Origin: Halocafeteria seosinensis
Lineage: Eukaryota
Assembly: GCA_001687465.1 (NCBI GenBank)
Contig: LVLI01000146.1
Location: forward strand, 124,001-179,389
DNA length: 55,389 nucleotides
Direction of reading: 5' to 3'
In this document: piece by piece, positions 1-55,389 of the stretch
Layout of the letters: the number at the start of each line of letters is the position of its first letter
Position numbering within the stretch: position 1 is the stretch's first letter
Translations under genes and position numbers: made by a program
Notes under the pieces: generated by a model
What the model saw: the letters and a program-made list of their open reading frames with translations, nothing else
Told to the model about the DNA's origin: nothing
The model's database searches: none

Positions 1-520
1 AAGGGTATTGGAATAAGCCCGAAAAAACAGCTGAAGAATTCCGCTCTGATGGATTTTTCATCTCGGGAGATCTCGCCTATCAAGACGAGGAAGGTTACTT
101 ATTCATTGTCGGGAGGGAGAAGGATCTTGTCATTTCCGGAGGTTTCAATGTCTACCCGAAAGAGATTGAGAGCGAAATTGATGACATATCAGAAGTCCTG
201 GAATCTGCTGTTATTGGAGTACCTCATCCAGAGTGGGGTGAAGCCGTTGTAGCTGTCGTGGTTCCTCATGAGGGTTGCAAAATTGCTGAGGAAGAAGTAA
301 GTTGTCAGTGGAACGTAGCTCTTTCTGTGATAAAGTTCCCCGGCGTGTTTGTCCGTGTTTACCTTCCGCACAGGTCATTGAGAAGCTTCGGAAGAACTTG
401 GCTGGTTACAAGGTTCCGAAAAAGTTTGCTTTTGTAAGCGAATTGCCTCGAAACGCCATGGGTAAAGTACAGAAAAACGAGTTGCGGGAGACCTATCGCA
501 GTATTTTCGACGAGTCATAG
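1..520 (+). CDS. 3' part of an AMP-forming acyl-CoA synthetase (MatB/ACSF3-like); intron 297-373; 5' end outside window
   Basis: Frame from position 3 reads GYWNKPEKTAEEFRSDGFFISGDL...IVGREKDLVISGGFNVYPKEIE...GVPHPEWGEAV; after the GTAAG..CAG intron it continues LAGYKVPKK...LPRNAMGKVQK. These are typical ANL-family C-terminal motifs. Confidence 0.9.
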
Positions 521-576
521 CACAATCCACATAGATAAATAGCACCCTCGTTCCACTTTCGGTAGTTCCAATTCAT

Positions 577-1124
577 CTAGCTGCGTTTCTTCTTCTTGGA
601 TTGTCCCTTCATGTAAGACACCATATGCCTCGCTAAGAAAGCCGGGTGGACTGCTTGATCCAGATAGCTGAGGTCATAGCTTCCTCGTCGCCGCAGGTGG
701 TTGTTGAATGAGGATTCTCGGTAGGACCTTTGTGTATAGGGATCCTTATTATCGATGGCATCGACATTGATCCTCATCTGCGTTGATAAAAAGGGTCTGG
801 GGTGCAAATAAGGTACGATTCCACAGGTGACTTTGAACGTACGGGTTCCGCCAAGTACCATGCCGGAATCAAGATAATTCCAATGTATATCAGGACGATA
901 ACTCCCAAGCATTGTAGCACATGCGGCTGCGTATACCAGGAACACAGTTTCGTAAAAAAATTCACGCACGGAGAAGTACGCGAATTTGATGCGCCAAGCA
1001 TCCGGCTTACATCGGTAACGGTGACCTGAAGTGCGTGGATGAGAGGCTCAATGTGGAAGTTGCATTGGGCGATGGCGTAACCAAGACCACACCCGACGCC
1101 CAGTGTAATAATTTTGTCAAACAT
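577..1124 (-). CDS. Small 3-exon putative membrane protein of unknown function (introns 1010-927 and 842-778)
   Basis: GTAAGC..CAG and GTACGT..CAG introns join the two overlapping ORFs into MFDKIITLGVGCGLG...LGVIVLIYIGIILIPAW...MRINVD...KKKKRS, with two hydrophobic segments. Confidence 0.6.
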
Positions 1125-1240
1125 GAATCCATCAACCGAGATAATAAAAAAAGATTAACTCTCCTATTTGTCAACACGGACGCATCAATACCAACTACTG
1201 GTCACTCAGTTGGCAACTAGCCAACAAGAGCAAACAATTC

Positions 1241-1278
1241 AGTCTCAGAATTGAATTCTAGTCTCAGAATTGAATTCT
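1241..1278. repeat. Perfect 19-bp tandem duplication (AGTCTCAGAATTGAATTCT x2)
   Basis: Directly visible in intergenic sequence. Confidence 0.9.
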
Positions 1279-1789
1279 TGGCGAAGATGCGATTTTATAC
1301 TTGTCAAGTGATGAACAGCGCAATAAAACATGCGGTCACATCGTATTTTCTAACTGCAGTCACTACAAGGGTAGAGTGGAAGAAGAAGTGGAACTGTGGA
1401 AGTATAGTTGCATTAAGTACTCCGTTGGTCTTACTACTGACGTTAGTGCGAATTCTAATCTGTTATGTCCAAGATAGGATGTCTGAAGATTTTCCATCAC
1501 AGTCGAAAAGAAGAGGAAGAAACTCCTTGTTACATTATTATAGGAGCATGTCAACTGGTTTCCCTAGAGCAAGGCTCGGTTCGCAGAAATACTCTTCATG
1601 CCGTGGAACACAAGCGATGTTCGCATTACATTACCGTTCCTTTCCATGTCAAAATGCATGAAGAGCCCTCATATTGAGAAGCCGTAGTTCATCCTGAAAC
1701 GTATCACTTCGATGGCCAAGCAGCCAAGAATAAGCTGGGGCGCCTATGGACTAACTGGAAAACATTAGGGTCTCCAATTCTTCATAACA

Positions 1790-4700
1790 CTACATTACAT
1801 CCTCCGATCCACGTAAGCTATTACCATCTCCCTGTTCTTCCAGCTGCAATCGCCCTGGAAGAGGATGGTTGTGGCCAGGTGCAAGGGATGACGATAAAGT
1901 TGCGGATGAAGACGCTGAGGAGCGCAATTTCCACTCGTGGGCTTGAAGGGCTTCTTTGGGGATTTGATGCTGATGTCGCGGGTGCTTCCCCGGAGAACCT
2001 GTAAAACGCGAATAAATCCAAGAATACCTCATCTCTCCATCGAGTGGTTCAGATAGGCGAGCCTTACTTTGTTTAGATAGCGATGCGTCTGCGCTCTTCC
2101 TAGAGTGATAATACTTGTCCCCCTTGAGTTTTTGCTTTACTTCTTCCTGCAATTGGTAAACGTCCTGGATTGGTCTAATACTATTCTCCGACGCTTCATT
2201 TCGCAGTTGAAGCTTCTGGTTAAGATAATCTAAAACCTCACTTGGTTTGCAACCTCCGAACTTTTCCCTCATGTAAAGCCAAACATCACTCCTCGTTCGT
2301 CGAGGCTTTTCTGAACCTCTGTATCCTTCGTACACATGACTCGAATCCGAGAACATTGCAAACTTCCCACAACTTTGGGCTTGAACTCTAGCGACTTTTG
2401 GGGTGTTTTCGGCAGGTCTGGTAGAAATCGTCAACGAGTTACTACCGCGACTTTTCCAGTTCCGAATTTGCTGAGGAGTACTGGAATTCGTAAGAGGCCA
2501 TGTCTTTTGCGGGAGACTTTGAGCGTTTGGTGGTTGCAACGCGTCGCGTTCGCCGCTGACGTCACGCAGGATTGTTATCAAGAGGGGCTGCTCTTCTGAC
2601 ACGACTTCTTCGTACTCCCTCAACAGTTCCCGCAGTTCATCATATTTAGTATCAACTACAGTTATGCCTTGCACAACCGCAATCTGATCATTCGGAACGA
2701 TTAACCCATTCACAGCACCGTCGCCTGCCACGCCTACGACAGTCGCGCCGACAGGACGTCTATATTCATCGTAATAAGAGGGACTGAGAGATAAGCCGAA
2801 TGGAACGTGAGATATTCGGAATGTCAAATACTTGAATTTGGGCTTCTGAAAGTGTTCAACTGAGTCCTCCAGATCCGAGAACTCAATGCCTGGCCGATCG
2901 GAAATCCATTGTTGTTGTTGTTCCCAGGACGCAGGGAAATTTTCATCCGCGTTACGCTTCTGAATTCCATCAATACTCTCCGTTACACTGCGAGGGCAAA
3001 TGGATAGTTTGGGAGCTACTTTCTCATGCATGCTTCCCCGATCCATGGGCTCGGTCCCTGCCGGCCGTACCGACACAGCATTTTCCCGAGTGGATTCTGC
3101 AGAAGGCAACGACGTTTGTTCTAGGGCTTTAGACAGTTCGTCTCCATTGTCAAATTGGGGATTAAGAGTAGCCCCTTTGTCGAGCAAAGAAATGGCTTTT
3201 CCGCTAGTCGAAGTAGATTCATTAAATCCATGACCAAATATGTTCATCCTATGAGATTGAGTACCATTAGTATCCATTTCAGCGTTAGTCGGAGTAGTCA
3301 TCGACTCAAATTGCTCCTCCAAAGTATCACTAGAGCCAGTATGGACTTGCACTCCTTGCCGACCTTGAATAGCGGGAGCGCTATCCTGATTTCTTGTTAC
3401 AGTTTCAGATGTCCCTTGTTTTGTAGGGAGAAATTCATCGATACTTTGAGGCGCCTCCAATTCGATTGGGGTACCGTCCACTTTGTTGATCGAATCGTTC
3501 CCATCATCCTTTCCACTTGAGGATACGTCGACTTTTCCGCTACCGACATCCTCATTTAACGAGGCAGCATGCTCACCGCTCCTCGTGCCGACGAATTCAC
3601 GGAAGTAGTTTTCGCCTCTACCCCATTTCTTCAATAGCTCCGAGGCAATGATAGACGAACGGACTGTCTGTTGTATCCGACGGAGCTTCAGTACGTCACG
3701 CGATGCTCGACTAACCGGCACTGGGAAATTGCGAACGCGCATTGCCTCCTCACCGAATTGTAACGCCTTTCTTGTTTCCCGTCTGTTACGAGTCGAGGGT
3801 GAAAGGCAAAGAACAAGAATCGTAAAGCAGTTGTTTCCTAACGTGTGTTGTAGTAGCCGCGTCAACTTGGAGTCCCGATAGGGGATATGCCGATTGCGTC
3901 TCCTCCTACTCAAGGCCAGAATGATTTTACCCAGTGTGGTAATTGATCTATTAATTGCGCTAACTTCAAGCTTTGCATCCACATCAAGAGTGTCAACCGC
4001 TTCATCTTTGTTCCGAAACGAGCTGTTCAGGCTCGAGAGATCTGTGTGACTGTAAAGTTTGAGCGTAGATTCTGCACCCGCAAGATCAACGAATGAAACC
4101 GTCGATATTACAGTTTGATCACTGTTCGTGGGGCGTTGTGTAAGCGTCAACATAGCGATGAAATGCGAACGGGAAGAACATTCATTAAATCGAGTAGTAG
4201 AGACAATGCGGGAAGCTTGGGAGTGAACGAGCACCTTTTCCACACTGTCGATATCATCGACCACTACCTCAGTGGCACCTTGTAAGTAAGGCGCCCCATC
4301 AATATCCGACAGTAGTTTTAGTTTCGGAGACTTCGATTCATTTTGCCGCTGCGGCTTCGGTGTCGTCTTTGGACTTCGAAGCAGATCGTAGAACTCTTCC
4401 TCGTACAGCTCTACACAAGAGAATGTCAGACTATGCTGAGTCCCGTCATCGGCGTCCTTCGTTCCTTCAATCCGCGCAAAGATATCATGTACAGTCCGCG
4501 TCAAGATACCTTGTCCTTCGCTTTGGTGTATCTGGGGGCCCAACATGGTATGTGTCTTGCCGGCGGCCGTTTGTCCATACACGTATATGGCGCAGTTGAT
4601 TCCTTGAAAAAGAGGGTCCAAAACTTGTTTCCCAGTGTCTCTATAGACGTGCTCCTGCGCTCCCCCCATACTGACTGTAGGAGCCATTCAAACAGAGTTC

Positions 4701-5076
4701 GCGCCCGCCATTTACGACGTACCTGAGAAGCTTTAGGCCCCAATGCCCGGTCCATTTGGTACACTTCGTATCCCCCTTGGGAGGCAGGGTCGTTATCATG
4801 GCGTACGGACTTCTGCAAAGACACAATACGTAGTAAACGTCCCTCGCCGTTGGAATCTCTAGGGCAGCCCAGTGTGCTTACCTGGTCCTTGCTCATATAA
4901 GCGCAATTTTCGCCATCCTGGTCCAGTTCAAATTGCAGCTGAGGGCGAAATCGGGACACTACATGAATACGGTCTTGCTTAGAAGGAGATCGTCTAGAGC
5001 CTTCTGTATCGTGATTTAATGCTGTCCTCCCCACATCGGGCTTCGCCGCCGCACTATTGGACGGAATTTCGTTCAT
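1790..5076 (-). CDS. N-terminal kinesin motor protein with a long tail containing a PDZ-like domain (introns 4881-4813 and 4722-4655)
   Basis: RIHVVSRFRP, YGQTAAGKTHTM (P-loop), NECSSRSH (switch I), VDLAGAE (switch II), HIPYRDSKLTRLLQ. Tail segment PFGLSL...ATVVGV...GLIVPNDQIAVVQG...YDELRELLR resembles PDZ. Confidence 0.9.
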
Positions 5077-5367
5077 TCTCCTCCCAAATTAACCTACTTG
5101 AATGTCATTTAGAAAGAAGCATGACTATAAAATTGATGATCGAAAACGTATAACGAAGTATCAACTATGTCAAACCTAACCTAATTCGTACATCTGGTTT
5201 TTGACTCAACTACCATGTAACGTTACAATATGTAGAACTGTTTGACGACAGCTTGTGCAAAAATGCTTTGAAACTACAGTGAGATCGGAAAGAAGGATTC
5301 ACTTGCATTAAGTTCCGGAAATACGGGACATATCGTGTCACCATTGCAATACAGAGTGTCCGGCTAT

Positions 5368-7091
5368 TCACTTCTTCTTCTTCGCTTGCTTGGAAGCCTT
5401 GCTAGTAGTGTCGTTAGCACCGCGCTTTTGCCCTGGAGAAACCTTTGATGTGCTTGATGGCTTGGGAGCACCAAAGAAACTGTCCAGTCGGCGTTGTTGG
5501 GTTTTACCCTTTGCAGCTTTTAACTTGGCGATACCTGCAGCACCGTTAAGTCCTTACGAAGGGATCCAGCAGATAAAAAAGGGTACGACTTACCGGAATC
5601 AACACGTTGAGGGTTAAATCCATGTTTGTCTACGAGAAACTTTTTCAGCTCCTCTTCCTTCGGCTCTTCCCACTTAAGAAGCGGCCGTATTTCCTCTGAG
5701 TTCCTTACTTCATGTTCTTTGAATAACTTTCGTGCCGTTACATAGTCGAAGTTCTCGGGAATTCTGCGACGTAAGGACGAAAAGAATGCTTTAAGCGCAA
5801 ACAGCGAAAACAAAACAATGTGCTCTATAATGCTCACTGGTTTTTCTCCTTATCCAGAGTGGCCAATGCTCCCTCAAGGTTTCCATGCTTCTTGATAAGA
5901 TTTAGACTCGTCTTGGGACCGATTCCTGCAAAAAGCGAGGCGTAAGTTACTCCTTCAGACTTGCAGCGATCACATTGGGTGCGTACCTCTAATTGTTCCA
6001 CAGTAGTCACAGCCACAGAGGATACACATATCAATAAATTGATCCATCGTTAGTTCCAAGCCTTCCAACGCTTTCTTCAAGTCAATTTGAATTATCGGAA
6101 GCTTGCGCACTTCTGAAAATGCTAACCTTCGTACCTGTGCACGTAGTTCAATATTGTTCTCACCACAATATACAAAAATTTAGATCACGAAGTACGTACC
6201 AAAACAGGGGCCTCAAATGTTAAGGTATCTAAGTCTTCCGAACCAGCACCCCAGACAACTCCATCACGAGAGAGTGTAGCACACTGGGCTTCTGCTTCAC
6301 ATGGGGCTTCGACAATTGGCATACCCATTAGTTTCAGCAATTCCTTGCAGTCTTCTTGGTGAGCCTCCGTCATTTTCACAGTTCGTTTAGAGAAGCGTTC
6401 AATGTCTTCCTTATTCCCAGCTTCAGTAGCCTCTTTCAAATCGGTGGAAGCTTTTTCCTTTACTTCTTTTCTTCTTCCCAACTGAGAGCAAAATGTACTT
6501 CGATTAATTGACGCTGGCATAGCTAGTTCCACGTAGTAGTATTTCACCTACCTCTACAGACTTCAGTTCTGGTGGCTTTCCATCGAAGACGTAGACGGGT
6601 TTAATACCATTTTCCATCAGACGGATCGTCCTATTGAAGAGACCTTGCAGATGGCTGAAACACGTAGCAAAGGCTGTTGATACTTCGGGCGCGTCAGGGT
6701 TCACGACGCGGTTCTGCATACCTCGTAACCTCTCCTGATTCGTTGGTCAACATGGCAGCAGGAGCACCTCCTTCAGAGCTTCGCACAGCAACCTGTAGTC
6801 ATCATACACAAAAGGTAACTTTATTAAGAGTGTCCACCTTACTCGGGTAAGCATATATGGCTGATATCCTTACCAAAAACTGGTAAATGGCGCCAGACGC
6901 ATCCAGTGCAATCGTCCTGTATTAACGCAAGATATAGTCAATCCAGCACCGTCAGCACTTCAAGAGGGAAATATACGACTTTTACAGTCCGAATCATCCA
7001 CGTACCGACCCATTAAACTCTTTAAATCGACCTCTTTGACTGCGTTAGGCGCATTTTCGTAGAGGAGACGACTTAGGTTTTTAATCCCCAT
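5368..7091 (-). CDS. FEN1: Flap endonuclease 1, multi-exon
   Basis: [10 protein letters not shown] start, [67 protein letters not shown] and C-terminal PIP box QRRLDSFF. Confidence 0.96.
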
Positions 7092-8529
7092 TGTGCTTGT
7101 ATTTTCTTCCTATAGACCCCCAAGCGAATAAGGATGACTAAAAATGCGAAATGATGGTGTCAACCCTTAAAAAATGTTGGTATTGGTCTATAAAATAGCT
7201 ACGGAAGACGACTGCCGAGGATTTCAAATGGTACAGAATTTGAATTCTCAAGGGCCATAACTTCAAGGACAGAGTGAGGAAGTGTTAGTAAGTTACTGTG
7301 TTACCCGCAAGTGTTTAGCCGCTGCACGACCATGGTGCGATACGAACTGAGGCGTAGCCTCAGATACTGCGTGGCGTTATTTATGTTGATCTAGGAACCA
7401 CTGATTTGGTGTGCCAACACGTTGCTCAGATTGATTCCCTGTGATTCCATTATTGCCAGACCCAGACCACCTAAAATTAATACCGGTGTTACCATATTAC
7501 CGGTACGAGGCCGGAGTCCAGAAGTTCGGTGCACATCTTGCCAAAAGCTTAGCTTGTCGAGACATTGCCTCTTCTCCCATTTGTACATTGTAGTGAGATA
7601 GTCCGTCGTTTCACTACTACATTCTGGGAAAAGCAAGTGATGTCAAACAGCGTCCTTTCACACACTGCTTCCAGTGGCCGAGAAAAAACGCTTTCGGATG
7701 CAAACACTGGAACAATATACGTTAGAAATTTTACAATTCCATGGACCAATGCGGTCCAACGTCCTCATGGAAGTGAAGTGAACCATGAAGGCCCGGCACA
7801 AATGGCGTCTCTTCGTCATTGATGAAACGAGCATGCTTCGTCCAAGCAAATTTCTGTCATGGCCAAATGGCTCACGGACTTTACAACAGATCCAAAAAGC
7901 CATAGCAATACGTGATCCGTGGGGTCCCACTATTCAGGGTAGTCCTCCGTTTGGCATCCTAGTGGCGAAGATCCATGTCGCTACCAGGCCGGTAATACCT
8001 TCATGACCGTGTGCTCTTACACTAGTGATATGACGCCGGAGACTGCTTGACATGAGCGGCAATACTTTATCCCCATTAAATTCACCGTAGACTACGACGT
8101 CACTACGTCCGTAGTCACTTGTATTCTGCGCGAATGCGGAGTTCTTCAACCTCGCCGCCCAAGAACGCAGTGTATTATAATTGATAGATTGACTAGCATT
8201 GTTAAGCGTATTCTTGTAGAAAACCAAAGAAAAACTTTTTTCATTTTATTGTTTGCACCGCAAGTGGTATTGCAATCGAGTAAGTGTGCAGAGTGGTACT
8301 TCTTGTCCTGCTACTGTCGGTGGTTGCACCGTGGTTCTTCCGTGGAACAAATACAATGCCCCCTCGCATACCTCCTTTGTCGTTGATTGCGCCTCTAGAC
8401 CATACGTAGGAGAAAGGGAACTACTTTTCCTTTAACAACCAATGTTAATCAATGATGGTTTCCCTTCATTCATGTGCATGTTGGAGCTAACTTGATTTTT
8501 TTGTTTGCAGGCAAGAAAACTCAGCAAAA

Positions 8530-8979
8530 ATGGCATCTGAGAAGGATATGGTACAAGAAATGATTAACAACAACAAGGTGATTGTATTCAGCAAGACTTG
8601 GTGCCCATTCTGCACAAAGGCTAAGAATGTGTAAGTCTTGTGTCCCTTTCCGGAAAGATGGAGTCCGTAGAACTTGCGTGCGTTCTATGGGAATGCAGGT
8701 TCAAGAACTATCCGGAAGTATCGCCTTACTATGTTGAACTGGATCAACGTGAAGATGGAGGAAAAATTCAAAGCTCCGTACAGGAGATCACTGGACAACG
8801 TACGGTGCCTAATGTAATCATTGGTAGGTTGAGATTATGTTGAGTGTTTTCACTATCATTGTTCACTCTCTGACGACTCCTATGCAGCTGGGAAGAGCAT
8901 CGGTGGTGGAGATGAAACCGAACAGGCTCATCGATCGGGTGAACTTCGCCAAAAGTTGAAGGACGCGGGTGTATTGTAA
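8530..8979 (+). CDS. Dithiol glutaredoxin (CPFC); 3 coding exons, possible extra upstream exon (acceptor near 8510)
   Basis: VIVFSKTWCPFCTKAK / VELDQREDG...TGQRTVPNVII / GKSIGGGDE, joined by GT-AG introns. Confidence 0.93.
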
Positions 8980-8986
8980 ACGAATC

Positions 8987-9996
8987 CTACAGTTCCTCTC
9001 CTGCTTGACTCGTTATTGTGTCCAGGTGGCGCTTCAAGTGTTCGCAGTCGATGGTCTTGGGTAGCAGTTGTTTTACACTTCCATCTTGGGTATCCTGGAA
9101 AGAGGGATAAGTCGTTGCGGCATATCCAACAATAGACAAACAAACTTTTCAAGAAAAGGAACGAACCTTAATTAACTGTCTCAGACTTGTAGCAATTAGT
9201 TCGTCATGATCGAAAGCAACCCCTGGCAAATCTTTAACATTGTGCCATTGCGCAGCTGACGCATCGTCGTCACCTTTGACGGCTCCCTGGAGAATCAATG
9301 CTAACTCGTGGTATGCACGTTTTCCACAAACCTCAGCAAATCTTACTCTGTTGTCGACTACCGTGTAATAGGCAACTGAGATTGTGTGTCCTCGGGGATC
9401 TCTTCCGGGTTTACCAAATGCACCCACCTGTTTGACTTTCGGGACTTTTAAGTGCGTTTCCTGCACGACAAAACTAGCTAAAGCCTCTCATTGCATTTTG
9501 TCCTCGATCCCAAAACGCACCTCTTGAAGTTCCCTCAGTGCTGCGTCGCGAAGATCTTCGTGAGGATCGACAAATCCTCCAGGGAGAGCCCATTTGCCTT
9601 CGAACGGGTCCTTTCCTCGTTGAATCATGAGCAAGTACAAGTTATCTGGTTGGACCCATTCACTCGTTTCCAACCTTACTCTGAAATACCACTCTTCTTG
9701 ATGCACATACCTTGCTCGAAGGCGAAGATTAGCGCATCCACCGTGACGGCGGGTCGTGGGAATTTGTACGTGTACCCTCCTCCTTCGCTGGACGATGCCA
9801 TCGTGTTGAAAGACCACGCGGAGCAGACAGAATTCTCTCCTAATGACTGTAAACGTGCTGCTGCTGCCGTCGTCGTGGCGAGCCAAGTCACACCGGCCGC
9901 GGCGGCGACAAAATTGTATTTATGATATACTCCGGTGGATTGTCGTAGTGTGCGATGCAATATAATATTCGTATTGTTTCGTAGAATGGAAGCCAT
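8987..9996 (-). CDS. Nudix hydrolase (ADP-ribose pyrophosphatase/NrtR-type Nudix domain) with a possible N-terminal targeting peptide; multi-exon
   Basis: [11 protein letters not shown]...[23 protein letters not shown]...[10 protein letters not shown] (Nudix box)...[12 protein letters not shown]...[10 protein letters not shown]...AFDH. Confidence 0.9.
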
Positions 9997-10088
9997 GGAT
10001 CATCAGTTAAGACGGTGAATAGAGACATACAAAGCAGCGCAACAATCCAAAAGCCTCTTGGAGTTAAATATCGTTTGTCCTCTTCGTA

Positions 10089-13000
10089 ATGAGCAAGCCG
10101 AATACGAATCCATTCACACAGCAGTCAGCGCCGCAGGCGCAGCCATCGTCTACAACCCAGAACACGGATACAGGAGCGCCGAGTAGCGTGAAAAGTCCCG
10201 GGAGGAATCCATTTGCTCAACAGCAGCAACAGCCTCCGGAAGACACAGATGCGGCAGGTGCTTTTCCATCATCCGCTGCTGCGATAGGTACCCCTAACAG
10301 TGCAATGGACAGCTCAAAAAAAGGAATGAACCCATTTGCGTCTCCTCCACAGCCACAAACGGGCGCAAATAGACCGCCACCAGAACCTGCGGGAGCTGGG
10401 ACGAGCCCTCACAGGGTATCTTGGCAGCAATCTCCCGTGACGGGCACCTCAAGTGAGGCAGTGCCGGTTGTAGGACACCAAGTCACTTCCTTCTCCAGTG
10501 GGACCGGAAGAGAGGGTGCAGCTGAAGAAGACATGAGTTACGAGCCACTCTCGCAGAACGCGGAGGCAACGGGAGGAACCAACAATGGCATTGGCGAGGA
10601 AACCCCAAGGGCAACGAACCCATTTGCAACCTCTGCGGTCAGTCCGCCACATCCTACGAAGGATACTACACAACCTCCAGGGTACATACAATGGAAGCAG
10701 CGACAACAACAAAGTGATGAGAGGGCACCGGAGCCTCTTCCCGCTAACGCTGTAGTCGGCTCTAGAGGAGTTGTCATGGAAGAGGAAAAGACCTACTACT
10801 TCAAGCCGAATGCAAAGCAAAATGAGGGGAATGTTGCTCAGATGCGATTTTGGAGGCCATCACTTGAGTCTCTCGCTTTTTCTAAGATTAGTGGGCCAGC
10901 TACGGTGACCACTAATCCGGCACTGTTTCAACACAACACGATGGAGAGAGTGGGTCTCGGAAGGGTATTGAGTTTGAACGGGAAGCCCAAGGAGGTATTT
11001 TTGAAACTGAGAGGTGCCCAGATTACCGCTACCGCCAATCACCGCGATCCAACACCGCTATTTCATATCCCCTTGAATCCCACAACTCGGGTTTTCGCCA
11101 GTACACGGAGGTTTGGTAGCCCCCCTACCAATGACATTATAAGTGCACTTTATCGAGCGCTACCAAGAACTGCAGTGTCTTGGGAAGAGGACGGATCGGG
11201 CCACTTTTTTGAGCCAATCCAACGCCCTCCCAGCGGAAGTAAGTTACCATTGGTCCTGGAACTATGGACCGATAATCCCATTTCAGGCCGGAATAATCCC
11301 AGGAGCAAGACGAAACTAATGGCATTTCTGCAATTCTCCGGGATTCTTCAGTACTTTCAATGGGCAGATGCGATTGACAATGTTATTCATATTCTCAGAG
11401 GGAACTTCTCGCTACCTATGGCTCCAGCAGCTCCACCCCTGACGCGGGTGCTGCCAACTGTGTACGATACTCGTAGTATAAGGGCGTCATTGTACAGAAC
11501 CGGGAGGATATACTTGACCCAACTAGAAGATTCGCAGGCTGGCGTTCCACTGACATCTCGCATGTCGTTGACGAGCAACTCTGCCACTATAGTCTGGAAT
11601 CATCCCTCACCTGAGAGGAGTGCAGAGCGCATCACTGAGTTCATAATGCAGGTTTTCTTGGAAGATAAGCTGTTTAAGACGTTACGAATGCCCTTCTTCC
11701 AGATGCAGTCCGTAACTTCATCTGATCTCCATGAAATGCCCACTGAATCTGGCTGCATATGTCTGGATTACGCGACGGATACGGTAGCACGCTTTGCCGA
11801 GCAATCGACTGGTGGTGTCCATCGATGTCAACCTGCGGATCAACATGCACCTTTGTCACATTTACTCTGCGCCAATGTGCATGGTCTCGAATCAAACTCG
11901 ATCTACAACTTTCGAATTCTATCTGTTAATCGATTTGGCTACAGTTCTAATGGCTTGGGCTCATCTCCCCTGGCATGTTGTAGAACGATGAAACCCATTT
12001 CCTCCGTAACTTGTACAGCAGAAAATGTGATATCCCATTCCTCGGCTTTTGTCTTACGATGGACCGTGGAGACGGAGAGTGAAGAGGCTAATATTGATTA
12101 CATTGGTGGTAACGATCTTACGTCTCAGGAGAAGGAGCTATATAGTCCCTTTACCCGGCTTTTGCACAGTATTGGTGATAAATCCACTCCTCCTGATGGC
12201 TTCACCGTGGAGGTAACCCTCGCGGACTCTGAGCAGTTGGCAGAATGGATCGAGTCAGATTCGTTACCGCTTCTGGACTGGAAGCGTTTCATACATATTC
12301 CCATAGGCGTTGCTTGCCGGACAAAGGCTTGTTTGGACTCATACGGGCCTTGTGATAACTTTGTAATGCAACACGAGGAATTTCGAGAACTCAACAGCTT
12401 AGTCCGTGGGATGCGTGCATCCACCGACCAAAATGAGATGGGAGAAACAGATCACAGTGTGAGTTTTGGCGGGCTTGTAGATGGACTAGCGCCGGCGTCA
12501 CCGTATGTGGTTAGGCTATGTACCCATTCACAAGGCAATTTTTCCCCTTTTAGCGAAGAGTTCGGTCCATTTTGGACTCTAGGACCACCATCGAAGCCAC
12601 CTCCCGTCGTTACAGAGGTAAAAGAGGAGGTTTCAGCTTCTAGTGTAAGCGTCGAAGTTCACCCACCAGAGTTAGGGGAACTGGATGCGCCTCTCGAAGG
12701 GATGGAGATATATCTTGTTCAAGCTAATTCTGCGCGAGAGATTCGCAAGATAATGACGTCCGAAAATTGTACCGAGATGTTCGATCGGGTTATAAAGCAG
12801 CGGTTTGAGGATATTTTTGGCTCTGAGAGTGCAGAAACTGTCAATGTTGGGAGACTTCAGGTACACCCCAACATCAGAAATAGTTTTGCAGTAAAATTCA
12901 TTGGGCTAGCTTCGGATTCGCCATACTATGTAGTGAGCCGGGCATTCAACGCTGTAGCTATTGGTCCGTTTACGCGGCATCCCACTCAAGTTCATACCCT

Positions 13001-16000
13001 TGGTCCTCCCACGGTAAGTAAATCGAAGAAGTATATAGTCGCATCTATTCTTAAATTATCCGGTTTTGTTTTTCTTACCAGGTTCCTCCTGAACCTCCAT
13101 TTCCCGCCAGAGATCTTTCCGGCTACTCTGAAATACCATACGCAACGTCCTTCTGGAAAGACTGCGAAAGCTTTGGTAATGCTGTTCCTCAGGATGGTTT
13201 TGACTTCGTTTTGAACACTGCGGGACAACATTTTTCCAAGGGAGTGGGGATAGACTGTGTATGGATTGATTGGAAAGAGGCGGAGCATGGAAACCACGAT
13301 GCCCCTATTGGTGGGTATGAAGTCGGATGGCTTCACGTGACGAATGACAGTACTCTACCTGATGATGCAAGCGGTTGTCAAACTGTCACTTGTACCGGTG
13401 GTTCAAAAGAGACTCGTATGTGTGTTCAGGGTATCAAACCAGCGTCCAAGGTTTCGTTTTGCGTACGCGCATGGAACGAAGTAGGGTTTGGTCCGTATAG
13501 CGACTTCTCGGAACCTGTGCAGCTGTTGCTGCCCCCGAAAATTGTACCCTCCTTACCAGTTTTTTGCGAAAAACGAGCTGCTGAGGCGAGCGACCTTATT
13601 GCTGGGTTTCAAGCTCTTTCTACCCTTGCTCAAGACAAGCTATTGGATGTGGTCTCGATCTTCGACACCTCTAGACTGGAGTTGTACAATGGCACAGGAT
13701 CGCATTCCCTGAAGCTTGTCGCGGACATTGCTTCTTGGGAGAAGGCTGGTGTCGATGAAGCACCATATGAAGCCGTGGCAATAGAGTATGGGGGTGGCAC
13801 GGAAGTTACTGACACGGAGGCTGCTGACGCCGACGCTCTGCAGGGAAGACTCTTCATTTCGCTTGAGTCTTTGCTTTATACTGATGGTGAAGTTAGTATA
13901 ACGCAACTAGACCCTGGAGCAGCTTACGTTTTCTCTCAGCGATATTTCAGTGGAGCTGGTGTTGGCGAACGCAGTAGCTTTACATCTAAAATTCGAACTC
14001 TTGGAGCACCTGAGACCTTTTGTCCAAGTCCGGCTCCAGTAAAGGCTTCAGGAACCGCAATAGATGTGTGTATAGCTTCAGCGAATGATTCCCGTTTTCT
14101 TAGGTGCGGATCAGCGGATGCCCCTTATGAGGGGTTTGAGATCGAATATGAAGGGACTCCCCTCGACGATAGTGATGGGTCCTCCACCCCAGACAGAATT
14201 CATACTGGTTCTTGTAGCCTCTGGCTATCCTCTGTTTCTGTAGTAAATTCTATCGAAGAGATGGACGGGACGAAGTCGCTGTCTTCCACTGAGCACAATA
14301 GCGTGTGCGGCTTCTTGGTTGACGGAAGTCTGTATATTAGAATTCCTGGCTTACGCTCCCTTTATCGATATACTTCCCGGATTCGTCTATTTAATAATTT
14401 CGGAAACTCCACATGGAGCGGCTGGTCGGAGCGGAATCGCCTTTCTACTACGCTAGGTCCTCCTCGAAACCCGCCATCGGGCATTAAAGTGGAAGGCATC
14501 ACTCTAACCCAAGATGCCAGCATTAGTGTAGTGCCAGCAGAATTTGCGTTTGTTACTCTATACCCTCCAGTCTTAGGTGAATTTGAGGGGGCCATCGAGG
14601 GTGTTGCAATACGCCTCGTGGAAGTATCAACGAATAGTGGGGAGAATCTGAGTGAGTCGCTCAGCGGTTCCATCCCCGGAGAAGGCAGAAGCGAGAACGA
14701 AATCATGGAGCTGATCAGGGCTGTAGAAAGTGACCAAGCTAATAGAATAAGGAGCCTAAAGATCCCTCTATCGCGAGTGAGGGTGCTAGAGTCCGGTGCA
14801 TATCAGGTCACGGTGCCAGATTTGGAACCGGGCTCTTGGTATTTTGTTCAGGCTTCTGCGTCAAACAAACTGGGCAACTCGCCGTTGAGTGCGTTAGAAC
14901 CGGGAAGTTTATTCTTTGCAAGAGGCGTGCCTGTCAGCGTACATCTACCACCAGTTCTGTGTGAACGGAGTGCCAGAAGTTTAGTCATAGAGCACGGCAA
15001 AAGTGATCAACAAGATATAGTGGATGTTGTAAGAGAGTATCTCCAAAATTGCGATGGCACGCAGAAGACGGAATTACTCAATAGTGGTTGTCCAACACAT
15101 GCAGTCTTTGATTGCTTTCGAAAGAGCTCTAAACGAGCTGTCATATGCTCGGAGGAAGCGGAATTGGCAGTTCCTGGAGATGAGCTAGTGGACGGCATAG
15201 GTAAAGTGCTCAAAGACGCGGCTCCTGAAACTGAGCCGGCATATTTGCCCTTTGTGGCGACCGCAGTAGCTCGGTTATTCTGCTATGCGAAGGTCCGAGT
15301 TCGAAATTTAATACCAGGAAATACCTATATAGTTGAGCAGCGATTTCAGAATGATACAGGCTCTAGCCTATCAAGCGCAGAATCGCTGGAGGCAACAACT
15401 GTTGCAGAACCCCTGGGCCCTCCTGAGACGGAGGACCTGGTCACTGAGGTAGAATCTAGTGAAGGCGTATACATGGCAGAAACTGTTGAATCGTTGGATG
15501 AGCCGGATGAACAGTTTTTGCTCCCACCAGAGCCCAGCTTCAATATGGAAGCTGATACCAGTAGTGTGGAACACGTTGGCTTATACCACTCCATAAATTT
15601 GAGTAACGTCGTAAAGTATCAAGATAGGTGCGTAGTCTCTGTCAGAATAGGTCTAGTTTCGGAAGCTGTGGAGAATGAGGAAGATGAGGAAGATGAAGAA
15701 GATGGTGGCGATGAGGCCAACGTATCATGGTTTATCACATGGCTGCTAGGCATGCAATACTATATTGATGCCAACTCTCCCGCCGCCCAACTTTCTCTCC
15801 CTTTTCAAGACATTCTAGAGGCCATACCTGTGCGATCTCAGATCGATGAGTTCCGGCAACTGGTTAATGACCCGGCAAACTCCAGATGGATGAACGAAAA
15901 CAGCGAGGTGTCTGGCTTTAGTCGGATGGACTTGAGGTTCCTAATCTCACTGTCGGTTGCAACGGATGCTTCGTCTTCTCAATGGAGCTATGATTTTGAT

Positions 16001-17521
16001 CTTGCTCATCCGGAAAATGACCTTCGATCGGCGAATTTTGTGCTAACTCTATTGCCCTCAGATATCCCGGAAGGTGTAGGATCTACTGGTGATGATAGCG
16101 GAACCGAGGACATGGAACCGATACCGGGGGGTGCATCCACCTCGGCAGCTATCAGTTCTCAAAGTGATACGAACGATGCAACTGAATTGCATGCAACAAA
16201 TGCCGGCGTAGGAGCTCAGCAGCAGTCGACAGAACACACAACAGAAACGGGGTATGAGTCTTCGGCGGCTACTGAGAAATACGCTAATGCAGGAGGGCAA
16301 CACTCGCTAGATGCTGAGAATACTGCTGAGAAGGTGCACCATGTTGAAAATTCTGGCACAGCTACTACGCATGAACGTTGCGATTCGCCCGGAAATACTG
16401 GAGATGGAACGAGTGAGCGTCCTCCACAAAGACCTTTCCAAACCACATCTAGACCGACATTTGCTGGTGAAGAAAATGCAAACGCTGATGAACGAGATCG
16501 TGTAGTGGAGGGTTCGGCACAAGCAGAGAAGCCTTGTTTCCAAAGGGCCAGTGAAGTAGGGTACGCTTCTACTGGTGGCACCCAGTCAATTGAACAGGAG
16601 GTAGCTGCTACTGTTGCCCCCAGCAGTGAGAGTACCAATGTTGCACAGAACATGTCGGAGCGGGATGCTGCGCTCAATTTCTCGAATTCAGTTGTACTGG
16701 GCTCGCAACAAGCTGAACAAACATGCAACACCAAGACACCAGGGGAGGGGGAAATTTTGAACAAGTCCCATTATGGTGGTAAATCTGTGGTCACAAGGAA
16801 TCGTGATGGCTTCCTAACAAGTAGAGAACCACCAGAAGCGCCAACAGGAGTCTCTGGAGATGGAGTTAAACAGCCTGAACGGTCTGTTGTTGCATCCGAC
16901 GACCAGGACTTAATACGAGAGCCTCAGACGACTGGGAATAAAGAAGCGGGGGTGTACATGAAGGAGGATTCGAGTATTTCCGTCGGGCAAGCTGAGACAC
17001 TCTCAGCACGACTTGTTGAGACGTCTGCCGCCTACGGAGCCGGAGAAACCAATCCACCAACTTCTGAAACTACTGCAGCTACTCAAACCGCTGGGAAAGT
17101 AATAACAGTGGAAGGTTCCCCAGTCCATTATGCTCAGCATACTAATGGCGACAAGATTGATGGGATTGGGCACGTGGAGGAAAGCTCTCCGGATGCGAGT
17201 GTTGAGCACGAAAAGCAAGAGCGAATGATAAAACAGCATTTGAAAGAAAAGGAATTGGCGATGTTTCAGTGCCCTCATTGTCACTCGCATGTGGCTTCAG
17301 GAATGGGTTTTTGCAACTATTGTGGGTTACTTATTCCTTTCGGTTATGACGGAAATTCGGGCGATCCTCTTTATATGGTATCCCAAATATCCTCCAACGA
17401 CACGCGATTGAAGACTTGCTCTGTTTGCAGTGGTTCTTTGGCTGGCCATGAGCGTGTTCCTCGTTTTTGTATCCACTGTGGGGAGGAGCATCTTACAGGA
17501 CTTAGTCAAGGCGCAGAATGA
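10089..17521 (+). CDS. Giant (~2454 aa) protein: NPF-rich N-terminus, possible PH-like region, multiple divergent fibronectin type III domains, low-complexity region, C-terminal double zinc ribbon; single intron 13014-13081
   Basis: The 68-bp GTAAGT..CAG intron joins the two long ORFs in frame. FN3 signatures: GLESNSIYNFRILSVNRFG, GLASDSPYYVVSRAFNAVAIG, GIKPASKVSFCVRAWNEVGFGPYS, DLEPGSWYFVQASASNKLG. C-terminus: CPHC..CNYC and CSVC..CIHC. Confidence 0.8.
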
Positions 17522-17586
17522 ATAGAAGGTCCTTATTTTCAGCAGGTCTTCTGATGTGTTGCCAAGAAATTATGTCCGATTTCTGG

Positions 17587-18703
17587 TTATACGAAGCTGA
17601 AATTCCAATCCCCTGGCTCAACGGTGTCAATCTCGCTGGTTTGAGGACGAGGCTCCGTAGAGGTTTGCGGTTCTCGGTGCAAAAACTCTAGGAGTTCCCT
17701 TTCAGGAGATGTCATATCGGATTCTCGAGATCCCCGAGAATAGGCAATGCTAAGGAGTCCGGTGAGTACAATGCCGAAACCGAAAAATACTGAGCCTGCG
17801 TCCAATATCATCGTCGACCAGGCAGTCTCATCATACTGACTCCATTGAGCAGCTACCAACGACAGATGCGTTACTCTTTCCGACTTAAGGCATTCGTCTG
17901 GTTTTCTGTGGAATAGAGCGTTGAACCTATCCAAAGACTGGCGTGCGATTTGTGTTCCCAAATAGCTGTCAAGTTGAGTTGCAGCCCGCTTCAACAGGGT
18001 CTCAACGTAATTCCTACGGTTACTTTGCACTCCTAGTGCGACATTTATGACGGATTTCTCTGCTATGTTCAAGAGCAAAGATTTCTTAGAGAGGATATAG
18101 CCGCATATTGCAGTATCCGTGTATTCCTTACTGGCTATCTCCTTTACTCTCAAAACTGCTTCCCTGTCTGGACTCATTGCCGCAATGCGCACTGTATCCT
18201 CGTTTGGAGACGATACCGGAATGATAACCTGTGTATCGAAATGAGTTCAATCTCTTTGTTGAGCTTATGAATGTGATGATTGCACAATGACGTACGAAGA
18301 AGCTCCATGTAAGCGATTCTTCATCTCTGCAAGCGGTGAAGGAGAACGACTCATTCGAAGGAAACAGCGATACAGTGACGGGAACATCCTCTTTTGAATA
18401 ATTTAAGTCATTATCCTGTTCACCAGTATGTGTATGTAATGGGAAAATGAACCTGCATAGGAGACTTTTCTGTGGAAGGGAATTCTAACTTCATGAGAAT
18501 TCCACTCGTACCTACCCTTTCAGATGTATTATGTCTTCAGCTCCGACGGTAGACACGGCTCCAACAAGTGGTATGATAGTGCAGTCTAGACTGCATAATA
18601 ATGGTATATAGAGCATGACGATAGCTCGTAGTGTGGTCCGAACCCTGTCCCCTATTGCCATCTCCTTCGAAGAGAGGAATTCTTTCTTCCGATAACCATG
18701 CAT
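17587..18703 (-). CDS. 3-exon protein of unknown function with an N-terminal hydrophobic segment and a C-terminal transmembrane helix
   Basis: GT-AG introns join ...IIHLKG / FIFPLHTH...LTWSFF / VIIPVSS... in frame. TM-like AGSVFFGFGIVLTGLLSIAY. Start codon uncertain. Confidence 0.55.
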
Positions 18704-19258
18704 TAACAGTATCAGAACTCGACCAGAGCCACGTTATTCACTCTTATACAAGGACTCTTTGTCCAATACTCATGGGCTATAACGCAGCGACGAGAATCTA
18801 ATAATGCCTTCTGGACTATGGACTTGAGTACTCATAAATTCTTGCTCTGAATGAAGAATTCCTCTTAACTTCGTTTGCTTTCCCCACTAATCTTTCCGGA
18901 ATGAAACCCCCAATGCACTAATCTAGTACGTTTTATAAACACTCAGTTAACAAAATTAACCCCAATGGCATAAGTACGGATATCAGGAATCATCGTGTTT
19001 TGTGTCCCGTTGCTACCAAGTTGAAGTCCGTTTCATTGCTCTTATTATATACATAATAGCTCCAAAATCATTTCTATTTATATACAGTGCCAAATATATA
19101 TAAAAAATAAACATGTCGATATAAATCGTCATGTGATAGCGCTCATAGCAAAAACCAAAGGTCCGTAAGTCCTACCTGGAACTTGAGCTTCCCGGGAGCA
19201 TTATGGCTCTTTATACATGTAATACAGCTATCTTTTTCGCTTCACTAGTACATAAAGA

Positions 19259-19636
19259 ATGATGCCAACTTCTTCAAGATTCCTTATTGGCTTCGTGGTG
19301 ATAATCGGGCTAGTCTTGCAGACGGAAGGAACGCGCTTTAGGGTGGACTGCGCAGTCAAAGATTGCCCTTCAGGAGAATGCGTTTTCTCCAAGTGTACAA
19401 GTCCTGTTCACTGCACAGGAGGGAAGTGTAGATTTGTCAGCTGTCAAGAACCAGTGTGCGAAGGTGGTCAATGTGAAATTGTCAGCTCGTGGAATGGAAT
19501 GTGCCCTGGAGGCAGGTGTGACTTTATTGACTCCAAAACAAAAGTCAGCCACGTGAATTGCAAAGGTGGGAAATGCAAAGAGAATGGTTCAGATATGTTC
19601 AAGTCCCAACACAAAAGGCAAGGCGAAATATACTGA
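19259..19636 (+). CDS. Small secreted Cys-rich protein with CxGGxC repeats
   Basis: Signal-peptide-like FLIGFVVIIGLVLQTEG, then 13 Cys including CTGGKC, CEGGQC, CPGGRC, CKGGKC. Confidence 0.75.
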   Translation: MMPTSSRFLIGFVVIIGLVLQTEGTRFRVDCAVKDCPSGECVFSKCTSPVHCTGGKCRFVSCQEPVCEGGQCEIVSSWNGMCPGGRCDFIDSKTKVSHVNCKGGKCKENGSDMFKSQHKRQGEIY

Positions 19637-19734
19637 GACAAACGAGTTATTCAACTGATGTATCTTTCCTAACTTCTCACTATTTATCTTTTGAGTAATC
19701 GAGAACTACGCAACGTACACAAGCTACCCTATGC

Positions 19735-21611
19735 TTACGTTTTGTTGGCTAATTCGGCCTTAAGGGACGCATTCTCCAATTCGAGCTGCTTGATTTTATC
19801 CCTGGCCTGGTTTAATGCGTCTTCAAGCTCCTGTACTCGCTTTTCGTCGCCACCGCTCTTGGCTCCACTGTTCTGAGCGGAAGCCGACTCGGCTTTCTTG
19901 CTGGGGCTCAGCTTGAATTGAGCCTGTTTGGAGACTGTTTCATTCTTGGCAGGGTCCAACGACATCTTTTTCATGGAACCGTTCTTTCCGTTGAACCAAT
20001 CACCAGCCTCAATTGCCGGTACACCGGCGAAAGTGTCGGGGAAAATATCCTCTTGGAATCCTTCACTCTTCCTCGGCACAATAAATCCCATTGGCTCAAT
20101 CGAGTCAGATGTAAGTTTATAGAAGCGGGCGATCTCGCATTTCATTATGTTACAGGCCCGTTTGGGAGCCATAGCCAGTCCTTTGCATGGAACGCTGGTC
20201 CTATGCTCTGTTTCAGACGAAAAGGTGTCCAGTGAGTGTTATGCCATTTTGGATGTTATCAGCTCCGGAAACAATACTTACCAGCTGTAAGGTGGATATA
20301 TGGGGAATCATCGACAAGTTCGAAGACCCGAATGTTTCCATCTCCCTGTAAATTGAAAAAGCTACTCGTGAACCGGAACTAGAAGGTCAACTTTGCCTAT
20401 CTGACTTACTTTTCCTGCAAGGTAGAGCAGTCGCGTATCCTCATCGTAAAATGGCATCAAAACGCCGGCTGACTGATCCAACTCGGTATGGAAGAATGGT
20501 TCTGACAAGTTGCGAAGATCCCATCCTTTTACTTCACGTTTGGATTGTTTCGTGAACCCAGTACTAATGATTTGGTTCCGTTCTCCGACGAACTGGAGCT
20601 TGGAAGACTTGGCTCCTTCGTGTGCATTCCAACTCTGTATTTAACCCGGGAGGGAGTCGGGGGTAAGGGAAGCAAGCTCACACCAGCCTATGCAGCGGTA
20701 ATACTTACATGAACGACGGAAGATTGCCGAGGATCGAGAATCCTGGTTGTTTTATCCTTACAAGTGGTCCCCAAGTACTGACCAGTGTAATCCCAAACCA
20801 CATCTTGAATCAAACCCCCGAAGTCAGACAAAGTGACTTTATCTTCGGTCTTTTCTGCGTCCCAAACTTTGACTGTGTGGTCCTTCGAGGCACTTGCTAC
20901 TACATTATTTGCTACTGGATTGGCTGCTAATAATGTCGTCGGTTTGTTGTGGCCCTTCATAAACGCAACCGCTTCCGTCTTTTCTTGGAGCCCTTCGTCG
21001 GGAACCTGCCAAATGCCAACCGTGCCATCATCACTTGTGGAGTACATCATATTGTCATTGAAGGGGTTCCATCTCGTATCATAAACGGACCCAGCATGCC
21101 CGCAAAGAGTAGGTGCATCACGAGGAACTTTCCCGACTTGATCCCGGCGAAGCACGAGGATGGGCCCTCCTCCTCCTCGTACTGGAACGCTCACAAATTT
21201 TCCATTGGCTTGCACATAGTAATGGTCACCTGGTGTGACGGACAAATCGAGCCCGGTATATTGGTTTTCAGGCTTTTCCGGTTCGCAAAAGATATGCCTG
21301 CATTACAGCAGGACACGTTAAAATGGATATGCGGGCAGTCGGAAAACAACAAAAAGGGAAACTAGGGGTGCACCAAAGAGGCTCGCTCTTCGTTCAACCT
21401 GAGACCCTCAAACCCAACCATTGCCCCGGTGAAGGGGTCCAAATCATCCGTAGTTACTCTTTCCCTAGTGATAATCTCCTTTCATTACCCGACGTCCTTG
21501 TACAAGATCGCAGTGACGGGAGTGCTCTTTTCGGTGGATTCTCAAAGTGGAGACCCCGTTTTGCTCATCTACATACCTGAATTTTGAAGCACGGACGAAA
21601 CGAGACGACAT
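19735..21611 (-). CDS. Coronin (WD40 actin-binding protein with C-terminal coiled coil), multi-exon
   Basis: Exon 1 MSSRFVRASKFR spliced to HIF; GGGGPILVL; WD repeats; CEIARFYKL...IVPRKSEGFQEDIFPDT; terminal coiled coil. Confidence 0.95.
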
Positions 21612-22242
21612 CGTATATGGTGTTGCAACTAAATTTTGCTTCCCAGCGAAAACAGCAACAGAATAAAGCTGTACTGTGTCAAAATGTCAAGGAGGAATGT
21701 AGGCTGAATTGGACGGGTTTTCGAGCTCTTTTCCTCCCCGTTATACACAGACGAGTAGTAAAATTTGTTGCAAGAGATTGGCCAAGAGGGCAACAGGTGA
21801 TACTAAACAAAACACACAGAAACACTCGTCCAATCACTAGAAATGCTGCTATATACGCTTTCGCGTTTCCGTTACCGTCCCGACACCGACATGGACGGGA
21901 GCGTCCCGAAGAGGCCCGACCACGGTGCGGCTCCCAGCCGCACCAACCGAAGTGAAAGGAAAGATGGACGCCTCTGGAAACCACTTTCGCGTTTGGCAAT
22001 GGTCTCTTTATCAAGGAAAGAAGAATTCTTGAATGCATTTATAAGAATTCGTTTTCTTCTTTTTCCATTCATTGTATTATACTTTTCCTTCTCTGTGTAC
22101 TCTGTAAGAGAACTTCCCTGTCTGTCTCTTCCCCAGGACGTACAGGGAGCTCCAATACAGAGAGACCCACACATTTCTTATACTACACCGCTTTAATAGT
22201 GGAATTTCATGGGGGCATTCGTATCATAATTAAGAATCCAAA

Positions 22243-25179
22243 ATGACTATGTCAATGCGCGATTTGATACGCTCGGTCCGAGCGTGCAAGACGGCCAATG
22301 AAGAGCGAGCCACCATTTCCAAAGAGCTGGCCTATATACGGACCATGGTGAAAAACGAGGACCAGCGATACCGTGAGCGTAACATGAATAAATTATTATA
22401 TATGCATATGATGGGATATTCCACGGATTTCGCTCAAATGGAATGTGTTAGACTGATTGCAAGCTCCAATTTTGCTGAGAAAAGAACGGGGTATCTGGTA
22501 CGTGCACCTTGGTTGAGCACTATTATGCACGTACCTCACATGTATTATTATTGTTGGACAACTGTCATGCAGGCTATGATGATTTTGCTGGATGAAGAAT
22601 CGGAAGTCCTGAGATTGGCTACGAATTCAATCCAACAGTACGTGAATATTGCCCATTTCCTGAATGCCATTGTGGAGTGGCTGACTTTGTTTGATACAGA
22701 GATTTGAACTCCCGATATCAATACGTCGTGGCATTGGCATTGACGACATTATCAAATATTGGCAGCACTGATATGCTACGGGATTTAGCCAAAGATATAG
22801 ACAAACTACTGAAGTCCCAGAACCACTACGCCCGCAAAAAAGCTGCCATTTGTGCCATTCGGCTCTTCCAAAAGTGCCCAGATATGATGAATGACTACGT
22901 TACACGCGTTATATCACTGATGACGGATAGGAATCATTGGTACGTTGTGTGTTTGCCATAGTTGTTTGTCCGAAGTGTAATAGCCCCATTTGACCGCAGC
23001 GTGCTGCTTTCTGGTATCACATTGATGGGAGACATGATCAAATTAAAGCCTAATCTGAGTAAGAAGTTCGCGAAATTGGTACCAGCTCTTTCGAAAATTC
23101 TAAAGAAGCTTATTAGCGTGACTAACTCACCGGACTATTCTATTGGGAACATTACCGACCCTTTCCTTCAAGTGGGTAGCAACTCCGGCTGGAGCTGAAC
23201 AGAACCTCGATTATGGGTGATGTTCTCTTTTATTCTGGTTTACAGGCAAAGATCCTCAGGTTGATGTGTTACATTGGAGAAAGGGAACCGTCCACGCTGG
23301 AAAACTTGAACGACTCTCTGGCTAATGCTGCTACCAACACGGATTCATCCAAATCAACCGGACATGCAGTATTATACGAATGCGTTAGAACCATCGTCTC
23401 TGTGGACTGCGAAAGTGGCTTAAGGACCCTAGCTGTCAATTTACTAGGAAGATTTCTGGTCCGTAAAGACAATAATGTCCGTTATGTTGCCTTGTCGACG
23501 TTGCGAAGAATAGTAGACTATGACGATGAAACCGTGAAAAGACATCGGAGTACAATCGTCGATTGTTTGCGGGATCCGGACGTTTCAATTCGCAGACGAG
23601 CACTGGAACTTGTCGTCGCACTAGTAGACGACGAAAACGTGAAGAGCCTTACCGGTGAAATGTTGAACTATTTAATTGTGTGTGATAAGAATAGCGCTGC
23701 TGAATTGTGCCTGAAAATTGCTACTACTGCTCGAAAATTTGCACCATCATTAAGGTGGGAAATCGAGGTTCTGATGACTGTCTACTCGGTATCAGGTAAC
23801 TACTGCAAGAGGGAGATTTTTGCTCGGTTAATTTATCTTATAGGGAAAGCTGAAGAAAAGGATCATCGTGGAATCGTCCACAAGATGTTCACGAAGGCTA
23901 TCGAGGACCTCGATCTTCCTGAAATACAAGTAAGTCATGCTCTATATTTTGGCCTTGATCTAGATACTGTGTGCATCCCGGGTCGCAGATTGACTTCATC
24001 CACGCCGCCATCTGGTGTATTGGCGAATATGGTGAATTGCTCCTTGAAGATCCTCCAGAAGAATCACCCGAAGAGGTCGATGTTGCTGGGAATCGTGGCT
24101 CCAAGCAGACAGAGAATGATATTGTTGGACTAATCTTACGCGTCTTGAGGCATCATGAAGCCACGACCACGACGAAAGCTATGAGTCTCTCGGCGTTGAT
24201 GAAACTCATGGCTAGATTCAATGACCCGGAAGTCCTGACCGAAATTAAGCGAACTATTAAGGGTTTCCGAAACTCTCTCGATATGGAATTGCAACAAAGA
24301 GCTGTGGAATACGATGTCCTGGCGTCCGAAATGAGCAATGCAAGTGATCTCAGGAGAAAACTGCTGGCTAGAATGCCTGCGATGGCCGAGGACACGTTGA
24401 TGAAACGAAGTGGACTGACTACTACAGATATCAATGAGGCCGCCAATGCTCTGGACGCCAGTGGCTCCGAGCAGCAAATGGATATTTCTCGAGGCACCGG
24501 TGGACAAAGTGTGACCCAGAACGGTTCAGCTGCCTCTGCTCAAGATAGCAGCGAGGTTAACACGCCAGAAGATGATTCCCTAATTGATATATTTGGTCCA
24601 TCCGTAAGTACTGGTGCGAGCAGTAGCGGCGCCGCTGCCGTCGCAAGCGTGGGTATTGACGACCTTGGAGACCTCTTCGGCACTTCCAATGAAAACGGGT
24701 CGGCTCCGAATCGGCAGATTCAGACAGCAGTTTATCCACAGGGCAACGGTGGTAACATCGGTGGTGCTCAACAAGGTGAACCGCATACGCAGGGTCAAGG
24801 GAATAAGAGATTACCGAGTATTGTGGCACATGAAGATTCTCGACGGGGCGTAAAGATCATCTTTGATTTGGCCAAGCCTTACGGCGAGAATAACGAAGTG
24901 ACAGATATCCGTGCCAGAGCTTCATGTTCCTCGTCGCATCCGCTGGAAAACTTTAAAATGCTTGCTGCAGTACCGAAGTCTATGAAAGTGGTCATGAAGG
25001 CTGCTTCGGGAGAGCGACTGGAAGCTAACGGCACCAATGAAATTACGCAGAGAATGCGAGCAAACAACCCTCAATATCAATCCAAGCCTCTCGCTATGAA
25101 GCTGAAAGTATCTTTTACTCAAAATGGAGAGAATCACGAAGAAGTCGTCACTGTATCAAATTTTCCCGAAGGGACCTAA
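22243..25179 (+). CDS. AP1G1: AP-1 complex gamma adaptin, multi-exon
   Basis: MRDLIRSVRACKTANEER...KLLYMHMMGY...AVLYECVRTI...LAVNLLGRFL...NNVRYVAL...DPDVSIRRRALEL...ELQQRAVEY, hinge region and gamma-ear (AAVPKSMKV). Confidence 0.95.
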
Positions 25180-25288
25180 ATGAGATTTGCTCCACAACGT
25201 CTTCAGTAGGGTAACATTGAGATGAGTTGTTAGAGTTGTATAAACTGGTGGTATTGACATCACTAAGCAACAAATACACAGAACCAAG

Positions 25289-26350
25289 ATGACGGGAAAT
25301 CTGAATGGTTGGCGTACGTAGCTCCGAGAAAGAGTCCGTCTCATCGATATGGGCTTACCTATGTGCATGTTGCAGGAGAGTTCATCCGTCAAGATCGTAA
25401 AGACTAGTACGTGAACGAGGCTCCCACCTATGACCGTCCTTGGGGTTCGAGATGTTTTCTTCTGGCTCTTCGCAGCGCCTCTTGCTATTGTGAAGAGAAC
25501 ATTTACCAGTTGTGTCGCCAGCCGGTTTGGGAGGAGTGCCGTCGGCGAGATGAAGGGTTCCAAGGCTATGTTATCTTCCTCAGCAATGCTGGTACGTGAT
25601 GGGCTAGTGGAATGCGCACAGACTATGGTTGATTCGATTGGTCATCTTGGTTCAGATAAAAAATGTGCGGTTTGGCATCAGAGAGCTGCTGCGCAGCTTG
25701 GTCCGACTCCAGCCACTCAGAAAAACGTCGACGCTAGTCGGATCGAGGGCGTCGTGAACTCAATTGCGACTGAAAGCGAAACTACCGAAGCTACTGAAGT
25801 GGGCGATGACGTGTGTGTTTGGGATTATCATGTAATTCTTGTTACTCGACATAGCAACCCCCACCGCTCGGCGAAGAAGTTGAAACTTACGTTGGTTTGG
25901 GATCTGGATTCCACTCTAGACTTCCCAACTCCCCTCTCCAAGTATGTCGAACATGCATTCAAGTATCAATATCCCATAAAGGAGAGGTTTCGGCCCCATT
26001 TCCGAGTAGTTAGCATGGATCAATTTCTTCGGGTATTCGGCTCAGATAGGTCTCATATGCTAGATGCCGACGGAGAGTATATGGAATCCCCACCCGAGCA
26101 CCCCTGTATTCAAAGTGACCCCAGATTGTTTCTTAAGGATCACACTGTACCTCCAGCAGAAAAAGAAAATAGAATTTCGAGACATAACCTTAGTGTTTGG
26201 ACGGATACGGAGCATGAGTATGCAGTGGACGGCTCACCCACTGGGCCAGCAGCTATTCGAACCCAAGCTGTACATTTAGAACATTCTAATTCAGCGTTTG
26301 GTATATGTACAGACTTTAATAACTTGTTAGGATTATTCGAAGAAGCGTAG
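25289..26350 (+). CDS. NTAQ1: Protein N-terminal glutamine amidohydrolase (NTAQ1/WDYHV1), 4 exons predicted
   Basis: Spliced YASCYCEENIYQLC, VWDYHVIL, VWDLDSTLDFP and FGSDRSHM; Cys-His-Asp triad motifs. Confidence 0.92.
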
Positions 26351-26410
26351 TTATATACAAGGAGAAATACGAAACTTTGAATGATGCTGCAGCCCGCACT
26401 TCTTGTGCCG

Positions 26411-27937
26411 TCAGTCGAAGGTGGGAAGCTGAGGCACTTCCTGTCGTACAAGTCCTAAAGCTTCAAATGGAGATACATAAGTTGCATCCTCCCTATTCGC
26501 GCGTGTAGAGTCGTGATGGACGCTACTAGCTTCTGCGGGATTGCTACGGTTCGTGGACTGGAAGAAATTCTGAAGACTGCAACGAGAGTCCAACCAAGCT
26601 CTTCTGATATCGTAAACGTCGATCTCTTCTGGTGATGTGTTGTTCTGTACGTTTGAGATTTGCATATGAAGTCGAGCGACTCCAGTTTGCTGAGAACCGT
26701 AGTAGGTCACCAGCAATGTTGCTGTTGGACGTGTTACCGTAATCCGAGGATGGGTCTCTGCCGCCGATGTGATAGACTCTTTACGCAGTAAGTCGACAGC
26801 GATGGAAAACACCTTCTCCCCTTGTTCCATCCGTTGACAACACTCGGCAAACACATCACGCATACAACTCGGATGAAAGAAAACCATTTCCCCGACATTT
26901 TTCCAGAGCGCGGATATCTCCGCTTCTGAAAACCCGAACAGTGGAAGTGAAGCCGAGTTCAGTTTCACCGATTCTACGGTCATCAGCGGAGCTGTAAAAG
27001 ATAGTGTAATTGAAGCTGTATAAGCAGCAGCTGGTCTTTGCACATGAAGCTGCAAAGAATTTCCTTCGCTCTCAGATACCACACTTTCTCCCCGACTCAG
27101 GGAGGCGGAGGCAAAGGTCGTCCTTGTACCACAAGGGTTGGAGATCTCAGAGAGATGGCCACTCCAGAGAGGATAGGCAGAGGTGATCGTTTCCCCTGCT
27201 TCAAAAGGCGGGTCGCTATAAGCAGTTGATTCTACTCCAGCGGTACTTCCGATTCCTGTTCGGTTGCTTAAAGAGCTCCTCGATCGTGGAGTCGGTTTGC
27301 TCTTCGGTATTTTGCAAGGAGGATCTATTCCTTCTACAATTGACAATCTAGTCTTCCTTCTTTTCGCTGCTGTGCCATCACAACATTGCTCCGGTTTTCC
27401 AATTCTTATGCATCGCGTGCAGGGTCTCTGTCCAGATCGTGATAGAAACCTTGAGTATAGAATTAACAAACTAGTCTGCAACATTAGGGAACTTACCTCA
27501 CCATTGCACTGTAGAATTCCAAATAGAGATTACAGTAAAATAAATAAAAATAGAAACTAAGCTGATTCCGACGTCTCATAGAAGTGTTTAAATATTGCTC
27601 TACTTACCTTCCTTTTTCCTCGTTCACATAGAAGGCACGAAGTTCCATGCCCGCTGTGAGTGTCTTTGCGCTTGGCTGATTTTTGTTTTCTTCTCCCTCG
27701 AAACTCCTGCGAGACCTCCGACCCGGCTGATGCGTCAATTGGCGCTGAAGCGGGAGAGGAAGTAGGAAATGTTTGCGCGACGTTCTGGCTTCCAGAAGGG
27801 GAGTTCGACTTCGGTCTAACGGGATGGAAAACACTTTCTCCAACATTTTGGTGCACTGAATGTAAAAACGAACTTTGATCTTCTAAAGATGGAAGTGTTT
27901 CCTGGGGTGACAGGGACTCGAAATCGTCGAAATCCAT
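26411..27937 (-). CDS. Zn(II)2Cys6 binuclear-cluster transcription factor; introns 27607-27509 and 27496-27428 flank a 12-bp microexon (27508-27497); start may extend to 28015
   Basis: Spliced sequence SCLLCERGKRK-CNGE-RPCTRCIRIGKPEQC fits CX2CX6CX5CX2CX8C. Confidence 0.85.
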
Positions 27938-29018
27938 TGTAGTCTGCGTTGCCACCCCTCCTGCGTTGGGAGGACGAGACAAACCGAAAAAAATGAAGTC
28001 TGCTTTACAGCCCATTAAAATCAGCCTGATACGTACCCGCCCTTTTATTGGACCAATCTTGTTCCGCGGAGCTACTGAAACGGTGTTTCGAGACTCAAAA
28101 GAGTCTATACAGTCCCAGCTACGACTCGGATGGGCCTCGGCGCCCCCACACCACCTGTACTCCAGAAAAACACTACGAACGCTTGCCGGGAGGAAATACC
28201 GTAGTGTTTCCCTTCGAAAACGCTACAGAATGAAAGAAAATATCAATTCAATCGCTTATACCGTATACGGGGTGTTAAGAAAGTTTGTCTGTGGCGGTAA
28301 AAAGAACTGGAGTGATGCTGTTGCCCCTGGAAAGCCCCTGCCTTGCAAACGCACGATAAAAATAAAACCAATTTTGGGTTTGTTTGCCGTTTCTACAAAA
28401 CACGATTTCCGTGATACATGAACGAAACATGACAACTCTGGCAAAAAATGTTAGTTTTTTTCTTTCTTTTTTCTTCGGAACACTGTTTCGCTACGGTTGT
28501 ACACGGAATGGATTCTTGGGTACTGTGGCGAGTCAGAGCTCCGCTCCGAAGCCCGCCGGCCGCCTTTCCGTCCAGTGTCTTGGTAGGTTTTCGTAGCACG
28601 AATATGGGGTTGCACACTGGATTAGCGTACATGGAAGAAATTGTTCATTAGAGAACGGGGCGGGGATGAACATAATCAAGGAAGCGCATGGCTGCACGTG
28701 ACACGACAGTGGAACGTTGGTCGCTGAAGAACCAGACTTCCGTTATTTCCATTTTTGTCTTGTATTTCCTGTGCTAGTTCCCCCGTATTCTCGGCAACCA
28801 CTCTTTTGTATCTATTCGTCCCCGTTGGTACCCACACAGTCTTTATTCGATGAACATGGCCTCAACATTGAAGTTGCGTTGGTGTCAAGTTGAAGTTTGA
28901 AAGGACACGGTGCCACGTGACGGTGGCAGTCAAATGATTCATTGTCTATGTAAGGGTTGTATGTGTGTCTTCCAGTCATTTTATCGGCTTTATAGTACTC
29001 TCTGGCAACCGCACGAGC

Positions 29019-31851
29019 ATGGAATCAGAGGAGGGAGCGTACCAATATTTGAGTGATGACAGTGAAAACAGCATCAGAAAGCAAGGGTTTTGGGCTTCCA
29101 TGACTGGCGGGACCCACCGTGGCAAAAGACGAGATAAAAAAGCTGAACCTCTCTTGTATTCGGCAGACGAGGAACAGGACGATGAGCAGGAGAGCGAAGG
29201 GACCCCAGGAGGAACGGGCACGCCGCTATCGTCGGCTGCATGGGGTTCGAGAAATCAACGTCAGCAGGAATCACATCAGCAAGGAGGTGAGAACGAAGTG
29301 AATGGTGCTTGGAACTCTGAAATTTCTCGACAAAGGAGTGCTTCCGAAGCGAGTGACTACATTCGCAACTTTGGGGATGAAACGGAAGGCGGGAGCGATG
29401 TGCAACCCGGAAGAAGAACATACCACCACACTGACTGGAGTCAGCGCCCACATCGAGTCCCCGACGAGTACCTCCACGAGGACAGTGGAGCTGTGAGCGA
29501 TACAGGAAATCGAGAACACACTCGAAGGAATTATCATCATTATGAGGACAAGCACTTGGGACCAAAGCACCATCCTCGAGAACAACTTGAGGTGGTCTCA
29601 AAGGAAGGAGGAATGCTGGTCGAAGAAGGTCCAGGGCGTGGTCCCTACCGGGAAAGAATGGGATCACAAGTACCAAGGCAAGCCCCACTGTATGGTATGG
29701 CAAGGAGGGTTAGGGGAACCAACCCTATGAGGAAGGGTCCTGGAATCCGTCCAGCCTTTGGACGACACCACAAAACCGCCGGTGGGAGCGTAGGTGGCCC
29801 CGTATCGTATAAGGATCCGCTCTTTACCGATTTGCAGGCAGGCGGAGATGTTAAGTATGAAAGTGCCGCAAGAAACAATCCCATGAGGATTGGGAGAAAA
29901 GACAAGAAAGAAGACCGTGCTCGCATGGTAGAAGAGCGCCGACTGTTACGGAGGGAGCAGAGAAGAGCTGACCGATTGAACACCGCTGCAACCCACAGCG
30001 ACCACGACGCACAGAGTGCCACAGAAAACGAGCAAAGACCAATAAGAGAAAAGAAGAGCTCATCGAAACCAAAGAAGAAGAAGAAGAAAAGTCAAGATGG
30101 GAAGAATAAAAGCGGGAAATCCAGTAGCAGTGAGCAGAGTTCCAATAACTCCTCAGAGAGCGACGATAGTGATAGCTCGGCCGACAATGAGACAGCCAGA
30201 GTGGCAGCCTATTGCACGTGTGGCCTCTTGTCTACTCCAGAGCTTCGCACAGAGTTGCGTCAGGCTGGAAGCGAACTACTACCTTCTAGAATAGGCAACG
30301 GCCCTCCATTATCATGGTATCATACGGTGTATACTGATGTGCTACACTCGAAGGGATGGACCCACAAGAATCGTGACTTTGGACCACCTTCAACAGAGCA
30401 GATGCAAGTCACCCCGCAGACATTGGGACAGACATCAAAACAGGAGAGCAGATATCTGGAGAATGAAGTGAACAGCCGGAAGAGTCAAATGGTAGAACCT
30501 CCCAACGGTGAGGATGATGATAACGATGATAATTTTGAGCAGCGCTTTCATAAAAAAGGCATTATTCCCGAATTTGAAGACGAAGCGGCCGAAGATCAGG
30601 AAAATTTGCCCTGGAGGCGTCTGTCTGCAAAAGATGCTGAGTTTCTACACAGTGAAGCCTCTGGGAAAGGCACGAACTTCGGTATTGAACTGTCCCGCGG
30701 TCAGCTACAGGATTCATCGCTTGCCGCGAGCCCTGGCAAGACGGTAAACTTTATGGAACCTCATAAAGATGATGGTAGCGCTACTGAAGAAGAGCGCCTT
30801 GCCTGCCCGGATGTGTTCTATTTTACATTTGGAGTGATCGTATTTTGGGGTAAGTTCAAACTGCCGATAGCTCTATTCCATGGAGGGTGATTAACTCGCT
30901 AGTTTAAACATATAACATTCACAGGGTTTACTGAGGCTCAGGAACGCGAGTTCCTAGAGCGTATTAGGAAGTTTCAGTACCAATTGGTCAAAACCATAGA
31001 ATATGATGACATGGCGTTCACGTAAGTTCCCATGCTGACTGTGTCATCCTGCGCTAAGCAGACATGAAGACACATCTCAAGGACTGTTGCAGATATGGGA
31101 AGAAAAGTACAGTGTCAAACGACGAGGTCACGCTGAAGTCAGATGATGCTCTGGAAAAGCTGGCAGTGTCTTATGCGTTTGCCCAATCGGTGAAACTTTC
31201 TGTATGTGAACAACGAGTAAATGATACCATTGAGGAGACAAAAGATATTCCAGTGGAGCTCGCTAGAAGTGGGAAAATCGGACTCTCTGCATCAGATATA
31301 TCCCGAAAAATAGGGGAACTTTTCATCGAGGTATGTAGTTACTACATGACTCTTGGATGAGGCGTCTTATAACCGCTAAGTGGCATCCTCGATTCCAGCG
31401 AAACTCCGTTAACTTGACGTCAGACATTCTGGATACACCAGAGTTTCTGTGGGAAAGCGACGAATACGAGGTATGCTTGATTTGACTATGCTACCAGATT
31501 CTTGCATGATTCACACGTGTATTCTTACTGTTGCAGCCGGTATATGAGGTCGTCCAGTCCTATTTAGATGTTGACACACGGGTAGACGTGTTAAACCAGC
31601 GACTTGACATCATTCGCGAACTGTAAGTGCAACGACATGCTCATTCTGAGATAGTAACTCTCGTTGAAGACTAAAGTATGATGAGCAGGCTCGATATGCT
31701 TTCTGATCAATTGGAAAATCAGCATGCATCCCGTTTAGAGTGGATTATCATTTGGCTGATCGTTATAGAGGTAGTAATAGAGGTTGTTTGGAACATGATC
31801 ATTCGCGATATTGCCGGGAAATTCGACCGGTGTGGGTGCAACGAAGAGTAG
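29019..31851 (+). CDS. RMD1/RMND1-like DUF155 protein with long disordered N-terminus and C-terminal TM helix, multi-exon
   Basis: DVFYFTFGVIVFWG, KLAVSYAFAQSVKLS, IGELFIE, DILDTPEFLWE, YLDVDTRVDVLNQRL, RLEWIIIWLIVIE. Confidence 0.9.
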
Positions 31852-31891
31852 TGTGCTTTGTCTCAAGACTTTGGGCTCCTACCCGTACTCT

Positions 31892-33130
31892 TCAAAAAAC
31901 GATAGTATCCATCATGGTCCCCAGAATTTGAACAATGTTCGTTGTCATCGTTTCGTATACACTATCCTCTAACCTTCTTTTCTCATCGACCCGCCCAACT
32001 CGCTCAACCAGAAGATCCTTGTCAGATTTTTCTTCTTCTTCTTCGATTTTCTTGCAATAACCATCAACTAAAGATACCATATTCTCGGACTGCTTTTCAT
32101 TTGATTTTGTTATACCGTCGAACGAAGATACTTTCAAACCTGACTTCCAGTTCTTCTTGTGAAGATTCATGAGCATTTTTTCCTCAAGAGCATTCCTTCT
32201 AAAGCTTATCACCATAGAGTAATAATGTCGATTAAGCCCGTGGACTAAGGCTTGTATCGTCGGCTTCTTCAAGTGGCCTAATACCGACGTCGTTTGCCGC
32301 GGCTGCTGTCCCATCATCTGTGCTTGTGGGTTGATACATCGGAAGGCATCAATCTCGACCTTTCCTTTAACTGACATGATCGGGTCGACCACCACAGCGA
32401 CTGATCGAGAATTCAATTGCTCAAAACTCTGCACATCACACAAGCACAAACGACCCGCCCATTCGGTACAAAAAGGACTCGGAATCAGTAGATTCATTAA
32501 TTGAACTTACCTGTTGCGTTTGAACATCTACTCCTGACAACCAGCATCCCCAGCCTGGATGTGAATGGTACCATCCAACTACCATTTCCGGTCTGCGGCA
32601 CGTACACGTACACAGCGCGTTAAAGGCGCGCGGAACCACTGGTAGAATACTTCCCATACCTTCCTGTTTGTTTAAGCATTTCCATCATTTGTTGCTGGAA
32701 GACTGGATCCACTGCTTCCACTGTCATCGAGGTCCCTCGTTGCGGCATGGCGAATACGTCTACACATTTCACCGTATAGTCATCCACGAAGTCACCCAAC
32801 ATTAAACCCATAACCTCGAAAGGAACACCAGCACGACCTGTATACGACATACACGTAGATAAGCAATACATATCCCCTTGAAACACCACAAAAAGCATGG
32901 GGTCCCTGGGCTCCCCTAGCCATCCCCTTGAATAAAACTACAAAAGGTATAGGTGATGCAGGTTGAAGAAAGCATCCAAAGAATCCACACATACCGTGCT
33001 TTAGCATCTTTAGTAACGATAATGAAGAAATATAAACTGTTTCGGCTGTATCTGTCATGGGAAGATCTGCCCCTCCCATGCCAGGGATACCACCTCCACC
33101 ACCCAATTGCTGAAGAAGATTGGGGTCCAT
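31892..33130 (-). CDS. PSMD14: 26S proteasome lid deubiquitinase RPN11/PSMD14, multi-exon
   Basis: [36 protein letters not shown] motif [33 protein letters not shown]. Confidence 0.97.
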
Positions 33131-33475
33131 TTTCGCCGGGTTTTTGCTGCTTTTAAATACGTTCTAGAAAGATACAGTAAGCAGTTGCACACTAGATGCT
33201 ATTCTGGAACACACTAAGCGACAGACAATGACGTCTACAACGGTATTACCACCGATCATACCGGAAGTTCAAACTAGACGAAATGTTTGTTATGTATCGC
33301 AGCTTCAACACGTGACGCGAGAAGTGAAGTCGCGTCGCGATTGGAATCCCCGAATTCACACAACATTACCCATAGAATACAATTTATACATCATTGAAGT
33401 AAATTCAATGAATTCGGTACAATGAGATGGTTCTTAGGAACCTCATACCCCATGTGCACCACTACTTCGCGAACG

Positions 33476-35780
33476 TCAAGATGGAGGAGGAGGCTTTTGC
33501 TTCGGAAGTCGAATAACGGACTCGGTTCCTGTAGGAGTCTTTATCTTTGCTTTGCGTTTCGCACTGGCATCCAAAGAGCTATAAGATTCAGAGGTGTTGT
33601 GATCCCCTGTTGTTGTCTCCGGTTTTGGAGATGGAGTTGTATTATCCGTGGTTGCAACAGGCGAGCTCTCGGTCAATGTAGAATCAGTTGAGTTCCCCCT
33701 TAAAGTCCTCCGCTGGACCCTTCGCGTACCAAGCGTTCGTCTACTGGACCTCTGTCGAGTTGCGTCAGAGAGAAGCAGAGCAGGTTTGTTGACCCCGGGA
33801 TTCCTCCCCTGTTCATTTCCGTTGAGACTAGTGGCATTGGAGGCCACAAAATTGCCTCCTGGCTGCATCTCCCCTGTAGTATCGCGAGTGACAGCAGAAA
33901 CCCGCTTTTGACGATCCCGCCTCTCAGTATCACCTAGCTCTCCTCGCTTACTTCCCCCATATATTTGACTGAGACTCACGTTCTGAAGACCGTACTCTGA
34001 AGGATTGTTGCGAGCCTGCTGCAGGGGATTACCCACCGAGACAGCGGCATTTAGTCGTTGGTCTGGTCTGCTGCTCCTACTAGACGAGCGAGGCGTGGGG
34101 CCATTTTGTTTTTCCGTTTCCGCTGCTGCCACTGAACTCCGTTCCTTTTGTCTTCCGGCTTTTATCATTGCCTTTCTCTTGCTCAAATGCTGCAGGCATG
34201 GGAAGAACTACATGCAAGAAATAGCACAAGACGTGTTTGTGTACCCAACTAACCTCTCTCCATAATAGATAGCCTAAAATTGCATTTGCAAGGAGGCTTA
34301 ACCACATGAGTACAAACGTTCCTATAAAACCTGCCACCAAAGTAAATTGCCAACAGGTGACGAGGAGCATTTAGAGCTTACATACAGACTTCAACCGTAC
34401 CATCCTTGGCCCAGACGGACTCGTCACAACTGGACAGCGAGCGTGGCTGAACACGCATATAGGGTCCTTTTCCACGAATAATTCCATTCCTTTCTCCTGC
34501 ATCAGTATAGTGCTATCAAGTGATAAAAGCCAGTAGTCTCCTGCCACAACACAATGTTGGCCGTACGTACCTGAGGCAGATTCTGCGATTAGTATTATCC
34601 CAGAGATTAGTCCATAGAGGACGCCTCTGTACAGATTATTCCGATACGACATAGTTGTACTTTTGCCCTCGGTGGCGTCTTGAGTATGAGGAACGTCCAA
34701 CGGAGTAAAGCGGCTGTTATAGCCTTATGTGTCCGTAGAAAGGAGACCAACCAACCGTCAGTTGAGCCTTCACACCATTCTTAATGCAATCCCCAGCAAC
34801 ATGCTGCCCGTGCGACTACGGAATCTGAACCTCGTGTATAGCTCATACGCTTATTCCATGCTGAAATTGTTCCCGTCCGAACACGCACGACTAAGTTATA
34901 CACAACATACGCGTGGCGCGAGACCCAAGTCCTGATCACTGCTGCTTATTCACGTCCCTGCAGACGTCGATTCCCGTGGAACTTTCCGGAAATACCTTCT
35001 CAACTATGACGCAATCACCATACGACAATTTAAATTGCTTGTAGTCATCTAGAACAATTGGATTGCGGCATGCAAAGAAACGTGAGTTGTGGCGGTTGTT
35101 GGCCCTGCCCTGGGGCGGACTGTCGCCGGCCCGAAGAGGGGTGAATTTGTGACCAACTGAAAATACTCTGCCGAGACAGCTCGAGCACCACAGGTTTGAA
35201 TGGTGCACTCTGTGGCTTCAATGTGCTCTAGATTAGGCATTGCGCTGGACGCGCTCTGTGTCTTGATCGTGAGAGATGGGATGCCAGAGGTGTGAAGTCG
35301 CTCAAACCGAAAGAAATGTCTCTAGCGATGCAAAACGTGGTCACAGCGCATGTCATTTACACGCTCAGTCATACCTTTCGGTGGGATGTATGGACCTAAA
35401 TTTGGATATAAAATGCTTGCCAAAGGATCCAGCAGCAAAGGATCGGTCCGCACACGCTGACTGTCCGCTTGCTATCCGGTAACCCACTTCAGATCCTGCT
35501 GACAACATACAAAGTGCAAGCCTCGTATTGCAGGCCGGAATGCACATATGGATGAACTGTGCTCTGGCCTACGCATGTCTGTGTAGAGCCTTCATGCCTG
35601 GGAATACAGACTGAGTGTAAACTCCTGTGAGGTACTCTTAGCAGTGCAGACGATGTTGGATTCCACAGTTGGAAAGACCGCATGGCAAATAAATACGAAG
35701 CACGTCTCTGTATTTATAGCAACTAATCGAATTAGAGCCGCGTCTTTAAGTGACTTCTGGTGCGCTGCCTTCGCATCCAT
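33476..35780 (-). CDS. Probable multi-exon gene for a membrane protein with a low-complexity C-terminal tail; exon structure and start not resolved
   Basis: Long Ser/Thr/Arg-rich final ORF (33476-34186), hydrophobic segments (FTLVAGFIGTFVLMWLSLLANAILG; GVLYGLISGIILIA) and several GT donors. No family motif recognised. Confidence 0.35.
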
Positions 35781-36190
35781 CGTGGGCCTCTCTATAGATC
35801 TAGTTCAATTCTCGTACTACAACGTGAGATAGCGTTTTGCTTGCTGCACACCTGATATCGAGAATCTACGCAGTAAGACGAGTCTGGACCAGAAATACGC
35901 CTGGGAAGGCAATGAGGTGTCATGAACTACATACTAAACACCGGTAAGCCTATTTTCGGATTCATGCATGGCTGCGAAGGTATACATTCCCGATGCAGAA
36001 TTTGGTACTCAGATGTTCTGTAACGATGTTTCGTGCTCAGGAGCTGAGGAGCAGAGCCAACTTGGTGAACCTCTGCGCAGTGAAGCTGTGATACTGCCTT
36101 ACGAATGATGCCACGAAAATCGAAAGAGCTACTGTAGAACGATATTCATGTTGGATAGTTATCAGGTATCAGAGATGGTGGCTTTAACCC

Positions 36191-36254
36191 AATCCAACCG
36201 TGTGCACACACACACAAATGTGACAGATAGCCCACCGGCCGGGGAATCCAACCG
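36191..36254 (-). mobile_element. 44-bp insertion (36201-36244) flanked by the 10-bp direct repeat AATCCAACCG; (TG)n-tailed on the minus strand
   Basis: Direct repeats at 36191-36200 and 36245-36254. The insert shares 32/33 bp with 49126-49158 in inverted orientation. Confidence 0.7.
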
Positions 36255-36431
36255 GCTGTGCTTGGATAGTTCAGCATAGCTGAGAGATATCGACGGTTGT
36301 TACATCGGAATACTAGTAAGCCCTGTCTAGTGGATGAGACTACCTCTTTTGCTGTATACCTGTACAGCACACACTGTGAGCACAGAGAGAAAAGCAGTAC
36401 CAGTGCAGTGAATGGCGTAGGAGAGGGTGCG

Positions 36432-36457
36432 CGGGTTATGTGTGTGTGCACGGGTTA
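36432..36457 (+). repeat. 12-bp TGTGTGTGTGCA insert between 7-bp direct repeats CGGGTTA
   Basis: Repeats at 36432-36438 and 36451-36457; the insert matches the tail of the 36201-36244 element. Confidence 0.5.
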
Positions 36458-39400
36458 CTGGGGTTAGTCAGTCTCGGATGTATTAACTACCTGCTCGAAG
36501 AGTAGGAGGCTGTTTGAATTCGGAAGATAGAATCACATAGAATTCGATATAGTTGAGAAAATCTGACTACAACTCGCTACAAGCATCTGTGGGAGGAAAA
36601 GCATGGTCTCATTCTCCAAAGCACGGGCTACGGGTACGGCTACAACTTGAACATTGGTAGTTCGTTATCAACCCCGAGTCTCCGTCGGCTCGCGATATCA
36701 GGTATCGTTTGCTGTGCGTGTTGTATGGAATGATTGATTTAAGTATATGGATGGGAGGAACGGGCAAAATTAGCTCTAAGTACGGTACATGTAACGTGCT
36801 CAGTGGGTTCCACGTGTTGTTCACCAGTTGACTGCTGTGCTGCGTGTATGGTTCATGGATGGACGGTTCCACAGCTATACATTTTTTTGTACGCAAAATC
36901 TCTCCAATATTACTTATTTTGGAGCGTCACATTATTTGGATACTATCACTGACAAGCAACGTCAGGGGCAGCCTGTTCCTCGGAGTTTTGAGACTTGAAC
37001 CAGCAGGACAGGGTGTTTGATATGTCTGTCCAACACTGGAAGAGCGTATTACCCCTCCTCCTCTTCTGGGTTGTTTGTCCAAAGCGGGCTCTCTAGGTTA
37101 GACGTACTTTTCTTGTTTCCTCTTTCGTGAATGACTAGCATTACATCATAGAGATTGTCCGTAGTGCCTCCGGCCACGGCGTTGATGGAGAAAACTCTCC
37201 TTCACAGCGCTCGTCGCCAGTGGAGGTCACTGAAAGCTCTTTTGGCCGAGATAGACGTATTCGTTACTTCCTACAAGTGATACATGTTAGTGGAAGATAT
37301 ACGATCCTTTTTGTTCTCTGAGACACTTCAGGATGTGGAAGGAGACATGGGTTTGCTCCTTGAGAGGAGAAAGGTTACCTAACTACCGAGGTTTCTAACG
37401 ACTTGTCTGCCCCTACGATTTCTCAGCCCTTTGATGAAATTCCCAGAGCTCAGTAAACATGATAGCTTATGATTGTGCCCCTGGGTTTTTTACTCCCCCT
37501 GAAAGGCCATCGAGAGATGATGACAAGTATCATGAAAATGACCTTATCCGCCAGAGAGCGCCATACGGTTTTTTCACCTCCGTTCCGGCGGCTTTCACTC
37601 CTTGCAGAAGCTGATACAATTGTCCTTGTGGCACCAAAAAAGCAAGAATATATGGAAATACCCTCTCTTCCTGGCTTGGTGGTAGCTGCGAACAATCTCG
37701 AAAACAGTGAGCGCAAAACGGCATCGCAATAGAGTATCTCAGCGCTCCACTCCCACAGATTTCGAGAGGAAGCACGCTATACTGCTTGGATCTCATGTCC
37801 TCCACTGCCAAAGTGGTGGCGACCAATTGGGATCCCATCGATAGTCCTGCTCGTGGGGCTATTGTAAGAGGAACAAACGATACTCGGTTGCATAGGATCG
37901 TCCCGACGTTGCCGGTCAGGGTCAAGTCTAGACGCTATAACGCTGACCTGGGGGCTCCGACGAGTTGACAGAATTTAAGAATTGAGTGAAACCAAAGTCA
38001 CAGCTGATATTATCCGGAATTGAATTCTCCTAGAAAGATGCTAGGAGAAGAACTCAGAGCGTGGTCCGCAAATTTGGACGTTCTCAGTCAGTGAACCGGG
38101 ACAAGCGAGATTTGGGAGCCACGTAGTCGCTCTCAGAGAGTGGAACTTCCCGCGACACCATTAATGTATAGCTGCAACTTTTTCAGGCGTTTTGGACCTC
38201 AACAGCCCCCAGTTTTAAGGACTCCGATACGAGGGCACACAGAATTGGCGATTCATTGGACTGTGCGGTTTTCTCTTTCACAGAAAACAGCGCAACCAAA
38301 AGTGGCAACCAGATATCAATCGATGTTGCCATTGCATCATGTCCCCAACCTGAGAGTGCCTTCGACTGCACTGGACTGGGTAGGCAATCAGGGTCCGATT
38401 CTTCATTCCCCAATGGAGTGATTTGCCTACCGGCCCGCGGATATCCTCCTGACGTTGTAGTCATTCTAATTTTCTGCTCGTAACCCTTTCTATTCGCGAG
38501 AGTAAGCGAAGAACTTCAGGGAGGCAGACGAGGGCTGGGTCGATGGGTTCTGAGAGGGATCACTTGCATGGCACTTCCAGGATAAACTGAAAGGCGAACA
38601 ACCAATCATTAGACGATGACAAACGAGCGACCGGAAAGGTCTTATGCTATTGTTAAGTGCGAAGTATTTAAACCAAGAGACATAGCCTGTGTAGTCTAAG
38701 TGTGGTTGACACTGCTTTCCTCGGGCTGGTTGCGGCGCTTTTGTTTCCTGAAACTCCGATGGTGGAGAGAGTGATGAATAATTACGTAATTCGACGTTCT
38801 TTACTCTATCGGACATTTGGCAATTATTTTGAGAGCAGTCTGTGTAAGTCTAAAACCAATATGGGTGTCCTCACTGCGATCAGCGCTGGACTATGGCAAA
38901 TTTTCAGGCACCCAGCCCACCTATGTTCTAGGTTAGGACAAACCTCGCGAGCATCGATGCTATACTTTGCACGAATTTGGTGGAAGAATGAAGCACCGTT
39001 AGATATAGTACAGATCTGTTGCGCCTGCATCAGCACTGGCCTGCAGTGGACTACGGATGAAGACAAGAGACAGTACAGCACGCGGTTAAAATAGGTTATA
39101 CGAAACCGGCAGCAGCTCTTATCCGATGCTCCTTATGTGGACACTAAGGAAAACAATATTGCAGTAGAATTTACTTGAACGTTGATTCCTGTGTCTGTAA
39201 CGTCACCGTTTCGTAGGAGAGTGGGGCCCGTGCGTTGTACATGTACTGTAATGATCACCTGAGTTGAACTTCTATGTTGAACCGGAAAAGAACGCAGCTG
39301 CGGAGTCTCCCGTGGTGGCTACTGTTGGAATGAAATGCTTCATTTGAATGAAGGAGTAGAAGCCACAGTTGCAGACGTTGATTCACTAATATAGGAAGAC

Positions 39401-39585
39401 TAGGGTGTGTGTGGACAAGTGTTCAGTGGCCCGTAGTTCTGGCAGTTGGAGCTGCCGCATTTGGTTGGCGACGTCCTAACGGTCAGCTAGAGTTGGTCTT
39501 TTTTTCTTTTCTTTTTTCCTCAAAGAAACACAATATACAACCGATATTTCTTAATTTGAATATGCGCTCATCGAACCTCCAAGTG

Positions 39586-39839
39586 ACACACCCAGGGCCG
39601 CCCTCCGGGTGTCCTGACACGGAGGGCGTCGGAGTTGAAGGGATCAGCCGGCTGTCGTCAAAGGGCTCCCAGATGCCGAATTGTTCGTGGACTTGATTTG
39701 ACCCTAGGCCTGACAGAAACATCTTGCCACTTTGAGTAGATCGGTCCCCCTGCATTGGTGTCCTTAGGGTGTGTAAGAGTAGTGCACGGAGAGGCTGTTA
39801 TTCGGTCGTTATAGACTCGTTAAACAGCCCCCTTTTTTT
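39586..39839 (+). other. Candidate structured non-coding element (family and strand unknown)
   Basis: Nested complementary segments and a final hairpin followed by T7 (details in findings). No match to RNA families I can recognise. Confidence 0.3.
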
Positions 39840-40359
39840 CTCCAAAAGCTGTGAGGAAAAGAGTTAATCTTCCAATGCGGGAAACATTTTTAGCTTTAGA
39901 GCAATATTTACGAGAAGTTACCTTTTCCGTTCGTCCACACGTGGGCCCCAAGCCGACTAGGTGTTCCTAACCAAGGGCACTGAGTCCGAACAGGGTCTCC
40001 TGAATTCGGTTTCGTAGCAAGCGTGGGAGACTGGTCTCACCCGAAAAGAGCCGGTCACTAACCAAGGGACAAACGGCTAACTAAACCCCGTGGCTCTTGA
40101 CACACCCTCCAGATTTTGTGGGCACACAATATAAGAGGATCTCCACCTGTTCGTTCTGACCGAGCGCCAGGAAAATAGCGTTGTGGAGTAAAACCCGCCA
40201 TCTCATCACGAGCGTCGGGTGTGGCAGTCAACCGCGTTGAAGAGAACATTCTTGTGAAGGAAGCCACTGCTGTCATTGACACACTTGAATGGTAAGTGTA
40301 GCACAGCTGTCGTTAAGGTATTATTGTGGAATAAATACCGCCTTAAGATACTGCAGAAT

Positions 40360-41355
40360 ATGGATGTGCTTGGGGAAATTTGCGCTGAAGAATACCAAGG
40401 AACCCGGCAAACTGCGGCAGCTGCCACCCACAAGCAACGAGCAGTTGCAAATCCAATATATCAGCATAATGGTCGTCCCGCTCCACTGTGGAAACAAACA
40501 CTGGATGAGACTGTAAAAGAGTTCGAATTGACCCCTGAGCGACGTCCCCAGAACGGAAACCTCCGGAGCGAAACCGCAAGCAGATTCGGGCACGACCTTG
40601 CTCCAGGTAACGATTGTAGTGCAGTTCTCGAGGAAAGGGATGCACACATAGGCATTCAAATGACTAATGCGCTTTGTCGGCTTGATAACCGCTACAGAAC
40701 ATCTAGTAGCGACTCTGTTGCTTTTGCGCCGCCCAAGCTACAGGAATGTCAACAGCACACTCGCAAGTCTCCTCGGCTTTGTCGAAGTGGCCTGTCAGAA
40801 CAAGCTGTCCCTCGTCAGGTTAGTGGAGACTCAGAAAGTTCCAATGGGTACGCTAGTAATCCTCCCCCTCGTGCTGAACTTCCTCGGAAACGATTCACTG
40901 AATATCAAACTCAGTTCTTGAGAAGCAAGTTTTTGAAACGGTGGTTTTACCCTTACTTCGAACAGGATGAAATGGAGGAGCTCGCAAATAAAATTGGTCT
41001 TCGGAAAAGTCAAGTGCATGATTGGATTCGGACTAACAGAGCAAGAAAGTGGAGAAATAATGTTCCGTCACATGTGTTCGAACTCGTGGAAGTTATTCGC
41101 CAGCAGCGATACAGTTTCTGGGTCACTAAGGAATGTTTTAGCTACGCATTCGGAGAACGCAAAGAAGTATCTAGTTTGCCCATTGATGCCACCCTCACGA
41201 TTGATTGCGAAACTTGCCGACAAAAGCACACCGAATTTTTGAAGGAGGCCAAAACTGGGTTGGACATGTTGCCTCCAATAATGCGCAAAGACATTCCATT
41301 CACATCGCATATTCCTGTAGCGCTTAGCTACTGCTTGATTGGACTGTCTAGATAG
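40360..41355 (+). CDS. Divergent TALE-class homeodomain protein
   Basis: RKRFTEYQTQFLRSKFLKRWFYPYFEQDEMEELANKIGLRKSQVHDWIRTNRARKW: F8, L16, F20, a three-residue loop extension before PY, L40, V45, W48, R53. Confidence 0.8.
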   Translation: MDVLGEICAEEYQGTRQTAAAATHKQRAVANPIYQHNGRPAPLWKQTLDETVKEFELTPERRPQNGNLRSETASRFGHDLAPGNDCSAVLEERDAHIGIQMTNALCRLDNRYRTSSSDSVAFAPPKLQECQQHTRKSPRLCRSGLSEQAVPRQVSGDSESSNGYASNPPPRAELPRKRFTEYQTQFLRSKFLKRWFYPYFEQDEMEELANKIGLRKSQVHDWIRTNRARKWRNNVPSHVFELVEVIRQQRYSFWVTKECFSYAFGERKEVSSLPIDATLTIDCETCRQKHTEFLKEAKTGLDMLPPIMRKDIPFTSHIPVALSYCLIGLSR

Positions 41356-41847
41356 TATTTGCTCACTATGGATATGGGATGTAACTTGGCTGATGAGATA
41401 TTTCTTCCATCGAATTGGAACGGGGAAGTACAACCGTGTGTGTGTATGTGGAAAGTACAGAGTTATAACTAGGATGTTGGTATGTTGTGTTATGGAGGTC
41501 ACCAAAAAATTCGAATGAAACACCCTTCTGCATTTGGTCACTGTCACACGATTATCCTCCTTCTTATTTTGAATGCAAGAGTTGACTTTGTGCAACCAGG
41601 CCCTCCAGGGATTCGGTCATTGCAGAATTTTGGCGCACTGGCGACTTCACAATGCTCTTTCGGGCCTTCATTTGGTGCACTCAGTTTATGTGGTGTCTTT
41701 ATAAGTTGCTCATTCGTTGGTAGTATTTAAGATGATCTTACTGATGGAGCGAAATGCGCCGTAGGAAGGGAGGAATATGAAAAATGCGGCTATGGCAGCC
41801 TCCATTTGCGACTTGAAAAATGTATATGTGAGCTCCATGTGACCACA

Positions 41848-44076
41848 ATGAAGCCTACAATGGGCCCATCTTCCCGTACGTTCGGGTACAAGCCCTCGAT
41901 GGCGCCTCAAGACGACAGGGAATTCTATGCAAGGATCTCGAACAAAGAGTACTCGTATCACAATCGGATCCCGGTGCCGGTTAACGCTGAATTTCGTTAC
42001 GCGATTCCTCCATCTAGTGACGATGCCAGCACATTAACCCAAGCTTCCGTGGCCGAGCATGTTGCTGATTCTGTCTCCAGAGCTGTATCCGTACTCCAAA
42101 AGAATCGGCATAGTCTTGCGCCTCAAAGGACGATCCAAACGTATTCAACTCCAACAGAAAGGAATCATGCTTTCCCTGAGGAAGTAGGAACATCGCCAAC
42201 GTCGACAACGGTATCAGACGAAGTTACTCTCGGCCAGCAGTCAACGAAATCTTTTCGAGAATCTGAATCGGGAAGAAAAAAGGAGGGTAGAGCAACAGAC
42301 AGAAGCATGCTGCGTCAGACGTCAAACCGAGCAGACATCAATGGCAGTGATCTCGAATCGTGGAAGCAAGAGGCTGACGAGTTCCTTAGAATGGCAAAGA
42401 AGTCTATTCATGGCCTCTCACATATGTTTGCTGCATACAGTGACGAATTCAGAAAACAAAAAGATAATAAAGTGCTGCATTCTCTGGTGCAGTCGATTGA
42501 CTTTCTCCGCGAGCAAGCCCAACTTATGGTGAAATTGGCTCCTTCCGCTAAGAGGGACACGCATTTCTTCGTTGCCCACGAATCAGATGGCGCGACAAAG
42601 AAGGAGTACCTCAGTCTCGATGAGAACCTTGGTAGAACACCAGAGGAATGTCATCCTCGCATCCAAGAATTGGACCGGTTGGAACACGTACTAACCGCAC
42701 TCACCGACTTCTCCAACCAGGGCACTAATTTTTTTACCTGTTTTAGTCGAGATACTCAACAATTGGGCAAAACGTCAGTGCTGAGTAATGGTGCAAGTAG
42801 GGACCATGCGCATTCAGCTCCGTCAATGGAGGAACCCTTTCGGTCACTGTCAGTCTGTCATTCGACGTCGTTCACCAATACCCCGGGTAGTACTAGTGTT
42901 TCAGATACTTCGGGAAAAACTACAGCCGGGGAAAAAATTGGGAATTCCGGAAGAGTTGGTGCAACGGACGCTGCAGTGGAGTTACTCGAAGAGGATCTTC
43001 AGCTCCTGCAGAATTACAACGAATCCAAACAGCGAGCAGCAACGGGTACAAATAGCAAGTATGTATCGCACCATGCAACCAATGTAAAGGGATATGAGGG
43101 CCTGGAGGGCATTTCCTACCCTGATGCATCGATTTACACTAATACGACTGGCTCTTACGTGATTGAGGAGAACGAGGGGAGACAAGAGAATGACTTGAAG
43201 CAGGAAATTCATTCGAAGGAAAAGTTCGGCACTGTAAGTGAAATGATTACGAAAGCAGGAGGGAGAGTTAAAGTGGAGAAACTGCACAAACAAATTACTC
43301 ATCGCACGCGTGAAACGCTAGAGATGATTTCGCAAGATATGGAAGAACTTCGCCACGAGCTAAGTCGTACACATAGCAAGGACAGAGTCGAAAAAACCTT
43401 ATCTGTGTCACTCAGTGATTCATCGAGCAGCACATCTACACTCGCTCATTCGGACGATGCGGATGGTGTTCGTGATGGCCCTTCAGACAGCAGACGTGAT
43501 CATATCGCTGGGGATCACGACCTAGGTCTTGGAGGACTAAGGATCACGAAGGCCGAATCTGCGGAGTACCCGGGTAATTATGGAGAGCAGCCGACAGCGG
43601 CTAATCATGGGCGAGGTAGTGTCAGTGCGGGGGGTCAACGGAACAGAAGAATGACTCGCAATTCTATCATGGAGAGCACGGACGGGCTAGCCCTCGCTGA
43701 ACAAGAGCTTGATGGATTAATAGACACAGCAGGTAGTAAGACAAATGTGACAAGCAATGGACCGATGTATAGCGTAGGTTCCGCAGGAGTGTCTTCGTAT
43801 CAGGGACAAGAACTACCTCATCATGGTACCGCGGCTAGTCCGCAGGTGAAACCGTCGAGAGGCATGACATATCGTTGGACCAAAGACGCCTTGAGGCGAT
43901 CCTTGTCAGTGAAGTATACCCAGCTACAACATTATGCATACAATGCAGGTTTATCTCGAGGCGCACATTCGTCTGCACGAGATACTTCGACCATGCTGAA
44001 CCCAGGCTCCGGAATCCAGGGGATTGCTCGAAGCCGTGGGACAAGGTCAAAGCCAGGTGATCCTCGATGGAGATAA
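41848..44076 (+). CDS. ~740-aa Ser/Thr-rich protein with short coiled-coil segments, unknown function
   Basis: Uninterrupted 2.2-kb ORF with host-like composition; no recognisable domain. Confidence 0.65.
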   Translation: MKPTMGPSSRTFGYKPSMAPQDDREFYARISNKEYSYHNRIPVPVNAEFRYAIPPSSDDASTLTQASVAEHVADSVSRAVSVLQKNRHSLAPQRTIQTYSTPTERNHAFPEEVGTSPTSTTVSDEVTLGQQSTKSFRESESGRKKEGRATDRSMLRQTSNRADINGSDLESWKQEADEFLRMAKKSIHGLSHMFAAYSDEFRKQKDNKVLHSLVQSIDFLREQAQLMVKLAPSAKRDTHFFVAHESDGATKKEYLSLDENLGRTPEECHPRIQELDRLEHVLTALTDFSNQGTNFFTCFSRDTQQLGKTSVLSNGASRDHAHSAPSMEEPFRSLSVCHSTSFTNTPGSTSVSDTSGKTTAGEKIGNSGRVGATDAAVELLEEDLQLLQNYNESKQRAATGTNSKYVSHHATNVKGYEGLEGISYPDASIYTNTTGSYVIEENEGRQENDLKQEIHSKEKFGTVSEMITKAGGRVKVEKLHKQITHRTRETLEMISQDMEELRHELSRTHSKDRVEKTLSVSLSDSSSSTSTLAHSDDADGVRDGPSDSRRDHIAGDHDLGLGGLRITKAESAEYPGNYGEQPTAANHGRGSVSAGGQRNRRMTRNSIMESTDGLALAEQELDGLIDTAGSKTNVTSNGPMYSVGSAGVSSYQGQELPHHGTAASPQVKPSRGMTYRWTKDALRRSLSVKYTQLQHYAYNAGLSRGAHSSARDTSTMLNPGSGIQGIARSRGTRSKPGDPRWR

Positions 44077-44089
44077 ACACGCGTTTCAC

Positions 44090-45283
44090 CTAGTTACTTT
44101 CGACTTTGTCGACGAATGTAGACAACGTTTTTACGAAACCCTGAGGATTTTCGGCGTGCACCCAGTGCCCAGCATTGGGAATCGTCTCCAGCTGCATCTC
44201 GGGGAATATTTCTTTAATTGTGGGAACATGAGCGTCCTGCACGTAGTCGCTAGTGGCTCCTCTGATGAATAGTGTCGGGATTGAGGTAGATCCATTCTCT
44301 GGAGACGAATGCAGAAACAACGAGTGAGTGTTAGGAAGTAAGGGAACGGAGTATGATGAGAACGTTACACGCTTAGCTTACCGTTAAAGCCAGATAAATC
44401 ATTCAAAGACTCAGCAATCACCTTCGTATTGACTCGCCATTGAAATCCGAGACCGTCATCGCTGCGCACAAGGTTTTGAAGAAGAAATCCTCGAATTCCT
44501 TGCTGCTGCTGGTGGGCCAGGAACGACAGAGTAAAACGAATGGAATCTAATACGAATCTGACAGCAGATTAAATAGTCCGTACAATTTCATTTTCCTTCA
44601 GATAATTATCAATGTCCTTTCGAGAAGTCGCTTGGGATACAGGAGCATTATGAACCAACTGCACAATGTGCTGAATCATGCCCCACTGAGTGCTACTAGC
44701 GTTCTCTCTGTAAGTGACAGGAGCAATATCGACGACGGTCAGCGACTTGAAAATTTCCGGGTGTGTGAGTGCGAGCATCATGGCTACTTTACCGCCCTGT
44801 AATTGGACACAATTACGCAGCGCATCGTGTAATAATGCTTCTCAAGAGTTCCACGATCGGGAAAATGCTTCAGCTTTCATTTCGCCGTGGGGAAACACGT
44901 ACCAATGAATGCCCGACAAGGTGAATCGGTTCCAATGCATGCGCTTTAATCTCGTGGTACACATCGGCGCTCATCTCCTCAAGCGTCATAGTGTTAGCAT
45001 GGGGACTCAGACCATGATTTCGGAGGTCCGGAAGCGCTATTCTCCTCCCTTTTGCGAGCGCTTCATGCCGCGCAATGGAGCGAAAATTGGACGCTGACCC
45101 CATAAGACCATGAAGAATCATCATTGGGTGTTTATGCTCCTGAGGGCCATCTTGCGGGTCGTACGAAACCACATTCAGGCCGCGGGCGAGTGCTGCAAAG
45201 TAGTGTCTCTGTCCCTGTATGGGTTGTTTTAGCGCTAATAGACGGCTATTCCGTCCCAATAATGAAGTGTATACCCCTACCAT
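44090..45283 (-). CDS. Alpha/beta hydrolase, ABHD11/YbfF-like esterase with a likely mitochondrial presequence, multi-exon
   Basis: ILHGLMGSASNF, DLRNHGLSPH, VGHSL|GGKVAM (GxSxG split by an intron), VVDIAP, AGHWVHAENP. Confidence 0.92.
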
Positions 45284-45345
45284 AGTGTTGAATAAACTAT
45301 ATATTGTCTACTCTATCTAACCTAGTCACTGTAATAGCTCTAAAA

Positions 45346-46700
45346 ATGGCGTCAGAAGAGCTCAACGGAGCTCCTTCAGATCACGCGGATAATGAGGCTC
45401 TTCCCGTGGTTTTCCCTTCGATAAAAAACATACCATGGAGTGAAAAAGAGAAATGCCGCTTTTCTCATTGGTATCCTCAATTTCGGGACATGACCATCAA
45501 ATCGACCATGGTACCACTCCCCCAAGACTTCGTGGACTACTTGAAACGAGATAAATTAGTGGCTCCTAAACCGAGTATTTGGCCCCTTCACCCGCATGAC
45601 CCGCGTGTTCCCCTCTACGGGGAAGAGGGTGAGGAGGAGGACGACGATGACTCCTCGCTGGAATCGCTCCAACGGCAACAGGAAGAGAGACGAAGCAGAG
45701 AGAATGGTCACCCCCGAAGGAGCAGCAGTAGTAGTGACAGTGAGGCAGGAGAAGCTGATAGTGAGCCTCCGACTTTTCCTGAGCTGGAAAATTCGATTCA
45801 ATCCATGCTCGATGAAATGGGACCTTGTTTTGCCAAATTGGATTGGAGTTCGTGTCAAGATGCTTCATGGGTCTCTGGCACGTCCAAGATAGAAACTATT
45901 GGTGACGCGTTTCTGCTCTTGCAATCCTCCACGACTATTCATGACGATATTCGAACAATGTAAGTTGAATTCTCGTCCCTGAATCCACTTTCAAGTTATC
46001 TTTACGCGAAATTAATGAGTACGACTGTGTACAGCGAGCAGGAAGCACCAACAGAGACGCCTTGTCAATTGGTGTTTCGGAAATGGAGAAATTTGTACCC
46101 CTCGCAAGAATTTCGGCTTTTTGTAGTAAATGGAAACCTATTTGGTACGTACAAGCAGACGTTTCCCTAGGTTCTCATGTATTAAAGCTCTTTTTTGTTA
46201 CTGCGACAGCTATATCTCAAAGGAATTATACCGAATATTATGAGCATCTACAAGATGAGGATACTCAGAAGCACCTGGCTAGCTTGATATCTAGTTGGTT
46301 TTTGCAAGAAATTGCACCGAACCAAACGTTAAATCAATGTAAGTTTCACCGAACCGACGAAAGAATATCGATGACCTTTCTCAAGGCGCGTGGCCAAGTG
46401 CATGCAGATACGGTGGACATATACATAGATCGAAAAGAGCGGATTTGGGTTCTCGACTTTTCCAACTTGTGTTCCGAGACGAAAACACTGCTGTTCGACA
46501 TAAGCGAGCTGAACCCATCAATTACCCCCCTCGTGCCTACTTTAGAGCATGGAGGCGTGTATATTCGTGTAACTTCCGGAGACAGCATTAGGCCGTCCGA
46601 GCTTACTCAGGCTTCTCTACCGTCAGACCTGCAGCACTTACGCAATGTATCAGATTTAGAAACATTCCTAAACGATGTCAAGGCATCAGAAACGGGATGA
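45346..46700 (+). CDS. CDC123: CDC123/D123 ATP-grasp eIF2 assembly factor, multi-exon
   Basis: CRFSHWYPQF...PLPQDFVDYL, FAKLDWSSCQDASW, FLLLQSS, LVFRKWRNLYPSQEFRLFV, AISQR, VDIYIDR...WVLDF. Confidence 0.9.
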
Positions 46701-46738
46701 GTTGAAAGAGATCCAGACAGCCACCATTGAGAAACCGA

Positions 46739-48243
46739 TCAAGACCATAGCTTCTTAGCGTTCTCTTGGAACATGGTGTAGTACTTCTGGTGTAAACTGC
46801 TTGCGGACTCGGGCACGTAATCTAGAGGGAAAGAATCGAACTCATCGACGGCATCTAAGAGCGCAGGGTTTCTCTCGACGAGTTTGAAGATTATATTACT
46901 ATTGTCATCAGAGGCCCAGCACGCTGAATGGATAAAGCGATTGGTATGATGGTTACGGCAATCACTGCAGTGGCATTACTTACCATCATGCAAGGGGGTT
47001 CTGCCGTTTTCATCACAGACGTTGTACCAGACCCCATTGTCCAGCAGAAATCGGGCAATTGGGCTTGCACGGCGCTTGCACGCCCGATGCAACAGCTGCA
47101 AAACGGTTCAATGTAAAACGCGATAAATCTGTGATATGGAGTCTCACTCACAGTTTGCCCCGCGTTGTCTGGTAAGTTTAACATCAGTTGTGCGGAAGGA
47201 TTAGTCCGCACAAATTCTTGAAATACGTCGATTCTCATTGTTTCGATGCCTTCGACGAGCTTTGAATACCATTTTGGCAATTCGAAGTGGTTGTCTTTAC
47301 ACCAAGCAAGAGACAGGTCAAAATCCGACTCTCCAAAGATCTCCTCCTTTGTCTTCTTGGCTCCCTCGAGTGCATTATCGAAAGCCACCAACGAGGACCA
47401 ACCTTCTCGTAGAGGGGAGAACCTACGAATTTCACCTTGATGATACTGTTGCAAGGTTTGAACAGCTGGTCGGCAGCGTATGAACTCTATGTCCGTCTCT
47501 GCGATAGTTTCCGGCATAGTGACCAAGGCTTGTCGGTGCAGTTCTTCGCAGCTTCATAGCATCTTACCGCAATGCGGCGATCGGTTTTCTTGCTCAAGTT
47601 TCTTGTTCTCCGTCTTGTAAATAAATTTGGAGACCAGAAGAAATTCTAACATGGAAAGTTCTCTGTGAGTGCATGACCATGGTAACAGTGGACCATCAAC
47701 TTGTACCCCCTACTTGTAAGACACTCCTCACTCTTCCGGGTCGCCATCTTCCTGGCGCCAGCATCCTTTGTGTGGCCATTGTCGGCAATTCCGAATCACA
47801 GACTCAGCACGACTGGTTGCCTCTGATTTGATGCGCTCAAATTTTGGACCGCGATAGAATCCTCGAGGAGCCTTACCGTCTGTAGCTACAGTGTGCAAGT
47901 GAACGTGTTGGACGGCACGTAGTGGAATAACGCTGCAGAATCAGAGAATGTTACCTTCTTTGTTTTCCACTGTAATATTCGGATGAACACTCGAGGATTT
48001 GTCTCGCGTATACAAATTCAGCGCACTTAGCGCCTGCTCGGACAGAGGTACATGTCGCACCTCCTGGATAGCATCCGTGAACTTCGTTGACGGCTGGAGC
48101 TGCTCCAGTCGCTGGACCAATTCAGGAGCCGCATAGTGGTTCTGTTTCGCCTCTGTATTGCATGACTGGCCCTCAATATGAGATGGTGCAATGTTTGTCT
48201 CCGAAGAGCTGGGCTCTTTGCGGGTTGAAAATCCTTGTGCCAT
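46739..48243 (-). CDS. Multi-exon protein with C-terminal ankyrin-like repeats
   Basis: GT-AG introns (e.g. 47567-47499) link the 47941-48243 and 46891-47526 ORFs. C-terminal LPDNAGQT...DEDGRTPLHD.ACWA...LLDAVDEFDSFPLDY is ankyrin-like. Confidence 0.65.
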
Positions 48244-48782
48244 TATAGACAGATAGAGCCGGTGTTACGCGCGCCTCTTCACCAGGCTTTTGCGAACCAC
48301 TCGCGGTAACTACCGCACATGACACATGTAGTAACAGCAGCACAGATATGAATGCTCCTACAACCAAGAATAACTTGACGAGAATCAAAACAAAACTACA
48401 CAGGTACCCCTCATAACGATGCTGATCAGTGACAGCACCCGGGAGCGTGAGGTCCGCCCGTGTGGCCGACGACTCGGCGACGAGTCGGCGGCGACTCACA
48501 GAAAACAGAGCACAAAGTAGCCTACTCCCCATCCCCAGCGACCTCGCGCATTTGCAACCCTTCTTCATCGTTTCAAAACACGTGTTCACCGTCTTTCGGG
48601 TAAATGTGAAAATACCTGGTAACTCTGGTACATACGTGCCTCTTCTACCAGATGCTCTAGCATATCAGCTTATATCTGTAGGCAATGTTGGGAGGCCTTT
48701 CTCCAAATGCATTTTCACCGAGACGGTGTTTGCAGACAAAATCAGGTTGCATGGAGTCCATCTCAGAAGCTCAGATATTGCA

Positions 48783-49060
48783 TCAATCGATTCTCTTTCG
48801 GCAGTTTACATGCAAGATTCCATTTTCGTGTTGACCTTTTAGATAGGAAAAATTTTCTGAAATGTTGAACCCCGCAACCGAAATTCCCGAAATGTGGATT
48901 TGCCGTTGAAAAGTTCCAGAAATAGTGATTTTCACACGATAATCTTTTCTCCGAGAACGAGCGGATTTAATTCCACAAATACATGTATGGATTTTGCCCT
49001 GGTCCCAAAGGAATTGCGTACTGCCAGGTGTGGACTTCCAGAAGTAAACTAAAAATACGG
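48783..49060 (-). pseudogene. Possible HSP20/alpha-crystallin-like fragment
   Basis: SGTFQRQIHI...LKGQHENGILHVNCRK resembles the small-HSP C-terminal consensus (G.F.R...L...A...NGVL.I...K); no clean start found. Confidence 0.35.
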
Positions 49061-49116
49061 TATTCAAAAAATAAACCTTACGCACTTATTCAGACTCGAT
49101 GTACATTGGAAACAGC

Positions 49117-49168
49117 TATAGTAGGCGGTGGGCTATCTGTCACATATGTGTGTGTGTGTATAGTAGGC
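49117..49168 (+). mobile_element. 32-bp (TG)n-tailed insertion (49127-49158) flanked by the 10-bp direct repeat TATAGTAGGC
   Basis: Direct repeats at 49117-49126 and 49159-49168; near-identical to the 36205-36237 sequence. Confidence 0.7.
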
Positions 49169-49219
49169 CGCAGTAAACTTATCACCTACGAGTCATGCCC
49201 GTTCTACCTCGTCAATCGC

Positions 49220-51669
49220 TCAGAATATGTTATATCCAGTTTCTCCGTAATTCCTGCAGATGATTGTACCTTTCGTTTTTCTCTTTCCCCAAGGCCCAAG
49301 GTGTCTATCTCCTGCAAATGGACGCCCTCTACTGGCAGGAGCCGATACCGGCAGTCGAAGGTTGGCACAACAATTCCACTCCCTTGAGCAACGCTGAGCC
49401 ATCATACAACTGCTTCACCTCAGCCAAACTTATTTCGTCGAGAGATTTATTCTCGGTGAACTGCGATTGCCATTTGTCAACGTGTTATAAGTCATGCTTG
49501 AACAGCTTGTATCTGGGGATTCGTTCATGGTTAGACATCACGAAGCCATGAATGCATGGACGCGAGCGTGTTAAAGGAACGCCACAATCACATGTCATCA
49601 ATTCTTTGTTCACAGTCCTCTTGGTATGCAAATCGTGGACGATCAATGTATTCTCGTTTGGGTCCGCTTCTATATCCAATTGCCGCGTCGCTTCGTTTGC
49701 CTGTTTACCCAGATCACGGGTGATTTTCCGGCTAGCCTCCGAGAGCTTGTACTCAGCCCTTTTGTGAGACGCGATCAAGTTTTGCTGCTTACGGTATTTT
49801 CTCGCTTCTCCGGCTATGGCTTTCTGAAGAGCGTGATAAAAGTGTGAACCTCGGCTGGGTTTGTTGGCCCTATTCATACTCTCCACTAATTGCGAAGCAA
49901 AACGGCCAAACAGATGCACAGGAGTATTAGCACTGGTGTATCTAGTCACTAGTCACAGCAGCATACAAACATTGCTCTGTGTACGGAACTTTGTCGAGGT
50001 GTTCTTTCTGTGTGGGACTGAGTCACTCAAGTAATGCATCCGACAAGGTTGAGTAGCTGTGAGAATTCTTCGCGAAGACCGTCGACGCCCACTTGTCCTT
50101 CTTTCTTTTCTTTAGCTTGCGCAGGATGTGCACCGCCCGATGCGAAACACAATTGAAAAATCCCAGACTCGTGAATCTTTCACGATGCGCTTTGCGAGCG
50201 CCCTTATCTCCATCCATGAAGACAGTGTTCTCCTTCGTGTCCATACCAGGGTGATGCTTCCGCGTAAACTCGAAAAACCTGTCCCATGTTGCTGCGCTTT
50301 CATTGTCAATCGAAAACATTAGGGCTACTAGCACTGCCTGGTCATTCGATGAATATCCGTAACACGAAAACATCGTTCCAGGTTTCCCTGAGGATTAGCA
50401 TGCCATGAAGTCGGTCATAAAGGCTGAATGAAATCATAAGCTACTCCTACTTACCACGCGTCATATGAGCGGCGTCAGCACTATAAATCGGTAGCAGGGC
50501 CTCCACATTTGTAGTTCCCGGAGCCCACATTACGGATTCTACGAATTTGTCATCCTCTGTCATGGGAGGTATTCGGTCTAGAATCTTCTGCCGGCGCTCT
50601 TCCCATGTGTCTAAGTTTTCCTTCTCCTCTGCAGTTGCGTTTTTATTCTCCCGTTTCCACGCCGCTCTCTCGTTCTTGATAATAATGGCTTCCATTTTTG
50701 TTTTCCACAGAACGAGATATCAGATCCGTGTCCTATATCTTTCAGAGCTTTCACCAATGCCGGAAGCATACGTATAGTTCGCTCTTCACTTCCACAAACC
50801 ATACGGAAAGCCTCCGTTCTGACGCGATTCAATTTAGAAGGGCCTACCTTCTGACCTTTGTGGAGATAGAGAGCTAAGTGCTGCTGAAAGACCTTTCCTT
50901 TTGGTAATGCCGCCGCGGGGTCAACCAGGGCGGTGCAGGCATGGGCCAATTGCTTGTACGTGTAGTTTATGGTCTTCATTCCTTTTCTCTTTCTCGAAGC
51001 TGCTTCGGTTGTACATTCCTCTTCTGTTGCATCGGCTGTGTCGTGAAGAAGACTCTCGTGAACCTTTACATTGCTTACACGCCATGGTCTGCTCGTTCCG
51101 TCCATCCTATACGTAGCTCCAAGAAAGAGTTTTGGATCTTCCGTATTTTCCTCGTTCTTTAACTTAATTGCGATCGCACTGGGTCCACTGTCAGTCGCCA
51201 CAGTTTATAATTGCAGCACGTGAGCGAGCTTGGTGAAGCGGAGAAGTACATCAGCCTTTCGCTGAAAACGATCACCGCGTTTGACGATGCCGTCAGTTCC
51301 CTGGTCCATCAGCAGCTGCAGTTCGGCTAAAGTCCTCAGTCGGACCGTTGGGATATCATTGCCCTCAATTCTTTCCTGTCCCATCGCATCTCGAGCGGCG
51401 GTTCTCATCAACTCCCCTTTGGACCCCGTAGTATCTGTGGTTGTAGCCTGCCCCGGGCCGTCTTCTTCACTTTCTGTGCCAGGCTCGTCGCTTTCAAAAT
51501 CACTGAGACCACTTTCGGATGTGGTAGAGCTTTCGCTATCATCCGGCGAAGTACGAATTCCTCTCCCGTGCTCACATCCAATTGCAGTACCCTGTGTCTG
51601 CTCCTCCGGCGTCGTACCATCACATGCATGTGCCTGTGATGTAGACCAGAAATGCCGCGGCTGAAACAA
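49220..51669 (-). mobile_element. Decayed Mutator-like (MULE) transposase pseudogene; element ends not found
   Basis: DDE-type motifs SADAAH, FMDGDKG, CVSH and VESMN; SWIM finger CDCGVPLTRSRPCIH; degenerate knuckle CRNYGETGYN. In-frame TAA at 51205-51207 and 49485-49487, frameshifts near 50700 and 49350. Confidence 0.85.
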
Positions 51670-52174
51670 CCCTTTGTGGTCACATTATGATTGTCGCACA
51701 TACCGTTGGTTCCTAAGGTTGCACTGTACCAGCGCGCGTAGTTGCGGGCCTACCGCGTTCCATTCTCGTCGTTGTGGTACAGCCAGATGTCATGTTCATG
51801 TGTGTACTGTCCTTAGGAGCATGGTTTGTCGTTTTGGTGTTCTCTGATGTGCGTTTTGGTGTCTTCGTCGTCTGCGAAAGCTTGGTGGTCTGTGAAAGCG
51901 CTACACGCTTGTTTCCACTGCTACAACTATGATTAGCCTTCCTTTTGTGAAAACTCGTCCGGCCATCTTGGCCAGAAAGTCTGGTACTTCCTCTCATGGT
52001 TGTCTGCACACTGAGGATATACAAAACACCCTAATAAAGACAGTCTAGAGTACGACGCCTTTGGCCCCGAATTTGAATGTACTGAGTAGTAGAATAATTG
52101 TTTGTGCGATAAAATCCATATTTCTGGAATTAAATTGAGTACATTGTGAAATCACTATATGTGAACTTTATATT

Positions 52175-54388
52175 TCAAAAATCAACATTTCTGGAATAAA
52201 GAGTTATATCTTTGGTTGTTTCATCTTTTAATTCATCATCCATATCTGCGTTGTAAAAATAATTACCATAACCATTTTCATTTAAAAACTCTTCTATTCT
52301 TTTTAATTCTGTTTTACTTGTAGAATGCACTAATATATTTCTCCCGTTTTGTAAATCTTCTACTAGTTTTTTCATTATTTTATTTCTTGATAGAAAAAGT
52401 GTTGCATTTCTTTCTTTCGGTTTTATTATATTTTCTGTTATTTTAATTTTCATTGTTGCTCTTCTTTTCTTCTCTTTAATGTCTTCATCATCATCTACAT
52501 TTTTCCTTATTCTTTCTCTCTCTTTCTTAATATCTAATAACAAATCTTTTGTTCTATTACTTAAGAAGGCATCATTTCCTACTATTTTATTTGAGTTTTT
52601 CATTATCTTCATAAAATTGTTTTTTATATCGCGCTTAAAATTTCTTATTGTTTCACTTGAAAATGTATTTTCAATGGTCTCTGCTTCATCTATCACTACT
52701 AAATCAAATTTCCTATAATTTTGTATCTTATATAAGCTTTCTAGTGATATTATTAGTCTATTTACCTTATTAAAATCTTCTACATCTTGATAACTTACGA
52801 ATTTTTCTCCTGTAATTTTATTATTTATTTCTTCTAATTTATTATTACAATAAATTATTCTTGGTGAAAACCATATAATGCGTTTATAATTCTTTTCTTT
52901 TATTAGATTTGTTAATACTGTTGTTTTTCCTGTTCCCATTGGGGATTTTATTATATGTATATCGTGATTTTTGATATCATACTCTTTTACATATTGCTCA
53001 TTATATGTTTCATAATCTATGTAGTGTTTCTCATCTTCTTCCACTTTAATATCAAAACTATTATTTATTACTTCATTTTTATTTACTCTTAATTCTAATC
53101 CTAAAATGTTTTCTGTTTTATCCTGTATATTCTCCACTATCCCATTATATATTTCTTCATTTGCCGTATGTATTCTTTCTATTACATAGTTTAATGTTAA
53201 TATCCTCTTTTTTGTTATCTTCTCATTGAATTTGTTTATTATTTCTTCCTCGTTTTCTTCATTCTTTATTTCTTCTTTTAATTCTTTAACCTCCTTTATC
53301 GCATTTTCTATTGTTTGGTTTTGTTTTCTAAAATTATTTTCTACAAAATAATAGCCATTATTTTTGTATTTATTACATCTTCTCATTATCTTATGGGTTA
53401 TATCCTTTATTTTTTCATCTCCTAATGTTCCTAAACTAAATATCGTCTTTATTGCTTTTGTAAAATCACATATTTCATTTTGTTTTTTATCTTTATCTTT
53501 ACATCTTGTTTTACATTCTAGTTGGTTATTATTACAATGGGGTAGTATATCTAATAACTTTTGGAAGTAGTTTAACTCCTTTTCTTGTATGTTTTTTATG
53601 TTTTTCCTTATTTTGTCTATCTCCTCTATTTTTTTTATAAAGCTATTTACTTTCTCTATATTATCCTCATTTACTACTTCAACATCATTGTTATATTCTC
53701 CTTCATTCGTTATTTTTTCTACGTTTTCTCTTTCCTTAAATCCTTGTATTATATAATCTACTATTTCATCGCTTATTTCTATTGGTTCTGTTCTATTTAT
53801 AATTTTGTATTTATTGTATCTAAACTCTTTTTTTTCTCCATTAATATAATCCTTAACTCTGTAATTACTACATCCTGGACCTACTAAATAGGTTTCTTTT
53901 CCTTCTTCTGTTCCTTGTTTTATATCTAAAAATCCTCCATATAATTTATTTGTTTCGGCTGTTTTTCTTCCTATTTTTTCTAATTCTTCTTCTAAATATT
54001 CGCTTACTTTAAAATAATAGTGATATCCATTACTAGCTGTTTTTACTTTTAACGTGTTAATATCATCTTTAAAATTTTCATTAAAGTTATTAAACTGCTT
54101 TTCATTATCTTCCTCATATAACTTATCAAAATCTAAAACTACGTATTTATCCCTTCTTACTGCTACCCCGTAGTTATAATTTCCTTTCTTTAATATTTCT
54201 AATGTTTTTTCTGTTAATTGTTCTTTCTCTTCTTTTGTTACTGTTAAACCATTCCATCCTGCCATATTTTTATATGGTGTTAATTGTTCTTCAGTTAATG
54301 GTATTTTTTGTCCTTCATTCAATGGTAGTAAATTAAAAAACTTACTCATAAATTTTGCTTCTTCGTATTTTCTATTTTGTTCAGACAT
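52175..54388 (-). CDS. Bifunctional primase-polymerase (Prim-Pol) fused to an SF2 helicase of the origin-binding-protein (UL9-like) type; probably C-terminally truncated
   Basis: N-terminus NYGVAVRRDKYVVLDFD...VKTASNGYHYYF...LDIK...YLVGPG. C-terminus IIKSPMGTGKT (Walker A), WFSPRII, LIISLESLYKI, LVVIDEAE (Walker B), GNDAFL. Confidence 0.8.
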   Translation of the reverse strand: MSEQNRKYEEAKFMSKFFNLLPLNEGQKIPLTEEQLTPYKNMAGWNGLTVTKEEKEQLTEKTLEILKKGNYNYGVAVRRDKYVVLDFDKLYEEDNEKQFNNFNENFKDDINTLKVKTASNGYHYYFKVSEYLEEELEKIGRKTAETNKLYGGFLDIKQGTEEGKETYLVGPGCSNYRVKDYINGEKKEFRYNKYKIINRTEPIEISDEIVDYIIQGFKERENVEKITNEGEYNNDVEVVNEDNIEKVNSFIKKIEEIDKIRKNIKNIQEKELNYFQKLLDILPHCNNNQLECKTRCKDKDKKQNEICDFTKAIKTIFSLGTLGDEKIKDITHKIMRRCNKYKNNGYYFVENNFRKQNQTIENAIKEVKELKEEIKNEENEEEIINKFNEKITKKRILTLNYVIERIHTANEEIYNGIVENIQDKTENILGLELRVNKNEVINNSFDIKVEEDEKHYIDYETYNEQYVKEYDIKNHDIHIIKSPMGTGKTTVLTNLIKEKNYKRIIWFSPRIIYCNNKLEEINNKITGEKFVSYQDVEDFNKVNRLIISLESLYKIQNYRKFDLVVIDEAETIENTFSSETIRNFKRDIKNNFMKIMKNSNKIVGNDAFLSNRTKDLLLDIKKERERIRKNVDDDEDIKEKKRRATMKIKITENIIKPKERNATLFLSRNKIMKKLVEDLQNGRNILVHSTSKTELKRIEEFLNENGYGNYFYNADMDDELKDETTKDITLYSRNVDF

Positions 54389-54395
54389 CTTAATT

Positions 54396-54482
54396 CTATA
54401 CTATATATTTCTATAATATTTTTATTTCTTTAAACCCATTACAATAATTCTATATAATTTTTAGGGGTCCAAATTTCACATT
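54396..54482 (-). promoter_or_regulatory. 87-bp upstream cassette, copy 1 (7 bp before the Prim-Pol/helicase ATG)
   Basis: Ungapped match to 55303-55389; first 69 bp differ at 2 positions plus one N. Confidence 0.7.
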
Positions 54483-54531
54483 ATCCCCTAAAATATGTTG
54501 AAACTGGTTCCTTTCCATAAAACTATATTTA

Positions 54532-54563
54532 TTAATTATTAATTAATGAAAATTAATAATTAA
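54532..54563 (-). terminator. Perfect 13-bp AT-only hairpin with 6-nt loop directly after the stop codon of ORF 54564-55298
   Basis: TTAATTATTAATT-AATGAA-AATTAATAATTAA. Confidence 0.55.
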
Positions 54564-55298
54564 CTACTTCTTTATTTTATTTTGTAGTGTTTTACCTACG
54601 TTATAGAATGTTTTTATCTTTATGTTTCTCATATCTCCATAACGATAACTAAATGTTGTTTCATCTTGTTTATCTAGATATTTTGATAAAGTATTATATA
54701 TCATTTTATAATTTTTTTTATGAATTTCTTGTAATGCTTCTANAAATTGTTCNTTTATGTCTTTATTTTTTCCTTTTAACTCTACAAAGGCTTCATTAAA
54801 TCTTTCTTTTGATTTTTGCATTATGTGCTTAATTTCATAACCATTGTTTGTTATATCCTCATTTGTCTCTTCTATATCTGTTCTACTATACTTTTTCTTC
54901 CTTAACTCTTTATCCATATTTTTTATTTTCTCATTTATATCATCAATTTTTTTTCTATCTTGTGTGTCTAGTTTGTATCTTAATATATATCTTTTAGGGT
55001 TATTGTTTGTTTCTATGTTTTTCAGTTTGTTATATAATTTATTAACGTTTTTATAACATTCTAAATGTCGTGTTTCGCATTTAATGCCCTTCTTTTTTAG
55101 TGCTTCATTATATATTTTTTGTTTTTGTTTTTCCTTTCTTATTCTAAATTTCTTTTCTTTTCTTTCATATTTTTCGTATTTTGCTTTTTGTTTTACCAAT
55201 TTTAATATAGTTTTGTTTGTTTCTTCAAAGAATTTTTCAATATTATCTATTTCCATTTTTAATATTTCTATTTGTTCTGTTTCTGTTAAATTTCCCAT
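54564..55298 (-). CDS. 244-aa Lys/Glu-rich, coiled-coil-like ORF of the AT-rich element, unknown function
   Basis: Intact ORF in very AT-rich DNA, preceded by the conserved cassette and followed by a hairpin. Confidence 0.7.
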   Translation of the reverse strand: MGNLTETEQIEILKMEIDNIEKFFEETNKTILKLVKQKAKYEKYERKEKKFRIRKEKQKQKIYNEALKKKGIKCETRHLECYKNVNKLYNKLKNIETNNNPKRYILRYKLDTQDRKKIDDINEKIKNMDKELRKKKYSRTDIEETNEDITNNGYEIKHIMQKSKERFNEAFVELKGKNKDIXEQFXEALQEIHKKNYKMIYNTLSKYLDKQDETTFSYRYGDMRNIKIKTFYNVGKTLQNKIKK

Positions 55299-55302
55299 TT
55301 TC

Positions 55303-55389
55303 CTATACTATATATTTCTATATTATTTTTATTTCTTTAAACCCATTANAATATTTCTATATAATTTTTAGAGACTTGAATTTCACATT
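55303..55389 (-). promoter_or_regulatory. 87-bp upstream cassette, copy 2 (4 bp before the ATG at 55298; may extend past the window end)
   Basis: Ungapped match to 54396-54482. Confidence 0.7.

What the first reader, a model, noticed from the sequence alone, without database searches (positions are those of the whole stretch)
52100..55389. Endogenous AT-rich virus-like element with a Prim-Pol / origin-binding SF2 helicase fusion
Seen: composition switches sharply from intron-rich host DNA to very AT-rich intronless ORFs. The 737-aa ORF has Prim-Pol motifs (VVLDFD, KTASNGYHYYF) followed by SF2 motifs (SPMGTGKT, ISLESLYKI, IDEAE, DAFL). Known: AT-rich integrated virophages and Polinton-like viruses occur in protist genomes and most often use SF3 or SF1 helicases, while UL9-like origin-binding SF2 helicases occur in herpesviruses and giant viruses. 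Inference: this is the edge of an integrated viral or selfish replicon with an unusual one-protein initiator/primase. Its class cannot be set because no capsid, ATPase or integrase gene lies in the window.
Basis: partly seen in the sequence, partly recalled or inferred. Interest (0 to 1): 0.85.

Follow-up and report, generated by a model that had tools for sequence, protein, structure and literature searches.

The report
Transposon-broken virophage-type replicase gene
This is a 3.2-kb, very AT-rich piece of what is likely a virophage or Polinton-like virus in a protist genome, whose primase-helicase gene is cut off at the end of a host DNA transposon; both the gene type and such transposon hits are already described.

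Summary
The AT-rich DNA and the Prim-Pol plus UL9-like SF2 helicase ORF are real, but 52.1 kb is not the edge of the element and the 737-aa protein is not whole. The junction is at 52203/52204, where the right end of a host Mutator-like (MULE) transposon cuts the gene at codon 728; its nearest relative is 1162 aa (55% identical), and helicase motifs V, VI and the C-terminal domain are missing. DNA contigs of the same organism hold several uninterrupted variants of the viral gene and other flanks of the MULE end, but none bridges this junction, so the link to this host locus may be an assembly jump between MULE copies. Shared 87-bp upstream blocks and a 13-bp hairpin right after the second ORF's stop point to a virophage-type element; no capsid gene is in view. 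The fusion is known from virophages, PLVs, mriyaviruses and giant viruses, and MULEs inside endogenous virophages/PLVs are published. What is new is only a divergent clade of this replicase. Ordinary; interest low.

The parts
52204..55389 (.). AT-rich viral fragment (23% GC); runs to the end of the window
   Evidence: all 3 N of the window lie here; short, variant contigs at depth about 30-100 against 111 for single-copy host DNA in run X1
52175..54388 (-). Truncated Prim-Pol / divergent PriCT-2-like linker / UL9-like SF2 helicase gene; codons 1-728 viral (52205-54388), last 9 codons and stop read from the MULE end
53864..54337 (-). Prim-Pol (AEP) domain, aa 18-175, motifs DxD, sxH and third acidic residue present
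   Evidence: Pfam PF09250 E 1e-8; alignment
52205..52960 (-). SF2 helicase core, motifs I to IVa; motifs V, VI and about 430 C-terminal residues absent
   Evidence: motif names from recalled SF2 nomenclature
54396..54482 (-). 87-bp upstream block 1 (promoter-like; TTTAAAGA core and TATAGTATA near the ATG)
   Evidence: 90% identical to block 2, E 1e-27; motif test
54532..54563 (-). Perfect 13-bp hairpin, 6-nt loop, starting at the first base after the stop of the 244-aa ORF; likely a giant-virus-type 3'-end signal
54564..55298 (-). 244-aa lysine-rich orphan ORF (2 ambiguous bases)
   Evidence: no relative found
55303..55389 (-). 87-bp upstream block 2; the window ends in it
52094..52203 (.). 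Right end (imperfect TIR) of the host MULE; its last base abuts the viral gene
   Evidence: inverted match to 48883-48988, score 78 against null maxima 51 and 55; other copies leave into different flanks at 52202, 52203, 52205
49485..51204 (-). Broken or intron-split MULE transposase region
   Evidence: PF10551 MULE E 8e-6 at 50023-50373, just under cut-off; multi-copy depth
48883..48988 (.). Left imperfect TIR region of the MULE; exact left end not fixed (about 48.79-48.88 kb); flanked by host DNA, no target-site duplication found

Best explanation
The AT-rich DNA is likely a fragment of a multi-copy endogenous polisuvirus, more likely a virophage than a Polinton-like virus, whose replicase gene is cut at codon 728 by the end of a host MULE transposon. 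Shown: the domains, the truncation, the transposon end at 52203, and uninterrupted variants of the gene in the same organism's DNA. Inferred: a MULE jumped into one viral copy in the nucleus; the rest of that copy is absent here either because the assembly crossed between two MULE copies or because recombination or adjacent deletion removed it. Inferred mechanism of intact copies: one protein of about 1160 aa would unwind the viral DNA (SF2 helicase) and prime or extend it (Prim-Pol) in place of a pPolB; the shared upstream blocks and the post-stop hairpin would let a co-infecting giant virus transcribe the genes. This copy lacks helicase motifs V and VI and is predicted to be dead as a helicase.
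For: Full-length relative P0001 1162 aa, 55% identical over aa 1-728, alignment ends at the junction. In DNA run X1, three contigs carry the MULE end into other flanks at 52202, 52203 and 52205, and two carry the viral side on past 52204 into other letters, which by my hand reading keep the frame open and fit the relatives' residues; those letters share no overlap with the MULE end, so a break exactly at the transposon terminus is best read as a transposition product. X1 matches 2944 bases of unique host DNA without a difference, so virus variants and host come from one culture. Of the best 80 IMG/VR loci of the helicase, 10 carry a virophage capsid marker, 15 any virophage marker and 19 an A32 ATPase or presumed PLV capsid; L021 is a 22-kb record rated 100% complete with Sputnik-type major and minor capsid and the same Prim-Pol + PriCT-2 + UL9-like protein. 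Hairpin: only stem of 10 bp or more in the viral 3.2 kb, none of 11 or more in 52 kb of host, 1 of 1000 and 0 of 60 shuffles; such stems occur in 16 of 22 virophage-marker loci against 9 of 36 PLV-like loci; hairpins as polyadenylation signals of Mimivirus and Sputnik (PMC6277510). The same MULE-in-virus pattern, including a disrupted virophage replication gene, is reported for a 47%-GC bicosoecid (10.64898/2026.07.28.741278).
Against: No capsid, ATPase, protease, integrase or viral TIR in the window. No X1 contig is seen to bridge the junction: 8 of 16 contigs were listed, and depth accounting leaves 0 for a bridging one; contigs drop rare variants, and no raw or long reads were available. 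No target-site duplication and no viral DNA left of the MULE. The window's clade (window, P0001, P0003; SH-aLRT 99, quick tree) has no member with known neighbours and no firm sister group, and these replicases move between virus groups, so the gene cannot set the class. The hairpin's folding z-score over 81 nt is only -1.8 (13 of 200 shuffles), the hairpin comparison is post hoc and counts some loci twice, and giant-virus-like loci have such hairpins too (2 of 3).
Confidence: 0.7

Rival explanations
1. The fragment comes from a giant virus (Nucleocytoviricota), integrated or co-cultured, carrying an R8/F1055L-like primase-helicase.
For: Such fusions are in mimiviruses, ASFV, mriyaviruses and SmDNAV; a named mimivirus protein is among the hits (P0007, 28%). 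The 21-nt core of the upstream block occurs exactly before a KilA-N gene in 3 near-identical giant-virus-like contigs, one independent case. Hairpins fit Mimiviridae as well.
Against: Most of the best-scoring viral contigs are 13-30 kb; several haplotypes at host-like depth and a MULE hit suit a multi-copy nuclear family of small viruses; no NCLDV core gene in view.
Confidence: 0.12
2. The virus is extrachromosomal in the culture and the whole junction is an assembly or library chimera.
For: No bridging contig in X1; window ends in a repeat; all 3 N lie in the viral part.
Against: The break falls within a base of the transposon terminus defined by other copies, with no shared sequence for an assembler to cross; a random chimera would rarely land there.
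Confidence: 0.1
3. It is a capsid-less, transpoviron-like replicon built from repeated promoter blocks, replicated by this one protein.
For: No structural gene seen; the two closest relatives lie on 4.8- and 2.5-kb contigs; the 87-bp blocks are far longer than a promoter motif and could serve as origins.
Against: Only 3.2 kb is visible and short metagenomic contigs are usually fragments; complete relatives with this architecture have capsids.
Confidence: 0.08

Closest known systems
Endogenous virophages and PLVs of Halocafeteria seosinensis invaded by MULEs (bioRxiv 10.64898/2026.07.28.741278; parts 1-3 of 5 of the text and passages read)
   Same: Low-GC virus DNA in a 47%-GC protist genome; 16 MULE insertions in the viruses, one disrupting a virophage replication gene; fragments; shared primase-polymerase genes; most such elements sit on short contigs in short-read assemblies.
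   Different: The text read names pPolB, D5 primase-helicase, PolA-S3H and primase-polymerases but no UL9/SF2 fusion (0 hits for UL9, origin binding, S2H); its figures and supplements, which list five replication proteins, were not seen. Average element GC there is 34-35% against 23% here. Whether this window's host is that species was not tested.
Prim-S2H replicase (Prim-Pol, PriCT_2, ResIII) of 20 endogenous Rhodomonas lacustris PLVs (PMC12220804, passages)
   Same: Same domain order in host-integrated PLVs.
   Different: Cryptophyte host; no sequence comparison made; PriCT_2 is not detected by Pfam here.
AEP-SF2 replicases of polisuviruses (bioRxiv 10.64898/2026.10.13.758929, passages) and IMG/VR virophages L021/L022
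   Same: AEP or Prim-Pol fused to an SF2 helicase, called a sizable minority; L021 has Prim-Pol, PriCT-2 and Herpes_ori_bp beside virophage capsids.
   Different: About 30% identity in the helicase; separate clade in the tree; the N-terminal halves do not find each other by phmmer.
UL9-like primase-helicases of mriyaviruses, mimivirus R8, ASFV pF1055L, OsHV-1 and SmDNAV (PMC11253617 and 10.64898/2026.08.29.747986, passages)
   Same: Intact AEP motifs fused to a UL9-related SF2 helicase.
   Different: Larger viruses with NCLDV core genes; here the AEP is of the Prim-Pol (PF09250) type.
EMALEs with Ngaro insertions in Cafeteria burkhardae (PMC8547959, passages)
   Same: AT-rich endogenous virophages hit by host transposons, once in a primase/helicase gene; type-specific promoter motifs.
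   Different: Ngaro retrotransposons instead of a MULE; the TCTA late promoter is not the motif seen here.

Membership tests
Virophage (Virophaviricetes) | Virophage-type major and minor capsid, FtsK-HerA ATPase, cysteine protease | not testable with these tools
   Only 3.2 kb and two ORFs are in the window; no genome is held; no close relative with neighbours found
Virophage (Virophaviricetes) | Giant-virus-type expression signals (shared promoter motif, 3' hairpin) | tested here: inconclusive
   87-bp shared blocks and a 13-bp post-stop hairpin present; hairpins in 16 of 22 virophage-marker against 9 of 36 PLV-like loci, but weak folding z-score; the TTAAAG..TA[GT]TATA spacing occurs in both groups (1 of 139 and 5 of 185 upstream regions, 0 of 166 phage-like)
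Polinton-like virus | PLV capsid, A32-like ATPase, integrase or recombinase, TIRs with TSD | not testable with these tools
   None in the window; the left junction is a MULE end, not a viral TIR
UL9-like primase-helicase family | SF2 helicase core related to UL9 (PF02399) | tested here: met
   P0001 PF02399 E 1.4e-21; family profile against UL9 aa 87-413 E 2.5e-40; window alone E 0.009
UL9-like primase-helicase family | N-terminal AEP with intact catalytic motifs | tested here: met
   PF09250 E 1e-8; DxD, sxH and acidic motif aligned with L021 and P0012
UL9-like primase-helicase family | Complete helicase (motifs V, VI) in this copy | tested here: not met
   ORF ends before them
Herpesvirus origin-binding protein (function) | C-terminal sequence-specific DNA-binding domain homologous to that of UL9 | tested here: inconclusive
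   The profile match stops at UL9 aa 413; the model of P0001 was unusable (pLDDT 38); this copy lacks the region
MULE transposon | MULE transposase domain and long imperfect TIRs, multi-copy | tested here: met
   PF10551 E 8e-6, 26.6 bits against cut-off 27.6; TIR score 78 against null max 51 of 400 and 55 of 200; several flanks
MULE transposon | 8-11 bp target-site duplication on both sides | tested here: not met
   Only an 8-mer at 48670, about 200 bp outside the left TIR and judged chance; flanks are host on the left and virus on the right
Bacterial plasmid or phage replicon | Relatives in plasmid or phage records | tested here: not met
   No tblastn match at E 1e-5 in plasmids or phages; a distant phage clade exists (phrog_4913)

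The most novel reading that the evidence does not exclude
A new lineage of small, possibly capsid-less nuclear replicons or virophages, kept as several variants in one protist, that replicate with a single Prim-Pol/UL9-like protein carrying a cysteine-rich, possibly metal-binding insert in place of an ordinary PriCT-2, and use the 87-bp blocks both as giant-virus-driven promoters and as origins or gene-swapping cassettes.
Probability: 0.1. Interest if true: 0.6.

Novelty: new member of a known kind. Interest (0 to 1): 0.25.

Why it matters
It adds a divergent clade of polisuvirus-type AEP-SF2 replicases (one relative at 55%, one at 35%, the rest at about 25-33%) and one more case of a host DNA transposon breaking a resident virus, which is indirect evidence of a nuclear stage. 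It is also a caution for scans: a GC step beside a truncated viral ORF can be a transposon end, not a provirus boundary. No AEP-UL9 fusion of a small virus was described as biochemically tested in the passages read (no dedicated search made), so an intact relative such as P0001 would be a fair assay target.

Tried and rejected
No whole genome held. Prokaryote genome scan could not run, so that collection is untested. Profile search of 1.84 billion proteins never ran. Orphan ORF: no credible Pfam, PHROG, Atlas, IMG/VR or locus match. AlphaFold of P0001 on 3 sequences: pLDDT 38, no fold search made; no deeper model was obtained, so the C-terminal domain's fold is open. Expression: no listed holder is on record as RNA; runs X2-X4 behave as RNA (introns skipped) and give no cover from 52402 on, which is not used as evidence. 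TGA read-through at 52175 rejected: the letters after codon 728 are the MULE end shared with other copies. Virus inserted into the MULE rejected: it would leave a viral terminus, not a mid-gene break. Clusters c17/c19, counted as presumed PLV capsids, had no Pfam match, so the PLV-like count is soft; 48 of 74 helicase N-termini were scanned and 3 hit Prim-Pol. Host: named Rpn11 hits are mostly oomycetes and diatoms at 60-62%, with plants at 61-63%; three exon look-ups found nothing; host left as an unplaced, stramenopile-like protist. Literature search for the TTAAAGA motif gave one unrelated paper. Byrne 2009 is not held; its hairpin rule is cited through PMC6277510 only. Earlier findings of the scan: none returned.
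Full report
Observation. GC is 47% over 1-48800 and 23% over 52204-55389. The left part is a eukaryotic genome: contigs of runs X2-X4 skip seven GT..AG introns of 56-75 nt at 46.1-48.0 kb, while run X1 reads through them and matches 2944 bases of unique host DNA without a difference. The named relatives of a host Rpn11 fragment are mostly oomycetes and diatoms at 60-62%, with plants as close, so the host is only loosely a stramenopile-like protist. The AT-rich part has two intronless minus-strand ORFs of 737 and 244 aa. The first has Prim-Pol (E 1e-8, aa 18-175) and an SF2 helicase core; its only 4 PDB matches are herpesvirus origin-binding proteins.

The gene is broken. The best of 2 hits, P0001, is 1162 aa and 55% identical over aa 1-728; the alignment ends there. 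Against six relatives the window protein keeps the three AEP motifs and helicase motifs I to IVa but lacks V, VI and about 430 C-terminal residues (motif names recalled). The DNA left of codon 728 is the end of a MULE: a MULE transposase domain at 50023-50373 (E 8e-6, just under cut-off), imperfect inverted ends at 48883-48988 and 52094-52197 (score 78; null maxima 51 of 400 host and 55 of 200 viral segments), and depth above single copy. Its right end is itself 25% GC, which is why the composition step appears at about 52.1 kb.

The junction. In DNA run X1 three contigs carry the MULE end into other flanks at 52202, 52203 and 52205, and run X2 shows the first of these too; two contigs carry the viral side beyond 52204 into other letters. 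Read by hand, those eight letters keep the frame open and fit the residues of P0001 and P0003 at that place, so uninterrupted copies exist in this culture, as at least four variants (depths about 30, 14, 8.5 and 8). Against the window: of 16 contigs laid, 8 were listed, none bridging, and the residual depth is fully explained without a bridging contig (fitted depth 0). Contigs drop rare forms, so this is no proof of absence. The break lies at the transposon terminus and the intact letters share nothing with the MULE end, which favours a real insertion in a minority copy over a random chimera (inference). But the MULE's left flank is host DNA, with no target-site duplication and no viral remainder: the link of the virus to this particular host gene is probably an assembly jump between MULE copies or a later deletion. 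All 3 N of the window are in the viral part, as expected of collapsed copies.

What kind of virus. A scan of IMG/VR found 119 stretches with the helicase; the best 80 were kept. With profiles built from my own clusters, 15 of 80 carry a virophage marker (10 a capsid marker) and 19 an A32 ATPase or presumed PLV capsid; others are giant-virus-, herpesvirus- and phage-like. Pfam confirmed Sputnik-type capsids in L001, L002 and L021; L021 (22 kb, rated 100% complete) has Prim-Pol, PriCT-2 and Herpes_ori_bp in one protein. Three of 48 N-termini scanned (of 74) hit Prim-Pol. In a quick tree of 104 helicase cores the window, P0001 and P0003 form their own clade (99) without a firm sister. P0001 has no match in plasmid or phage records. 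Non-coding signals lean to a virophage: both ORFs share a 90% identical 87-bp upstream block, whose 21-nt core recurs before a gene in 3 near-identical giant-virus-like contigs, and a perfect 13-bp hairpin begins right after the second ORF's stop (1 of 1000 and 0 of 60 shuffles; none of 11 bp or more in the 52-kb host part). Such stems are in 16 of 22 virophage-marker loci and 9 of 36 PLV-like loci (14 of 19 and 7 of 26 below 31% GC), with some loci counted twice; the folding z-score is only -1.8. Hairpins at polyadenylation sites of Mimivirus and Sputnik are noted in PMC6277510 (passage). The class stays inferred: virophage about 0.45, PLV about 0.25.

Mechanism. Inferred from the family: an intact protein of about 1160 aa would couple unwinding to priming or synthesis and stand in for pPolB or an AEP-SF3 enzyme. 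Origin binding is not shown: a 47-sequence family profile matches UL9 only over aa 87-413 (E 2.5e-40), and the structure model was unusable. This copy is predicted to be inactive as a helicase.

Comparison. AEP fused to a UL9-like helicase is described in mriyaviruses, mimivirus R8, ASFV pF1055L, OsHV-1 and SmDNAV (passages of PMC11253617 and 10.64898/2026.08.29.747986); Prim-Pol/PriCT_2/ResIII in 20 endogenous Rhodomonas PLVs (passages of PMC12220804); AEP-SF2 as a sizable minority of polisuvirus replicases (passages of 10.64898/2026.10.13.758929); an SF2 helicase is listed among virophage genes in a review (passage of PMC10301787). Transposons inside endogenous virophages are described for Cafeteria (passages of PMC8547959) and, with 16 MULE insertions including a disrupted replication gene, for Halocafeteria (parts 1-3 of 5 and passages of 10.64898/2026.07.28.741278). 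Its figures and supplements were not seen and may already hold this gene; whether the host is the same species was not tested.

Verdict. A real but ordinary thing: a transposon-broken fragment of a likely endogenous virophage or PLV, with a divergent member of a known replicase family. Interest 0.25.

Noticed in passing
window 53375-53536 (-), aa 285-338 of the large ORF: Five cysteines (C285, C292, C296, C307, C338) are all kept in P0001; four sit in an insert within the region that aligns to PriCT-2 of other members. Possible metal site; two sequences only.
   Followed up: no
window 53050-53125: One X1 contig (depth 23) replaces 74 bases of the replicase linker with 17 other letters: another, probably broken, variant copy.
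   Followed up: no
window 49126-49158 and 36205-36237: A 33-bp repeat ending in a GT run lies inside the MULE and, inverted, elsewhere in the window; extremely high summed depth and many loose ends in all four runs; one X1 contig joins 49157 to 52175 with only 28 letters on the short side.
   Followed up: no
window 55303-55389: The window ends exactly in the second 87-bp block, which suggests that more copies of the block broke the assembly there.
   Followed up: partly
L081:10001-10021 (also L082, L083): Giant-virus-like contigs (PCNA, topoisomerase II with a Hint domain, KilA-N/T5orf172) carry the same 21-nt core just before an ATG.
   Followed up: partly
L048, L053, L057-L079 (part): A well-supported 20-row clade of UL9-like helicases lies in contigs with tailed-phage-like genes.
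   Followed up: no
window 10068-17518 (+): Very long host exons (1048 and 1488 codons) with fibronectin-like repeats by eye; not scanned.
   Followed up: no

Follow-up and report, generated by a model that had tools for sequence, protein, structure and literature searches.

A repeated hairpin and probable promoter module in a putative virophage- or Polinton-like virus fragment of Halocafeteria seosinensis, a candidate site for the gain of orphan genes

In a 55,389-nucleotide stretch of the Halocafeteria seosinensis genome (assembly GCA_001687465.1, contig LVLI01000146.1, positions 124,001 to 179,389; hereafter the window), a long, near-identical repeat stands directly upstream of two unrelated genes of an AT-rich, virus-like fragment (Table 1). 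We consider it reasonably likely that this repeat is a two-part module, a hairpin plus a promoter of about 52 bp, belonging to an integrated virophage- or Polinton-like virus (PLV) fragment, and that it loads orphan genes by recombination. In such a model, the hairpin would end the upstream transcript as a polyadenylation or termination signal, and the promoter would drive several unrelated genes, likely of the replication class, its core and TATA-rich block being read by the transcription factors of a helper giant virus (or of the host) at the replication stage. An incoming promoter–ORF piece would cross over with a resident promoter to give the order promoter–ORF–promoter–primase, and ORF244 would have arrived ahead of the primase–helicase gene by such recombination between module copies. 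The strongest new results come from relatives of this element, not from the window. Virophages and PLVs swap accessory and replication genes, and no mechanism for this swapping was described in the literature searched; promoter-bounded insertion, if true, would provide one, and would allow a new gene to be expressed at once.

Table 1. Features of the viral fragment and its surroundings, in window positions
Feature	Position	Strand	Remarks
Decayed Mutator-like (MULE) host transposon	48845..52202	-	MULE domain; left limit approximate
AT-rich virus-like fragment	52203..55389	.	23.5% GC, inside a 42-53% GC eukaryote contig
Prim-Pol primase fused to UL9-like SF2 helicase, 737 aa	52175..54388	-	domain and homologue matches
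Repeat copy 1	54396..54482	-	3' end 7 nt upstream of primase-helicase ATG at 54388
Proximal promoter-like module, ~52 bp	54396..54447	-	copy 2 equivalent 55303-55354; also without distal half in run X1
Mimivirus/Sputnik late-promoter match, one mismatch	54397..54421	-	copy 2: 55304-55328; pattern from PMC6510173
TTTAAAGA core	54427..54434	-	-46 from ATG; copy 2: 55334-55341, -43
Distal palindromic module	54458..54508	-	begins 55 nt past ORF244 stop; also without promoter in run X1
Orphan ORF244, 244 aa, Lys/Glu-rich	54564..55298	-	bracketed by both repeat copies
Repeat copy 2	55303..55389	-	ends 4 nt upstream of ORF244 ATG at 55298; truncated by window end

The two copies align without gaps, as an earlier sequence-only reading of this DNA had reported, and are identical at 78 of 87 positions, with one of the nine mismatches being an N. 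The next-best 87-nt match within the whole window reaches only 44/87, and the best pair in 200 shuffles of the AT-rich region had a mean of 53.3 and a maximum of 59. The placement of the copies 4–7 nt ahead of two ATGs, noted in the same reading, is confirmed; further, the similarity stops at that distance and the ORFs are unrelated, which argues against a recent local duplication. The size given to the cassette is not confirmed. Copy 2 stops at the last base of the window, and 87 bp is therefore a limit of the data rather than a natural repeat boundary; in addition, the two halves of the repeat occur apart in run X1. Rfam returned no match for the repeat, and exact cassette patterns had no matches in the viral contigs and metagenome contigs searched. 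A terminal inverted repeat of the element was considered and dropped, since both copies are direct and internal, as was kinship between the AATGTGAAATT block and the MULE end, which agree at just 9/11 positions. The window's only three Ns (54743, 54753, and 55349, the last inside copy 2) all lie in the viral fragment, and may reflect collapsed, slightly different copies.

The viral fragment is cut on both sides, and neither of its two ORFs is a capsid or other structural gene. It is embedded in a host contig with kinesin, adaptin, homeodomain, and proteasome genes, and is bordered by a MULE whose domain match (E 8e-6) falls just under the Pfam cut-off. The MULE adjoins the broken viral gene on the right and host DNA on the left; this junction of viral with host transposon sequence suggests that the element is integrated. 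The MULE is multi-copy in all three runs (X1, X2, and X3), with a loose end behind 52202 in X3; in X2 and X3, which share an organism code, the MULE is present and the viral fragment is uncovered, a gap in the data. Inspection by eye showed no target-site duplication; two MULE copies may therefore have been joined by a rearrangement or a misjoin, and the host DNA beyond the MULE may reflect one or the other.

The 737-aa protein of the fragment combines Prim-Pol and Herpes_ori_bp domains. Its nearest homologue, to which it is 55% identical, is a 1162-aa metagenomic protein (P0001) encoded on a 4.8-kb contig; the similarity ends at about 52205, where the transposon end begins. The UL9-like helicase matches the origin-binding protein (OBP) of HSV-1 with E 1.5e-40 over chain positions 86–418, the helicase part only. 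The origin-binding domain of that protein (536–851) has no sequence match in the primase–helicase, and an RVKNL-like motif was found in only 1 of 122 homologues. In a helicase tree (FastTree), the window protein groups with P0001 and P0002 in a separate branch, placed weakly (86) beside a PLV clade. None of the 79 related IMG/VR loci exceeds about 32% identity; virophage- or PLV-type neighbours, Sputnik-type capsids among them, occur in 48 (17 with a capsid, 11 with a protease or ATPase, 13 with a PLV-type ATPase, and seven with one shared cluster only). The primase–UL9-like helicase gene is common in virophages and PLVs. ORF244 returned no Pfam, homologue, or Atlas match (residues 1–181 for the Atlas), and close protein relatives of the element were absent from the viral contigs and metagenome contigs searched.

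The public run X1 contains the fragment and may itself be where the window's sequence came from. Twenty-five of its contigs were aligned to 54310–54610, 12 of them fitting partially. Among the matches listed, two contigs contain 54393–54447 alone and two contain 54458–54508 alone, and one contig inserts 15 + 2 bases between the halves. The repeat is therefore better described as two loosely combining modules of variable spacing than as the single long, element-specific module with fixed spacing that the sequence-only reading proposed; moreover, its core is common to many virophages, PLVs, and giant-virus contigs. That reading also saw a freely varying 7-nt spacer of constant length. The spacer does vary, with six of seven bases differing, and in copy 1 this block shares bases with the hairpin's right arm; a fixed 7-nt spacer was considered and dropped. 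At least four distinct downstream flanks follow the proximal module in X1, two of which are the window's ORFs, and a separate X1 contig bears the copy-2 flank. In the other two flanks listed, reading by eye places an ATG at 1 and 4 nt from the module's end, one of these flanks being a mixed, 0.77-agreement consensus of three contigs. Copies elsewhere, among the matches listed and with two starts read by eye, thus also stand before ATGs. It may be sister elements, and not the one in the window, that carry the extra flanks. Contig depth in X1 (260–308 for the promoter, 99–183 for the hairpin, and 14–82 for the flanks) gives no copy number and is uncounted as evidence.

Several lines of evidence bear on the promoter role that had been proposed for the repeat: its position, the further copies before ATGs, a late-motif match, and a test of a bipartite motif, and together they make it very probable that the proximal module is a promoter. 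The Mimivirus/Sputnik late pattern, as it appears in the available part of its description ([AT]8 T[AC]T N4 [AT]5 [AG]TA[TG]A; PMC6510173), fits the last 25 nt of the module with one mismatch in each copy, a fit reached by 6.0% and 3.7% of shuffles. This pattern is loose, matching 210 of 439 other genes in small-virus loci and two places inside the fragment's own coding DNA. The Mimiviridae early promoter, AAAATTGA, with which the repeat had been compared, is absent from the 91 nt upstream of both ORFs, and the late-type pattern fits instead. TCTA, the late motif of CroV and mavirus, does not occur within 60 nt of either ATG, with one instance at -74 in copy 2.

The combination TTTAAAGA-N8-24-AGTATA occurs in the window at the two copies only (expected 0.01). 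A scan of IMG/VR for TTTAAAGAAAT-N6-20-TATAGTATA recovered 65 stretches, representing 50 distinct matches, and an ORF starts no more than 25 nt after the motif in 31 of these 50, as compared to 2/50 on the opposite side and 123/5200 (2.4%) at random places. Twenty-three of the 31 proteins were scanned, 12 without a Pfam match and 11 with one: seven replication enzymes (D5-type primases, protein-primed PolB, SF1 and SF3 helicases), three DUF5871 proteins, and one cold-shock protein. AAAATTGA lies directly before the core in 6 of the 30 bipartite matches listed. Fusions of AAAATTGA to TTTAAAGA were observed ahead of DUF5871, polymerase, and helicase genes (L089, L129, L098, L118, L124, L130), and look like a compound early-plus-second-stage promoter.

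The core is distributed unevenly among genes. In primase-centred loci, from which 11 near-duplicates had been removed beforehand, it stands at -50 to -27 in 12/36 primase genes (and is missing from the other 24), in 0/65 capsid, protease, or ATPase genes, and in 22/336 others; in separately fetched, capsid-centred virophages, the counts are 9/11 for replication genes, 0/44 for capsids, and 37/538 for others. We infer that TTTAAAGA may be a replication-class promoter element. According to a 2017 review, no promoter of an intermediate class has been described for mimiviruses (PMC5294985); given this, and since the core splits replication from capsid genes, the core is a candidate to test. A related arrangement was seen at L018:8845-8944, where a small ORF diverges from the primase gene and the 100 nt separating them form a near-palindrome, composed of two TTTAAAGA promoters placed back to back.

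In several relatives, promoter duplication accompanies an additional gene. Of 37 related small-virus loci, four have a primase promoter that is duplicated over 67–106 nt, reaching the ATG. In all four the second copy stands before the orphan ORF immediately upstream of the primase gene, which is the layout of the window; the primase promoter is unduplicated in the other 33. One close pair of virophages, L071 and L078 (84–89% identical), provides the empty and filled states. Positions 6217–6367 of L071 align twice to L078 (8206–8837), flanking a 133-aa orphan that is missing from the complete L071 record, and the empty gene order is also found in L065, L030, and L034. Across 84 loci, long shared upstream regions were found in 17 of 673 adjacent same-strand gene pairs (four of the 17 being tandem paralogues) versus 12 of 6160 other pairs, a 13-fold difference; in a pair in L010, a hairpin and TTTAAAGA promoter are shared over 104 nt ahead of unrelated genes. 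The duplicated-promoter pattern is the footprint that would be expected if a promoter–ORF piece crossed over with a resident promoter. For the window's element, the viral and metagenome contigs searched contained neither an empty site nor a circle nor a close relative, so the mobility of ORF244 is argued by analogy with viruses whose helicases are less than 30% identical. By this analogy, we lean slightly toward a gain of ORF244 by promoter-bounded insertion. The suggestion that the repeat acts as a recombination unit for gene shuffling is thus borne out in relatives (L071/L078 and the 4/37 loci), and is inferred for the element in the window.

The distal module contains the inverted repeat that the sequence-only reading had placed at 54459–54467 and 54485–54493. 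The resulting hairpin (54459–54493) has a 9-bp stem and begins 70 nt past the ORF244 stop codon; it folds with a z of -2.49, and 2 of 200 shuffles fold at least as stably. A second, imperfect inverted repeat lies in the same module, with the conserved AATGTGAAATT block as its right arm, and this alternative fold reaches -8.5 kcal/mol as RNA, versus -13.8 kcal/mol. In relatives, hairpins occur in 21 of 43 convergent gaps, 44 of 186 tandem ones, and 9 of 60 divergent ones, where shuffles give 2.4, 5.8, and 1.6, respectively. Their bias to convergent gaps is as expected for 3'-end signals, such as those published for Sputnik and transpovirons (PMC6723459, PMC7031253), and the nine divergent gaps with hairpins are places where nothing needs termination. 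We give even chances to the hairpin being mainly a terminator. A separate observation concerns UL9-type virophages (L001, L002, L010, L018, L029, L044, L049, L060, L062, L066, L071, L077, and others), in which a palindrome particular to each is repeated in 2–6 copies per locus, with G/C arms and an AT-rich spacer; such families are rare with other replication genes.

Several known systems resemble parts of this arrangement. T4-type phages shuffle ORFans by means of PeSL (promoter-early stem-loop) cassettes (PMC2839356, PMC4122927), which, like the repeat described here, are composite, intergenic, repeated combinations of stem-loop and promoter, often ahead of ORFans or at a replication gene. 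The window likewise has a repeated intergenic promoter and stem-loop directly before a start codon, with the halves also found apart, and the indels between close relatives that are bounded by PeSL repeats have a counterpart in L071/L078. However, the fragment is of a eukaryotic virus, with an NCLDV-type late motif and a TTTAAAGA core in place of the sigma-70 boxes and Shine-Dalgarno sequence of PeSLs, so it is an analogue of the PeSL and not a member. The copies are also fewer, two to perhaps seven, as compared to about 50; and while promoter, terminator, and mini-circle functions have been demonstrated for PeSLs, those of the module in the window are putative.

Closer in lineage are the late promoters and hairpin polyadenylation signals of virophages and transpovirons (PMC6510173, PMC6723459, PMC7031253, PMC11998528). 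The one-mismatch late pattern just before the ATG and the hairpin 55–105 nt after the upstream stop codon agree with that grammar, and the position of the hairpin, whose stem is 9 bp, would fit a signal of the Mimivirus polyadenylation type. The differences are that the published motifs are short and degenerate, whereas the blocks in the window are long and near-identical; that the late motif is preceded, further upstream, by an additional TTTAAAGA core; and that the fragment is without a capsid gene. Mavirus and EMALEs, with TCTA, and PgVV, with its AAAATTGA early promoter, are likewise AT-rich endogenous elements in GC-richer eukaryote genomes with one motif ahead of several genes, which in PgVV include its own replication gene (PMC8547959, 10.1101/2022.07.28.501842); they differ from the window in the very motifs, AAAATTGA and TCTA, that are absent upstream of its ORFs. 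The late promoter and hairpin of the virophage grammar are, on the evidence of these partial sources, already known. The long repeat, the TTTAAAGA core, and the empty/filled evidence were not found in the text of the literature searched, with the qualification that motif logos in figures may already show the core; nor did that search find anything on virophage repeats, origins, or duplicated-promoter insertion.

It is possible to read the repeat more plainly, as a shared promoter with no role in gene gain or loss, present before co-regulated genes among which selection or gene conversion maintains the likeness of the copies. The variety of X1 flanks behind the proximal module, with and without the hairpin, agrees with this explanation, as do the 12 non-adjacent gene pairs with long shared upstream regions in relatives and the per-gene promoter-and-hairpin grammar known for Sputnik, mavirus, and transpovirons. 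But 87 or more bp at 90% identity far exceed the 25–38 nt that the motifs need, and three features of the relatives, namely the 13-fold enrichment of sharing in adjacent pairs, the orphan directly upstream in every case of a duplicated primase promoter, and the L078 duplication surrounding an insert missing from L071, are set against a promoter without such a role, which we regard as unlikely. That copy 2 occupies the window's last bases and that the window's Ns are restricted to the viral fragment might point instead to a repeat independent of gene starts: a recently duplicated local segment, a small selfish repeat, or an artefact of assembly where the contig ends. Such an origin is very improbable, and is largely refuted by the X1 contigs, one of which separately bears the copy-2 flank, and by the IMG/VR scan, in which the bipartite motif precedes ORFs; the abrupt end of similarity before each ATG, the unrelated ORFs, and the lack of an Rfam match also speak against it.

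A different alternative concerns the distal palindrome, which could be mainly a dispersed origin or binding site for the element's own UL9-like primase–helicase, in the style of herpes oriS or baculovirus hrs, and not a terminator. Such an origin role is compatible with a proximal half that acts as promoter and cassette. HSV-1 oriS comprises a pair of inverted boxes with an AT-rich spacer between them (PMC12543377), and relatives of the fragment share with that system both the UL9-family SF2 helicase and conserved inverted arms around AT-rich spacers. Palindrome families, counted at a stem threshold of 11 in loci that are partial, were found in 14/21 UL9-type virophage loci, 4/13 UL9-type PLV or other small loci, and 1/21 virophage loci without this helicase. 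A capsid-centred control gave 3/9 versus 3/47 (p 0.046, weak, with 26 of the non-UL9 rows representing one clade), and 0/8 for loci with another replication gene. On a quick capsid tree, from which five duplicate rows were left out, the eight rows with both UL9 and a family are scattered, implying eight changes, at least five of them forced. Further, hairpins follow the primase stop codon in 15 of 32 cases, versus 55 of 388 for other genes. Against an origin stand the OBP match, which covers the helicase and not the origin-binding domain, and the near absence of the RVKNL-like motif; the limits of the controlled test; the favouring of gene 3' ends by hairpins; and the palindrome in the window itself, whose 9-bp stem is shorter than the 11 counted and whose visible arm differs between copies. 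The primase fusion and the several dispersed palindromes also set these elements apart from the herpes system. We consider a primarily origin-like role improbable.

Returning to the two-part module that loads orphan genes, a broader version may be envisaged, in which virophages and PLVs have their own PeSL-like system: a replication-stage TTTAAAGA promoter, possibly the missing intermediate class of the Mimiviridae, would be the crossover site at which orphans are loaded before the primase–helicase, and genome-specific palindromes would be dispersed origins for the UL9-like helicase. We offer this wider synthesis tentatively, as a doubtful possibility.

Other shared or repeated regions were observed among the relatives and in the host contig. 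Three extra ORFs are present in L009:15890-18315 relative to L005:15086-15124, two of them methyltransferases that share a 60-nt upstream region. Tandem, similar, capsid-sized genes with a common upstream region of 53–61 nt occur at L210:4083-7934, L214:897-4418, and L220:5486-9304, the first gene of the tandem being the major capsid match. Mirrored ORFs with identical upstream regions in L055:1-2600 and 13000-15586 (a 15.6-kb record) represent terminal inverted repeats over 2.5 kb. In the host part of the window, a 33-nt stretch present at 49126–49158 and, in the opposite orientation, at 36205–36237 shows many different flanks and a very high total of contig depth in the three runs, and is the end of a high-copy host repeat. 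Finally, part of the host AP-1 gamma adaptin (23971–25179) is 27–35% identical to named proteins, and its best match, at 62%, is unnamed; these identities suggest a poorly sampled eukaryote lineage.
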